Shown here: positions 1 to 64,000 of the stretch, in pieces
How the letters are laid out: each line of letters starts with the position of its first letter
Position numbering within the stretch: the first letter of the stretch is position 1
DNA from: Podarcis melisellensis
Lineage: Eukaryota
DNA: 64,000 nt
Assembly (NCBI GenBank): GCA_964234715.1
Contig: OZ174277.1
Direction: 5' to 3' (one strand)
Made by a program: the position numbers and the translations under genes
Notes under the pieces: generated by a model
Told to the model about the DNA's origin: nothing
Database searches by the model: none
Seen by the model: the letters and a program-made list of their open reading frames with translations, nothing else

Positions 1-720
1 TCTATGTGGGGCTTGGGCCTGGTTTGGAAGCGCCAACTGGTGCAAAATTCTGCAGCAAGACATTTGCTAGGAGCAGACAACTGCCCTTAACAACATGGGT
101 CCAGCATACCTTAAGGGCTCTCTGATCCCTTATATCTGTGCCCAATCACAGAACCTTTGGAGGAGTCTCTGTTAGAGGTCTCTCGTGGCTCAGATGCCAT
201 GTATCAACCAGAAGTTGTGCATTCAGTATTGTGGCCCCAAGTCTGTAGAACTCGCAGCTGAAATTAGGCAGGCCTTCTCCCTACTGAACTTCATATACTT
301 GTCAAACATCTATTGCAGCAAGCATTTTAAGGAAGTTACAATATCACCCTCCTTTGTGTAATACAGAGAGCATGTTCTCACTTCCATCAGGCTTGGCTCC
401 AGTGTGATGTCCTAGTTAGCTCTGGTCTGCTTAATGCCCTCATTTGCATCCTTTCAGTGTCAGGTAAAAACCGCTCTCTTCTCCCAGGCATTTGAAAGAT
501 AATGATGGATGTTCTGTTGTTTATTGATAACTGTTTTCTGCTGCTGAAGTTTTATTGTGTCTGTTTATGGATCTTAATAATGATTTTATTGCAATGTATT
601 CTTTTTTTGTTTTTATACTATGCATTTGGATCTTAATTTTCTTTGCTGTTACATTGCTCAAAGGCTCTTTCGCAGTTAGTGGCTGATAAGTGTAAAAAAA
701 AAGCACAAATAAATAAATAA
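1..720 (+). mobile_element. Degenerate L2 LINE 3' end
   Basis: The start resembles the L2 ORF2 C-terminus (YVGL...QLVQNSAAR). An AT-rich 3' UTR follows, ending in a (TAAA)n tail at about 707-720. Confidence 0.6.
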
Positions 721-880
721 GAGTATCTAAGTAGGACTGAGGAGACTTGGGTTCAAATATTCACTCTGCCATAAAGCACGCTGAGTGGCCTTGGACTAAT
801 TATGCTATGCCGAGAGAGACTGTCTCACAGTGTAGGTGAGATGATACAATAGACAGATTTATTCACCTCAGCAGTGAGAT
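721..880 (+). mobile_element. Old tRNA-derived SINE fragment (Squam3/MIR-like)
   Basis: B-box GGTTCAAAT at about 750; body resembles the SINE at 61734-62200. Confidence 0.55.
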
Positions 881-1551
881 TCATAAGAAGTACCATGGTA
901 TATATTTTAAAAAATAATGTTTAGATCACATTTACACCCAGACATATTCTTCAAGTGTGGGTTCTCTGAAAACAAGTAAGTCAATCTACTACATCTGTTT
1001 TGATTTTGCCTTTGCATCTATTATGAAGTAGGATGGTGGATTAAGTTGGTTCTGTCAGCCTGCATAAATTTTGCTTTCAACCATCTCATTTTAGGAATAG
1101 AGCAACTCTAGTGGCAAAACATATTGTTCTACAATCCTGGATATCTATTAAAAAATAAAGACAAGAGGACACGTTACATTTAGGAAAAAATGGGGGGAAA
1201 GTGAATGCAATTATCATAAATCCCGAATAAGCACGAATAAACCTGGGAGAAATTTTGGGCGTTATTTGAAGAGACCAAAGCTGTTGACTCATTGTTCCAG
1301 CCTCGAGCTTTGATCTTGATTTATCATCACATATGCCTTCCTTACCTCACCATCTTCACTTTTCTATCTTTTTTTCTTTCTTTTTAAAAATGTGGATAAT
1401 GGGCTGCTGACTCAAGCTGGGCTAGGAAAGCACAGAGCAGATTTGACCTCTGTATTTAGGATTTATAGTTGCTTTACTCTGCTGCCATTTTGAAAATAAA
1501 GTCTGCAAACAGAGAGATTACACTTGAGTCTGGATTTCCAACATTCAAACC

Positions 1552-1683
1552 CAGGGTAAGCCAATGTGATGCCCCTCAGATGATTTTGGACTACAGTTCC
1601 CATCATCTTGGACTCTTGGTCATGTTGCCTGGGTCTGATGGTAGTTCAACGACATCTGGAGGGCACCACGTTGGCTATCCCTG
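1552..1683. mobile_element. Palindromic hAT-type MITE (GGACTACA..CCCATCA family)
   Basis: CAGGG...CCCTG termini and internal self-complementarity; same family as 15410-15544. Confidence 0.7.
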
Positions 1684-1766
1684 CCCTAACTATTCTACCA
1701 CACTGACTCTTAAACGACTAGTATTTATACAGCGCTTTTCCCTAACTGCTCAAAGTGCTTCATATA

Positions 1767-2023
1767 CCGTATTTTTTGCTCTATAAGACTCACTTTTTCC
1801 CTCCTAAAAAGTAAGGGGAAATGTGTGTGCGTCTTATGGAGCGAATGCAGGTTGCGCAGCTATCCCAGAAGCCAGAACAGCAAGAGGGATTGCTGCTTTC
1901 ACTGTGCAGCAATCCCTCTTGCTGTTCTGGCTTCTGAGATTCAGATTTTTTTTTCTTGTTTTCCTCCTCCAAAAACTAGGTGCGTCTTGTGGTCTGGTGC
2001 GTCTTATAGAGCGAAAAATACGG
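1767..2023. mobile_element. Tc1/mariner (Tigger/pogo-like) MITE nested in a minus-strand SINE remnant
   Basis: TIRs CCGTATTTTTTGCTCTATAAGAC / GTCTTATAGAGCGAAAAATACGG, flanked by TA at 1765-66 and 2024-25. Contains an internal perfect 31-bp hairpin. Confidence 0.85.
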
Positions 2024-2948
2024 TACCTTATCTCAGTAATCTTCACAAGTCTCCCTGTAAGCCCAGTATGATTAGTTCCTAGCATGTTTGTGGCCAAGCC
2101 AGGATTTGAACTTCTGACTTCTGCTCATAGCTCATACTCTTAACTGCTATGCTAAATGAAACCCATCTTGCTCATGGGCCAGATACTGAAGTTCACAGAT
2201 ACAACTAGAATTATTCTTTTCTGCTGTATTTGCTATTTTTGTTAGAAACAGGAGAAATGCAAGAAATGCGTTTTTGATGCTGAAAAAAAGAGCAGCAGAG
2301 CTTTAGTCGTGTTTCCAAGCAAAGGTTTATGTCTCCCTTACTTCTTTCAAATGAGCAATTTTTAAGCACTATGGCCCTGGAGAGGATAGATACTATTTAT
2401 TTTATAAGCTGTAAATATAGGACAATGAATATGCTACAAAAGGAACCTCTGGATATTGGTCATAATGACGTTTTTGAGAATTTTGCATTATGCTGACTTT
2501 GAAATTTAAATGTTCACAAGTCAAGTTATGAAATGGCATTCTTCTTTCAAATACCAAACTGGTCAAAATGAAAGGTGTGAAATGCTTTAATCAGTTCTCA
2601 GATAAATTTGTTTGGATAGGATACACTCAAGATTTTCAGAACAAAAGAGGGTGTGTGAGCATGCAAGGATCTGAGTCATAGATGAGTCATTGATAGTGTT
2701 AAGATAAGCATTCAAGAAGAAAACAGAGCTGTTTTGGATTAAATACTTTAGGAATGATATTGAATTCCAAAAAGACCATAGGCATCACAAGATGCTTAGA
2801 TCAAAAGCCATAGGTTCTAGTCAATGTAACACTAAGCTATGTTTCCATTCTTCCCCTTTCTTCCCCCTACACAACTACTAAGTCTCTTCTGGACTTTCCC
2901 CTAACCCTTTGAAGCAGATCTGAGGACTATGTGGAGTTTACCACTGTA

Positions 2949-3429
2949 TAGTGGTACCTTGGGTTAAGAACTTAATTCGTTCTGGAGGTCTGTTCTTAAC
3001 CTGAAACTGTTCTTAACTTGAGAAGAAGAAGAGTCTGGATTTGATATCCCGCCTTTCACTCCCTTTAAGGAGTCTCAAAGCGGCTAACATTCTCCTTTCC
3101 CTTCCTCCCCCACGACAAACACTCTATAAGGTGAGTGGGGCTGAGAGACTTCAAAGAAGTGTGACTGGCCCAAGGTCACCCAGCAGCTGCATGTGGAGGA
3201 GCGGAGACGCGAACCCGGTTCCCCAGATTACGAAACTACCGCTCTTAACCACTACACCACACTGGCTCTTTAGCTAATAGGGCCTCCTGCTGCTGTCGCG
3301 CCACCACCACACAATTTCTGTTCTCATCCTGAAGCAAAGTTCTTAACCCGAGGTACTATTTCTGGGTTAGCAGAGTCTGTAACCTGAAGCGTCTGTAACC
3401 TGAAGCGTCTGTAACCTGAGGTACCACAG
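2949..3429. mobile_element. Tc1/mariner MITE (CAGTGGTACCTC family), interrupted by a SINE
   Basis: TIR-like ends with TA flanks. Both halves match the intact copies at 25669, 29680, 55323 and 61749. Confidence 0.85.
3021..3268 (-). mobile_element. Young full-length tRNA-derived SINE (Squam3-like) with (CTT)n tail
   Basis: Minus strand begins GAGCCAGTGTGGTGTAGTGGTTAAGAGC (A box), has GGTTCGCGTC (B-box-like), retains CpGs and ends in TCTTCTTCT. Confidence 0.85.
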
Positions 3430-4244
3430 TACTAGTGGTGATCCTTGCATATATGAGCACAACTATTTTGCTGAATACTGTCCTATGTATTTATTTATGA
3501 GATTTAAATCCCACACTGCAAAACTTTTCCTAGAGTGCTTGTGTAAGGAAGAATCTAAGAACTAGGATCAGACAAAATCTAATTTTACATCACAGAGTCC
3601 AATGGGCTGGGGACCACTTCTTCTATAATGTTCCTCAACCAGCTTGTATTTCTTTGATTACCAGTCGTTTTTAGAAAATAAATTTGACTAAGAACTTGGT
3701 ATGTTAAATCTAGAAATATAAGTCTAAAAAGGAGGAGATCATAGTGGTCATTTAAAGACTTTTATTGCATGCTTTGAGCAAAGCTAAGCATTTAAAATTC
3801 CATTAATTTTGGTACTTGAGAACATTTGGATTCTGTTCTCACAGTGGTCCATTAGGTATTCAGAGACTTAAAACCTCTGACACTGGAGGTAATACGTAAA
3901 CATTATTACTAGTTGCTATTGATAGCCTTATCCTCCTTCAAGGTAGCTATGGTGAGAATAGCTTTCAACATATCTCCCACTGCAACCAATGGAACTGAAA
4001 AATCATTAACTTTGCCTGGATCATACCCTTAATGCTGTTAGAAGGAAGAGAGTGAATGATTGTTCGATTGATCCAACAAGAATAAGCTAAGAAACAAGGA
4101 GGTTGAGTTACAATAAAATTTAGGCAAAATGTCTATGAACACTGAAGCAAGTGACTGAACCAGTAGGCCAATTGTATGCCTTCTTGCTCCACATTTTGTG
4201 TCCCAAGTGAAACAGAATAATAGTATATGGCAGATATATCATAT

Positions 4245-4741
4245 GTTGTTGTTGTTTAGTCGTTTAGTCGTGTCCGACTCTTTGTGACCCCATGGACCAG
4301 AGCACACCACGCACTCCTGTCTTCCACTGCCTCCTGCAGTTTGGTCAAACTCATGCTGGTAGCTTCGAGAACACTGCCCAAGCATCTCGTTCTCTGTCGT
4401 CCCCTTCTCCTTGTGCCCTCCATCTTTCCCAACATCAGGGTCTTTTCCAGGAAGTCTTCTCTTCTCATGAGGCGGCCAAAGTATTAGAGCCTCAGCTTCA
4501 GGATTTGTCCTTCCAGTGAGCACTCAGGGCTGATTTCCTTAAGAATGGATAGGTTTGATCTTCTTGCAGTCCATGGGACTCTCAAGAGTCTCCTCCAGCA
4601 CCATAATTCAAAAGCATCAATTCTTCGGCAATCAGCCTTCTTTATGGTCCAGTTCTCACTTCCATACATCACAACTGGGAAAACCATAGCTTTTACTATA
4701 CGGACCTTTGTTGGCAAGGTGATGTCTCTGCTTTTTAAGAT
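4245..4741 (-). mobile_element. Bov-B (RTE) LINE, 5'-truncated 3' end
   Basis: Translation KAMVFPVVMYGSENWTIKKA..RIDAFELWCWRRLLRVPWTARRSN..LEKTLMLGKMEG is the Bov-B C-terminus. (CAA)n tail; one in-frame stop. Confidence 0.95.
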
Positions 4742-5084
4742 ATATCATATACTTTCCTTCTGATGTATTTAAAAGTGTCAGTTATCCATGCTATCGTCCT
4801 TAAGCTTTTTACAACTCCCCCCCCCCCACATATACCATGGAATTTTCTATAAGCAAAGATGAATGGCATGAATTAGAATGTATCAAATGTATGAACTGTT
4901 CTCTTGCATATATCTCACTGAAAGATTTGTGTGCAATTAATACATACCGTACATTGGTAGGATGTTTTTAAAAATGTGGGTTATGGATATGAAAAATAAA
5001 CAGGAGCAAAACGTCTTATAAGTGCTTTTTTGGGTGGGAGGTGGTTTTTTTCAGTGGGCATGTGTGTCTTCATACATCCAAGTT

Positions 5085-6182
5085 CATAGAATCATAGAAT
5101 CATAGAGTTGGAAGAGACCACAAGGGCCATCGAGTCCAACCCCTGCCAAGCAGGAAACACCATCAGAGCACTCCTGACATATGGTTGTCAAGCCTCTGCT
5201 TAAAGACCTCCAAAGAAGGAGACTCCACCACACTCCTTGGCAGCAAATTCCACTGTCGAACAGCTCTTACTGTCAGGAAGTTCTTCCTAATGTTTAGGTG
5301 GAATCTTCTTTCTTGTAGTTTGGATCCATTGCTCCGTGTCCACTTCTCTGGAGCAGCAGAAAACAACCTTTCTCCCTCCTCTATGTGACAGCCATGTTCA
5401 AATATATAAAAGGATGTCACATAGAGGAGGGAGAAAGGTTGTTTTCATATCACCCCTTAACCTCCTCTTCTCCAGGCTAAACATGCCCAGCTCCCTTAGC
5501 CGTTCCTCATAAGGCATCGTGTCCAGGCCTTTGACCATTTTGGTTGCCCTCCTCTGGACACGTTCCAGTTTGTCAGTGTCCTTCTTGAACTGTGGTGCCC
5601 AGAACTGGACACAGTACTCCAGGTGAGGTCTGACCAGAGCAGAATACAGTGGCACTATTACTTCCCTTGATCTAGATGCTATACTCCTATTGATGCAGCC
5701 CAGAATTGCATTGGCTTTTTTAGCTGCTGCGTCACACTGTTGGCTCATGTCAAGTTTGTGGTCAACCAAGACTCCTAGATCCTTTTCACATGTACTGCTC
5801 TCAAGCCAGGTGTCACCCATCTTGTATTTGTGCCTCTCATTTTTTTTGCCCAAGTGCAATACTTTACATTTCTCCCTGTTAAAATTCATCTTGTTTGTTT
5901 TGGCCCAGTTCTCTAATCTGTCAAGGTCGTTTTGAAGTGTGATCCTGTCCTCTGGGGTGTTAGCCACCCCTCCCAGTTTGGTGTCATCTGCAAATTTGAT
6001 CAGGATGCCCTTGAGTCCATCATCCAAGTCGTTGATAAAGATGTTGAATAAGACCGGGCCCAAGACAGAACCCTGTGACACCCCACTAGTCACTCTTCTC
6101 CAGGATGAAGAGGAACCATTGATGAGCACCCTTTGGGTTCGGTCAGTCAGCCAGTTACAAATCCACTGAGTGGTAGTATAGT
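5085..6182 (-). mobile_element. Young CR1 LINE, 5'-truncated, RT C-terminal half
   Basis: ORF 5398-6129 contains [22 protein letters not shown] and [10 protein letters not shown] (RT motifs) and [13 protein letters not shown]. (TTCTATGA)n tail at 5085-5106. Confidence 0.95.
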
Positions 6183-6959
6183 CAAATTCAGTCTTGGGTT
6201 AAACCTGGAAAATATGGCTTTGTGATGTCTACTGATCCAACGGTAATATTTGTTCCTCCACTAAAATCACTATAAATGGTTACATAAATGGTTACTAACA
6301 GCCCATTAGTAAAGATGGACAGGAGACTAATACTCTGGGAGTGTTGTGTAAATCTGTTTGGATGTAATTTCCCAGAAGCTTTTGCATAAATGCTCAGTGT
6401 GGTGCATGAATGAAGCATGAAAGCAGTCTTTGTACCATAGTAAAACTGCAAACAGAAGAAATTAAAACACACCAGATCCATAGCACTGTTGAAGGCTAAT
6501 GACTAGTCACACATGCATGCAGCTTACTTGATTTCTCTATACTTGATGACTGGCAACAGAATAGTGTGGCCTTTTAGATAGGGCAGTGTAAAATTTATAT
6601 CACTGGGGTTTGATATGTGATGGTCATAGGTGATCTCAGGTACTGGGAATCAACAATAACAATGTTAATATGAGACAGTATGGAAAACTGCACACACATG
6701 GGGCACTGCTGGTGCATGGCTTGTCTGAAGCGGCAAGGAACATAGGAATTGTTCTCTCTTTAACACTGCATAGTGCCAAACCTGCCAACTAAGATGTTCC
6801 CACACAGGTTTTGGATGTAGTGATGCAGCATAGTCCATCTTTGCAACTGCACAGCTGCTAGTCTACACAGTAGATACGGGAAATCATAGCATCAGTGTGG
6901 ATGGATCACACAGTGCAGTAAAATGTTGTGTGTATAGATAAAAATGGTGCCCATCCCCA

Positions 6960-7428
6960 ATTATTGTTTTTTAGTCGTTTAGTCGTGTCTGACTCTTCGT
7001 GACCCCATGGACCAGAGCACGCCAGGCACTCCTGTCTTCCACTGCCTCCCGCAGTTTGGTCAAACTCATGCTGGTAGCTTCGAGAACACTGTCCAACCAT
7101 CTTGTCCTCTGCCGTCCCCTTCTCCTTGTGCCCTCCATCTTTCCCAACATCAGGGTCTTTTCCAGGGAGTCTTCTCTTCTCATGAGGTGGGCAAAGTATT
7201 GGAGCCTCAGCTTCAGGATTTGTCCTTCCAGTGAGCACTCAGGGCTGATTTCCTTAAGAATGGATAGGTTTGATCTTCTTGCAGTCCATGGGACTCTCAA
7301 GAGTCTCCTCCAGCACCATAATTCAAAAGCATAAATTTTTTGGCGATCAGCCTTCTTTATGTTCCCGCTCTCACTTCCATACATCACTACTGGGAAAACC
7401 ATAGCTTTCACTATACGGACCTTTGTTG
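6960..7428 (-). mobile_element. Bov-B (RTE) LINE, second 5'-truncated copy
   Basis: ORF 6971-7453 carries the same Bov-B C-terminus and is nearly identical to 4245-4741. Confidence 0.95.
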
Positions 7429-7802
7429 ACCTGTCCCCAATAGTTATTCTCAAATTTCTGACAGCACCTTAACCAAATCTAGCATACTGGTCTTTAGTTC
7501 TCTTCAAGGGTTCAAAGAACTTGTGGGGGCTTAAAGTCAGGAGAAGATACACATGCAAGCTTTGTCCTTAACATTCCCACATGGGCTTTTCTTGTTCAAC
7601 TATGAAGAAAGTGCTTAAACATCTGAATCCCTTAAATGTAGGAAAAGGAGGGGTAAGAATTTTCATTCAGGAGAGGTAAGAATTTTGTGAAAATATATGT
7701 GGCAACATTTTCAAACAAGTGATTCCACAAATGAATCGTAAGGTGGTGTGAGGACTCCACCATATGCCCTCTTGAATGTCTGAATAGGCTCTTGGTAACT
7801 TT

Positions 7803-8158
7803 GGGACGCGGGTGGCGCTGTGGGTAAAACCTCAGCGCCTAGGACTTGCTGAGCGCCAGGTCGGCGGTTCAAATCCCCGCGGCGGGGTGCGCTCCCATTG
7901 CTCGGTCCCAGCGCCTGCCAACCTAGCAGTTCGAAAGCACCCCCGGGTGCAAGTAGATAAATAGGGACCGCTTACTAGCGGGAAGGTAAACGGCATTTCT
8001 GTGTGCTGCGCTGGCTCGCCAGATGCAGCTTGTCACGCTGGCCACGTGACCCGGAAGTGTCTTCGGACAGCGCTGGCCCCTGGCCTCTTAAAGTGAGATG
8101 GGCGCACAACCCTAGAGTCGGACACGACAGGCCCGTACGGGCAGGGGTACCTTTACCT
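7803..8158 (+). mobile_element. Sauria SINE, full length
   Basis: GGGACGCGGGTGGCGCTGTGG head, GGTTCAAATCC B box, Bov-B-like GAGTCGGACACGAC tail and ACCTTTACC end. Confidence 0.9.
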
Positions 8159-10134
8159 ATGGGGATGTTCTGTGGGAGCACAGATTTCTGGACAAGAATG
8201 TTGGGAATCGTCCCTGAAAGCATCATTACATGACCCATGAATTAAGGATGTCCTAAACCCATTGCTGTGATAGCTTACACAATATACCTCCCAGTGGCCT
8301 TTGAATGATTCCCCCCATGTGCTACTGGAGCGATCTTCTTGATTTTGAGAAGCCCACCATAGAAAAGCTTTGCACAAAAATACAAAAACTCCATTTAAGT
8401 GCGCTGACCCCTAATGATACAAATAGGCATGATATTTATGGCCAACCTCTTCCTACTGTCATGTTAATGTTACTCAAACAATCTTAACAATTATGTAGTA
8501 AGAGCAGCTTTACTTTCTGCTGTGGCATTTTCCTATCAGTAAGCTGAAGGGAAATCCTAGGTGGCAATGACATTCTGCAGTCTTACGCATAGCTTTCGCC
8601 TCTGACTAGGAGGAGAGACATGCCAAGACTTGCTTCAACCTCCCTTCTAGAATCCTCCTGCACATTTAACCCTCCTTCAGGCCATCTGTGCATTAAGGGT
8701 CATATATTTTTTTACCTTATTGCCTTGGCTCTTGTCTAGCGTAACTGGAAAACAAATGACTGTGTGTAATGTAGAACTGTGCATGGCTTTAGTTAAAAGG
8801 GAATCCTAGGAAATTCTGGATGTGGTTTGTGAAATTTGCTGGACAGCAACAATATTTGTTACGTTGCTCTCTCTGGGTCTACATGGGAATCGCTGACTAC
8901 TACTCTCAAGTCATGTGCATCGGTGTAGCCCCACTAAGTCAACTGAAACAGGTGGAGTTGTATTGTGACTTATGTTTAAGTCAACATTAGGCAGTAACAG
9001 CCGCTCATTATATCCATAAGCAGGGTAGAAACAACCACACGGTTTGCCTGTTCCACAAGTTTTGGCCTGGTGTCATTTATATCAAAAGCAAAGTAAGAAT
9101 GAACACTTATATTTCAGCAGTGATGTAATTTACGGCTTTACTTGAAAGCAAGTCCCATTGATTTTAACTAAAATATTTTTAAATAAGTATATTTAGAAGT
9201 CCTTGCAAATGAACACCCAGAAGAAAATAGGCTCCCTTCTTTCCCTCTCCCAAAGTCTGCACACTGACTAGCTAAAAGGGGGGGGGGATAAATCAGCTGT
9301 TCTAGTTTAGGAAGGCTTCCTTCTCCAGTTCATAGCCAGAGGGTGGGGTAGTTTTTACTTACCACAGGTAATCAGATGAGTTGCTATTTATAAAATGGGT
9401 TTTGGGATTTACATATCCTCCTTCAACTGAAAAGGACATTTTCCAAAATAAGAAAAAGTGTTATAAATTCATTAACCTTTAAATATTTCACATACAATCT
9501 CTCTTAGTTTTCAGATGATGGAGAAATGGTCTGTTGAAAAAGAGTTGTGTATTAAAATAGATGTTTTGCAGAGTGTCATCTGATCTAAGGGCAGCAGCTC
9601 TGATATCATTTTAGAGCAAGGCAAAGACCTATTTATTTGCCTGGGTTTTTGAACTGAAAGCCTAACTGTGGTTTCATGCATTCCGTTGTATTTTATGGTT
9701 GGTTTTTAACTGTTTGACGATTTCTGTTTTCTGCTGTTTGTTGATTGTGCAGTATGATTATTGCTGCTGGTGTTTATTTGTTGTTGTAACCTCTGTGTTG
9801 TTGCTGCTGGCATCTCTCTATCTCGAGAGACAACAGATTATTCCCTGGTAACTCAACCTGAAAGTTTCATTGAAGGGCCACACAGAAATATTTTAAATAC
9901 AAATAAATACAAAAGCAAGCCAACAATGCAGTGGGTTGTAGAAAGTGAAAAATCTTAGTGCAGTGCTTCCTTATACATGTATAAAATTATGGCTGATTGG
10001 GAGGTCTTACAAAACAGATCTCCTTCCTCCTGTCCCTTCTCTAAAACTTACATTTTTTTACTTTGCTTTAAAAGGCAGCTGGGCGCACTGTGAATCACAT
10101 TGCTGGCAAGACCCCAGCCACCACTGCCTTAACT

Positions 10135-10324
10135 TAGGCTTGCCATCCGTCAGGAAAATTCCTGACACGTCCTGGTTTTCCAGTGCAAAAATGGCGTCAG
10201 GGGAATTTTGCTGAAACAGCAAAATGTCAGGGAAAACCCAGATGTATGGCAACGCAATGAGAAAAGCAGCGGAAACGGCTCAGAAAGCTTAAGGAATTTT
10301 ACTTTTTGAAATATGGCAACCCTA
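10135..10324. mobile_element. Non-autonomous DNA transposon (hAT-like, TAGGGTTGCCA-type TIR)
   Basis: TAGGCTTGCCAT...ATGGCAACCCTA, with flanking direct repeat GCCTTAACT at 10126-10134 and 10325-10333. Confidence 0.75.
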
Positions 10325-10818
10325 GCCTTAACTTCCCAGATATCTATGAAAATTTTATGGAAATTTGTTTCTGTGCCTGTGTCCCAGGGCCTTTAAGTCC
10401 TTGCAATGCCATGTCTGCATTTGCTTTTGATGGACCTAGTCAGAGTCCTTAGGACTGGATAGAGAACCCTCGAAGGCAACACTGGGGACCTAGGCAGGAG
10501 GTTCCTCACCCCTGCTCTAGGTAATACTACACCAACTCCAAAGATTTGGGTTGAGATCTCAACTTTTAGACTCTTTTTGAAGCATAAGAAGAGTCCTGTC
10601 TCCCACTTTCTAGCAGGCCTTTGTGTAAGAGTTAATCACACAGATGTCATGTTGCACCTTCATCCAGCAGATAAGGAGTGGGGACCTCTGTCCTGCCAAG
10701 GGATTTCTTCAAGGGTTCTGCTGGGGATTGTAGGCCAGTAATGGATGGGATCAAAGTCTGTGTGGGCAGTACTAGAGCCAAAAGTGCATGTTCCCCTTTT
10801 CAGTGTGACCAGAAACAA

Positions 10819-11003
10819 NNNNNNNNNNNNNNNNNNNNNNNNNNNNNNNNNNNNNNNNNNNNNNNNNNNNNNNNNNNNNNNNNNNNNNNNNNNNNNNNNN
10901 NNNNNNNNNNNNNNNNNNNNNNNNNNNNNNNNNNNNNNNNNNNNNNNNNNNNNNNNNNNNNNNNNNNNNNNNNNNNNNNNNNNNNNNNNNNNNNNNNNNN
11001 NNN
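10819..11003. other. Assembly gap (185 N)
   Basis: Run of N. Confidence 1.
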
Positions 11004-13595
11004 TCTACCAAACCATCTCCGTTGTTTTTTCTGTTCCTTCCACCCACAGGAAACTAGGCTGCCCACCCCTGCAGTAGATACATATCTACATATCACAAAC
11101 ACCCCCTATTTTAGGAAAATGAGACAAGCTGGGATATTGTTCTCTTTGATGTGTAACTTAATACTATCTTTCAAGCCATCCAGATGGTTCTCTCTGCCTA
11201 CTGTAGGTGTGGGCTCTGCCTAACTACAACTGCCTTACTCCATTCAGCAGACTAAAATAAACAGTAATCAGACCGTGTTTCAGTCACAACATCTAAAATT
11301 GTATGCTAGACCTCCATTTTATACCGTGTGTGTGTGTGGGGGGGGAATACAGACAAAAAGGCATTAAGTGATTGACTGAACAGTGTTCTTCATCCTATTA
11401 CCCTTTCAGAAACTGATTTTCAGGAGATAGTTTGCTTGACAACTCTAAAGCAGCAGTCACAGTCCAAGAGAATGGGTGTCCACTCAATCCCCAAACACAT
11501 GGAGGGCTTCCAGTCTTCAGCACCAATACTGCATACCTTGATTCAATATCTGCATGTTCTGTTGGATGTCTAGAAGCACAGCCCAAACCCTGGTCATGTG
11601 GAGTGCTTGAAGGCAGATATTGAGGGTACAGAAGTGGACTGAGCAAACACCACAGAATTAGTAATTAAGATTTAACCTACTAGCTGAAATGATTCATCTT
11701 GGATTGTAGTCCTGAACATACTTACTTGTGAATAACCCCCATGAATTCAATGGGACTAAGTTCCAAATAAATATGCATATGATTGCACTTCATGCCAATG
11801 TAAGTCTATAGCTGACTACACAAAAGTATGGATATTTCTATGCAGAGAAGCAGGGTTTTCTGAGGGAAATTATTTCAGTTTTTGTCTGATCTCATCTGAA
11901 TAACATTTTCCTTTTCACAGATTTGATCTTATCTATGGACTTTCCCAACAATGATCTAGCTGGCATGCAACACTAAACCATGGCTCAACATTACAAGGGT
12001 GAGCAACAGTGAGCCTGGTTCCACATGCCTCTCTCTGTCCTCCAGCACTTCTGCAATGGCACTGGAAACTTTGCTTCAGATTATGCTCACATCCAAATCC
12101 TAAACTGTAGTTAATCATAACTATGCTTTGTTGAAACAAGTCATCTTCATACACTTCATACATACATGGAGTGTAAAGTGTGTTGGATTTGGACAACATG
12201 GCAAGCTCTGACTAATCTATAACAGAAACCAAAGCTTCTGAACTCTTATTTGTGACCTACTGTAGGAGAAAGGAGTTTGCCTAGGCCTGTCCTCATCTCA
12301 CTAAACCATGGTTTAGCATTATATCCAAACCTGCACAATATGATCAAAAGAACATTAAATTTCTAATCCTGGAAACATTCGCAAGCAACAAGGTATATCC
12401 AATCAAGTATTTGATCTTGGGTGTGTCAGGCCAGGGATTCCATGGCAAATAGATATAACTGCCAAGTTTTGGTAGACTCCCAAATGCAAAAGACTTTGCT
12501 TTAGTCTTAAGCCAAACTAAACAAGAGAGCAAACGACGCTGCAGGATTTTAGGCTCAGACACTATCAACTGACAAAACACCAAATTGATTTGGCATTTAA
12601 TTCCCATAGCTAATGTCTCAGGACTGGATTTATGCTGGTTAATTGAGTTGATTTTCCATGGTAAATTAAGAAAAGGTTCCTCCCATATATATATATTTTG
12701 ACCACTAGCTACATGCAAGGGCTGATGTAAAAAGCCTGAGTGAAAGCATATGATTTAAACATTTTTAATGTATTTTAAATTAGCTGAGGTTAACTGAGTT
12801 GAAATTAAAGCTCTTCCAGTGACCCCTGTGGAACTGCAATTTATCTCGATGCCAACAATCCCATATATTTAGCTTAAAGAAACTCCATACTCCTCATATT
12901 ATTCGAGACTCATTATTTTCATCAGATATTACCCAAAGAATTAGTCCCTGAGAAAGTATAAAATTGATAAACTAGTAAGGGATATGATCCATGGACAAAT
13001 TCTTCTGCACATGCACCGTGGACAAGAATCAGAGTAGTTCAAGAACACTTTTGCTTCTTCGTGGATTATATCCAACTTTTCTCTACTCAGTGTTAGGTCT
13101 GAGACCATCCCATGGAGTGGGCTTATAGGAGTAAGTTGTGTAGAAATACATAGCTTTACCTCTTTTGCAAGCTATGAAATCCATATATCTAAAAGGCCCC
13201 ATTGCAGATTTAGAATCAGGAAAGCCTTCCTGAAAAGAACATTCCACAGAGTGAATGTCAAGATTAAGAAAATTCCTTTTCCAGGTAAACATCACTCTAA
13301 GGCAGTGCCATACTGTAGGAACCCCTCAGCATAGTCAGGCAAGGTGATGCTGCCTCCCACCGCTGCTGCTACCCTACTCCTGTCCTTAACATCCTTAACA
13401 CTGAGGCAAGTATTTTCGAATGCCATTTGAAGTATGGAATTATCATAGAATCTTAGCCTTCACAGAATTAGGATCATTGTGCACAAGGCACATTTTTTTC
13501 TAGCACTTACATGGTTAATCATCAGTCTCTGCCCCCACAGAGCTCCATGTGCTCAGCGAAACCTCTATGAAACTTGAGACCACAGCCATCATCTG

Positions 13596-13968
13596 AAAAA
13601 GGTAAAGGACCCCTGGATGGTTAAGTCCAGTCAAAGGCGACTATGGGGTTGCAGCGCTCATCTCACTTTCAGGCCAAGGGAGCCAGCATTTGTCCACAGA
13701 CAACTTTCTGGTTCATGTGGCCAGCATGACTAAACTGCTTCTGGCACAACGGAACACTGTGACGGAAACCAGAGCACACAGAAACCCCGTTTACCTTCCT
13801 GCTGCAGTGGTACCTATTTATCTACTTGCACTGGAATGCTTTCGAACTGCTAGGATGGCAGGTGCTGGGACAGAGCAATGGGGTTGCGGGGATTCGAACT
13901 GCCGACCTTCTGATTGGCAAGCCCAAGAGGCTCAGTGGTTTAGACCACAGTGCCACCTGTGTCCCTCT
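13596..13968 (-). mobile_element. Sauria SINE
   Basis: Reverse-complement match to the 7803 element. 12-bp TSD AGCCATCATCTG at 13584-13595 and 13969-13980. Confidence 0.9.
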
Positions 13969-15409
13969 AGCCATCATCTGTGGAAGCATATTGTCACAAC
14001 CATCTCCCTTACAGTGGCCACAAGGCATACTAACTTTCTCCTGCCTGCCGCATGCACAGTGAGGGTCACTGAAGGCCAATGCTATGCAAAAAATAACAAC
14101 ATCTTATGGTTTTTGCACACTACTCTTGAGCACTTAACAAGCCACACTAGCAGCCTGTCAATGCAAACTCAACGTCAACGAGGATGAAGCCATGCCACTG
14201 GCCTTCATGTGGTCATGCCTGCATATGGAAGTCAGTTCATTCAGCAGCTGCCATAGTCGATATGGCTTTGAGAATGGGCTGGAATGGGAATTGATCACCA
14301 CTACCTACAAAGTTATTAGCAGAATTGAATAGAATTTTATTGGGGGTTCCAGAATATAGTAACCAAAGCCCCATAATGGAGTGTTTGCCCAAAGTAGAGC
14401 ATTGTCAGAATTTGAAAACATAAATGGTAATCCGACAGCAAAGACAACTCCCTACTAGGAATTTATCATTAGTAACACTGGCAGCAGGCATTCTAGACAT
14501 CCTAAGATTACTTAGCTCTTGGTATCTCTAACTGAAAACAGACCCTTCACTGTGTACATGGAATGTGCATCCTGAAAAACATAGACAAAATAATAGTATA
14601 TGTCTCTTGTCTTCCACAACATCCCAGCTCTAGCTTGTTCACCTCAGAGAATAAATTGAATTAAAGGGAGTTTAGGAATCTAAGTTAAACCATATTACCC
14701 TCAACAGTTAATTTGATTTTATAGCAAAGCTAGACGGGGTTATATCAAATGCAGTCAATGATAGTCAATGACTAATTGTGGTAGGCAATTTAAAGCGATT
14801 TTAGTCTAAATTAACTCTGGCCTAGATGAGAAGATTCAGTTACTCCCATACAAACAATATGTGAAACATGCATGAAGAGAGAGAGAAAATTTGCCTCTTC
14901 TGTAAAACATAATATAGTTTACAAAACGCATGTAAAATGCCAGCTTGGTAATAGAGAGTGACATTTGAGAATTCCTTTTAAGAGCCAAATATCCAGATGT
15001 GTCTGGATATGTGTATCAGATATATGTCAGACTCTGTTCCAAAATCAGAATTCTAGCGCTGGTTTGTATCTGAAGTTCAGACAGCATAACTCCCTGAACG
15101 GAGAGGTGCATTCTTCCATGCCTACCAGCAAGAGGGCGGGGGAGACACATTGTGCCACAGCTGCTGCCTGTAGGATAAAGAATAGGTTTAGGAAAATAAA
15201 CCCTTTCAAGCAATTTGCCACATGCAGGGATTGCCAGGGTTCAATGAAAGAATATATTTGCAATACGAGGCAGGGAATATGCTAAGTATAAACGCCAAGC
15301 CTCTATGTTGTAGAGAATTCTTTCCATTACCACCAAGCCTGTCTGCACATCCGTAGGACTTCCATGACAGGTGGGCATAAAAGCCTAAATCAAGTTCTTT
15401 CACTTAAGA

Positions 15410-15544
15410 CAGTGATGGCCAACGCGGCCCTCCAGCTGCTTTGGGACTACAATTCCCATCATCCCTCACTACTGGTCCTGTTAGCTAGGGATGATGGGAG
15501 TTGTAGTCCAAAAACAGCTGGAGGGCCAAGTTTAGCCATCACTA
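15410..15544. mobile_element. Palindromic hAT MITE
   Basis: CAGTGATGGC...GCCATCACTA termini and a long internal hairpin. 8-bp TSD ACTTAAGA/ACTTTAGA. Confidence 0.85.
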
Positions 15545-16917
15545 ACTTTAGATAATAAGCACTAGCCACATGCCAAAGGCAGGGAGGGGGACCCCTGGAA
15601 GCAGTTTATTTGTTTGGGTACCTAGCCACATTTCTCCTCTCTAGTAGAGCATTAGCCCAAACAAATCAATCTTCTTCTTTCTAGGACAGCATCAGCCCAA
15701 ACAAATCAACCTTCCAGCGATTCAACATGGCACCCGGACTCAGATTTTGATGGGCTTTAAAGGGAACAGATTTTTACAATTACAGAGCAGCCACGTGCAA
15801 TGCCTCTCTATGTGCCCTTGCTGACTGAAGCTGGCACATGAATGCTACCGTCAAGAAGGTGCAGGAGGTTGATCTGAAAAGCTGGGATGGAAGCAAGGAA
15901 CAAACAAATGGTGTGGTGAGCATTGAAACCTATTAAGATTTTATAGGGCACCTTATGCCTAGAAGTCAAAAAGGAGCCAATGCAGATTTGGTTCCTCCCC
16001 ATTTCCAGACTGGGTGGCTGGTAGCCATAATCTGAAATGCAACTTTACACCATACACATCAACAGTATTTATACCAGTTTAATTGTCACACCTTGCCTAA
16101 GGGAATCCTGGAAAATGAAGTTATTTGAGACTGCTAGTAAGTCTTTGCAAGGGATCCCCAAAGAAACCTGACAATTCCTTGAGTGGAGGAAACTAAGACA
16201 ATTGAATAGGTTCTAACTTATCTGAAAAGATATACAGTAAACCCATCAAAAGTGATAGCTAATATGTAATACGAATATTCAGTTAGTTTCCAGGTAACAG
16301 CTTGAATGAACAAGGGGATGGTAGCAGTTTCATACTTTTCTGGTTATGAACTTATAGCATATGTGAAATCATCATTATATTAGCATGAATATAAATTGTA
16401 TCCAAGAAATCCTCTGAAGAGAACGGTATCTAAGCACCAATGGTACTTTCTGATACCCATCTTTACCTTCTGTGGCTAATGTCTCTCAGTCTCTTCCCAC
16501 AAAGATAAACTACTCTGAGGTGAAATTTCTCACCACAGGGTAGCTTTGTCATCTATATCATCCTGCTGAGCAGCATGAAGAATTTAACTATCCCTCAAAT
16601 GCAGATGTGTGACAATCTGGAAGCAATTTCTACTGAAATTAGTGAGACTCGCATCAAATCACTGAAGAAAGGAAGACAACACCACAATCCCAGGCACACT
16701 TTCTTGGAAGCAAAACCTCTGAAATCAATGGACTTACTTATTTCACGGAAACATGCTTAGAATCAAGATGAAAATAATATTAGGGAAAAAATAATTATCT
16801 ACCTACAGTAGGCCATGATGGAGGCATCAGATTAAAACTTATTATATCCACTCCATTTTCGTTGTTTAGCTGGGGTATATCATCGCTTCCTCTTCTGAAC
16901 TGTTCTTTTTGAATAAC

Positions 16918-16946
16918 TTGTTTGTTTGTTTGTTTGTTTGTTTGTT
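16918..16946. repeat. (GTTT)n microsatellite
   Basis: Direct reading. Confidence 0.9.
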
Positions 16947-17072
16947 GTTACCAGAGCAGGTGAAATGCTGCCTGTCTATTAAACATGAGTAAACAGGGCC
17001 ACTAAATCGTACATTGTGTGAGGATACCAGAAATAAACAGGCAAGACGCAAGGTGCGAGTTCAAACACATAC

Positions 17073-17192
17073 CTCTTTATTGATGACAAGTTGTAAACTT
17101 ATGATACTCAGAGGGGAAGGAAGCCAATGCGTGGGAAATATTCCATATTATTTATCAGTCTGCTAGGCGTATTATGATTGGGTGAGCCTGTG
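17073..17192 (-). other. Candidate 120-nt non-coding internal exon of the minus-strand transcript
   Basis: Strong acceptor TTTTTTTCCTGCAG| and donor GAG|GTATGT. Stops in all three frames; contains a short ATG ORF (MEYFPRIGFLPL*). Confidence 0.5.
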
Positions 17193-18890
17193 CTGCAGGA
17201 AAAAAAGTTGACCTTAATACTGCGTCTTCACTGCGCTTGACCCCTTCAGCTGAAGAAGGAGGGTTTCCTGACTCACACCCCCTTAGACCCCACAACTCCA
17301 AATATGTTAGCCTCAAAACTGATCTATAGCCTGCCCCATGAATCACACAACCTGAAAAGTGATAGTCTTTGGAATAACTATACACCCAAAAAGCGCCTCA
17401 GGGTGCTCTTTGTGCCAGCCTCTTCCCTTTCTCACACGCGCTTGACAAGTGACCAAACCAATGAAGCTATTTATTCAGTTTCCACCTCTAAGTGCTCCAA
17501 CCATGTTCTTCTACAGTATGGAGTAGGCAAAAAAAAAAAAAGGGTGGGGGACTGGCAATCAATCGCAGCTGATCAAAAAATCCCTACTCACCCCCATCAC
17601 AACAATCAGCTAATCCCAATCTGTAAATGGGAAAGGCAGGCTGGGCACTAGTTCCAAGACCAGGAGGAGGGAGGGAATGGGTGGGGCAGCCTTTTACATT
17701 CCCACCCACTCCTCCTAAGCACCTGAATGTGTCTGCTGGTGCGCAATAAGAAGCCTTTTTGCCCTGGCTCCATCACAAATGTGCTCCCACCTAGACCACT
17801 TTAGGGGACAGATGGAGGAGTGGCGTTCCCTCACTGGGAAAATTCCTCTCCCCTGCCATAACTATAATAAATGGCTATAAGGGCACTGACATGAAACACA
17901 TTTAATGCAGGTTAGGCATCCTGCTTCACCAGGATTTAAAATCTGGCTTTGTAGCTGGTTAACAAACCCTGCTCAAGAGGGAACCTGGTTAGCTTCAACC
18001 ATGGTTAACAGGGGCACTCTTGCTGTGCCCTTTAGCTGTGATTTAGGCAGGATGAAGGATTTGGCCATATGAGGAAGAAGCTAAAGGGGGAAAGGGCAAT
18101 GAAATCCTAATTTTCCAGCTGGCTGGTTGAGAGAGAGCTTGTATTGCATCTGCACCAGCCCTGAGCAAGAGGTTTTAAATGCACAACCCAATAGTTATCC
18201 CCTATACTTCAAGAATGTGCTATCCTAATTTAGGACAAGGATTGTCAAACAAAAATCAAGTAGATACACTTGGAACAAGAAAAGAAATTGACCGTAAAAT
18301 CATCTAAGGCTGCCATCCCAAATACACTTATTTTAAAAGGATGTTCCATTTAGATGAGCAGGGCTTACCTACAAGTTAATATTTTTAAATTCATGTTAAT
18401 TGCTTTGCCTACTGCTATAATTGATAGTACCTCCCAAGCTTTAAAATGACTGTAAACTCCTCTGCCTTTCATCTCCTGTTGTAATAGACCCTGTCATATG
18501 AAAATGATGAAGAGTCATGGAAGGAGTCACCTTCCCCTAGCACTGAATAAGCAGCCTAACTAGAATGCAAAAAACATTTTCATCCCTGAAACTAATCCAC
18601 TTTACCCAGTGGCAAGGAAGGGCATTTTTGACCCAGTTGCCTAGCCTTCTCATCATGAGTTTTGCAAACATGATCTTGTGATCTGATGTACAGTACTAGC
18701 ATGCAGGATCTGGTGTAAGAGTCCACAAAAGTTATTTGCCTGTAATATATTTTACTAGCCTGCCTGCTAAGAGCCTGCTAGCATCCTGGATTTTCATGGA
18801 TCCCTTTCCTCCACATCCAGCATGAAAAATCCAGGTCACTGGCCTCTTAACAGGCTAGTAAAACAGAAAGAAAGCAAAAAAAAAAAATTT

Positions 18891-19364
18891 CCTTCCAGTA
18901 GCACCTTAAAGACCAACTAAGTTAGTTCTTGGTATGAGCTTTCGTGTGCATGCACACTTCTTCAGATACCCTTCCAGTAGCACCTTAAAGACCAACTAAG
19001 TTAGTTCTTGGTATGAGCTTTCGTGTGCATGCACACTTCTTCAGATACCCTTCCAGTAGCACCTTAAAGACCAACTAAGTTAGTTCTTGGTATGAGCTTT
19101 CGTGTGCATGCACACTTCTTCAGATACCCTTCCAGTAGCACCTTAAAGACCAACTAAGTTAGTTCTTGGTATGAGCTTTCGTGTGCATGCACACTTCTTC
19201 AGATACCCTTCCAGTAGCACCTTAAAGACCAACTAAGTTAGTTCTTGGTATGAGCTTTCGTGTGCATGCACACTTCTTCAGATACCCTTCCAGTAACACC
19301 TTAAAGACCAACTAAGTTAGTTCTTGGTATGAGCTTTCGTGCGCATGCACACTTCTTCAGATAC
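18891..19364. repeat. Tandem array, 6 x 79 bp
   Basis: Units start at 18891, 18970, 19049, 19128, 19207 and 19286. Units 1-5 are identical; unit 6 has two substitutions (19296 G>A, 19342 T>C). Confidence 0.97.
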
Positions 19365-19365
19365 C
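18931..19365 (-). ncRNA. Six tandem minimal type I hammerhead ribozyme motifs
   Basis: Each unit reads GGUAU-CUGAAGA-A-GUGUG CAUG CACAC-GAAA-GC-UC/AUACC. This gives the CUGANGA and GAAA cores, a 5-bp stem I, stem II, a palindromic AGCU stem III and a UH cleavage site. Confidence 0.88.
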
Positions 19366-19366
19366 T

Positions 19367-19406
19367 GGTATCTGAAGAAGTGTGCATGCGCACGAAAGCT
19401 CATACC
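19367..19406 (+). ncRNA. Seventh hammerhead motif in the inverted unit
   Basis: GGTAT CTGAAGA A GTGTG CATG CGCAC GAAA GCTC/ATACC. The variant base keeps stem II intact as a U.G wobble. Confidence 0.85.
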
Positions 19407-21588
19407 AAGAACTAACTTAGTTGGTCTTTAAGGTGCTACTGGAAGGATTTTTTTTTTGTTTTGACTATGGCAGACCAACACGGCTACCTATCTGTAACTA
19501 GAAAGAAAGCAAAAGGTGTATTCTCCCAAGTGAGCTGGCAGAGAAGGGACTGCACTGAGGGATTCACTTTCCTTCCTTGCTCAACCAAGCAACCTGGAGG
19601 AGGAAAATGGAGTACCATGTCTTGCCAGCTCATTCAGGGCTTGTGCAGAATTCCTGGTGGCCTCTGGCTAGCAGATGAGTTGTTCAATAAAAAGGCTGTC
19701 TCCCAGGCTGAGTGCAAACTTTCCTCCTTGTTCCAACAAGCGCATAAAATTCAATCCGTGCCCCACTTGACCTCAGCTTTATGACCTTGACCTTCCTTTA
19801 TGGAGGTTCTGGGCTCATCTCAAGATTCCTAGTAGGAGGGGGATTACCACGAAAGTAGGGCAGAGCAGGGTGATTCTACCTCCACTTTTGCATAGCATAA
19901 GATGATTTGTGTAGTGCCGCCTTCACCAACTGGGTGCTCTCTAGATGTTCTGGCCTACAACTCCCACTAGTCCTAGCCAAAGTCCAAAACATCAGGAGGG
20001 CACAGGCTTGTGAAGGTTGCTGTAGTGTATGAGTTTTGGACCACCTGTACATTGCTTGACGTATTTCAAAGAATCCAGCTTCCTGGAGGGAGCAGAAATA
20101 TGATGAAGTTTGCTGATCGAAGAGGTTGTTAAATTAATAACGCTGGCCATATGTGCACTACAGTCTCAAGAAAGCTCTGGGAATTGTAGTACTGTGTGGG
20201 AACCTCCTTCCTGTACTTCCCTGCACACACACTGAGCTAGAGTTGCCAAGATTCTTTGGGGGAAGTAATGATACTTAAGACATCTATAAGCTTGTAGAGA
20301 TATGCTCCAGTTCTTCTGGCTTCACACAGAGCATTTGCCATACATTCCTAGCTTTACAACTGCTACTCCTCTCCTGCTTTTTATATGTTACACTTGCAGA
20401 AAGGTATGCAGGAAGGCAGCTTGTGGTTATTATTGCAACATGTCTCAATAACTGCAAATTGTATGAACCTCCTGGTTTTCTAACAGCGGTGTGCTGTATT
20501 CAAAATTGCAACATGAGAATACTACACACAGCATCTTGTGAGGGGCTGATGACCTCTATTCCAAGCAAATGTGTTTAGGATCAAAGCGTAAAAAAGACTG
20601 GGAGTTGGTGAGAACAAGTAATCCAAATGGCATCAATTTAGAGTACTAGACAATAATCAGTGAAAGTCACACAGACAATGATAGCCTTCTCTGCTGAAGA
20701 AACTAAGAGACTTCTTAAAGCTTCTTATTGCTCTCTATGAACAATATCCTGTTTCCTTGTACAGTGGACAATGATGAATTTTGGACAAATGGGTACAACA
20801 AATGACTCCAGTTTTTACACACTCCCTGCCCAAGTACTCCTTTAAAAGCCCATTTCTAGCTGTGTCTAACTAAATGCCACTCCCTGATTGCACCAGATAT
20901 ATTTGCCATCTCTCTATAAATGGAAGCCCTACTAGTAGAGTGTGAAGAATAGAGAGTGAATGTAGGAAAACTGCCAAAGGGAATGGAATGAATGAAATTA
21001 ACACACACTCTGACAAGATGACACCCTGACAACTTAATAGCTGTATCCCAACTGTAATTAACATAGTAAAGCACACAGCATCTAAATGGAGCTATATATT
21101 TGTGGAGAGAATGAGGCTAAACCTAGTTTTAAGGGAAATCACAATTTTCCCATGTGACACTAAAAAGGACTAATAAAGGGAAATAAGTACTCCACCACAA
21201 CCTATAGTTAACTTACAGGATTCACTAAGTGGTCAGGGCCCCACAAACCTAGGAAACTATATGCAGTCTTATGTCCTACCCTGTCCTCCAAGACCAACCA
21301 GGAACTCTCTCTAAAATACACCAAGTGCCAAACTGGGCATACAAGACTCACACTAAGGCATGCCACACAACTTTGAGAACATCCTCCAAAGAAGCTCACC
21401 AAACTCTGAGCTGAAATGGTGTAAGACTGAAAGCTTTATTCACATTGGGTTTGGGTGGATAGGGATATGGATGGATAGATTACATTAATATAATTATTGA
21501 CGCTGAGTCCTTGGGATTGGCTGGGCTCTAAATCCAGCAAACAAACAAGCTAGAGTGATGCTATGGTGACCACCAGCTTAATATTTCT

Positions 21589-21938
21589 AAAGGTAAAGGG
21601 ACCCCTGACTTTTAGGTCCAGTTGCGGATGACTCTGGGGTTGCGGCGCTTATCTCGCTTTACTGGCCGAGAGAGCCGGCGTACAGCTTCCGGGTCATGTG
21701 GCCAGCATGACTAAGCAGCTTCTGGTGAACAGAGCAGCGCACGGAAACGCCGTTTACCTTCCTGCCGGAGTGGTACTTATTTATCCACTTGCACTCTGAC
21801 GTGCTTTTAAACTGCTATGTTGGCAGGAGCTGGGACCGAGCAACGGGAGCTCACCCCGTCGCGGGGATTCGAACTGCCAACCTTCTGATTGGCAAGCCCT
21901 AGGCTCTGTGGTTTAGACCACAGTGCCACCCGCATCCC
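21589..21938 (-). mobile_element. Sauria SINE
   Basis: Homologous to the 13596 copy. TSD TAATATTTCTAAAGG at 21579-21593 and 21951-21965. Confidence 0.9.
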
Positions 21939-22244
21939 AATTAAGCATGCTAATATTTCTAAAGGAGCCCACAAATCCATGGGGGGAGAGGTCTATCAAT
22001 GCCTATTACACCCAACAGCAAAACAGAAACTGGGATCAATCAGTAGAGACCATCTTGCCCTCTTGGTGAGATTCCCTGGAACATCTGGCTGGCTGCTGTT
22101 GAAGACTGAACACAGGGCTTCTGCTCTGATCCAGAAAGGCACTACTTAGGTTTTATGAGTCCCTTCAGTACTATTTGTATACCACATACAAATGCTGTTA
22201 TTCCATCCTACATTAAGGAAGGTAAATCAAGTGTACATTATAGC

Positions 22245-22311
22245 TAATGTTTTACATTAATATTAGAGGCCAATTGACACAATTGGCCTCTAATATTAAT
22301 GTAAAACATTA
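22245..22311. repeat. Perfect inverted repeat, 32-bp arms and 3-nt spacer
   Basis: TAATGTTTTACATTAATATTAGAGGCCAATTG-ACA-CAATTGGCCTCTAATATTAATGTAAAACATTA. Confidence 0.97.
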
Positions 22312-23149
22312 AATCACAACCTGATTTAAGCTTCAGATGCAAAAACGCCCATACGCTACAGCGACAGAACAGCAAACAGGGAAGCAAAGACCTAATTAAG
22401 GATTCTATGAAAAGGGCAGAGCAAGCACAGCAGAGCTAAGGTAACACCCCTTTCCATTTAACATGTCCTCTCAAATTAATGTCCACCTCCACAGCATGGC
22501 TGGCAAAATAAATGTCAGCTGATTTAGCAGAAATATGGTAGTTGTGCATGTGTAAGGGCTACTTCTAGCCTATCTTCCAGGATTCGTGCACTAAATTCAG
22601 GTTTTCTGTTCTGTATCTCATTTAAGGCAATTAAGGTCACAGCTGCTTGACTATGCAGTAATTCAGTAAGAGAGCAACCATTTATTTTTAAATTGGTTCG
22701 TCCAAAAGTGCACAATTGAAAATATTGATTTTTTATTAAAAAAAAGAAAAGAAAATACAATGGACTCTTGAAGCAAAGACTTGCAATTTACATTTGGATA
22801 CGGTTCAGAGAAAACGAAATCTGCGGTTCAGAGAAAACGAAATTTTAAAATAATTAAAAAAGAAACAACCAGCATACAACATTAGTTTTGCAGCTACGCT
22901 ACTACCATGAAAGAAGCCACGTCCCTGTTTGAGCTCCTCCTTTAACGTGTGCGCTAATGAATGACAACATTGGTGCATGAAAATGGGTTGCATGCCTGCC
23001 CGCCTGGCTTTTGCTAAAGAGGGATCTGCACATTGATTTTTATTCATTCGATGAATGTAAAAGCCTACAAAACAGGACAGCTACTCGTCAATGTACCTGG
23101 TATCAAGCTTGATGATGTGAACTGTCACATTTTAAAAAAATCAGAAAAG

Positions 23150-23390
23150 CAAAACTGGCATAGTGGTGGTTAGAATGTCAGCTGAGGACTAACAAGAACT
23201 AGGTTCAAATCCATACTAAGCCCTGAAATACTGTAACACATAAGCACCCTTTGACAGTGCACCACCATCCTTCAACCTAAACTACCTTGCAGGATTGTTG
23301 TGAGGATAAAAGGAGAGGGGCAAGAGAACCATGTACATCTTCCTGCGCTCTTTAGAGGAAGAGTGATATGAGAAGTGTAATAAATAATCA
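23150..23390 (+). mobile_element. Old tRNA-derived SINE (Squam3-like)
   Basis: TAGTGGTGGTTAGA A box, GGTTCAAATCC B box, GGATTGTTGTGAGGATAAAA core and AATAAATAA tail. Confidence 0.7.
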
Positions 23391-23849
23391 TGCAGTGTGT
23401 GGCTACCAGCAGATCAGCTTTAGAATTTCATATCTGGTTATGCACCGATTCTGCTCACCGACAGCAAGCACAATTCACTGTAAAGCTCCGCCTGGAAATT
23501 ACAGACAATTTCTACACAGGAGAGAATTTGTAAGAAGGTGGCTTGGGAGATTTCCTGCCCGTTAACACACAAGAGACACAGATACACAACCCCGTATCTC
23601 TTCCCCTGGTTGTCAAAGACGCCGCATTAAAATTATGTGCAGATCGCGCACAATCTCTCCCTAGAGGGCCCCCTATTTGCATTGCGAGACAGGGGTGTCC
23701 ATTCTGCGAGGCTATCCAGGCTGGACTGTGCCTGTTCTCTGCGTTGCAGCCGCTATAGGCGCTTCAGAGCCTGCCCTGCCAGTGGCTCCTGTGTCACCTT
23801 AACACCCCTCTCCCCCCACAATTGGCAAAACCCTCCCGTTATATCTCCG

Positions 23850-24910
23850 ACTCCGCTCTTCACTGACATCACACACAAAGCAGGAGCCATCCTACAGCGC
23901 TGGGCGGCTCCCCGCGCAATCCTCACTCCCCGTTGCCTGAGCCAAAAAGAAAAGACCAAACGCAGGGGGGGCTGCGCGTGTGTCGAAGCCGAGAGCAGCC
24001 GGCCGACGTCGCCGTGGCCTCGCGACAACCCCTTCGGCGACTCCAGCCCGGGCCGATCCAAGCCCGCATGCAACGCGCCGCTCCTGCCCTCCCCACGATT
24101 TCACGGGGCGAGGAGATACAAAATAAAACAAGAAGTAAGCAGATCGCCGCGGCTGCAGCCCCAGAGCCAGCTCGTGCTGCAAACAGCGGCTCGCAGGAGC
24201 AGCAACTTACTGGTTTCTGCCAGGCGCGAGTGTCTCTCTCTCTCCCCGGCTCCCTCGCGCGCAGCTGCTCGGCTCGTGCTGCTGTCCCTGCACGCGCCGC
24301 CTCGGAAGAGCTGCCCTTGGCTGACGGCTGAAGCAGCAGCAGCAGCAGCGCGCAGGGTGGAGGGAGGGGAGCAGCGGCGGCAGCTGGTTGGGGCGCGGAG
24401 GCGCCTCTCATCCGACTCAAGAGGCGGCCGCGGCACCTGTGACCGCCTGTCACCCATAGCACCCGCCCCTCCGTGCTGCCTCCTCCTTCTCCTCACGTCG
24501 CCCCCTGACGGGAAAATGCTGCACGACGCCAGCCAGGCGAGGACTAAAGGGAGGCAGCCAGCAGCAGCAAGCGGGCGACGGTGAGTGGCTCTTCCAGCCC
24601 CGTCAGCAGCAGCTTTGGCTCCGACAGCCTGAAGGGACCGGGAAGACTTCCCGCTCAGAGGCTTGCCTGAGCAGGTTGGGCCTCTTTTCAGGGCTCCCTC
24701 CATGCACAAAGCAGCCGCCGCTTCTGAGGGGCGACGGGAGGTCCTGCGTGTGTGTCAGGGGCTACCTGGGCAGCGGACAAGGGGCGCAGCGCGCCAATGC
24801 GTCCTTGGGCAAATGGGACGGTGTCATTGGCCACGCAACTGTGGGCTAGCGACGTCATTCGTTCCTGGAGAATGGTAAATCCATGCACTTTGGGGCAATG
24901 CGACAGCGAG
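23850..24910. promoter_or_regulatory. CpG-island promoter, probably bidirectional
   Basis: GC- and CpG-dense non-repeat sequence. CCAAT boxes at about 24794 and 24827 (reverse). CRE-like GACGTCA at about 24852 and TGACG at 24506. Outward-facing splice donors on both strands. Confidence 0.85.
24211..24480 (-). other. Putative first exon of an unidentified minus-strand gene (5' boundary approximate)
   Basis: Consensus donor CCA|GTAAGT (intron starts at 24210) inside the CpG island; contains a (CTG)n tract at about 24330-24349. Coding status is unresolved. Confidence 0.55.
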
Positions 24911-25668
24911 GGCAAAACCTGCCACCTACCTCTAGGAGTGAGTAGTTATGCCCTTGCTAAGAAGGGTATCAGAATCATAGAATTGCAGAGTTGGAAGGAG
25001 ACCCCCGAGGGTCATCTAGTAAAATCCCTTGCAATGCTGGAACCTCAACTAAAGCTTCCATGACAGTTGGTCACCCATCTTGTAGGGCCTACATGTTGCA
25101 CAGGTTAAGTGAAGTCTGTCTTCTGGATTTTCTGCACATCTGATAAGATCTGAATCAGTGGATATCTTAGGTTTCATAACCCCATCCATTCTGCCATTTG
25201 CTATTTGATAGCTTTGAACAACTATAACCAGATGTTGACGAAGTACAATTCCCATCAGCCCCAGCAAGCATGGCCCATGACCATGAATGATAGAGTTCAG
25301 CAACATGTGGGGGAGAAAGGTTCCTCACACCTTGCTCCTAGGCTTATATGCCACACAATAAGCGAAGTGTCTAGAACAATGTAATACAGTACACTCATAA
25401 ACAGCAAAAAATATTTAGCATCTTGACATTAATATACAATGAACAATAGTTGTGCTGTAGCACAGAAAAGCTCTGTACAAACTGAAGCATCCTAAGCAGG
25501 TGTCTGAACAACGTTCCAATGCCACTTGCTTAACAGTAGTCAGCCACAACTTAGACATAGACACAATAAATGCCCTCTGTCTTGTTCACAAGGCAAACGT
25601 ATATGGCACCCTTTTAATAGTGCTACTCTGAGCTGAATGTAAAGATCAAGCAGGTATTATTGCTATTA

Positions 25669-25910
25669 CATTGGTACCTCAGGTTACATATGCTTCAGGT
25701 TACATACGCTTCAGGTTACAGACTCCGCTAACCCAGAAATAGTGCTTCAGGTTAAGAACTTTGCTTCAGGGTGAGAACAGAAATTGTGCTCCGGCGGCAC
25801 GACAGCAGCAGGAGGCCCCATTAGCTAAAGTGGTGCTTCAGGTTAAGAACAGTTTCAGGTTAAGTACGGACCTCCGGAATGAATTAAGTACTTAACCCGA
25901 GATACCACTG
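25669..25910. mobile_element. Tc1/mariner MITE (CAGTGGTACCTC family)
   Basis: TIRs, TA TSD and internal GCTTCAGGTTA repeats. Confidence 0.9.
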
Positions 25911-26928
25911 TATTTACTAATCACTTTTTACCAAAATGTTTCAAAGTGTCTTGCAGTACCACAAAATACATCTAAAATCAGTTAAAAACCAGGTAACAAT
26001 GAGAGCAAAGTACAATAGACAACATTCCTATAAAGTGCTTATCCAGTCATACTATTAAAAGGGCAAATATAAATGGGGCAAGGCAATCCCTTAAGATGTT
26101 GAGGGGTCTACATACCAACAGGTGATATGTAATGAAGTATAGTATGTGAAATTGCTTGATGGGTGACATATAATTGTGCTTACTGCTTCACACAAGAAGC
26201 ATGAGATTTTTTTATTGGTGCCCTCTTAAAATGACCAAGAGATGTGAGGTTAATGTCTGATGTTTTACATTTTTCATGTGCTGTAAGCCGCCCAGAGTGG
26301 CTGGGGAAACGGACATACTGCTTCCTGTTCGGCAGAAGTCTCTTCTTCTGCAGTGATGCAAATTGCAAATTAAAATGGATTAGAGGGAGGGAAAGTTTAG
26401 TAAACCTGCTTGTCCTGACACATTATCCCACGACAATTTAAGGATTCCTTTTAGCTGACTCCTGACAATCAAACAGGAATCACAGTCATACTGGAGACTT
26501 ACGTTTAAGCATCTTGCTACCGCCCTGTTTCTCCATTTGTATTTGTGTGTGTGAAGCACCTTGAGCCTTTGAACCGACAGTATAAAAATAACCAAAAATG
26601 AATAAATAAATAATGGCATGACCCCAGCCATCATTATTTATTTATCAACTTTGCTTTTACTGGGTGCTATTACCAGATGTTACAAAAAAAGAAAGGAAAA
26701 GGCTACTTCTTGAATTACAATTTCCACCCACACAATCTCCAATATAAGTGGGCGGCGAGAAATGCTTATACACTGTGATATTTTAAGTGCGAATGGGGTT
26801 TTGTTTTTTGTCTCTTTGCTGCCTCTATATACAGATCAAGCACTTGAGAAAGCTCCGGCTGTCCATTCAGTGAACTCATGGCAAATCCTCAAAAAGACTT
26901 GTGCTGCCCTTCAGTGTTATTTGCTCTG

Positions 26929-27237
26929 TTAAACCTACAGAGCCTAGGGCTTGCCGATCAGAAGGGCGGTGCTTAGAATCCCTGCGACGCGGTGGGCTCC
27001 CATTGTTCGGTCCCAGCTCTTGCCAACCTAGCAGTTTGATAAACAGATAAATAGGTACTGCTCCAGTGGGAAGGTAAATGGCGTTTCCGTGCGCTGCTCT
27101 GGTTTGCCAGAAGCAGCTTATTCATGCTGGCCACATGACCCGGAAGCTTCCTCGGCCAATAAAGTGAGATGAGCGCTGCAACCCCAGAGTCATCTGCAAC
27201 TAGACCTAATGGTCAGGGGTCCCTTTAACTTTTACCT
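26929..27237 (+). mobile_element. Sauria SINE, 5'-truncated
   Basis: Matches the 7803 and 21589 bodies; ends in GGTCCCTTTAACTTTTACC followed by a (CCTT)n-like tract. Confidence 0.85.
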
Positions 27238-28079
27238 TCCTTCTTTCCTTTCTTCCTTCCTTCTTCAGATTTCATACCCAGAGCCAGTGGCGTAGCATGG
27301 CCAGGGCCACGGGGCGGTTGCCCTGTGCGCAAAATTCTTAGGGGAGCATATTTTCAAAGAAAGAAAGAAGTAATAATAAATAAAAATAGTGTTCCCTCCT
27401 CCTCGCAGAGAAAATCTCCCAATGTTTATGTGGGCGGACTGAGGAGCGGATTTTATGGCCAGTTGCTAGGACACCCTCAGTAGGGCTTTAGAAAGATACC
27501 TGTTCCCGATCAATTCTCTGTCCTGCTCTCTGCCGTGCTCTCCACTCATGGGGGCTGCCACATGAGTAGGTCACCAAGCTGTTGCCCTTTCATTCCAACT
27601 ATTGGTGGGCAGTGCCAAGGATACTTGCCTTGTCTTGGGCGCTGGCCACCCACGCAATGCCACTGCCCAGAGCCAAAATCAGCATCCAGTCTTCTTGGGC
27701 AGCTGGCAGGGCCTATTATTGCCCAGAGTCCTCTTAAAAACGTTTTCTGTGCCTGGAACTCTCAGTGGAGCTGGACAGCTGAGTCAAACCACCATTTTAA
27801 TTTCCCACAGTGCCCCAGAAGGACACTACTGGGGGGGCATTATAGGAAATCAAAATGGTGTTTAGACCCAGGAACCTGGTATTGTTTTGCCATGCTGCCC
27901 ACCTGCTATCATCAGGTAAGGCTTCCAGGGCCCACCAAGAGCCTTCTCAAACCTGCAGCTGGCCCTGATTGTGCCCTTACACAATTTTCATGCAATGGGC
28001 TCAGGAATCTTGCTCAGGAACAGCAGTTTAGAAATGACAATGGTTCTCTCAAGTAGGTCTCTTTAACAAAGGTCTAACT

Positions 28080-28328
28080 CAGGGGTCAGTAACCCTTTTC
28101 AGCCATGGGCCAGTCCACCGTCCTTCAGACCATGTGGTGGGCCGGATTATATTGGGGGGGGGGGAGATGAATGAATTCCTATACCCCACAAATTACCCAG
28201 AGATGCATTTTAAATAAAACAACACATTCTCATGTAAAAACCATGCTTATTCCCAGACCATTCGCAGGCTGGATTGAGAAGGTCATTGGGCCGCATCCGG
28301 CCCACGGGCCTTAGGTTGCCTACCCCTG
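28080..28328. mobile_element. hAT (Charlie-like) MITE
   Basis: CAGGGGT...ACCCCTG termini with a perfect 8-bp TSD GTCTAACT at 28072-28079 and 28329-28336. Confidence 0.9.
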
Positions 28329-29064
28329 GTCTAACTGCTGCTTTCTAGTGTGTTTTTGGCTTGCATTATGGGCAAACGTAGCTCAACAAAAGATATGGCA
28401 GGGAAACAGTACTAATTTTAAAACGCATTCTCTGTGTTTATTGGAGGCACGCTTTATGAAAAGGCATTCACAAGAGTAATGTAGTTATTGCTGAATCAAG
28501 GTTTTGACACATGCAATTCTATAAACATTCTTGTCTCTATGGATATATTTCAGATATATGTCCAAGCATCCCCCTCCCCCCCGCCCCTTCAAATGCCAAA
28601 CAAAGGAAATGGCCTGTCAATTTAAGAGGAGTAACAATGGTTTTAACTGAACGTTAAAGAACAACAAGAACAGTTGTTGGCAATCTAGCTGGTCAGTGGA
28701 TAGGAAATCCATAAATAATGTTAGAAACTTTTACAAGTACCACGGATACTTCTAAACCCAGCATTGTTTCTTTCCTTCCAGTGACATCCTTTCAGAAGTT
28801 TCTGTTGGCAGTCACTTGGATTTAACAGTACACTTTTGACAGTTTTATTAAAGGCTCGTTTTTCAAAATATGTTACTTTTGGCACTGATGATAGCCTAGT
28901 ATCAAATGTAAATGGATTGCAAATATGAAATATGTTACAGACCTTACTTAGACCAACTCATTTTTGATAAATATTTCCACATAATGTATGTATGCCAAGT
29001 GCAAACCTTAAGCACAAGCACCCATGCGCATATACACCTTACAGACATAAAAACAGCTTTTAAA

Positions 29065-29575
29065 TAGGAAGCTGTCTTATTCCAAATTGGTTGATCTAAC
29101 TTAGCATTGTCTACACTGACTGGCAGTGGCTCTCCAGGGTTTCTGGGGAGATATGAGAGCCATCTTCAAATATCTCAACGGCTGTCACATTGAAGATGGA
29201 GCAAGCTTGTTTTCTCTTGCTCTGGAGGGTAGACTCGAACCAATGGCTTCAAGTTACAATAAAGGAGATTCCAACTAAACATATGGAAAAACGTTCTGAC
29301 AGTAAGACCTGTTTGTCAGTGGAATGGTCTCCCTTGGGAAGTTGTGGACTCCCGTTCTTTGGAGGCTTTTAAGCAGAGGTTGGATGGCCATCTGTCATGG
29401 ATGCTTTAGCTGAGATTCCTGCGTTGCAGGGGTTGGACTAGATGACCCTTGGGGTCCCTTCCAACTCTACAATTCTATGAAAGACTCTTTCCCAGCACTA
29501 CTTGGAGATGTTGGGTATTGAACCTGGGACCTTCTGCATTCAAAGCAGATGTTATATCACAGAGCTATGGCCCTT
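29065..29575 (-). mobile_element. tRNA-derived SINE with CR1-like tail (Squam2-like), split by a CR1 insertion
   Basis: B-box reverse complement ATTGAACC at about 29517; homologous to 47075-47240. Confidence 0.65.
29145..29480 (+). mobile_element. CR1 LINE 3' end
   Basis: GDMRAIFKYLNG-like coding remnant; 3' UTR ends GGTCCCTTCCAACTCTACAATTCTATGA. Confidence 0.9.
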
Positions 29576-29679
29576 CCCTAAACATACACATGTACATAAA
29601 ACTTTACCTCCCCTTAATCTTTATTTATATACAGTGTATATAAATATACAGGTATTATTTACAGGTATTATTTCTATTA

Positions 29680-29905
29680 CATTGGTACCTCAGGTTACAT
29701 ACGCTTCATGTTACAGACTCTGCTAACCCAGAAATAGTGCTTCAGGTTAAGAACTTTGCTTCAGGATGAGAACAGAAATCGTGCTCCAGAGGCGCGGCGG
29801 CAGCAGGAGGCCCCATTAGCTGAAGTGGTGCTTCAAGTTAAGAACAGTTTCAGGTTAAGAACAGACTTCCGGAACGAATTAAGTAATTAACCTGAGGTAC
29901 CACTG
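29680..29905. mobile_element. Tc1/mariner MITE (CAGTGGTACCTC family)
   Basis: TIRs and TA TSD. Confidence 0.9.
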
Positions 29906-32721
29906 TATATGTATATCCAACCCCAAAAATACAGGTTATAAAAAACAACAACATAACATGTCCCGTTAATATAAAATACACTGCAAAATAAATTATGGTC
30001 TTCTAAATTCAGTTCAAACATGTAATACATATTAGGTGCCAAAATGCCCAGCCATCTAACAGCTTAACCACAGCCTGTAAAAATCTTTCCTTCTAAAAAG
30101 GAAAGATTAACAACGCCCCCAAAATACATATTGGGCTTTGATCTTCCTGGAGCAGCCACCAAGAATTCCTCTCTACATGATCTAGTTGTTTTCAGCTGCT
30201 GCACAGCTGATAAAACTTTAAGGAAATAGGTTCCTGAATTCATATTGATATGATGTAAGGGAGGAGTCAGTTAGTGAATGTTGAGTCTCAGTCAGTAATG
30301 ATGTTAGAGGTTAAAGGAAAAGAACCTTAAATTATGCCCGGAGGGTAAAAGTATGGTATTACAGATAAAGAGGCATGAATGTTATATTTTTTCAGGTACT
30401 TTCCCTTGTCTAAAGACAGTATGCTGTACTTGGTGCCACCTTGATCTTGCAAATAATCAAAGAACAATTCATCTCTATAATACAAATTCCTTCGTTTCCA
30501 GCTAGGGAAATCAGAAAACTTAAGTTGTATGCAAATAATTTTATTGACACACTGTGCTTTACCAGAAATACCAGCATGCAGATGCATGAGTGCCTCACAC
30601 TTCCAGTTTATGTACTTTAACAGGGGAAATATGCAAGCTTCAGACTATACGCTTGCCAACTTTGCTGTGCAACTTCCAGAGCAGACATTACTGTGGAGAT
30701 ATAATACATGGAAACTTGAGACACACACTTTGAAATGTTTGTGGTTCCAATAAAACCTACTACCATTTATTTTTAAAAAGCCATTTCTGTATATTATAGT
30801 ACTTGAAAAATGCTCCTCATTACATTAAGAATAATGATGGTCTCCAGCTCATCAGTGCTTCTAATTACCACTCTTGCAGCACCATAAGAGAATTGGCGTT
30901 CTTAAAGTTCCGTGAAAATTAAATAGGTTTTGTAGCCAGTTTAAATTTGCATTGTAGAGTGCATGCCCTGTAAAGCATATTGCAGTTGCCCAGCCTTATA
31001 AGGTAACAAAGCAGTGATTACTGGGGCCACATCTGATAAAAGGGGTTGTAGGCATCATTCTCATAAGATGGAGTTGATTGTTTGGTCTTGGCAGATCCTC
31101 AAAAACTCTCTGCTCTAAATTTCTGCCAAAAGGTTGTGCGATCTAGCCAGATCCCACAAAAAGAGAGATGAATCTGAAAACATGCTGTGAGACAGCCCGT
31201 TGCAGGAGATAGGAAATGACTACTGCCTCTAATAAAGAGTTACACATTGCGGTCATAATTTGTCATCAGGCCTAGCAAAGTTCTTCTCTAGTAAAAGGTT
31301 TCATAGCACATTTGAGGTTCACCTCTCTTTTGGTATCTGGTTCTGCCTTCTTTGGGTCATCTGCCCATCATTCAGTCTACTCTACACAGCCCAGACCAAG
31401 CAAGCAAAGAGCAAGAGCAAAGCAGTTTATTGATCAGATAACTTGCACATGACTCAAGACCAAGAGTGATATTGACTCATAATTTTTTTATCTGGCACCT
31501 GGAAATCTAAGGTCTGCTTGTGAAACAAGTCAAACTGGGCACTGTAGGGGGAAGACAAAAATTCACCAGGGTTCCATCCAGATTTGACCTGGTGAAAAAT
31601 TCTTTATCATCCTCAGTTATAGCAACCCTGAGTTTCCTAAAGGAAATTGCATTGGGATATGGCTTAGAAGCTAACTGGGGGGGGGGGGGATGTTACTAAT
31701 TGTTGACCAAGCAGTGTTGAACACTGGCGTACGTAGATTTTACGTAAAAGTTGTTATCATTTATCTGAGTGGGAAGTATGTTCCACTGCTTTTCAAAATG
31801 AGAAAATTCTAATCTGGATTTCATCTACATTCTTTTAATTTTTGAAATTATTTAATGTGAGTCCAAATAAATGTGGTTAGTTCTGATTATGGGAGTGGGG
31901 AACTCTCACAGAGGGATATTAAACTGAATACCTAGAGCACAGCTTGAAAATTTTCTTGGCAGACTATAAACCCAGTTTTAGAATCTCATTATATTGCCAT
32001 TGATCTCCTGAGACTTTAGATTTCAGTGATATTATCTTCCTTTTTGTTTCCACAGAGATGGAAGAAGGAGGAAATTTGTAGCTTGCCCAAAAGGAAACTG
32101 GCTTTTCTTTTCACATTCAGAGCAACTTAAATGAAAAATATGTTACTGTACAAACATTCTGGCACATTAAATTCTTGGACTTTACCCAGCTGCGGTGTTA
32201 TATTGCCCCTTTGCAAATAATAGTGCAAGTTGACATGCTGCTTCCTGAACAGCTTTCCATTGCAGGGCAAATAGGTATGGGATGGTTTGGAGGAGTAGCT
32301 TCAAGTAAACATTGTTCAAAGTAAATGGTTCTGTTGCAGAAGTGATCCTTGGCTCTATACGTGCAGTTCCCTTCTGGAATGTAATCATGATTTCCAGAGA
32401 ATGTGAATGCCCTAAGAATCAACTGCATTCAGAGACCTAGGCTGTTTCTCCTGCTGCTTTTACAATCACTCTGCTTCCAGAATCTCTTCTATGCACAACA
32501 ACTACCAAACTCCAAATTGTTTTGGTCCAAAATGAGGAATTAACTTGTAGTGACATTTATCACTAAGCAATTCCAGCTCAAGATTTTATTTTTTTTCTGC
32601 TTGGAGACTATGTCAATGAAAGAAAAATGTGTGCACTGTCTTCCTGTGAAAGCAACGGTCAGTTGTGTTTTCCTGCAAATATATATACTGGGGAAGCCAA
32701 AGCACACTGGGCTGTTTATGG

Positions 32722-33024
32722 GGGCTCATCCACACTTATCTTTGCTCTGCATTTCTAGGCACAGGTCTGGGCTTTGCAGGCCATTTCCAACAGCTTTTGT
32801 CTTTGCCCTGGCGCTTTTCTGGTGAAAACCCACTCTCTACTGTTGAATCGGAGCAAATGGCAATCCATGGAAACCTGAATTGTCATTTGCTTTGATTCAG
32901 CAGTAGAAGTGGGTTTTCACCAGGAAAGCGATGGGACCCAAAAAATAAAAAAAGCACTTGGACACCGACTGGGAAAGTGTGGACCTGTGCCTAAAAAATG
33001 TGGGACAAAAGTGTGGGATGAGCC
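32722..33024. mobile_element. Palindromic non-autonomous DNA transposon (Harbinger-like)
   Basis: GGCTCATCCACACTT / AAGTGTGGGATGAGCC ends and an internal imperfect hairpin with about 55-bp arms at 32812-32930. Confidence 0.6.
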
Positions 33025-33336
33025 TAAATAGTAGTTTTCTTGGGAAATTGAATAGATTTGTTTTACTTTTACATGCAGATCCAATTACCGTATTTGGAAT
33101 TGGGAATACTGTTTTGCCAGGGTGGATTGGGCGGTCCTCATTTTAGGGTGTGGGTTACCTCTGCTTTCTCTGTAACCTATGATATCTGCATGTGTATTGC
33201 TACATTTTTGTCCTAGAGGCACCTTTAACATCTTGCTTCCTACACTTATGGCACAGTGTAGATTCTGAATGGTGTGGATTAATCAGCAGTGTTGTGGAGT
33301 AGATAGTCTCTCCTTACCCTTCTTGCCAGCAGTATT

Positions 33337-33650
33337 AAGAACATAAGAAGAGCCTGCTGGATCAGGTCCATGACCCATCTAGTCCAGCATCATGGTCTCA
33401 TAGGAGCCAGCCTGTGGCAAGCCTGCAAGCAGGACACAAGCACATGACCAGTCCCCATTCCTGCAGTTTCTAGCAACTGGTATTCAGACATATACTGCCT
33501 CCCACCAGGGAGACAGAGCATAGCCATCAGGCTTGTAGGCACTGGTAGACCTATCCTCCATGAATTTGTCTAATCTTTTAAAGTCAACCAGGTTAGTGGC
33601 TATTACTGTCTCCTGGGAGAGCAAGCGCCATTGTTTAACTATGCGCTGCA
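33337..33650 (-). mobile_element. Older CR1 LINE 3' end
   Basis: AAGAACATAAGAAGAGCCTGCTGGATCAG tail; the translation DFKRLDKFMEDRS matches the CR1 ORF2 end. Confidence 0.8.
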
Positions 33651-33784
33651 TCTGATTATTATTCAATGGAGCCATGGTGTGCTTTGCCTATCATGCTACA
33701 TTCCCAGCTTGATTCTGCCTATAACTAGCATTCCAAGTTGATACTCACTTCCACAAAAATGACTGACCGCCTAAGTCATAAGAC

Positions 33785-34126
33785 CGGGGCTAGATTAACC
33801 GTTAAGCAAAACAAGCACGTGCTTTGGGCTTCAAGGGAAGTGGGGCACCACAGAAACTACAGAAGGTCAGTTTTGAGGATCTGATCAAGTACTTTGCAAT
33901 TAGAAAAAGTAGGAGGAAATGTTTCAGATATTAATATAGTGGAAGTATGCAAAAACAAACATCATTTTCCATTTTACTGTGCCAAGGTTTCGTTTCATTT
34001 CAAAAAATAGAATTTTATTAATGTTTTATTAATAATGTTAATGTTTTATTAGTGTTTAGATATGATATATGGGGGCAACAAAATCTTTTAAGTGCTTAGG
34101 GCCTCTTAAGTCTTAATTCGGCCCTG
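33785..34126 (+). mobile_element. Internally deleted hAT element
   Basis: CGGGGCTAGATTAA...TTAATTCGGCCCTG termini; 8-bp TSD CATAAGAC/CATAAGAT. Retains a transposase C-terminus-like peptide KVSFEDLIKYFAIRKSRRKCF. Confidence 0.8.
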
Positions 34127-37100
34127 CATAAGATGTACTGTTTTTGTATATCTTCAAGAAATGTTTGATGCAAGGTTGTTGATTCCTTCCCCAACTCTGC
34201 ATAATGAAACAGATCCTTTTACTGAGACGCAAGCTAGGACTAGGAACGCCATTACAAGCCCCTCTTATATTACAAGTTCCTCTTATAAAGGGGAACTTTA
34301 CAAACAGTAAACAGACTCTTTTCTTTGGTTAAGTTTTGAAAGCACAATTTTTAAAAATGCACTCATCTTTAATATGCTGGGGGCCCAGTTCTACAAGGTG
34401 TTGAGAGGAACTTTCAGTATCAACTGATTTCATGGGTAAATTGAAAGCACTTGGTATCTGGAATGAATAATGGGGCTCTTTGCTGTCTTTAATTTGGAAT
34501 AAAAATATTCTTGGGGTTTAGCCCACAATTATTTATATTAGCTCATTTTTGCTTTCATTGTAAAAACGTAAGAGGAAGCCATTCATGACTTCCAACTCTC
34601 TTAGTACAGCAGGCAATTCCAGATCTTCATTGCCTGAGTCGGTGAACTTTTTTAAGAGCTTCCCAAATTCTTGTGGCATCACAGCAAAGGGTGGTTTTAC
34701 AAACTATTATTGTTATTATTTTTATCACCCTCCTCCGGCTTGTCAGACATCACAGAGCAAACATGGATTTGCACAGCCCAGAGAAGATGACATAGCTGCA
34801 TTATTGGTTCGCTTCTCTCCCATTGTTCTCCGTTGAAGCCAGCAGAGCAGCTTCTGCCCTACATTCCTGGGAAGTGAATAATATCAACGGAGATTATCAT
34901 TACCCTCTAGTACCACATCTATTACTAACAGGCCATTATAAAGATTGAGTATAACCTAATTAGGAAATGCTGTAGTCAGCTGGGTGTGGATGTGGGCCGG
35001 TGAAGAATCGTTTTACATGTGCTTTGTTTGTTATATATATACAAGGGTGTTCACAGAGGATACAGGAAAGGTACCTAATGTGGTTCTCAGTGCTGAGCTC
35101 AGATTTCACAATCAGGTCTCACATTCCTCATATGAGCGGAGGCTGAGCCAAGGCCAGGGCTGAAGTTTCTGCTGTCTGAAGCCTGACGCTGTAAACGCTG
35201 CACAAACACAGAGCCTGTGTGAACCAAATTTGGCTATCTGCTTATTTATTTTAAATTAAGGCATATTAATGGGTAGATTCCAAAGTTTACTGTATGAAGC
35301 AGGAGGTACCCTCCATAGGGACACGACCTCCATCATCTACAATTCCATCTGGACTGTCTCAGGGAATCCAGGCGAGAGCAAAAGTTTGTTATCCTTACAG
35401 AAGGTGAAAAGTTGTCAATTTTCCCACCATTTCTGCTTGGAGGTAAGGCCCGTGATTGGTTGCCTAACACTCTGATAGCCAGTACCAATCATATTCTGAT
35501 GAAATTAATAAGAACATGAAACTTACCTCACACGCAAGGGTTGACTGAGAGATGGCCTGGAAAGATGCTTGAATTTCCCTAGCTCATTGGTACCCATAGG
35601 GAACCATCAGCTATGGCTGCCTTCACACCACTGCCAGTTTCTCATACAATTTGCTGCCTAATTCCAACTGGCAAATCATTTCATGGCCTTCATAAACGGC
35701 ATAATATGCCTTCATAAACGGCATAAATAGACTTTATAAAATAACTGAATAATCCCCAATGGAAGGCCCCTATGGATGGGCCTTAAGTGCTGGAACTTTG
35801 TCAGTGGTATTTATTAATTTAATTTACATATTAAATTTCTATACCACCCTGAGATCAAAGATCACAGGGTAGTTAACAGCATAAAAATGTAGCAGCAGCC
35901 TGTTCTCTGAGGATCAAGGACAAACTACACATTACATGCAAATTGATGCAACAAAGTCCCAACAAGTGTTTTTGTGTCTTTCTTTGAGTGGAGGAATGAC
36001 ATTGGTGCATATCCCAAAAGTGTCCCGGAAAAGCCAGGACATTCTGCTTTTTCCTGCAAGAGCATGGCAGCCATTTGGGATGCCGTGATTTCACACGAAG
36101 ATATTGCCTTGAAGAAAGCTCTTGTTGGAGGGCGACGATCTCACGCAATGCCCCAAAACACACATTTTGGGGTGCTGTGAGAGCACAGCCCTGAAAAAAG
36201 CTCACAATTAGGGCTCCATGATCTCTAGCTGGTCACATGATTTACGCAGGAACATGGACGGGAAGACACACATCCCAGTTTTGGGACTCAGCATGTTGGA
36301 GGGTATGTTGGTGTCCCACTGGCTGATTTTCCATCCCAATTTGTCCTCAATTTCTCCCCCTGCATCACCTTGACTGGATTAAATCTGTGAATGTACCCTT
36401 ATAAATAAATATCTGGAAACCTATGGAGAAGAAAGCAGCTTGGAGGCAACTGGAAATAGGAAAATAACTCATGAAGGGGACTAAGCTTCCTTGCTGCTCC
36501 CTCATTTTTTCAGCCTGCAAATACTCCTTTATATCAAGCCGAGGGATACGTTTTGAGGCCTTGGTAAAGCAATCCACTGGAACTGTGGGCCCCACTCTAC
36601 TGGCAAGCAGCCCAGCAGGGGCACTGAATGGAGCTCTGGGTCTGCATTTTCCCTCAATTTACCTTATCAGGATCTGCCTCACAGCCCAAATTTGACGGGT
36701 GGGCGGGGCTGCCCAGTGGTCAGTCACCTGACATTACAAATGATATCAGGGCTTTTGGTGCTTTGAAGTTCTGCAAATTCTTTTGCGGGGGGGGGGGGCA
36801 GAAAATGCAGTGAACTTTTTAACCAGTTGGCTGCTCCTGTAAAGGGCAATTCAGAATGCAAGAAAATACCAAGATATATGCAAATGTAAATGCTACCATG
36901 GCTAGTTAAAAAGTTGGCAGCTCTGTTCTTTTCCTCATCACACATGTCTTTTTGCTTGAACATCTCTGCCCCCCCCCCAACTTGGTCTTTGTTATCTTTG
37001 CCTAGGATGCAGTGCTCTGATTTCTGACAGACCACAGTGTCACAAAACCATGGCATATGGCACTATAAAGGTGTCTGTGTTTTGCTTAAGAGACTGGGCT

Positions 37101-37744
37101 GGCAGGAAGCCTTCAGGTCATTTGCAAATTAGAAGGGTGTGCCATTTATAGAAAGGTGTGTGTATGTTTATTTATAGAGGCGGCTCCTGCCAAACCAGGT
37201 AGTACTGCATGTGGCAGAGACACTGAGCAAAGAGCACAAATCATCTGAACCTTTTCAGTTCTGATTGTGTATGCTCTGATAATTGACGGCCTTCATCTGG
37301 AAAGCCAGCCTGAAACAGATGTGCCTGTCTGTAGTCAGCAAACCCTCTTTGTCTATATCACTCCCCAGTGCTCAGCCCCATATAGGTTCGCCAATATATC
37401 AACACAGCAAACCATGCTTTGATCACTGTGTGGAAAACTCCCTGTCCAGGTGTTTGATGGATGGAGTGCAAGCAGGTCATTTCAGTCACTTCGTATCGCC
37501 AACAACAAATCTGGTTGTGGAGAGGCAGCTCCAAAGCTCAGCTGAACTTCAGTAGTTTTGTGTGCTATTAAAAAACCAACCAACCTCAGCATGGATATTT
37601 TTGAAACAACACACACTGCAGTTCCCAGTCAGAGGTACTAGTGCAGTATTCCATAGCCATATAGTGGATGGGGAGACATCATTTGTGAGTTCATACAGGC
37701 ACTGTCCAATTGGTACCCTAACATGCACACTCAGTTTCTGAGTA

Positions 37745-37911
37745 CCGTATTTTTCCGTCTATAAGACGCCCCCATGTATAAGACGTCCCCTATTTTGGGG
37801 GACTCCGATTTCAGAAAATGGGGGGAGATACTATCAGTGTATAAGATGAGCCCATATTTTAAACATTATTTTAGAGTAAAAAACCATAATCTTATACATG
37901 GAAAAGTACAG
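37745..37911. mobile_element. Tc1/mariner (Tigger-like) MITE
   Basis: TA-CCGTATTTTTCCGTCTATAAGAC...CTTATACATGGAAAAGTACAG-TA; TIR related to the 1767 element. Confidence 0.8.
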
Positions 37912-38209
37912 TATGTCTAGATGGGTGTTCTGGTGGGATCAGTGTTCCTCATGCATGCAATTTTTTTGCACCATCTGCATGAAAATGCCAGCCGGTATTA
38001 TTTCCCTGATTTAATCCTGCTTTACCCTTTCCAGTGAAAATCCAACAAGAAACCTGTTGCCAATGACCCATTTACAATATCTCAGTTACCCATTTGCACA
38101 TTTTTGTTTGTTTATTTGCTTATATTAAATTTGTATACCACCCTTCATCCATTATCTCAGGCCAGTTCAAAACATAAAAATACAATATAAAAACACAAGT
38201 TAACCCCCA

Positions 38210-38856
38210 TATCTATCTGTCTGTCTTGGTTCCTGTGGCATCAACTGGGATGGGGGGGGGGATAATAGGATCTGTCAGAGGTGGAAGAGGAGGAGAAGGC
38301 AGAGGCTGGAAGCAGGAAAGTTGAAGTGGTGACTTGGGAGAGGGTTCCACCTCACTGTTGCTGGACAGCACAGAAGAGGGAGGAGGAGCCACCTGGGTCA
38401 GTCTCCACTCAAACCTCTGAGAGCAAAGTTTCCATGGTAGCCAGGAAGGAAGCTGGTGAGCTGGCAGGGCCAGCTGAATTAGAGACAGGAGGAGAGGCCA
38501 AGGGTTGGACTCAGGTCCTCTTGCCAAGGAGGTGCCACTGTCTGCACCAATGCAGACAGACTCAGCCATGCATATTCCCACAGGAGTACACACTTGGGAG
38601 CACAGTGTTCTCAATGGGGATAAGAACCATGTAGGTGAATGGCCCCACCCTGTTCTTTAAAGGTGGAGTGGGAGAGGTGTGTCAGGTGCTGGGGCAACAT
38701 CTCAGCTACTTCTTAGCCAGGTACCTTCTCTGTCATAGTTTAATCCTGTACTCTGAGGTAATGCTGAGACTGTGCTGATTTCTTGAATAAGACTTTCAGG
38801 TTTCCTCAAGCAGAGTGTCTGAGTACTGTGTCCAAGAGTGGACACGGGCGCATGCA
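38210..38856 (+). mobile_element. Degenerate solo-LTR-like element (boundaries approximate)
   Basis: Purine/Glu-rich 5' part, decayed Arg-rich codons, TTTAAA TATA-like box, GCTGGGGCAAC motif and AATAAG. Same layout as 53477-54074; termini and TSD are unclear. Confidence 0.6.
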
Positions 38857-39287
38857 CCCCCCTTTCTCTGTCTATCCTAAAGCAGAACCCCAGGTGCGGA
38901 TGCACTGAGAGCCTAAATAGTGATGCCAGGTTAAGAAAGGCTCTTTACCAATGTTAAAACTAGAGGCTCAGAAATGAGCCCTTCTAAACACTAAATCCAG
39001 TTCTGGCTTTGAAGAATGCTGTGCATGTGACCACAGTGCTCCTGGGAGGAAAAATTAATTATTTTAGGAAAATGCCTACCTTGCATTTTGATTCTCAAAA
39101 AAGCTCCCAACACAAACATACGATAAAAACAATGAGATAAAAACTGGAATAATTAAATAATTAAAACAGCAGCTAGAAGGAGGCATAAAGCTGGGTCAGT
39201 TTAAAGATACTTTGTCACAAACATATTTGTCACAAATAAACATATTTAAAACATATTAAAGGTGCAGATTTCTTTTTGCAACCCTGC

Positions 39288-39780
39288 CAAGAACATCAGA
39301 AAAGTCTGCGGCATCAGGCTCAACATCAATGCTCTCCAGCAGTCTGTTCTCACAGTGGCCAGCCAGATGCCTGTGGAAAACCTGCAAGCAGACCCTGAGC
39401 ACAACAGTGCTCTCCCCAGCTGTGATTCCCAACAACTGGCATCAAACTCAAGAGGAAGGGGGCCAACCAAATATCTATCAGGAAGAAGTTCCAGAATCTC
39501 TTGCATTACCAAGAAGGTTCCCTTTGGTGTCCTCACCAAATGCACCTTCAAAGATGGAGCCACAGGTGTTGAATGAAATGCATGGTCAGGTTCCTGTGGG
39601 AGTAGGGGGCCCTTCAGATAACCTGGTCTCAAGCCATTTAGGGGTTTAGCAATAATAGCCAGCAGCACTTGGGATTTTGCTCTTATATGAATCAGAAGTC
39701 AATACAAACGAAGCCAGTGTGGTATGTTCTGAGAAACAAACACTAAAAACCATTCTGGATGCTGCATTTGGACCAGATGC
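39288..39780 (-). mobile_element. CR1-type tail fragment followed by an L2 fragment
   Basis: 39288-39445 matches the 33337 element. 39450-39780 translates on the minus strand to L2-like KPLNGLRPGYLK. Confidence 0.6.
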
Positions 39781-40719
39781 AATATGAAGATAAAAATATG
39801 GACTTATCTTACTGGCCCGTTTAAAAGATTATTAAGGTAGGATGTGAAACATTTTCAACACTCAACAGTACTATACTAATGCTCAGTATCATTATGTCTT
39901 AATCCCATGCAATAAATGAGTAGTGTCTGTGCATTTATTGTACTCTAAGCTGATTGCCTGGAAAGGGTTTTCCTCTAGTGTCCTTAAGAGGCTTATCTCC
40001 GTTGTAACCATCTGATGTCTCTAAAAGGCCAACCCTTACCTGGAAGTAACTCGCACTGAGTTCTATTGGACTTGCTCCTCAGTAAGTATGCAGAGGGTTG
40101 TTTGCAGCCTAGACTGCCTGTCTTTGCTGATGCCCATCTTAGTGGTATGGTAGGGCAGGAATACATATTTTAGCAGGAAGCGCGTGAGTGAAAGGGATTT
40201 GCACTAATCCTCAAGTATTAGTCATGCCTCTATATGATATAATATGCATTGCTTAATTGACCACAAAGCATCTCGTTTGGGGCCTGGAACTGTTAATGCC
40301 AGGCATTCCCTTAAATGTGGTTTGCTGCTAAGCTATTAACTTTAACAGTGACGTCTCTGAAGCAAAATAGCCCAGATGAGAGAAAGAGAATGTTAATCAA
40401 TGCTGTTTGTTTAGACTCAGCAATGCTGAGCATCTCGAGTTCTGAAGTTCTTGAAAATGTTGTTTGCTGTAACTGCATCAGGATAAATGTAACAGCCAAG
40501 GATTATTGGTGAGTTCAGTGGAACTCTTGGGTTTATGATGTCCCTGGAATATTTCAGGATTTGTGTTTCTTTTAAATATATGTGGGTACAATGAGCCTTA
40601 CTCATTGTTTTTCCAGACTACATGTGATGCACCTTATGTCTGTACAAAAGTGATGGACACCTGCCTGATATGTATGACCTCAAATACCACTTGGATCTGG
40701 TCCCATGTTTTCCACCCTA

Positions 40720-40861
40720 GTTCAGCCGTCACCAACCTGGTGCTGTCCATATATTTCGGACTACAACTCCCATCAACCCCAGTCAGCCTGTGCTGCTCAG
40801 GCCTGGTGGGAGTTGTAGTCCAAAACATCTGGAGAGCACCAGGCTGGTGAAGGATGCCCTG
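40720..40861. mobile_element. Palindromic hAT MITE
   Basis: GGACTACAACTCCCATCA / TGGTGGGAGTTGTAGTCC hairpin core. Further decayed copies at about 19915-20022, 25225-25335, 60970-61077 and 61085-61203. Confidence 0.8.
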
Positions 40862-43201
40862 TTTGCACTTCACGTAGAGCAATCCTATGCATGTTTAGGA
40901 AGCGAGTCCTACTGAGCACCCTGGGACTAGCTCCAAGATAAAAGTGTGCATAGTAACCCTAGTCCCATTCCAATGACAGATTCCTGGCTTATGATGTAGA
41001 TAGAGCTCAGCCACCACATCCCTGCCATTTATAATGGAAGTGAAAAATATTTTTCTTTCTTGAGTAAAATCTGTTTGTTTAGGTGCAGAAATACTTGAAG
41101 ACTGACTCACTTCCATCTTGCTGCAGTTGGTATGTTAATCTGCTGGACCTGAAATTCTAATACTTAATTCTAAGACAGGCAACCTTAAGGATTCAAGAAA
41201 GCTTTTCTTCTCATATATAACAAGTGGGCTGGCTGCATTTTGAAGGGCTGAGACTATCACACCCAGTACAGCTGTCTGTTCCTTTCTGTAATCTTCATTC
41301 ATTATTTCCCTGCCCCAGTCCATTTGATGTTCAGCCATTTCTCTTTGTTCCTTTTTTGTTAATGCCTCTTCTTTTTGGCATCAGTGATGCTACCCAAACT
41401 TCTTACCATTGTATTATGTCAATGAAGTACTTCTTTGTGGTCCTCTCTAGACTGGGTAAACAAATCTGCTTGGGTTCACATAATATCTCATGTCCAATGA
41501 GAGCATCCTAATTTTTGTGTTGTTTTGTTAATCTGGTGGCTAATTAGATTGCATTTAGTTTATTTAATTTAATCCACTTGCTCTTGCATCATCTTTTTAA
41601 AAAGATGAACCCTTAAGAGTAGTTATATACATTATAGTATCTATATGATAACGGCTATTTCTTTACAATGTGAACGTGTGAAAGTTCTTGCATCAGTCGC
41701 TATGTGATAATTGGCATCACCTACAAACTGCTAATCTGCTGAGTGGAGCTGGTAAAATTCCCTCCTCCATCCATGTTGACTCCTGTTGATGGATGCTAGT
41801 GCTCTCTGGCTATGTTCATGCATCTAAGATAAGAGCACAATTACACAATTCACAAGCAAATGTACAAAGCATGATAGGTACTCATCACAACCAAATTATA
41901 CGGCTTTCTGCATATGATGAATCTCATCTGTTGAAAGAGTTCCGTGATGGTGATAATAAATGCAGCAGAATTCAAATGTCCAAAGCTCTTTATATGCATT
42001 GCCTTGGTAATTCTTACAACATCCTCATAAGGGAAGCCAGGTAAGACTCTGGTCTAAAGGTAAAGATGAACAAAACTTGATCAGTGACAGGATAGGAGAC
42101 GGTCTGGTAACCCCATGCATGCCACCTTAAGTTTGACTGAAGAAACGAGAGATGCAAATGTAATAAATAAACAAACACAATAATAACTGATTGCCAGACT
42201 GCTGGTCTGGCAGGAGTGGAGGCAGTAATATATTCATTTATTTAAAGAATTTTTATCCTAGGTGAAAAGGCTTTCAGGGTGACTTACATAAGCTCGATAA
42301 AAACAAGACAGTCCCTGCTTTCAGCTGGGTGGAATGGATGTTGGTGACAGCAGAGAAAGGGAGAATCCTACTGGATTTGCCTAAAGCCACCTAACAAGTT
42401 CATGACTAAGAGGTGGTGCTTCCCATCTCACTGTGTACACACTTAGCCATGATCCCACACTTCCTCTCACATTAAAAATGGTTGCTAAGAATATTTAATC
42501 CAATAATCCTAAACCGGAATTAAACAAAACATAGCTACTTTGGGCTGCTGGAATATTTAAACTGTGCCTCCACCTATGCTCAACCTGTATATCAGTAAGT
42601 ACATGCAAACATTACAAAACACCTATAAGCCTCCTGCCACCTTCTTCCACAAAGAAAAGACCTGCACCCTTGTAACCTTGCACTGTTCCAATAGAAGTAC
42701 TCACTGCTCAAAGAGCACAACAATATTGTTACATGCCACCCACCTCTGAGTGATGTGAGATTCTAAGCGTTCCAAGTGCTTACTGAGGGTTCAGGTTTCC
42801 TTCAAAAATTGGGCACAGCAGAAACCGTGGTGTCTTTATGATATATGGTTTTATTTACACACATATATATACACACAACCTGCACCTAGCTGGAGGGATT
42901 GCAGAGCAATCAGATTCCATGAGATCTGGCTTCCCCCTTAAGGACAACATTGGACTCAAAAGACAGTCACCCTGTGTGTCTCTTTGTTCCAGCCTGTCAT
43001 CCCCAGCTCTCATGAAGTTCTGCCTCTCCTCCTTCTTGCTGCTAACCAACTCCAAGGACTTCCTCCCTGCCCATGGCATTCAGAGTTGGAACCCTAATAT
43101 TAGCCTTTGCCTCTGCCCACTAGCACCCAGCAAAGAAAGGGTCCCATTCCACTCCCCTTTGCCTGGCAGTCTTGCCCTCTGATGGTTTCTTTGGTGGGCC
43201 A

Positions 43202-43513
43202 TGAAGTGTAGGTAGGTTCCCAAGAGGCAAAACACAGTGATAACAGCAAGAACCTTTATTGAACTACATAACTGGGAAACAGAGGCAAAGCAACTGCTTA
43301 GATACATTTCTGAAAGCCTGGGCCACTCCCACTCCCCACGTGATTGGCTGTCAAAACTTCCAAACTGCAAATCACGACTCAAAGTTCGAGGGCCAATGGC
43401 AGAGGCCCAAATCTGGAAATGTGATTGAATATGTATCAAATCAGAACACAGGAGCTCAGAATCCTTAGTCCAGACTCAAGCTCAGGCAAACACAGACCAC
43501 TAAATACGTAACA
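43202..43513 (-). mobile_element. Solo LTR (312 bp)
   Basis: TG...CA termini; 5-bp TSD GGCCA at 43197-43201 and 43514-43518; AATAAA on the minus strand at 43255-43260; CCAAT and CACGTG motifs. Confidence 0.85.
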
Positions 43514-45094
43514 GGCCAGCCATTTGATCCCCTATATGGACAGCTGCATATTTCTGCATTGCAGGGGGTTGGACCAGAAGATCCTCAGGGTCTCTTCCAA
43601 CTCTACAATTATCCAGCTAGCTCTGCCAAGCTGGCTTAGCTTGTTAGCATAATTAAATCCAGAGAGTTTCTGTGTTTGGCAACGTTTAATCAAACCTAGA
43701 TTAATTCTAACTTTTACTAAATCCAGGAATTATGGGGAGGATCTGGCACCCAGAAATTTAGGGAAACATGGCCCCCCACAAACCCATAACAATATTGTGC
43801 CATGATACTGCAAGACAACAGAAAAGACTTTTCAGATATTAGCCTCCACATGTTCAGTGACTGCATAGAAGGGAAGTGTGTCCATTGGCCCCACCCCTTC
43901 CCCAAACATGTTGATGCTCACTGGCTGTTTCCCTTGGCCTTCAGCAAAGGTTGAAAGGAAGGATTCAATGTGTTTAGGAACCCCTTCAAACCTTCACTTG
44001 ATGTGCAGAGGTCAGGTAGGACAGAGCCACTTGATTTCCACTCTGCGCCTTCACCAAACTCAGTTGAATACTTGAAGGGTAATTTCTGAAGAGAACTAAA
44101 TAGCATTCTCACAGGAGCCCGTGCATGGAGGGAGGGAGGGAGGTGAAATAAAGAATTCATTATTGTCCCTAAAAACAGAAAATAGTCCTCCCTGAACTCA
44201 ATTTGGGGTACCTGTAGCCTATAGTTTCATATTACTTTATGACTTATACTGGCGAGGGAATTAAAAATGAGTCAGAAATGTATCATATTTCATGAGAATG
44301 TCCAGTAAACAGTGATTCATGGCATCCAGTAATATATCTACATTGGTCAGGAATACTCACTTTTTGTGAATTTGGACCGCTGAGCTGTAAAATACCACCA
44401 AATACATGGTTAAAGAATACTATCCCCTGATATTGGGATTCTGGTTTTTTTTTAACATTGTTTTTTACTTATCTAGCACCTCTTGTACCTTTTATTTCAG
44501 AAAGCACTGGAACTTTATTTCAGAAAGCATTGGAACTTTTATTCCTCTCTGTGCATAATCTAAAGAGTGAGGTGAAGGTTAGACAATTTTCATGCTTACA
44601 AGTCACATAGTCATTCACACGTTCCTAATACAGTAGCTCAGACAAGTGTAATTGGAAATTTAATAGGTAAGACAGTGTTGCTATTGGTCATAATTGCTGC
44701 ATGTTCACATTGCCAAAGGAACACTCCAGAAGTGTGGTGTGTGTTCAGAAAAGGGTCACAAAGCAAAGGTGTTCTGAAATCTAGGACATCCATGATTTAT
44801 TTATTCATTTCATTTGTATCTGTGTCTTCATGAGAGAATGGAAAGTGGCCTACATCAGGTTCCCACATGGCCTCTGTTCAAACACTAACCAGATAGAGCA
44901 AGGCTGCTGAATCCTGTGCCTTCAGGCCACGCTCTGGAACCATTGTGCTTTGCAGAGCTACCTTTCTGTTTCTGAATTGTTTTGGATAAAGGAGCAAACC
45001 TTTAATACACTTGCAATTCCATTTGCAGAGACATACTTGTAGGAATGGCGACAGAATGCATCCTTTTAGTTTCAAATTGACTGGGTTCATCAAA

Positions 45095-45722
45095 TTGTAG
45101 AGCTGAAAGAGATCTTGGAGGTCACTGCAGGATCCCTGATAAATGGTTGTCCCAATTCTTTTTAAATACCTCCAGCAAAGGAGGGCCTAACACTTCCTGA
45201 AGCAGCTTGCTCTACTATTGAACTATTGAACAACTCATGCCATTAGGAAGTTTCTCCTATGTTTAGCCAAAGTATGCTTCCCTACAACTTTCACTCATAA
45301 GGTTTTATCCAAGTTCAACTCCAAGTAGACTCTAAATTAGCTATGTCCATTATTTTCAGTGGGTCTGCTTTGAGTATGACTCACAGTGGATATAGCCTGT
45401 TCTCTGAAGGAACAGAGAACAAGTCTGCGCCATGTGTGACAGCCACTTAGATATTTCAAGCCAACTATCATGTCTCTGCTTAATCTTCTGTTCTCCCTAG
45501 GCTAAACATATCTTTCAGCCACTCTTCATATGATCTGGTTTCCATGCCCTTCACAATCCTGGTTACTGTCCTCTGGACATTCTCCAGTATGCCAATGTCC
45601 TCCTTAAAACGGAGCACCTAGTACTGGGCACATTGCTCCAAATGCAGCCTGACCAGCTCAGAATACAGTGGAACTATGACTTCTTGTGATCTGGACACTA
45701 TGCTTTTGTTGATGCAGCCTAA
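45095..45722 (-). mobile_element. Degenerate CR1 LINE fragment
   Basis: Collinear but diverged match to 5100-5705. Confidence 0.85.
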
Positions 45723-46845
45723 GTCATACCACACATTTAAAGTTGGAAATAGGTCATGTGCACAGAGAAGTGCTTTTCAAGAGCTTTGCTTTGAGTGCAA
45801 ACTTTCCACACTGAATTGTCTACTGAGAATCCCTACATGTCCAGGTTTTTTTGTGGGGGGTTGTTTGTTCTCAGTTGTACGTTCTGTTTATAAAGAACAC
45901 CAGTCTGTTTTGTGGCCTCTAGCTATAGTAAAATGAGCATGTGTACTCTTGAACACATTCAGACTTCCCTGCAGCTGTGGATAGGATGGTGGGCAAGTTG
46001 ACTTTCAGGGCAACTTCTCCACCATTGTTGATTAGCTTCTGAGGAATGCCAATGTTTCTCCTTCTCAATCAGACTGGGGCTCCTTTATCTGTTGCCACCA
46101 ACAGTTATGATTTAACTTTTCTTTCATGTTCTATAATGGCTAGTAAATTACTGAGTCAGCATCTAAAAGTACATTGCTTGGCCTTTTTATTTTTATATCT
46201 GTTACATATTTGAAAGAGGCTATATTTTTTCCAGAGTGTGTGGAAGTAGAATTTACCTGTAGCACTTATGTTGACTAAAGCCATTTTACCTTAAGTACAA
46301 TGTTTTTAAATCCGGGAGAGCAAAACTCATAAGAGGAACAGGAAATTCCATGAGTTCCATGTGGTGGAGTTTCCAATAAATTTTGCTGACAGGTTCGTGC
46401 TCCAGACTCCAGTAGAACAGACAATCTGAAATGCCTTATGATGCTATTATCGGTGCCAGGAGGAGGAATGACACATACACAATAGTAGGGCCTTAGCTTC
46501 CTACATTGTATTACCTGGGCAGGTTATGTGTTACATGAACAATGCAGTACTTTCCTAATGGCACATGCTTGCTACCAGGTCACCAAGAGACTATAATTTC
46601 AAGGTAGCAGGTTTGAGAGCTCATTCCATTGTGATCTACCAATAGCTTTTCAGAGTCCTAAAAGTTCTCTTGCAGAGTTGTGTATTGTACATGTATGTCA
46701 TGTGTGTCATCATATTCATTTTAGTCATTGAAACATAGGGCTGTTTCGCCCACCCCATCATATAATTGTAAAATTATTTTATAACTGTTAAAAATTACAT
46801 TTTATTTGGACACTATGCATGTTGCTTCTCTAACTGTCAAGAGCC

Positions 46846-46849
<4 letters not shown>

Positions 46850-46883
<34 letters not shown>

Positions 46884-46899
46884 GTGTGTGTGTGTGTGT
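46850..46899. repeat. Compound (GTT)n(GT)n microsatellite
   Basis: Direct reading. Confidence 0.95.
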
Positions 46900-47074
46900 A
46901 TTTAGGCCAATGTATTTCCCCCAGCAGTTATCCCTTAGATATGAGATTGGGAAGACCATAAAGCTATTTATTATTCATTCTAGTAAATGTCATGATTCAG
47001 TCGACCTTTGAGAAGCAGCTATAATTAGGAAAATACCATTAATAGGCTTCTCTTGCAACTGCTTCAGCCAAGCT

Positions 47075-47240
47075 TAGGAATATTGGAAGTTTCCTCAGAC
47101 CATTGGTCCATCTATCCAGCATCATCTACTGGACAACAGCTCCAAACTGAAGACATACCCAGCCCTACCTAGAGATGAGGAAATTAAACCTGGGATTTTC
47201 TGCATCCAAAGCAGATGCTCTACCGCTGAGCTATATGACT
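47075..47240 (-). mobile_element. Squam2-like SINE remnant
   Basis: Matches the flanks of the SINE at 29065-29575. Confidence 0.65.
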
Positions 47241-50200
47241 CTCACCAATAGTCCTTCCTCATCTATTACCAGCTACCAAGTCTGGTGTCTACATAGTACC
47301 AAGGGAGAAGGAACTCCCACTGTTCCACAGGAGCATTCACAGCCCAACTCTGATTAACAGCTGTGCTTTAGCACCCCCTTATTCTCAGTGCTGGAGGTAC
47401 TAAATGAGCATAAACCCAACATTAAGTGCTTATGAATTTTCAGATGAATACTGAAAGAAACACAGATTTCATACTGTGTTTCTAACTCATAATGATGACT
47501 CCAACTACTGTACTCTGGAGCGTGATCAGCATGAACAAGCACTGCTGTATAGTGGTTAGCAGCTGGAGGCCCGTGGGCAAAATGCAGTCCCCACCCCCTG
47601 CTGCCAACCAAGAGATGAAAAATTGGGTGGAGAGGTGAACACTGGAGTGCTAGAACTTGGCAGGAGGATCTTTGGGAGAAAGGGAGTTGGAGACCTAGCC
47701 TGCCACGACCCCAGCCAAAGTGGCTTTCCAGCAAAAGCAGCTGCTGACCAGGGAATGAAATGGACAAAAATAGTCTATTCATACATTTGTCTTCCTCTAA
47801 TGAGGTCTTAGAAGAGTTTGTTTCGCAGCAGTAACCACGTGACCCCAGATTATTTAAACTTGGAAAGACATGGATGTTTTCATTAATAAGGGAGAAAATC
47901 AGAGGCAGAATTGATGATTCATTGCTAATGTGTTGATCCAGCTGCTCTCAAAGGACTGGAATTGCTTACTGGGATTCCATGTTCAGCTTCGAGCTATGCA
48001 GTTCTCAGCCTTGATGTGCTAGATTAACACTGGGGTTTGAAACATTTGAAGAATTCTTATTAAACTCATAATGAATTCTCTCTGCAGCAACAACTCTTCA
48101 GCCAAGTCCAGACTGTTCTACAGTTTGCCAATAAAAGGGGAAGGGAGGAACCCTGAGATTATGGTTTCTATAGTGTATTCATCTTTCAACTTTTCCTTCT
48201 TCATTTTCCCTCCACTCCATCTGAATAGGCCACAGTAATTCCAAGCTACCATTGGTGTTTCACTCTTATTCAGGGCCTATGCATCCCGTTTGCCACTTGA
48301 GGCAAAACACACCCTCCTGCTTCCTAGCCCCATGGCTTATTCAGTGAGACATTTCCAGTTTGGGTCTGTCCTTGCCCTGGGCTGCTAGGCAAAACTGTTT
48401 CCTTCCTGGGTAGATCTTGAACCCTTCTCACTTGAGAGCTGTGTGTGCTTCCTGCTGGTCCCCTGCTCAGGGAGCTCTGTAGGTGCAGCATTGCATGAGC
48501 TCTCTCTCCTCCTCTTTGTGCCTTGAGCTCTGAAAAAGTTCTTGAAAAATAGGAATTCTAACTCCTACCTATAAGGCATATGTAAGGACTAGCCATAGCA
48601 GGGTCATTGCTGGTTGTGCTACTGGGATCGATGGAGCCAGGGCTGCATTTCTGCATGTGTTGCTTCTGTGGATGTGTGCTGTGGATGTGTGTAGGGATAT
48701 GTGCTGGGTGTGCATGTCCCTGTCATCTTGAGTTCATTGGCTCCCTCATTTGTAGGGGACATGTCCCTGCTTGGTGGGCACTGGCAGTTTCCAGGGCATG
48801 GTTGGCCCTAGATATTTTGCTGCATGAAGCAAAGGACAACATGGTACCAACCCCCTTTTTACATACAGAAGTCAACTGGTCTGGTATCTTCCACCACCCC
48901 CGAGGGCAGTCAGTTAGCTTAGGTGATGCAGTAGCTGTAGCACACACAGCTCTGCCCGGCAATACATGGAAACAGCAAGGAGAACTCAGAAGGAGCAGAT
49001 GGTGAGGCTGTCACCACTGTCCTCTCACCACTCCATCACTTGCCGCCTGAGGCAGCCACCTACCAAATGGTAGGGCTGGCCCTCTTTCCAGGGATGCTGG
49101 TTTTTTTGTCCACTTGTGTATTTTTCTCCTTCTCCTGGGCTGAGTATGTATTGAATATGGTGGCTATTTTGCCAGTCGGCGTAACAGTGGCATATTTCTG
49201 ATCCCAACATAGTTTGAATATCAGATTTCTGTCCCCATGTAGAAGTGGGAGGTAGCTCTCTCTGTCCAACTTTTATAACCAGACATGTGCTTTTCTCATA
49301 GCTCAAGATGTCTGTCTGGTATTCAGTGCTCTTTAATTAAAAACAAAAAACCAACCCAAAAAAACCCCCAAACTCTTGAAGGAATGAAACAGGCTGCTTC
49401 CAAGCTTATCATATTTTACATAATTTATTCTGCTCTGGTTTTTAAAGAATGTAGAACTTTTTGCCATGGGGGAGTAGAATAAGGCACTTGAAGAAGGAGG
49501 GAGGTATGGGCAGAGGACTGCAGACAAATTGGTAGCAGCATTAAGCAAGGGGCATCAGTCCCCAAGCAGTCCTTCCTGACATTTCTGGTAGTAAATTGAA
49601 CTGGTTGCCACTCTTATATCCAGTGCTAGGTATAGAGGGCTCCCAACCATTGGGCCAGATGTCAAAGCGACACTACTCTGCATCCCTAGAAAATCATGTC
49701 TGAGTTCTACATTTAAAACCAGAACTTCAGACTATGTGTGACTCTATTCTTTTCTCATGAAGACAGGGAATTTGCTTTCCCTTTAAAACAAACAAAAAAC
49801 TCAATTGAGGTAGACTTCTAAATTCTGTACTAGCATTCATCCTCAACCAGAATATGAAAGGGAGAATACATTCTACAGTATGCATGTAAGTTCAAAGCTG
49901 ACTGTGTCCGTGACATGGTGCTGGAGCACTGTATGCACACATATGGGTTCTGGGTGTAGAATTTCTTCACTTTCTACAGAAGGGTGATCTGTATATGGGA
50001 GCTTGAAGGGAACAGGAACTAACTATTCAAAGGGCAGTACATCAGTAACACTGTGACCACACCAAACAGGAAGCAATTAGAGGTAAAATGGCAAGGACAT
50101 CAGTTCTATTTAAAGTTAGAGAGGGCTTTGCAGACTGCGTAACCATTATAACGTGTAAACATTGTAAAAATAATCTCAGCCATGGGGATGAACATTGCTG

Positions 50201-53004
50201 GATAACAGAACACTATATTAACTGCTGTGTTGATGCTGCTTCCAGTTAAGTCCGGAAAAGCAATGTTTCAGCAGTGTCGAAGATTCTAAATATGGAAGCA
50301 TCCTAGCAGAAGTTTTTAATAGCTATGAACTAAAATATGAACAGCTTAGTCATACAATGATTATGGATGAAGTGCTATAGCAGCCATAGCTATAAACACT
50401 CTGGTGTTTATAGGGCAAATGGTACTCTCAGTGCCTGGGTTCTCTTTCTGTTAGAGAGAATATTAATAAGCTGCTTTAAAGGATTGTTTAACCAGGCTCA
50501 ACCCTACTTAGCTCCAGCAGGCAGTGGCTACCTAAGCCATTACAACATCCACCTGCTGGTACTTTAAAGGATTGTTATGAAGATGCATTAGAGATACTGT
50601 AAACAACCTATTAAGGGCTAGATCAATTATAATAACAAGCAATGCCTACATTGTAACAAAACTTTTTAAAGGTTGGAAGCAAATAGTGCAATCTGCAGAC
50701 ATTAACAGATTCCAACATCTGAACAATACTTAAGAGAATGTAATTTTGCAGTTCCTGCGTAGGCATGGAATGTGCAGCATGGTGGCGTTCTTTATGATCA
50801 CTCAGTACCCTTCAAACTGCTGTTTCCAAGAGCAAATTCAGTGTCGAATAAGTAGAGCCTAGTCTGCTATCGGAGACCTCACATTTCAGACATATTTTGG
50901 GGTCTGATGGTGAACTGGGAATGGAAACATGAAGTATCTGCACAATCCATTCTAATCAGAGATCAGAAAAGCAGGAATATTTTTTCAGCCTCTGAAAAAT
51001 CTGTTTCACCAACCACTGAAATGAACAGAGATAGTCATATAATCCTAAAGACTTCAAAAGCCTTGAAACAAGAGTTTACTGACTCCATTTTCTCACCCAC
51101 AAGTTCTCAGACCTCTTTCCATGATGAGAATGTAGATTATAATGAAAGACTAGAAACCGAGAAATAATATCTAACCCCATATCCAATAACAAGAGGATGC
51201 TAGCATGCTGAGTACAGATTTCTGCTTTTGTCCCTTAGCAGGCAAGACAGAATTCACAAGTACATTCAAAACATGTGACACATCTTTGCCTAGGGAAAAA
51301 CATGTAGAGAAGGAATGTTTTATTCTCAATGCTCTTTCCTCCATCAGCTTCCTGATTCTCTCCCCCTCCCCCCCAGCATTACATGCGCTCCATAGTCTCC
51401 CAGATTAAGATAACACAGAAAATATAAGGTGCTCATTTACCTCAAAAATGGCACCTTAATGTGTGACGAGGCACAATACAACTGAAGTTAAGCACCTCTC
51501 ATCCCACTGATATGAATGTTTACTCTGAAATTAATCACATTAAACTTATCGGGACTTGCTCCTAAGTAAGTGTGCATAGGATTATAGCTTTAATCACATG
51601 GTTAAATATATAATTGAAACCAACGAACAGAACTATTTTCTACCCTTGACATCAATAGAACTTAAGTAAGTCAATGGACTATGTTCTAACAGATTTGTCA
51701 TGGCTTGGGCTTCTGTAGGCACCAGTACAACTCATCAGACTGAACTGTTCTACAATTATTTACCTTGGGCATAGACATACCCTGTGAGTATGCCATTCTG
51801 GGCTGCTCTCTTATTCAGACTGAGCAGAGAGCATGCTCCTTTTGTATATTTTGTACTGTTCCAACCACATTGTCTATGAAAAAAATGAATTTCAGTCTAG
51901 TCTTGGCCTTCTTGGTAATGCCACCCCTTAATGAGTTCAGAGGATCTACAACCTGCCAGAGTGCTTTCATGGCAATGGTACTTGGTTGTAGAATACCTTT
52001 CTCCCTCCTCTGCCCAAAGTTTGGCCAATGCTAAGTATCTTTTGGCGAAGACCTATTCTGCCAGGCATTTAAAGTGGGCTCAGAATTCTTAAATAAGTCT
52101 TTTACACTATGAGCCAATCGGCAGGTCTCAAGGTTATAGAAAGCACACACATACATATAGCAGTAGATCCTACAGAGCTGAAGTTGGCCCTGCTCTAAAA
52201 GGTAAGATTCTGAGCTGTTCAGGACTGTTAATAAAAAACACTCTAGGCAAAGGAGGCAGGGTTAGTATTGTTGGTGTTATACCATGTATTTTGTGCTTTT
52301 ATACTGTACACCACCCTGTGATCTTTGAATGAAGAGTGGTGTATAAATTTAATAAACAAGCAAACAATTGGAGGGTGTAGGGCTACATTGATCCCCCCTG
52401 AAGTGTGTCAGCTGGTCCCCCAGTTGATAAACCAGAGACAAGAAACTATAGTGGGAATGGAAGTCCACTTTGGGAGATGACAGACCACCTGCTAGCTCTT
52501 CTTCAAAATGGGCCTCCCATAGAGCTAGTTGCTGACCGGGGCTCAAGGTCTGCAGCTATATGAGCAAGAAAAGATGCACTGTAAAAGTGGCAGCAAGTCA
52601 CATACCGGGGCAACATAGGGAAGGGACATAAACTACATAGGATTGTACCCAATGTTAGTCAAACTCAAAGAAGACCCACTGAAATTAATGGCCATGACTA
52701 AATTAGGCCCATAATTACAATGGTTTTAATCTGAGTAAAATGCACTAGGACTCAACCCACATCTATTTGTCAACACAGGACCAAAAATCTCTACATATCT
52801 GTTGTATAAAGGAGACTACCATTATTATTCAAATAAGTTACTGCACAGCTGGGTTTAGAACACTGTAATTCATGGGTGTCACGCTAGACAGAGGGCCCCT
52901 GTAACTCTTTATGGCTACAATAAAAGTAAGCAGTTGATAATGAGTTATGAAGACTTACCCCTGGCACCATTTTTCATATTGACTGGAGCGGAGCAGGATG
53001 AGGG

Positions 53005-53126
53005 TACATCTGATGATGAAGGGTATTCCAGTCCACTTAGGCCACAATAATAAATGTGTGAGTCTTTACTGTGCGTCAGGCCTGTTACTCATGCTGCTGC
53101 AGACTAATACAGCTACCTCTCTTGAA
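53005..53126 (+). mobile_element. Decayed Penelope-like terminal fragment with dead hammerhead
   Basis: CTGATGA...CCAC[no GAAA]TTAGGCCACAATAATAAA...AGTCTTTA...GCAGACTAATACAGCTACC parallels 19367-19499. Confidence 0.6.
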
Positions 53127-53238
53127 GTTGCCATCTGCAATATAGGGATAAGAATCCTGACCTACCTTACAAAGTTGCGATAAGAATGTATACAAAACAC
53201 TTTGAACATTCCAAAGTGTTATATAAATTCTAAATAGG

Positions 53239-53254
53239 ATCATCATCATCATCA

Positions 53255-53299
<45 letters not shown>
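53239..53299. repeat. (ATC)n(ATT)n microsatellite
   Basis: Direct reading. Confidence 0.95.
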
Positions 53300-53476
53300 G
53301 CATCCAAGTGTTGTACCAAAGCCAATGAATAAAGTGAGGGCCAGTTCATTCAAGCCCAGCCACTTATTTTGGGGTCTATTGCTGTTGTCACACTGGAATC
53401 TGGTTCTCTAGTGGTAAACCAGTTTTCTGGGTACGCCGCTATGGGCTCACTCTGGTGATCCATTCAAGATTCACTC

Positions 53477-54074
53477 TGTGCTGGTCCCGGGGGGAGGTTA
53501 CCGTGGGGCGAGGTCCAGGACCTGAGTCGAGGGTCAGCAGACAGTCCTTCACGGGCGAAGCGGGGTTCGAAGCGAGGAGCCGGGCAAGGACAGGAACTCT
53601 GGAGGAATAGGACTGGGTGCTGGCCGAAACAGCTATTCAATGACGTTGCTCCCGCAACCTGGGACAGGGCTGACTGGCCTTTATCTTCTCTGAGGCCCGG
53701 GGCGGTCCCGGCCCCCAGGAGACCCGCCTCTCCTGGCCTTAAGGCGAGCACTCCTCCTGGGAGAAACCAGTTCCCTCCGCCTCTGTGCCCTGAGCCTCTG
53801 CAGCTCAGGAGAGGCTGGAGGGTTACTGGACCCAGGGGGAGACTCACCTCCCCCTGACAGGGCTGGGAGAGGCGCACCTGTAGGCACTGTGTCCTCAACC
53901 CCCTCCGGAGCCAGAGTGGATTCACTTGGTGCCTGTTCCTGAGGATCCGGCACAGGTGCAGGCGCTTCAGAATCAAGGCCCTGCCCCAGTTCAGCCAGCC
54001 CTGGAGGCGGGGACTCCTGTGCAGGCTGGGATTCCTCCGGTTCAGCCTCTGAATCGGATTCCCAGGCCATCACA
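53477..54074 (-). mobile_element. Young solo LTR (598 bp, probably Gypsy-type)
   Basis: TGTG...CACA termini; perfect 5-bp TSD CACTC at 53472-53476 and 54075-54079; CpG-rich, so little decay. Confidence 0.92.
53681..54070 (-). CDS. LTR-encoded 129-aa ORF (acidic, Pro-rich N-terminus; Arg-rich C-terminus with SPRRSARL)
   Basis: ATG at LTR nt 5, open to a TAA that overlaps the TATA-like GATAAA. Expression is not demonstrated. Confidence 0.5.
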   Translation of the reverse strand: MAWESDSEAEPEESQPAQESPPPGLAELGQGLDSEAPAPVPDPQEQAPSESTLAPEGVEDTVPTGAPLPALSGGGESPPGSSNPPASPELQRLRAQRRRELVSPRRSARLKARRGGSPGGRDRPGPQRR

Positions 54075-55127
54075 CACTCGTGGTGGAGGCTGGTGCCCAT
54101 TCAGACTTGTAGAACAAAAGGCAGGAAGGTCAACAGTAGGGGGAGATAGCCAATGAAAAATGGAACCAATTAATTCTGACTTTGTCCACTTCTTTATCCC
54201 TGCTGAGTTTACAAAGGCAACACTGAGACTAAAGAGGAGGAAGCTGACAGCTAGTTCCATGGACTGGACTGAGTGTAACTAAGGAGACTGGCAGGTGGGG
54301 GCTGGCTGAGGGCAGCTTGGTAGGGAAGTGCCCCACTTGTGCTAATGGATGAGACTTCATTCACAAGAAACAAACCTGACACAGGTTGCACCATGGTTCA
54401 CTGGACCTGCATAACTTGCAGCATCTGAGCTCCATGAGCATTGGGACTGATGCCAACCTCAGCTTGGATAGAAAATTTTAATATAAATTAAGCAGCAAAA
54501 GCGCCATCATCTTTACTTCTCTTTGATTTTTTTTTAAAAAGACAATGACTCAAATCCCAAATTGCTTTAGTAACTGCTCTTTCCCCTCACAAATATTATT
54601 TGTTAAATTTATATCCCACCCTCCCTCCCAAAGGAGCCCAATACTAACTGCAGCTTATTTTATTGCAAGGATCTTAATTTGTTTCCGTGTACATTATGAC
54701 ATGCACATTTTACAAACATAGTAGGTTTAAAGTCTTCCCCTACTGAATGAAATACAGTGGTTGGCATTTGCATTTGAAAATCCAGTAAATGTTTCCAGAT
54801 TGCATTCCAACTTGTCTGGTAAAGTTTGCCAGACTGAATATAGTGTATCTTTGTGTGGTGTTAATGTGTTGAGCTTCTGGATTAGAAAATGCTTTCTGAC
54901 AAATGAGTGCTTTTAGCAGAATGTTTGTGCTATGAAATGAACAAGAGACAAAACAAATCTAGAATTGGTTTTCGCAATCTGATTATTGCTAAGATTATTT
55001 CTGTTCTGACTGATGAAGAATTCTGTGTAACTCTCAGACCTGCACACAGGGTTTGTGCCATCAGTTGTACAACCTTGCTTGCTCAATATTTATGAAGAGA
55101 TAGATGAAACTGCTGTATCCTTAGTCA

Positions 55128-55128
<1 letters not shown>

Positions 55129-55170
<42 letters not shown>
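55129..55170. repeat. (ATT)n microsatellite
   Basis: Direct reading. Confidence 0.95.
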
Positions 55171-55175
<5 letters not shown>

Positions 55176-55275
55176 CTTTTCCCAGCTGGAACTCACTGGA
55201 ACTCAGTTCTGGCACCTCTCAGGTGGGTGCCATTGCCATTATTCTGACATCTCCTTTTCTAGAAAAATAGCACTG
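55171..55275. mobile_element. Short hAT-like MITE
   Basis: CAGGGCTTTT...AAAATAGCACTG termini. Confidence 0.55.
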
Positions 55276-55322
55276 TTGTCATTGTTGTTGTTGTTAATTT
55301 ATACCCCACCTTTTCCCTGATA

Positions 55323-55564
55323 CAGTGGTACCTCGGGTTACATACGCTTCAGGTTACATACGCTTCAAGTTACATACTCTGCTAACCCAGAAATATTACC
55401 TCGGGTTAAGAACTTTGCTTCAGGAAGAGAACAGAAATTGTGTGGCGGTGGCGCAGCGACAACGGGAGGCCCCATTAGCTAAAGTGGTGCTTCAGGTTAA
55501 GAACAGTTTCAGGTTAAGAACGGACCTCCGGAACAAATTAAGTATTTAACCCGAGGTACCACTG
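55323..55564. mobile_element. Tc1/mariner MITE (CAGTGGTACCTC family)
   Basis: Perfect TIR CAGTGGTACCTCGGGTTA / TAACCCGAGGTACCACTG. Confidence 0.92.
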
Positions 55565-57319
55565 TGCAAGGCAGTTTACAGACAAAACCAAGAACCACTA
55601 AAAACATAGAAAAATTAACCATTAAAATACAATGAAACATTGATGCAATTAAAACTATTTGCATACATAAAATCTAAATGTTCCCCTGGTGCCTGCTTCC
55701 CAAAGCCTAGGGAGCTTTTGCTGGGCTTAGGGAGGGAAGCATGATGATCTGACAGTTCCAAGGGTCCTTCCACCTTCTTCCAAAAGCATGCCCAGCTTGG
55801 GGAAAGAGCTAGGAGGACTCCAGGATTCTCCCAAAAGCCTGGCATCTCCTTCCCAAAGCCCATGAAGTTTCTGTCTGGCTTAGAGAGGGAGACACAATGC
55901 TCACACTTGCGGTACTAGCCCCCCACCAATCGCCCTCACAAGCTGATGCCTCTGGCCCTAACTGTTCCCCTACGAAAAACTTCACCACAGACCACAGGAA
56001 TTACACCACCCGCAACAGGCTGAATCCCTGTTCCCTGTTCTGCCTTGTAACTGACCAAGAACACCTGTCTTGTCAAACCACTGGTCCATGTTGCCTCTGA
56101 CTGGCAGCAGTTGTCAGGAGGATGGGGTGGAACTGGAAATGGTTAGCTCTGCCTGCCATTGGCTATGCTTGCATGTACTGTTGGCTCCTAACAGTCCGAG
56201 TGGGCACCAGTCACTAGCTGACTGATCACAGGGTAGGGAACTCTTTTTACTACATTTGGAGCTGAAACTTATTTGTCAATGGATGCCATGCCTTTTCGTC
56301 TTGCATGTGGAGAGCTGTTTGTTGATATTTCGCTACCTGTATCTCTTTAAGAGGAATCTTTCAGTGTCAGGGGAGACCAACAGTATAAACTTCAACATCT
56401 TTTTTTGACTTGCTTTTGACTTTTCTCACATGAGGGAAACAGCTGTCCAAGGCTAGGAATGGCCTGAGATTGACTGTAGGCATTACTTTCTTCTCTTCCT
56501 TGAGGCAGCTCCTATTTCATATTTTATTAGATGAAATTCTCCTGTGTATCAAATAATGATCTAGACCCATAGGAAGTAGGAAATGCCACAATAGATGTTT
56601 TATAGGTAAGAACAGTAAAGTGGAAGGAGGCCAGGAACAATAAATTCTATTTTTCTCTCTCCTACAATCAAGTTAACAGTGACACTCACCACCACACACT
56701 GCCACTGTACAACCTCCTTTCTTTTCAAGTTATGCAGAACTTGACAAAGAATGCATGGTGTATATCAACTACTGTATGTTTTGGTGGATTCCTTCCTATG
56801 CAGGGCTGCCATATTTGCAATCAGGAGACTGAGGTTATAGAGTTAAAACAGGGATGGAGAACCTGGTCTCATTCCAGCCACACAAAGCAGGACCGGCAAA
56901 GGGTGTCGTATGGCCAGCCAAGTGACCTGGGGGTCCAATAGGGAGATCCCTGGATCTGAGGTTCCCCATCCCCGCTTTAAAATGCTGATCAGAATGAGAC
57001 ACACAGCACCAATGATTCTCCTGCTCAACCCTCCCTGGTTTCTGCCCACTCCAGAACTGCTCCAGAACTCCACACAACTGCTGTAGTAGGCACACTATGG
57101 TGTACATGGGTTTGGACTGAGGGAAATGCTGGGACAGTTCACGCATGTACACACACTACCATTCGATGACTTGCAGCTGAATGTGTGAATAGATCCCACT
57201 AAAAAGGAATGAGGTGAAGCAAGGCAAACACTCAAAGAAGCATTATGCCAAAGGTACGTAAATATATTAAAAGACTCAGAAGTATCCATTTCTTTTTACA
57301 TGCATATGCCTTTACAACC

Positions 57320-57610
57320 ACTGAGGGCCTTCTGGCAGTTCCCTCTCTGTGAGATGTAAAGCTACAGGGAACCGGCAGAGGGCCTTCTCGGTAGTGGCAC
57401 CCGCCCTGTGGAACACCCTCCCACCAGATGTCAAGGAAATAAACTACCTGACTTTTAGAAGACATCTAAAAGTTTAGGGAAGTTTTTAATGTTTGATGTT
57501 TTATCACATTTTATTATTATTAATATTCTGTTGGGAATCGCCTAGAGTGGCTGGAGAAACCCAGCCAGATGGGCGGGATATAAATAATAAATAATAATAA
57601 TAATAATTAT
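57320..57610 (+). mobile_element. L2 LINE 3' end
   Basis: RAFSVVAPALWNTLP coding remnant, then CGCCTAGAGTGGCTG...GGGCGGGATATAAAT and a (TAA)n tail. Confidence 0.85.
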
Positions 57611-59764
57611 CCATGCAAAAAATGAGACGAAAGGGTACAATTAAAAGTCCCTGATATAATACTGTAAAGAAAACATCAGGAGAGTAGATTCCACAAAAGA
57701 TGAAAGGGCAATATGTTCAACCTGTAAACAAATCTGTGTATCTTGAATTCCACAGCAAACCCTCTAAAACCACCTTTGAACTGAGGGAGATAAGTGCTAA
57801 ACTATCTTCTAAGAGGCGACAGTTAAAAAGGAAAAAGCCAAACATTATCATTGAACATACATTGCCAACATATAAAGCTGAGTTTGTTTAGACTGTTGAG
57901 TTTGATTTTGTTTTAGCTCTTTGGATCGTCACTAAATCTATATTTGGATTATCAGCCTTTTTACTCTGTGGTGGGTAGAGGCCTGCAGATGTTGAAGAAA
58001 CCATTTCAAAAATGAGTTTTTCTCTGAAGCAAGCATTTGACTGACCAATGGAAGTCAATTACACTATTTGATTACCAGTTGAGGGGACAAATCCTGCCAC
58101 ATTAAAACCCTGAGAGATCTGAACTCTCTTCAACAAATATGTTTGTTTCCAGATTTATACTTCAGTGGGAATGTTTGAACCAGACTGGTTTTTACACTTA
58201 AAATGATGTTCCATTCCTGCTTAGGAAATACTTTTCCATTTTACCATAAACCAACACATGTTCAGGAAACAATTGATACTTGAAACTGTATTGCATAGAA
58301 TTAAGTTCTTTTCCTACCTGGCTACAGGTAAAATAAACAAGCAAACTTGAACAAAACACCTGATCCTAAGAATATTTACACAAAAGTAAATCCCCCTGAG
58401 GGAAAGTCATCGAGAGAAAACTGGCCCATGTACAATGTGAACATTGAAGCCAAGAAATTTATCCAGTGTCAGCAAGCCTCTACTCCCTTGTAAATAATCT
58501 TTATAAAAACAAGAACAGTTTCCAAAGTTTCCAAATAATCTTTCCATCTGAATGTATTTTATGTATAGAAAGATGAATTTAAAGAATTTGTGTTGCCGGT
58601 TGCATGCTCTGGTAGACAAGGGGAGGGGGAGAACACCATATGGCCACCATGTTGGACTCAAACATTTCTGGCCCTTTATCTTCAGGGAAGTCTTTTCTTA
58701 CCTACCCACACAGGGCAGAACAGCCTTTGAATGGGTCTACTGTGTTGGCTTTCTCCTCTGCCAGTATCTTCCCTATTTCTCCTTTGCTGATTTAAAGGGC
58801 TGGAAATCAGGAGATCTGGTGTGTATTCTTCATTACAGGCAATGGTCCTTTTTATCACCTGAGGGCCATATGAAAACTCAGCTGTGTTTCCAGGGCTTTC
58901 TGTGTCATGCTGAGCCTCACACTGGGGCACAAGAAAGAGACAGTCAGCATCTGGTTACAAAGCTCACAGCCACCACTGAGAAATGCAGGCTGTGTTTTAG
59001 TTCTTTAGTGGCCTGTGCTTCCTTGGCAAGAGCAGATGAGTCTATGTTTAGGGGCTTTCATTTAGATACTACTCAAAAGAAACGTCGGTTTAGAGGTTTG
59101 GCTCAGCTTGTGTCCATATCTAAATCTTATCCACTCAACCAACCCCCCACTCCCTCCACAAACCTCTCTCTGAAATGCAGCTGTCTTGCCAGCTGCTCCT
59201 ACTAGTCCCCTTGCCTAGCTTATATTTGTCCTATTACCCTCAATGCAACCTTTTCATCATGTGCAAGCGATGTTTGTCAGCAGTTGTACTACTTGTATAC
59301 AAATGTCCTCAGGGTTTCCCCAGACGAACAATCCATGTCCACCTCCCCCCACATTGCATTTCATTTGTGGTGCAATACTCCTCCATTTCCTCATTAATGC
59401 ATTACTGATGTAGGTCAGGCGTGCAGACAACCCAAACACAACCTGCCAATTGTGGATGGTGCTGATGACCCACCAGCATCTCAGCAAACCTCTTCTTTTC
59501 TGAGAAAAAAACAGACGCATCAAGCACTTTGCAGGCTACAATTCATTGCTTGGTGAATATTAAGTCATGCAGGCCTGTTTTATGGCTGTGTCCTGTGGTA
59601 CACACAGCCACTGGGAGAATCTGAGGTAGAAGCTGAAGCAGCTGCCTCAGAGTTGTCTTTCCCGGAGAAAGCAAACCCGTGGCCCGCCAGATGTTGTTGA
59701 ATGTCAACTTCCATCAGACCCAGCCAGATGTAGTAAGAAGAACGCAAGAAGTGCCCAGATAGAG

Positions 59765-60060
59765 TTATTATTCATTTAAAGTGTTTATATACCATTTAAT
59801 AATTAGGATTTCTAAGTGAAGTGCATAAAAATAAACCACACCAAGGATTAAACAGTAAAAACTCACCATAAAACCAAACACTACCTTAAAATACCAGATG
59901 GAATAATAAAGTCGTTGTCGTGCACCTGATGTTCAAAAAGGAGGGTGCCTGCCTAATTTCAGTCATGAGGGAGTTCCACAGGTTTGGACCCAGTCTATGA
60001 AATGCCTTTAGGTAAGGGCTACTGTCTGACATCACTATTGCCTCCCTGCAGAAGAAATTA
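59765..60060 (-). mobile_element. Old L2 LINE 3' fragment
   Basis: The minus-strand translation KAFHRLGPNLWNSLMTEIRQAPS resembles the L2 C-terminus. Confidence 0.65.
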
Positions 60061-61733
60061 AACTTAAACCTGCATTCATCATTGAAAAGGGCTCCAGTCA
60101 ACGAGACTACATCAGGTTCAAAAGGGCCATATGAATCACTCTGCCTTCAGGAGCAACTTGCTCTTTTTACTATTAAGGAATGTTCCAAAATATCCTTATC
60201 TCATCCTGCCTATAACCCTGTGATGTCAGCCAGGCTACGCAAGCAACCGTGGTTTGCATAAGCAGAGATTTCCATCTGGTTTTCCAAACCTAACTCTAGC
60301 GACTGCATGACGCTGGCCAAGGAAAAGCATCAAGCTGAGTTGTTATGTTTTTTTTATTTTCACTCTGGGTGAATTAACCAGGAATGAATCACTTTCCATT
60401 TTTGTTTCTATAATAATTAATGTAGATTAGAGCAACCACTCCAAGTTTTAAGATCACTTTCAAGTCATTGTTTTTAAAATGTATGTTCAAGGAGGCAATT
60501 GAATATAAAAGCATGTGTGCACAGGTTTTGTTTATATCTCCCCGCTGTTTATTTTTTAACAAATATCTTGTCAGCGAGAACAGGATTTTTAAAAAAACTC
60601 AGAGGGTATTCTCAAAAGGACTTATCACGGATTAGTTAGTCTTTAACATGCTTTACAGCCATCTGTTCCCACAAAGTGTGCCAGTAGAGTTCCTCTCCTC
60701 AGCTCTTATAAAGGGTGCTTAAAGCAAGGAGTGAGCTTTCTAAGCCATGTACTTTTTCCTCACAAAGAGATAAAAAGTCAGAATTTTGAGGCATGCTGTA
60801 TATTAAATGCTATGTATTTTGTAGCATTTGAATAGGAGTGTTTCCAGTTGTGGGTACATGGATTAGGAAACAATTGGGAGGCTGCTTTTTTCTGACTTTG
60901 AAAATAGAAAGGGATGGTGACTCGCTGCTAGTTACTGAGATGAGGTGTGTGAACCTCTGAAGATTTTAGAGCGGGGTCGCCAACGTAGTGCCCTCCAAAT
61001 ATTTTGGACTTGAACTCCCATAATCCCTGACCATTGGCCTTGCTCGCTGGGGCTGATGGGAGTTGGAGTCCCCTGTTCTAAAGCCCAGCTGGGGAACCTG
61101 TGGGCTTCCAGATGTTGATGGACTTCACCAGTCCCTGCCAGCATGCCCAATGGTCAATAAGATGTAGCTCAGCAACATCCAGAGGGTCACAGGTTTCCCA
61201 CTGCTGCTCTAAAGCCTCATATACATACTAAGAACTGCTACAGAATCCAACCTATCACAGAGATCAGGGGAGCTGATCCCTAATACGTTTCAGAAGTATG
61301 ATGAAAGTTTCTTGCTGCTTTGCTTTAAAATATACAAAAGGAATTCATCCGATACTCAAGCAGTCTTCTTAAATTGCATGGGTTACACCTGCTGCTCAGA
61401 GAGGTCATTTTTTTTGCCAGTACCACACATGCATGCATGCAGCGGAAAGGAGTAGCCAAACCATTTTTCTTGGCACATGTTGTTGGCCACATGGATATTT
61501 TCCAAACTTTATTAATACAGGTAAGATGTTTTCCCAAAATAAATTTGTAAAGAAAACAATGAATGCACCCATAAGAAAAATGCAAAGCCTGAAGCTTGCA
61601 CACACACACCACCAGATTTTGATGATTGCTAGGAATTTCTAAACGAAGAGGTATAGGACCACTTAACTAAATAATAAGGCTGTCTGCATTGTGGTGGTGA
61701 TGAGGTGCAATACACTCCTCCATACACACAACC

Positions 61734-62200
61734 AGCCAGTGTGGTATACAGTGGTACCTCGGGTTAAGAACTTAATTCATTCTGGAGGTCCGTTGTTAAC
61801 CTGAAACTGTTCTTAACCTGAGGTACCACTTTAGCTAATGGAACCTCCCACTGCCACCACCATGCAATTTCTGTTCTCATCCTAAAGCAAAGTTCTTAAC
61901 CCGAGGTACTATTTCTGAGTTAGTGGAGTCTGTAAGCTGAAGCATCTGTAACCTGAAGGGTATGTAACCCGAGGTACCACTGTAATGGTTAGAGTGCAAG
62001 ACTAGGACCTGGGAGACCAGGGTTCAAATCCACACTCAGCCATGAAGCTCACTGGATGACCTTGGGCCAGTCACTCACACTTAGCTTATCCTACCTCCAC
62101 AAGGTTGTTGTGATAATTAAATTTGGAGGAGGAGAACTATGTCCAGCACAATAAGCTCCTTGGAAGAAAGATGGGATATAAATGCAATCAAAAATAAATC
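61734..62200 (+). mobile_element. tRNA-derived SINE (Squam3-like) split in its A box by a MITE
   Basis: AGCCAGTGTGGTA[MITE]TAATGGTTAGAGTG...GGTTCAAATCC...AAATAAAT. Confidence 0.8.
61749..61982. mobile_element. Tc1/mariner MITE (CAGTGGTACCTC family)
   Basis: Perfect TIRs; TA TSD at 61747-48 and 61983-84. Confidence 0.92.
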
Positions 62201-64000
62201 GCATGTAACATGAAAGCTCTGTACATTCCATCATTTTCCCACTCCTGTAATAAACAAGCCATTCATGTCTGCCATCAAAATACATCTGCTTTCAAGAAAT
62301 AAAATTCCTGCCGCTTTCAAAATGCCACATTGATTCCCAAAACATGCAACAATAATGAGTTCACTCAACAGCTTCCTGTTAAGGAAGAGACATGCAAAAT
62401 CAAAGATTGCATGAATCAATGATCACAGCTCTCTGACTTAGAAAAGAGACAATCTTGAAAGGTGCTTCAGAAAACGGGAATGGGAGAGTAAGTTTAAATA
62501 AAGTACAAGGTTGGGCAGACCCACAAGAAATGTTTAACATTCCAGACTCTCCACAAAGGGCAGGTCAAGGAAAAGGGAATGAGTAGTTAGGATAGAGCAC
62601 ATGCCACAGATATTTTAAAAGTGCTGTTGAGCACAGTCCATCTGATCACACTGTAAACAGCCACAAGAAATAGAATGAGATTGGTTTAGAATGTGGTGAA
62701 CACTTTGGGTAAGTGCACATTGGCAAGACTGGATCAAACAATGGAAGGCAAGGAAGTTGAAATAACAGATGTTTGTTGAATACACAGTCTCAGATAGCAG
62801 GGAAAGCTGTGTGTGTCCTCCTGATCTCCAGATGTTTCAAAAATGACTAGCTTTCATTCCAGGTGAAATTCAGTCAAAACAAGAAACATGGGTTTATCAT
62901 CATGTGCAGTTGTATGCACAGATCCTGAAATGAATTGGTTTTAAAAACTGAATAAAACAGCAATATATTTTGTACCCGATTTATTATGGATTACATTTTG
63001 CTAGTAACCAACCCAGCTAAAGCTGGACACCCTGAATGTACAGATGCTGCCTCACTTCAAATCAAGTTCTCCCAAAATTTCATAAGAATAGCAATGGGAG
63101 CCAGATGCTCTCTTGGACCTCACAGGCAGGGAAGTATTGACCATTCAAGACTAGTCTGCACTTTTGCCAAGTATCATAGCTCTATCACCATCACACATAT
63201 ATAATAGCCAATTTCTGGGCTCTGTCTCTTTGTCACATGCTGGCATGACAGGAGGACTGTGTGTTGCTCACCTACAAATCTAAAGTCACAACAAGCCAAT
63301 AGCTGTGCTGATATATACATATACAAATGCACATGCATTTAAAGAGAGAGCAATAGAGGTAACCGCTCTCAAAGAGTGATAAATCATTAATACATGTTAG
63401 GACATTAGACAGGAAAAAGCAAATTACCAGGAATGACAGCTGGTTACAGATGAGGCTGCTTTGATCTTTGCAGAAATGGTTATTAACTCACAGGGTCAGC
63501 TGCCAGACGTCTTTTGGCGACTGTGCCCACTCAGCCACCCACATAATAAATGGCCATTAAGCCACTTTGCTTACTAACCCTATTGGAAGAAACGTTCAAA
63601 AGAAATTTAAGTTCAAAGCAGCCTTCTGTTCCATTGAAGTCACTGACAAGCTTCTTCAAGTTAATGGAGGCAGAAATGCTGGTTTTGAACCAGTTCAACA
63701 CGCCTCACTTCTGTCCACACTGCAGAACAAAGTGATCTGTCAAATGTCTTGGGAAGCATCTTTATGCCAACTGCATTGCTTACACCAACACAATGGTTAT
63801 TGCAGGCCGGCAGACTAAAACGGAAGGAAGGGTTTGAGCCCAACACTGCTATATCCAACAGCAAAATCAATGCAAAGTAAATATGAAAATGTAAAATTCA
63901 CTTTCCCTCAGCTGGAGGGGGAAAAAACTACTACTGTCAAATGAATATGCATACTATAAGATAAGGGCTTCCCAAATTGTGGTCCATGGGTCAATTCAGG

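Follow-up and report, generated by a model that had tools for sequence, protein, structure and literature searches.

At 18891-19446 of the window (the whole 64,000-nucleotide stretch of Podarcis melisellensis contig OZ174277.1 that we analysed), six tandem hammerhead units and one inverted unit lie inside one insertion of Penelope-like-element (PLE) type, flanked by a target-site duplication (TSD). The initial annotation had read this array as a candidate generator of circular RNA; it does not stand alone but is one part of that insertion, and the outer boundaries of the whole do not fall at ribozyme cut sites. We consider it likely that a PLE reverse transcriptase/endonuclease made the insertion in one recent event, starting from the short, hammerhead-bearing end of such an element.

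Structure of the insertion and its ribozymes

A perfect 15-bp direct repeat brackets the array, the inverted unit and a 42-nt tail as a single 620-bp insertion (18880-19499), and the target DNA around the repeat is A-rich (Table 1). The coordinates given earlier had left out the tail (19458-19499), the 15-bp direct repeat and the A/T run at either end.

Table 1. Coordinates of the insertion and its parts in the window.
Feature	Position	Strand	Description
Left TSD copy, 15 bp	18865-18879		AGAAAGAAAGCAAAA; perfect direct repeat with 19500-19514
A/T run, outer end of the minus-strand arm	18880-18890	-	AAA plus T run, follows GGAAGG; tail-less reverse-transcription start region
Six head-to-tail 79-bp units	18891-19365	-	each a 40-nt minimal hammerhead followed by a 39-nt spacer
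Hammerhead motif 1, outermost	18931-18970	-	found by both motif descriptors
Hammerhead motifs 2-6	19010-19049, 19089-19128, 19168-19207, 19247-19286, 19326-19365	-	found by both motif descriptors
Single filler base at the head-to-head junction	19366		between two GGTAT 5' ends; inverted repeat arms 1 nt apart
Inverted unit	19367-19446	+	hammerhead at 19367-19406; rare stem II G common to the innermost minus-strand unit
A plus T10 run	19447-19457	+	between inverted unit and tail; length and letter variants common across family copies
Tail, 42 nt, single copy in the window	19458-19499	+	AGACCAAC strand pairs with GUUGGUCU of the unit; ends at the canonical family terminus
Right TSD copy, 15 bp	19500-19514		perfect direct repeat with the left copy

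Tandem Repeats Finder (TRF) reported a 79-bp period with 6.0 copies, 99% matches and no indels at 18891-19365. A 35-nt hammerhead core string matched at seven sites, of which one is on the plus strand (19372-19406) and the other six on the minus strand, where shuffles gave an expectation of 0.00, and a looser descriptor (CTGANGA, 8-30 nt, GAAAGCTYA) returned the same seven sites only, against 0.01 expected. Both approaches agree with the earlier count of six head-to-tail 79-bp units plus one inverted, with seven complete cores, and the minus-strand cut sites predicted from it are arithmetically right (for example, between 19252 and 19251). Every unit is laid out as GGUAU, CUGAAGA, A, a 14-nt palindromic stem II, GAAA, GC, UC and AUACC, and the catalytic core (CUGANGA, GAAA and a cleavage triplet ending in H) is present in 7/7 copies as CUGAAGA, GAAA and UC. 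The extra A after CUGAAGA is an unpaired base between positions 9 and 10.1, and the stem II G-C pair (G10.1-C11.1) abuts GAAA. Helix II comprises 5-6 bp inside the palindrome and helix I (GGUAU/AUACC) 5 bp; helix III is absent, and the palindromic 15.2-16.2 (AGCU) could pair solely between two copies. Judged by these sequence features, the seven motifs are minimal type I hammerheads of the PLE kind, as had been proposed together with the dependence of helix III on two copies: the full list of traits published for PLE minimal hammerheads (PMC4209133) was found in the ribozyme. The search with Rfam Hammerhead_1 that had been suggested as a check was empty; Rfam hammerhead families gave no match at the gathering score in the window, nor at E up to 10 in 18600-19700, as is expected for a motif that lacks a helix III hairpin and carries an inserted base.

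The five outer minus-strand units are mutually identical (100%), and the innermost (19287-19365) has two private changes. The one substitution previously noted inside a ribozyme, an A-to-G change in stem II, does keep its pairing as U.G, but two units carry it, the inverted one on the plus strand as well as the innermost one on the minus strand, which had gone unsaid. At 19390, in the inverted unit, G is in the minority among DNA contigs and does not occur in RNA reads. Hits to miRNA models at 19306-19426 were rejected as genes; they lie on both strands and reflect the 80-nt perfect inverted repeat.

The array ends in GGTAT and in GGAAGG plus the A/T run, and the ribozyme cut site is not an array end. 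At the tandem junctions, the 5' end is joined exactly to the tail-less start region with an overlap of one G. The inverted repeat extends through the A/T run at 18880-18890, and the same run follows the plus-strand unit at 19447-19457. Both outer boundaries of the insertion correspond to reverse-transcription start regions, one with a tail and one without. The stem II ATG lies 114 nt from the tail end at 19499; it meets a stop after nine codons, and no reading frame is opened here. In the related organism H, a 2,720-nt contig aligns from exactly 19500 and runs 829 nt further left, and organism H appears to carry what is probably the empty site. Given this probable empty site and the perfect TSD, we regard the insertion as very young.

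Family abundance, predicted folding and RNA reads

The unit and its tail come from a highly abundant family of some 10^4-10^5 copies: their summed contig depth was 1-3.4 million, compared with 29.6 (X1) and 9.48 (X14) for the flank. The family termini are at 19285/19286 and 19499, where contigs diverge into unrelated sequence, and the family 5' end is exactly the first base of helix I. The contigs contain more than 80 different joints in which the 5' end of one arm abuts an inverted arm at a point that varies, and head-to-head copies with variable truncation are common genome-wide. The tandem form, on the evidence, is at best rare in the genome. Neither the window nor the public collections yielded a second locus with the same tandem junction, and all scans of public metagenome and viral collections for the tandem junction and the core were blank, reptile DNA not being expected there. 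Within the window, the only other family copy was one old, weak relative. The only gene-context feature seen in the window was a CpG-island-like block at 23.5-25 kb.

For the 40-nt motif alone, the predicted MFE was -10.1 kcal/mol with helix I and helix II formed, and the hammerhead-like fold was both the MFE and the centroid structure. The MFE fold of the 133-nt element (19367-19499) also contained the stem between AGACCAAC and GUUGGUCU. The 79-nt monomer folded at -17.4 kcal/mol when linear (z = -0.56 against shuffles) and at -11.2 kcal/mol when circular; on these models, the product would not be unusually structured. The initial annotation had favoured a dimer through an AGCU helix III, whereas in the fold predicted as best for multimers, neighbouring units pair through their stem II palindromes, and the inverted unit is predicted to trap one unit in a long duplex.

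Read starts and ends showed no pile-up at the predicted cut sites 19251/2 and 19401/2 in two RNA runs with depths of about 100-230, both from organism H, which is probably without this locus, and both from standard libraries, which lose 79-nt RNAs. Flank RNA depth was zero in both runs. Back-joined reads are indistinguishable from the tandem DNA junction.

Origin of the array

The basic family member would be the 133-nt piece consisting of hammerhead, spacer, T run and tail. We propose that a staggered cut was made 15 bp apart and that both strands were extended on RNA, with two RNA 5' ends (GGTAT) meeting head to head in the middle of the insertion and the element 3' ends outermost. Central 5' ends and outermost start regions are what is expected if both strands are extended, as the anole PLE does in vitro. 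Each 79-nt unit would then span the stretch between the RNA 5' end and the tail-less start region, and the array would be the same short template copied repeatedly, most likely because synthesis, on reaching the 5' end, jumped back time after time to the GGAAGG region with the G overlap; unequal exchange may have added copies later. The hammerheads would be ordinary minimal PLE ribozymes carried as passengers, and dimer cleavage within a multimeric transcript could in principle occur. The enzyme, priming on both strands and template jumping are all inferred. Analogy is what ties the family to PLE machinery, as Poseidon_Ac, the sole anole PLE consensus compared, has a different hammerhead. Since no reading frame follows the ATG, the fit of its 114-nt distance to the 111-118 window of the anole element may be partly coincidence. 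The proposed insertion also leaves unaccounted for the family 5' end at the first base of helix I. In addition, a single-template model fails to predict the A in five units and the G in the innermost and inverted units, a pattern for which one must invoke more than one template, gene conversion between arms of the palindrome, or subsequent amplification. We rejected the idea that one cDNA simply snapped back on itself to give the inverted unit: the plus arm leads on into the T run and tail but the minus arm into a further unit, a difference at one position separates the arms, and the shared G is missing from five units. Rolling-circle copying of a ribozyme-processed circle was judged unlikely, considering that the array ends are those of the linear family and not the cut site.

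Could the array instead be the birth of a minisatellite, in which one or two minus-strand units were inserted and then reiterated by unequal crossing-over or replication slippage, without reverse transcription? We consider this possible, although unlikely. Five units are 100% identical and the innermost differs at two positions, as if one unit had recently been amplified, and searches of the window and public collections gave no other locus with this junction; moreover, vertebrate retrozymes have been proposed to derive by this very route, from PLE terminal sequences followed by local amplification (Li, Clavereau and Pollet 2026, bioRxiv 10.64898/2026.07.22.740005). Such a history still needs a first tandem junction, however, and the joint, which ties the 5' end precisely to the start region with a one-G overlap, resembles a template switch. 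In a very young insertion, four or five rounds of exchange would also have had little time to take place, and PLEs are typically tandem at insertion. That the true number of units is lower or higher than six through misassembly is quite improbable. Perfect 79-bp copies from a family of ~10^4-10^5 invite such an error, as short-read contigs collapse the array and cannot span it, but the internal variation is ordered (the two private changes of the innermost unit), the junctions with unique flank are clean and the TSD matches. The right junction is also present in a contig of run X1, though X1 is possibly the source sample.

It is improbable as well, if slightly less so, that the locus is a working mini-retrozyme whose minus-strand transcript is cut by paired hammerheads into 79-nt pieces with 5'-OH and 2',3'-cyclic phosphate ends, circularised by a tRNA ligase and recopied by PLE machinery. 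Li et al. (2026, bioRxiv 10.64898/2026.07.22.740005) define a retrozyme as a TRF tandem repeat with at least two consecutive units carrying complete canonical or minimal type I hammerheads, and an active one by an MFE below -5 kcal/mol. As the array has 6.0 TRF copies, six consecutive complete motifs and a motif MFE of -10.1 kcal/mol, its earlier description as retrozyme-like fits this working definition, including that for activity. The 79-bp unit lies within their reported range (51-972 bp), and RtcB circularises retrozyme monomers in vitro (PMC7229834). Against cleavage and circles, which had been forecast for this locus, PLE minimal hammerheads are published as weak cleavers (PMC4209133), and the ribozyme of the anole PLE PAc requires protein and is without read ends in vivo (PMC11167929). 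No cut-site ends accumulated in the two organism H runs (where the locus is probably absent and 79-nt RNAs are lost), and eight of nine Xenopus dimers were without cleavage. The array ends also lie off the cut site, the 79-nt product (z = -0.56) is unlike the highly self-paired circles that have been described, the predicted fold of multimers relies on stem II pairing in trans, one unit would be held in a long duplex by the inverted one, and the tandem form is rare in the genome. Least probable of all is a mobile mini-retrozyme, with multimers cut by paired hammerheads (perhaps aided by PLE protein), ligated into 79-nt circles, and arrays reverse-transcribed from such RNAs. If true, few ribozyme-bearing circular RNAs known from a vertebrate would be as small as these circles.

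Comparison with known elements

It was already known that PLEs carry minimal hammerheads, that these abound in animal genomes and that reptiles have short tandem retrozymes derived from PLEs, and as a ribozyme or circular-RNA discovery the locus adds little. What makes it valuable is that it naturally records, in clean and very young form, what would be a PLE-type enzyme building tandem and inverted copies. The record agrees with the behaviour of the anole PLE protein in vitro, in which both strands are extended and the start is internal, and such loci could serve in vivo tests of how pseudo-LTRs and retrozyme arrays are born.

PLE minimal hammerheads occur massively across genomes, often as close opposite-strand pairs, and a relaxed descriptor is needed for their detection (Cervera and de la Pena 2014, PMC4209133). 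Their listed traits (the conserved core, an unpaired base between A9 and G10.1, G10.1-C11.1, a longer helix II, a helix I of 4-5 bp and a palindromic 15.2-16.2) are all shared by the present motifs, as are the abundance and the opposite-strand pairing. Here, however, helix II is a perfect 14-nt palindrome that can pair between units or within one. Lizards are unmentioned in that study; the putative PLE assignment here comes from sequence traits.

The anole PLE Poseidon_Ac, or PAc, has an internal reverse-transcription start 111-118 nt into its ORF, and a tail of 30-40 bp may or may not be present between its two start sites (Frangieh et al. 2024, PMC11167929). PAc prefers AT-rich targets and cleaves and extends both strands in vitro, and the genomic organisation is tandem (PMC11167929). 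By analogy with this different PLE lineage, the insertion architecture is the same: a TSD in A-rich DNA, internal-start 3' ends with and without a tail, and tandem plus inverted partial copies, here six and one inside one TSD. The layout is likewise shared, with a hammerhead just upstream of and overlapping the ATG, at 114 nt and with a 42-nt tail in our case. Identity with Poseidon_Ac/PAc was rejected, as the hammerhead and tail sequences of the consensus are unrelated and only the layout is alike; no ORF follows the ATG here, and the strings of the unit had no match in the supplements of that study (PMC11167929).

Considering non-LTR retrozymes, the likeness lies in tandem units that each carry a partner-requiring type I hammerhead, in the small repeat number and in the PLE association. 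In vertebrates, units of PLE-derived retrozymes span 51-972 bp, with a mean of 176 bp in Reptilia, and 75% of families reach at most seven repeats (Li, Clavereau and Pollet 2026, bioRxiv 10.64898/2026.07.22.740005). Given this range, 79 nt is not exceptional, and the earlier view of the unit as unusually small does not hold. The metazoan retrozymes characterised previously are 170-400-nt, highly self-paired and abundantly expressed in both linear and circular RNA form (Cervera and de la Pena 2020, PMC7229834), whereas the present unit is 79 nt long with z = -0.56, and cut-site ends were absent from the reads of organism H, itself probably free of the locus. Finally, where those retrozymes stand alone, the array described here is embedded in a head-to-head PLE-type insertion with a TSD.

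A single insertion with seven hammerhead motifs

The array of hammerhead ribozymes claimed in the initial annotation was confirmed by direct reading and string counts. Tandem Repeats Finder reported a single array with a 79-nt period (6.0 copies, 99% matches, 0 indels), and the 64-kb window contains seven copies of a 35-nt ribozyme string, of which six are on the minus strand and the seventh (19372-19406) is on the plus strand; shuffles lead one to expect 0.00 copies. A looser hammerhead descriptor returned the identical seven motifs in the window and no others. In minus-strand orientation, every unit starts with GGUAU and CUGAAGA, continues through one additional A and a palindrome of 14 nt to GAAA, GC, UC and AUACC, and closes with a 39-nt spacer that ends in GGAAG(G). 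The cut-site coordinates predicted in the initial annotation were arithmetically correct. As a perfect 15-bp direct repeat encloses the array, an inverted unit and a tail, the array is a portion of one 620-bp insertion with a target-site duplication (TSD). The two outer ends of the insertion are unit 3' ends, one with the extra tail and the other without, and the 5' ends (GGTAT) of both arms meet face to face in the middle. At the tandem junctions, the 5' end is joined exactly to GGAAGG, with a single G overlapping.

Anatomy of the insertion (window coordinates)
Feature	Position	Strand
TSD, perfect 15-bp direct repeat AGAAAGAAAGCAAAA	18865-18879 and 19500-19514	
A/T run	18880-18890	
Six minus-strand units	18891-19365	-
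Filler, one base	19366	
Plus-strand unit	19367-19446	+
A plus T10	19447-19457	
42-nt segment (tail), single occurrence in window	19458-19499	

Elsewhere in the window, a CpG-island-like block (23500-25000, GC 0.55-0.68 versus ~0.42 nearby) lies 4-5 kb from the array. The sole Rfam match at gathering score is a tRNA at 47181-47240 (minus strand, 34.9 bits); its T arm is shortened and several acceptor pairs are non-standard, which may point to a tRNA-derived repeat and not a functional gene.

The family in public sequence data

The stretch 19208-19700, which includes part of the array, was compared with two public contig sets (from organisms A and H) as well as raw RNA reads from two runs of organism H. 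Over the unit and tail, contig depth summed to 1-3.4 million, compared with 29.6 and 9.48 in the unique flanking sequence; this indicates a family of 10^4-10^5 copies, an order of magnitude only, summed depth not being a copy number. The DNA contigs turn into unrelated sequence (agreement 0.42-0.48) at 19285/19286 and 19499. Copies of the family therefore usually terminate at the first helix I base on one side and where the tail ends on the other, which makes the 133 nt at 19367-19499 the basic family member. The contigs also contain more than 80 distinct joints between the 5' end of one arm and variable points in an inverted arm, so head-to-head copies with variable truncation are common genome-wide. 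Tandem arrangements of the unit are rare at best in the genome; depth directly beyond the tandem junction (19293-19309) in the DNA contig run X1 is ~9,400, less than 1% of the unit depth, and represents at most a few hundred genome equivalents, among which variant monomers may be included. Neither the tandem junction nor the core had matches in metagenome and viral collections, where none were expected. At 53010-53130 (plus strand), the window also contains an old, diverged element related to this kind, in which a CTGATGA motif precedes by ~90 nt the sequence GCAGACTAATACAGCTACCTCT, similar to the tail GCAGACCAACACGGCTACCTAT (nhmmer, 53048-53124 at E = 0.038).

The right junction of the insertion is supported by an X1 contig that begins in the tail at 19477 and extends into the flank. 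For a 2,720-nt contig from organism H, the alignment begins at exactly 19500, where the right TSD copy starts, and extends rightwards (3 differences in 201 bases), and the contig has 829 nt further to the left. This is the pattern expected of an empty site and, for the stretch compared (19208-19700), suggests that organism H probably lacks the insertion. If it is absent from organism H, the insertion is lineage-specific and recent.

In the two RNA runs of organism H, unit reads came about equally from both strands, 98% continued into unlike sequence and were therefore derived from other copies, and depth on the flank was zero. No pile-up of read starts or read ends was reported at the predicted cut sites in these runs. 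Position 19390 is A in every covering RNA read, and G holds the larger share of depth there in the DNA contigs of X1 and a second run, X14. In organism H, the expressed relative that dominates the reads at 19285/19286 and 19368 carries ...CTTCTGTTTCAGT immediately upstream of GGTATCTG. This upstream sequence, a pyrimidine tract and CAG resembling a splice acceptor, ends at the first helix I base and is reminiscent of the Penelope intron of D. virilis, which likewise ends at the helix I 5' end (PMC4209133). After its T run, this relative continues into different sequence (GTTTTATCCATTCC...), so it belongs to another subfamily, and it may be the autonomous element.

Predicted folds and origin of the array

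The isolated 40-nt motif is predicted to fold into helix I and helix II (-10.1 kcal/mol, z = -1.75). The locus had initially been proposed as a candidate ultra-small retrozyme generating circular RNA, with ribozymes dimerizing through an AGCU helix III. This dimer is not the predicted best fold; instead, dimers and trimers would pair adjacent units through their stem II palindromes, giving a 14-bp duplex with swapped helix I strands (-49.0 kcal/mol for the dimer). The whole minus-strand transcript is predicted to form a long duplex between the inverted unit and one direct unit (-297 kcal/mol). Whereas retrozyme circles are 170-400 nt long and highly self-paired (PMC7229834), the 79-nt product has no predicted structure in excess of shuffles (z = -0.56). 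Published tests of such minimal motifs are discouraging (PMC4209133, PMC11167929), and we consider a functioning generator of 79-nt circles very unlikely. Because of the perfect 80-nt inverted repeat, 19306-19426 also has sub-threshold matches to miRNA precursors on both strands (MIR1222, 66.7 bits versus a gathering score of 90; mir-2068, mir-466 and mir-1). A miRNA gene was rejected here, as these are generic hairpin matches; if transcribed, the hairpin would be a plausible Dicer substrate.

The locus is very probably a Penelope-like element (PLE)-type insertion of an already described kind. A PLE-type enzyme would stagger its cuts in the two strands by 15 bp and extend both 3' ends on short hammerhead-bearing RNA. 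On the left side, the target A run could pair with the RNA U run, giving a tail-less start, while on the right side synthesis would start at the tail end. On the left arm, the enzyme would reach the RNA 5' end and then make five switches into the GGAAGG region of a template, producing six units, and both cDNAs would finally be joined via one filler base. That the units were reiterated during reverse transcription is a tentative proposal. The main alternative is later unequal exchange, favored by the identity of five units and by its being the amplification route proposed for vertebrate non-LTR retrozymes (Li, Clavereau and Pollet, bioRxiv 10.64898/2026.07.22.740005). Reiteration during reverse transcription from a single template leaves unaccounted for a stem II G found in just two units, the innermost minus-strand unit and the inverted plus-strand unit; its sharing suggests either that both were copied last from the same template or that the palindrome arms underwent gene conversion.

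Comparison with known elements

In minimal PLE hammerheads, helix II is enlarged, helix I has 4-5 bp, a single base stays unpaired between A9 and G10.1, the G10.1-C11.1 pair is conserved, and a true helix III is missing while 15.2-16.2 is palindromic, such that an active ribozyme needs two copies; dual motifs sit near each other on opposite strands, and self-cleavage is low, dimers and trimers included (Cervera and de la Pena, PMC4209133). On direct reading, the array units have every one of these listed traits. The Rfam hammerhead models gave no match, whether the gathering score or an E-value limit of 10 was applied, which is consistent with the missing helix III hairpin and nonetheless counts as a failed test for those models.

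In Poseidon_Ac (PAc), an anole PLE studied in vitro, reverse transcription begins internally, 111-118 nt into the ORF, and two start sites flank an optional tail of 30-40 bp; its protein favours AT-rich targets, cuts both strands and extends them, and is required for hammerhead cleavage, the cut site being without RNA-seq read ends (Frangieh et al, PMC11167929). The insertion described here ends 114 nt after the stem II ATG, has a 42-nt tail and lies in an A-rich target. In the predicted fold of the 133-nt element, the spacer GUUGGUCU pairs with the tail AGACCAAC around the T run, a putative stem resembling the PAc initiation stem-loop; the 79-nt units are without its tail half. The published Poseidon_Ac consensus differs in both hammerhead and tail, and the ATG in stem II opens no ORF. 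The element therefore belongs to a different PLE lineage or is a non-autonomous derivative, and the matching numbers should be read as likeness, not identity.

Among 31 vertebrate genomes surveyed, non-LTR retrozymes were found in 4/5 reptiles, with consensus lengths of 51 to 972 bp (Reptilia mean 176 bp) and at most seven repeats in 75% of families, and were argued to come from PLE terminal sequences (bioRxiv 10.64898/2026.07.22.740005). The unit had been called unusually small, but 79 nt in six copies falls within this published range and is therefore not exceptional; under that study's working definition, the array counts as a retrozyme.

Follow-up and report, generated by a model that had tools for sequence, protein, structure and literature searches.

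A U3-encoded integrase tail with a possible HMGN-like nucleosome anchor in a lizard Ty3/Gypsy chromovirus

The window analyzed here, a 64,000-nt stretch of Podarcis melisellensis DNA (contig OZ174277.1), contains an LTR whose U3 is filled by a long open reading frame ending in a motif, RRSARL, like the nucleosome-binding core of HMGN proteins. What does this frame encode, and could its product contact chromatin? An earlier note on this DNA had described the LTR as TSD-bounded, with the ATG at its fifth nucleotide, a 129-codon frame running to a TATA-like box, RRSARL near the end, and a polarized protein, and each of these points was borne out. The LTR is 598 bp long, and the flanking 5-bp TSD copies match perfectly; the ATG is at LTR nt 5 (54070), the TAA stop codon (53683-53681) lies inside the GATAAAG box, and RRSARL corresponds to residues 105-110. 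Residues 1-85 include 17 D/E and no K/R, and residues 86-129 include 15 K/R and 3 D/E. The protein is probably a low-complexity, disordered chain that passes from an acidic start through a Pro-rich linker to a basic end. A search of the 129-aa frame against Pfam gave no family at E≤10, HMGN included. The features are collected in Table 1.

Table 1. Positions of the solo LTR and of the features within and beside it, in window coordinates.
Feature	Position	Strand	Remark
Solo LTR, 598 bp, TGT...ACA, family A (Tf1/sushi-type chromovirus)	53477..54074	-	identity of 93-100% over about 598 bp among the 40 copies scored
5-bp TSD, left copy	53472..53476	.	
5-bp TSD, right copy	54075..54079	.	
129-codon U3 frame; Gag-Pol/integrase C-terminal tail if the LTR is the 3′ LTR of a full-length element, orphan here	53681..54070	-	
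28-residue conserved core, residues 83-110, NPP..SP.LQRLR.ERRR.L...RRSARL	53741..53824	-	net dN/dS 0.22 [0.06-0.64], A vs B
RRSARL, residues 105-110, HMGN/Dsup/Dot5-like; predicted contacts H2A E61/E64, H2B Q47/E105/H109 (mature numbering)	53741..53758	-	
TATA-like box GATAAAG, holds the stop codon; present in family B too	53679..53685	-	
10-nt complement of the PBS of full-length copies; inferred R 5′ end/self-priming primer	53646..53655	-	28 nt downstream of TATA box

The LTR family, called family A here, is abundant. In the 1.57-Gb genome, the LTR gave 2728 first-look DNA candidates, the best 40 of which were scored and have 93-100% identity, and a protein-level query gave 7318 candidates; the copies are spread over most large contigs. 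Thirty loci from the LTR DNA query served as the sample for TSD, frame, and motif counts. The TSD is perfect in 20 of these and has one mismatch in 4 more, i.e., the loci are mostly solo LTRs; two of the 30 are 5′ LTRs, and one is a 3′ LTR. A frame of 127-129 codons is retained in 21 of the 30 loci, and 17 carry exact RRSARL. The claim that the frame is a U3-encoded feature of the family is supported, with the qualification that it is translatable from the 3′ LTR only. On extension, the interior next to the 5′ and 3′ LTR loci was found to be Gypsy, with gag, RT, RNase H, integrase, and chromodomain. The full-length parent called for in the earlier note was thus identified as Gypsy chromovirus copies of family A, with TG...CA LTRs, a PPT, and a 5-bp TSD. 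Pfam searches of an intact full-length frame showed the order gag-PR-RT-RH-IN with a canonical PF00385 chromodomain after the integrase, and the family A Gag-Pol combines SH3_Tf2-1 with this C-terminal chromodomain. Named homologues include frog, medaka, tuatara, and anole Gypsy proteins. The parent of the solo LTR is an abundant, young Ty3/Gypsy chromovirus of the Tf1/sushi type in a lacertid lizard. A comparison of five window frames with Pfam gave no match to a host gene around the LTR.

What is the U3 frame in the full-length copies? A single gag-pro-RT-RH-IN-chromodomain frame crosses the PPT and extends over the first 330-390 nt of the 3′ LTR, with its stop at the TATA box or shortly before it. 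A chromodomain search gave 30 loci, two of which are host genes. Of the 28 element-derived loci, 19 share the frame of the U3 ATG, and 17 of these stay open through the whole tail; in 4 others the frame ends at the LTR border, and the remaining 5 use the third frame. Twenty full-length candidates, a non-random sample picked to span the frame lengths, comprise 12 fused and 8 unfused copies, and 100% identical LTR pairs are present in five fused copies and one unfused copy. Frame length was used as the class label for the match rows at 60.8 bits, which sorted 73 of 75: 41 are fused, 7 stop at the border, 4 are in the third frame, and 21 are broken upstream. Fused copies are, therefore, 41 of the 52 length-classifiable young rows, and out-of-frame copies 11 of 52. 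Direct counts of the junction gave 18 in frame of 29 young-biased loci, compared with 9 of 22 older loci, 13 of the latter being out of frame. The junction classes differ mainly by the length of a G run at or just before the PPT, for which slippage and assembly error are indistinguishable causes of the out-of-frame classes; the G run could toggle the tail on and off among progeny. UniRef already has a fused Podarcis muralis protein (P0004). Since Gag-Pol continues into the U3 frame in the majority of young full-length copies, this ORF is the C-terminal tail of the integrase and not a separate accessory gene. Older copies had suggested that pol ends at LTR nt 3-5, with a stop that overlaps the ATG (UGAUG). 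Stop-restart at this site was considered as the main route of expression and was dropped, since the young copies are mostly fused. The ATG at nt 5 belongs to the LTR end, TGTGATG, and is missing from the related tails P0010 and P0083.

The PBS of the full-length copies, which was judged non-tRNA-like by inspection, is complementary through its nt 3-12 to 53655-53646, and the site is shared with family B, a relative described below. The PBS and this 10-nt stretch pair in the MFE and centroid folds of L002, with a whole-fold z-score of -0.36 that is by itself non-significant. Self-priming is known for Tf1/sushi elements, as outlined in PMC6317226. From the position of the PBS complement downstream of the TATA box, we infer that transcription starts below the U3 frame. 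Because the frame is upstream of this putative start site, the promoter of a solo LTR should be unable to transcribe it, and the frame of the solo copy is very probably a neutral relic that is unexpressible from its own promoter. The window copy is an ordinary, probably inert solo LTR. Four RNA runs were aligned to a young copy from the PBS to the 3′ LTR, with 127-190 reads each that came mostly from relatives 90-95% alike. Sense-strand coverage of gag-pol was low in the two bulk libraries, at a depth too low to decide, and U3 was covered on both strands with varied flanks, again at low depth. The four runs, at this same insufficient depth, show no start or end peaks.

We then consider what the basic end of the tail might do in active elements. 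RRSARL is the commonest form of the motif in all five groups compared, namely family A, family B, Y1, Y2, and L102. The expectation that RRSxRL is conserved across divergent families holds among these five related groups and fails in more distant families: an RRSARL-type motif is absent from families C and D and from P0010, P0082, and P0083, and R[RK][ST]xR[LIVM] occurs in the tails of 0 of 146 chromodomain-bearing representatives, many of which are spliced gene models with unreliable tails. Absence of the motif in related LTR families, which had been named in advance as evidence against the idea, is seen at this greater distance only. Decayed copies carry RRSAHL or RRSACL, which matches the expectation for CpG decay. 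The six RRSARL codons are nearly invariant as DNA between families A and B, despite an overall dS of about 1, and the motif could owe some of its conservation to a promoter cis-element that lies about 60 nt above the TATA box. The S-P-x-R sequence beside it, previously pointed out as a CDK consensus site, is unconserved, being of the STRR type in family B and APRR in the young subfamily Y2.

Tail residues 83-122 were submitted to complex prediction with H2A and H2B of the same genome. The predicted score is 0.68, compared with 0.02 for the best of 3 controls; among 78 solved complexes, 51 attain the score mark, as do 2 of 108 mismatched pairs (39 of 65 and 2 of 126, respectively, for eukaryotes), in a calibration made up without peptides or disordered chains. 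The runs agree in at least 71% of contacts, and the partner pLDDT is at least 64. The predicted interface places residues 104-110 and 112-113 against H2A E61/E64 and H2B Q47/E105/H109. In the model, R109 is on H2A E61, S107 is near E61/E64, and R105 is near H2B Q47. These predicted contacts overlap partly with those of Dsup and HMGN2 on the acidic patch, as outlined in PMC12487698, and HMGN-like motifs outside HMGN, Dot5 RRSARIAT and Dsup RRSSRLTS, are described as binding the patch (PMC13347269, PMC12487698). HMGN2 itself is misoriented on the nucleosome by AlphaFold 3, according to the outline in PMC12487698. Our docking model may echo the solved HMGN, Dsup, and LANA complexes; since similar complexes have already been solved, it indicates likeness and not binding. 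The proposal that RRSARL is an acidic-patch docking motif is plausible in light of the predicted complex with the lizard histones.

We propose that, in active elements, the RRSARL end would contact the H2A-H2B acidic patch through an arginine anchor of the HMGN type, a claim for which we consider the case about evenly balanced. Combined with the aromatic-cage chromodomain, such an anchor would let the integrase grip nucleosomes at two points, and this grip could help or steer integration. Of the roles that the earlier note had offered for a chromatin-tethered product, the integration tether is the most likely, whereas a separate transactivator or anti-silencing protein is unsupported, as the frame is continuous with Gag-Pol in most young full-length copies. 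The proposal as a whole, that of an active vertebrate LTR retrotransposon with a bivalent integrase tether made of a methyl-lysine-type chromodomain and a U3-encoded HMGN-mimic anchor, with interchangeable U3 tails in its relatives and a slippery G run as a switch, is offered tentatively.

Is the likeness to HMGN incidental? The basic end might simply be an NLS or a generic DNA/RNA-binding tract of the integrase tail, which we regard as possible though on the unlikely side, and other lizard families bear on this question. Family C (L144-L163, e.g., L152:1621 onward; also L033:580-4253) is a second, very young Gypsy family with 2143 candidates, of which the best 40 scored are 99-100% alike. It is unrelated to family A, and its pol enters the LTR for 634 nt in 19 of 20 loci, the 20th being internally deleted. 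Its chromodomain region is degenerate-looking, and its tail has an acidic start and a basic end, ...RKRKERKRWSRARLL, without RRSARL. A third family, D (L039, minus strand; P0126), has an acidic-to-basic tail ending in ...LLCRKRFKKRPL and a junction resembling that of family C. The tail of P0082, a distant relative, ends in ...KRGRPVSLRPKR, with what we take to be an AT-hook-like GRP and an LRP-type motif where RRSARL would sit. The order Gly-rich PPT-like junction, acidic block, linker, and basic end is found in family D (L039, P0126), P0133, P0010, P0082, and P0083, tails whose position in the LTR is deduced from the junction only. Judged from these sequences, the tail layout is widespread, with unrelated basic ends, and RRSARL is local. 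This combination favors a generic basic-tail function, NLS or chromatin contact, through different motifs, and makes it the main rival to the acidic-patch anchor. The upstream LQRLR.ERRR block, which is about as conserved as RRSARL, points in the same direction, as does the C-terminal NLS of Ty1 integrase, which in published outline also serves as a targeting signal. However, the exact RR-S-A-R-L match has been held across families at dS of about 1, the predicted interface is limited to residues 104-113, on the acidic patch, and RRSxR[LIVM] arises in any frame in 0.6% of 3000 dinucleotide shuffles.

Is the tail under selection at all? It could be a functionless product of neutral read-through, with its frame and motif kept by GC-rich composition and by DNA constraint on the U3 promoter; we consider this improbable. 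An open frame alone is weak evidence in 65% GC DNA: the frame stays open in 4.6% of dinucleotide shuffles (n=3000), and at least one of the six frames is open in 29.5%. Two of the three sense frames lack stops, the second one running for 201 codons over the LTR (window 53467-54069, minus strand); this second frame was rejected as a coding frame and is probably not coding, with dN/dS above 1. The out-of-frame junctions, which are common, and the invariance of the motif codons as DNA above the TATA box are also consistent with neutral read-through. Against it are the comparisons between families. We used copies of the window's family, A (n=19), and of B (n=18), Y1 (n=18), and Y2 (n=33), taking open frames only and counting paired LTRs twice, and obtained net divergence as between-group minus within-group divergence from pairwise Nei-Gojobori counts. 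P0003, a family B protein, is 47% identical to the window's protein. Pattern searches for a full-length family B parent returned 0 and 7 matches, and all 7 lacked pol on their upstream side; fusion to Gag-Pol in family B is presumed. For A vs B, the net dS is 1.01 and dN is 0.27, a ratio of 0.27 [0.16-0.41], and the other two frames give 1.23 and 1.36, so the dN/dS check suggested in the earlier note came out in favor of a coding frame. By segment, A vs B gives 0.22 [0.06-0.64] for the 28-residue core and 0.49 [0.26-0.83] for the linker. The net ratios are 0.45 [0.23-0.86] for A vs Y1, 0.57 [0.33-1.17] for A vs Y2, and 0.46 [0.25-0.98] for Y1 vs Y2, and several segment intervals span 1. Codon-blind DNA alignments show a third-position excess for A vs B (net 0.19/0.21/0.35) and are flat within A (0.05/0.06/0.06). 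The tail lengths of the groups, 110, 116, 119, 127, 129, and 142 codons, are all frame-keeping, among copies retained for their open frames.

How strong is this constraint? Between single young copies, the dN/dS of the tail is 0.41, 0.49, and, for the closest pair with 7 changes, 0.92, and that of the integrase is 0.07, 0.06, and 0.23; the constraint on the tail is far weaker than that on the integrase. Within families, dN/dS is 0.55-1.08 in four groups and 0.23, on very few changes, in Y1, values that are uninformative because they reflect mostly post-insertion change in open copies only and carry no transition/transversion correction. The tail is a real, loosely constrained protein segment whose basic core is conserved, and purifying selection of moderate strength acts on it between families. 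At the tail level, named homologues come from Podarcis muralis only; in a search of representative proteins, P0084 and P0194 match the tail start closely and probably belong to the same family on this sequence match, and P0082 matches in part.

A separate accessory protein, with a transactivating or anti-silencing role and produced from the 3′ LTR through splicing, UGAUG stop-restart, or protease release, is highly improbable. In its favor are the overlap of stop and ATG in copies with pol ending at LTR nt 3-5, an acidic N-part that could be an activation domain, and an NCBI gene model (P0003) that starts with the family B frame. Against it, only 7 of 52 young copies belong to the stop-overlap class, which has a +1 class as its mirror image, a pattern that homopolymer slippage or assembly error would produce; the Met is missing in some related tails; and the four RNA runs, at 127-190 reads each, mostly from relatives 90-95% alike and too shallow to decide, have no splice joint into U3.

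How does this integrase tail compare with known systems? In plant CRM group A, an integrase targeting motif is encoded in the 3′ LTR, as outlined in PMC3059260, and the lizard family A likewise encodes an integrase tail there. In the CRM elements, the CR motif is described as replacing the chromodomain (PMC3059260, PMC6317226), whereas family A keeps a canonical PF00385 chromodomain and adds an unrelated LTR-encoded tail. CRM group A is also tRNA-Met primed and centromeric, whereas family A has self-complementary priming and is found on most large contigs. Family A resembles the Tf1/sushi elements of fungi and vertebrates in its SH3_Tf2-1, C-terminal chromodomain, self-priming PBS of no tRNA type, and 5-bp TSD. 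However, the proteins of many relatives, named or unnamed, stop no more than about 50 residues after the chromodomain, and that of family A continues for about 125-145 residues, mostly U3-encoded. The architecture, therefore, has precedent in CRM. What is left, in this active vertebrate chromovirus, is an integrase tail that is encoded in U3, is under selection, and ends in an HMGN-like sequence.

RRSARL is identical to the HMGN core RRSARLSA over six residues, i.e., 6 of 8 contiguous (RRSARL-KA), like the HMGN-like motifs of other proteins, and the tail context SPRRSARLK is similar to PPRRSSRLT of Dsup, with which the predicted acidic-patch contacts overlap. Unlike HMGN, a stand-alone small protein, the tail is fused to Gag-Pol and has its motif at the C-terminal end of a retrotransposon polyprotein; the SA that follows the motif in HMGN is KA, RA, or QA in the tails, the binding is a prediction, and Pfam gives 0 families at E≤10. 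In prototype foamy virus, an arginine anchor of Gag on the acidic patch is described as influencing integration sites (PMC12125541), and family A would likewise be a retroelement with such an anchor, if the prediction is correct. The foamy virus anchor is on Gag and outside U3, whereas that of family A is on the integrase and U3-encoded. The Gag motif is of the YxLR type, unlike RRSARL. HIV nef and MMTV sag have coding sequence in U3 as separate genes on spliced RNAs. The family A frame is similarly inside U3 and dependent on the 3′ LTR for translation, but it is fused to pol in 41 of the 52 classifiable young copies. Within the titles and abstract beginnings covered, with Repbase and most subscription papers outside that scope, neither an HMGN-type motif on a retrotransposon integrase nor this lizard family was found, and a prior description of the family may exist.

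If the anchor is real, the acidic-patch mimicry of foamy virus Gag and LANA would extend to retrotransposon integrases, and the targeting domain that plant centromeric elements encode in the LTR would have a counterpart in vertebrates. An exchange of LTRs would then replace the promoter and the targeting module in one step; at least two more families of this lizard have different basic ends. The choice of sites by vertebrate Ty3/Gypsy elements has been little studied, partly since mammals lost active elements; family A is young and abundant and has many intact copies.

Because each solo LTR carries an orphan ATG-started frame, the family also accounts for spurious small 'genes' and gene-model fusions that number in the thousands in annotations of lacertid genomes. 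In the gene models P0003, P0005-P0007, and P0194, the U3 frame of a solo LTR or a 5′ LTR comes first, and other exons or gag follow; these models are probably annotation artefacts, with exonisation as the alternative. Elsewhere in the window, a GC-rich, CpG-island-like region at about 23600-24800 has long open frames with no Pfam match, and a 79-bp unit is repeated in tandem at 18812-19443, in near-identical copies with an inverted copy at the right end. At L031:5592-10000, a Copia-type element with frames interrupted by stops adjoins a deleted family A element. Contig C19, which is 2.5% of the genome, holds 25 of the 40 best matches to the internal 3′ region, compared with 2 of 40 for the LTR query, and many LTR copies with equal scores lie at 21-33 Mb; this pattern suggests that C19 is a non-recombining (W-like) chromosome on which segments have been amplified.
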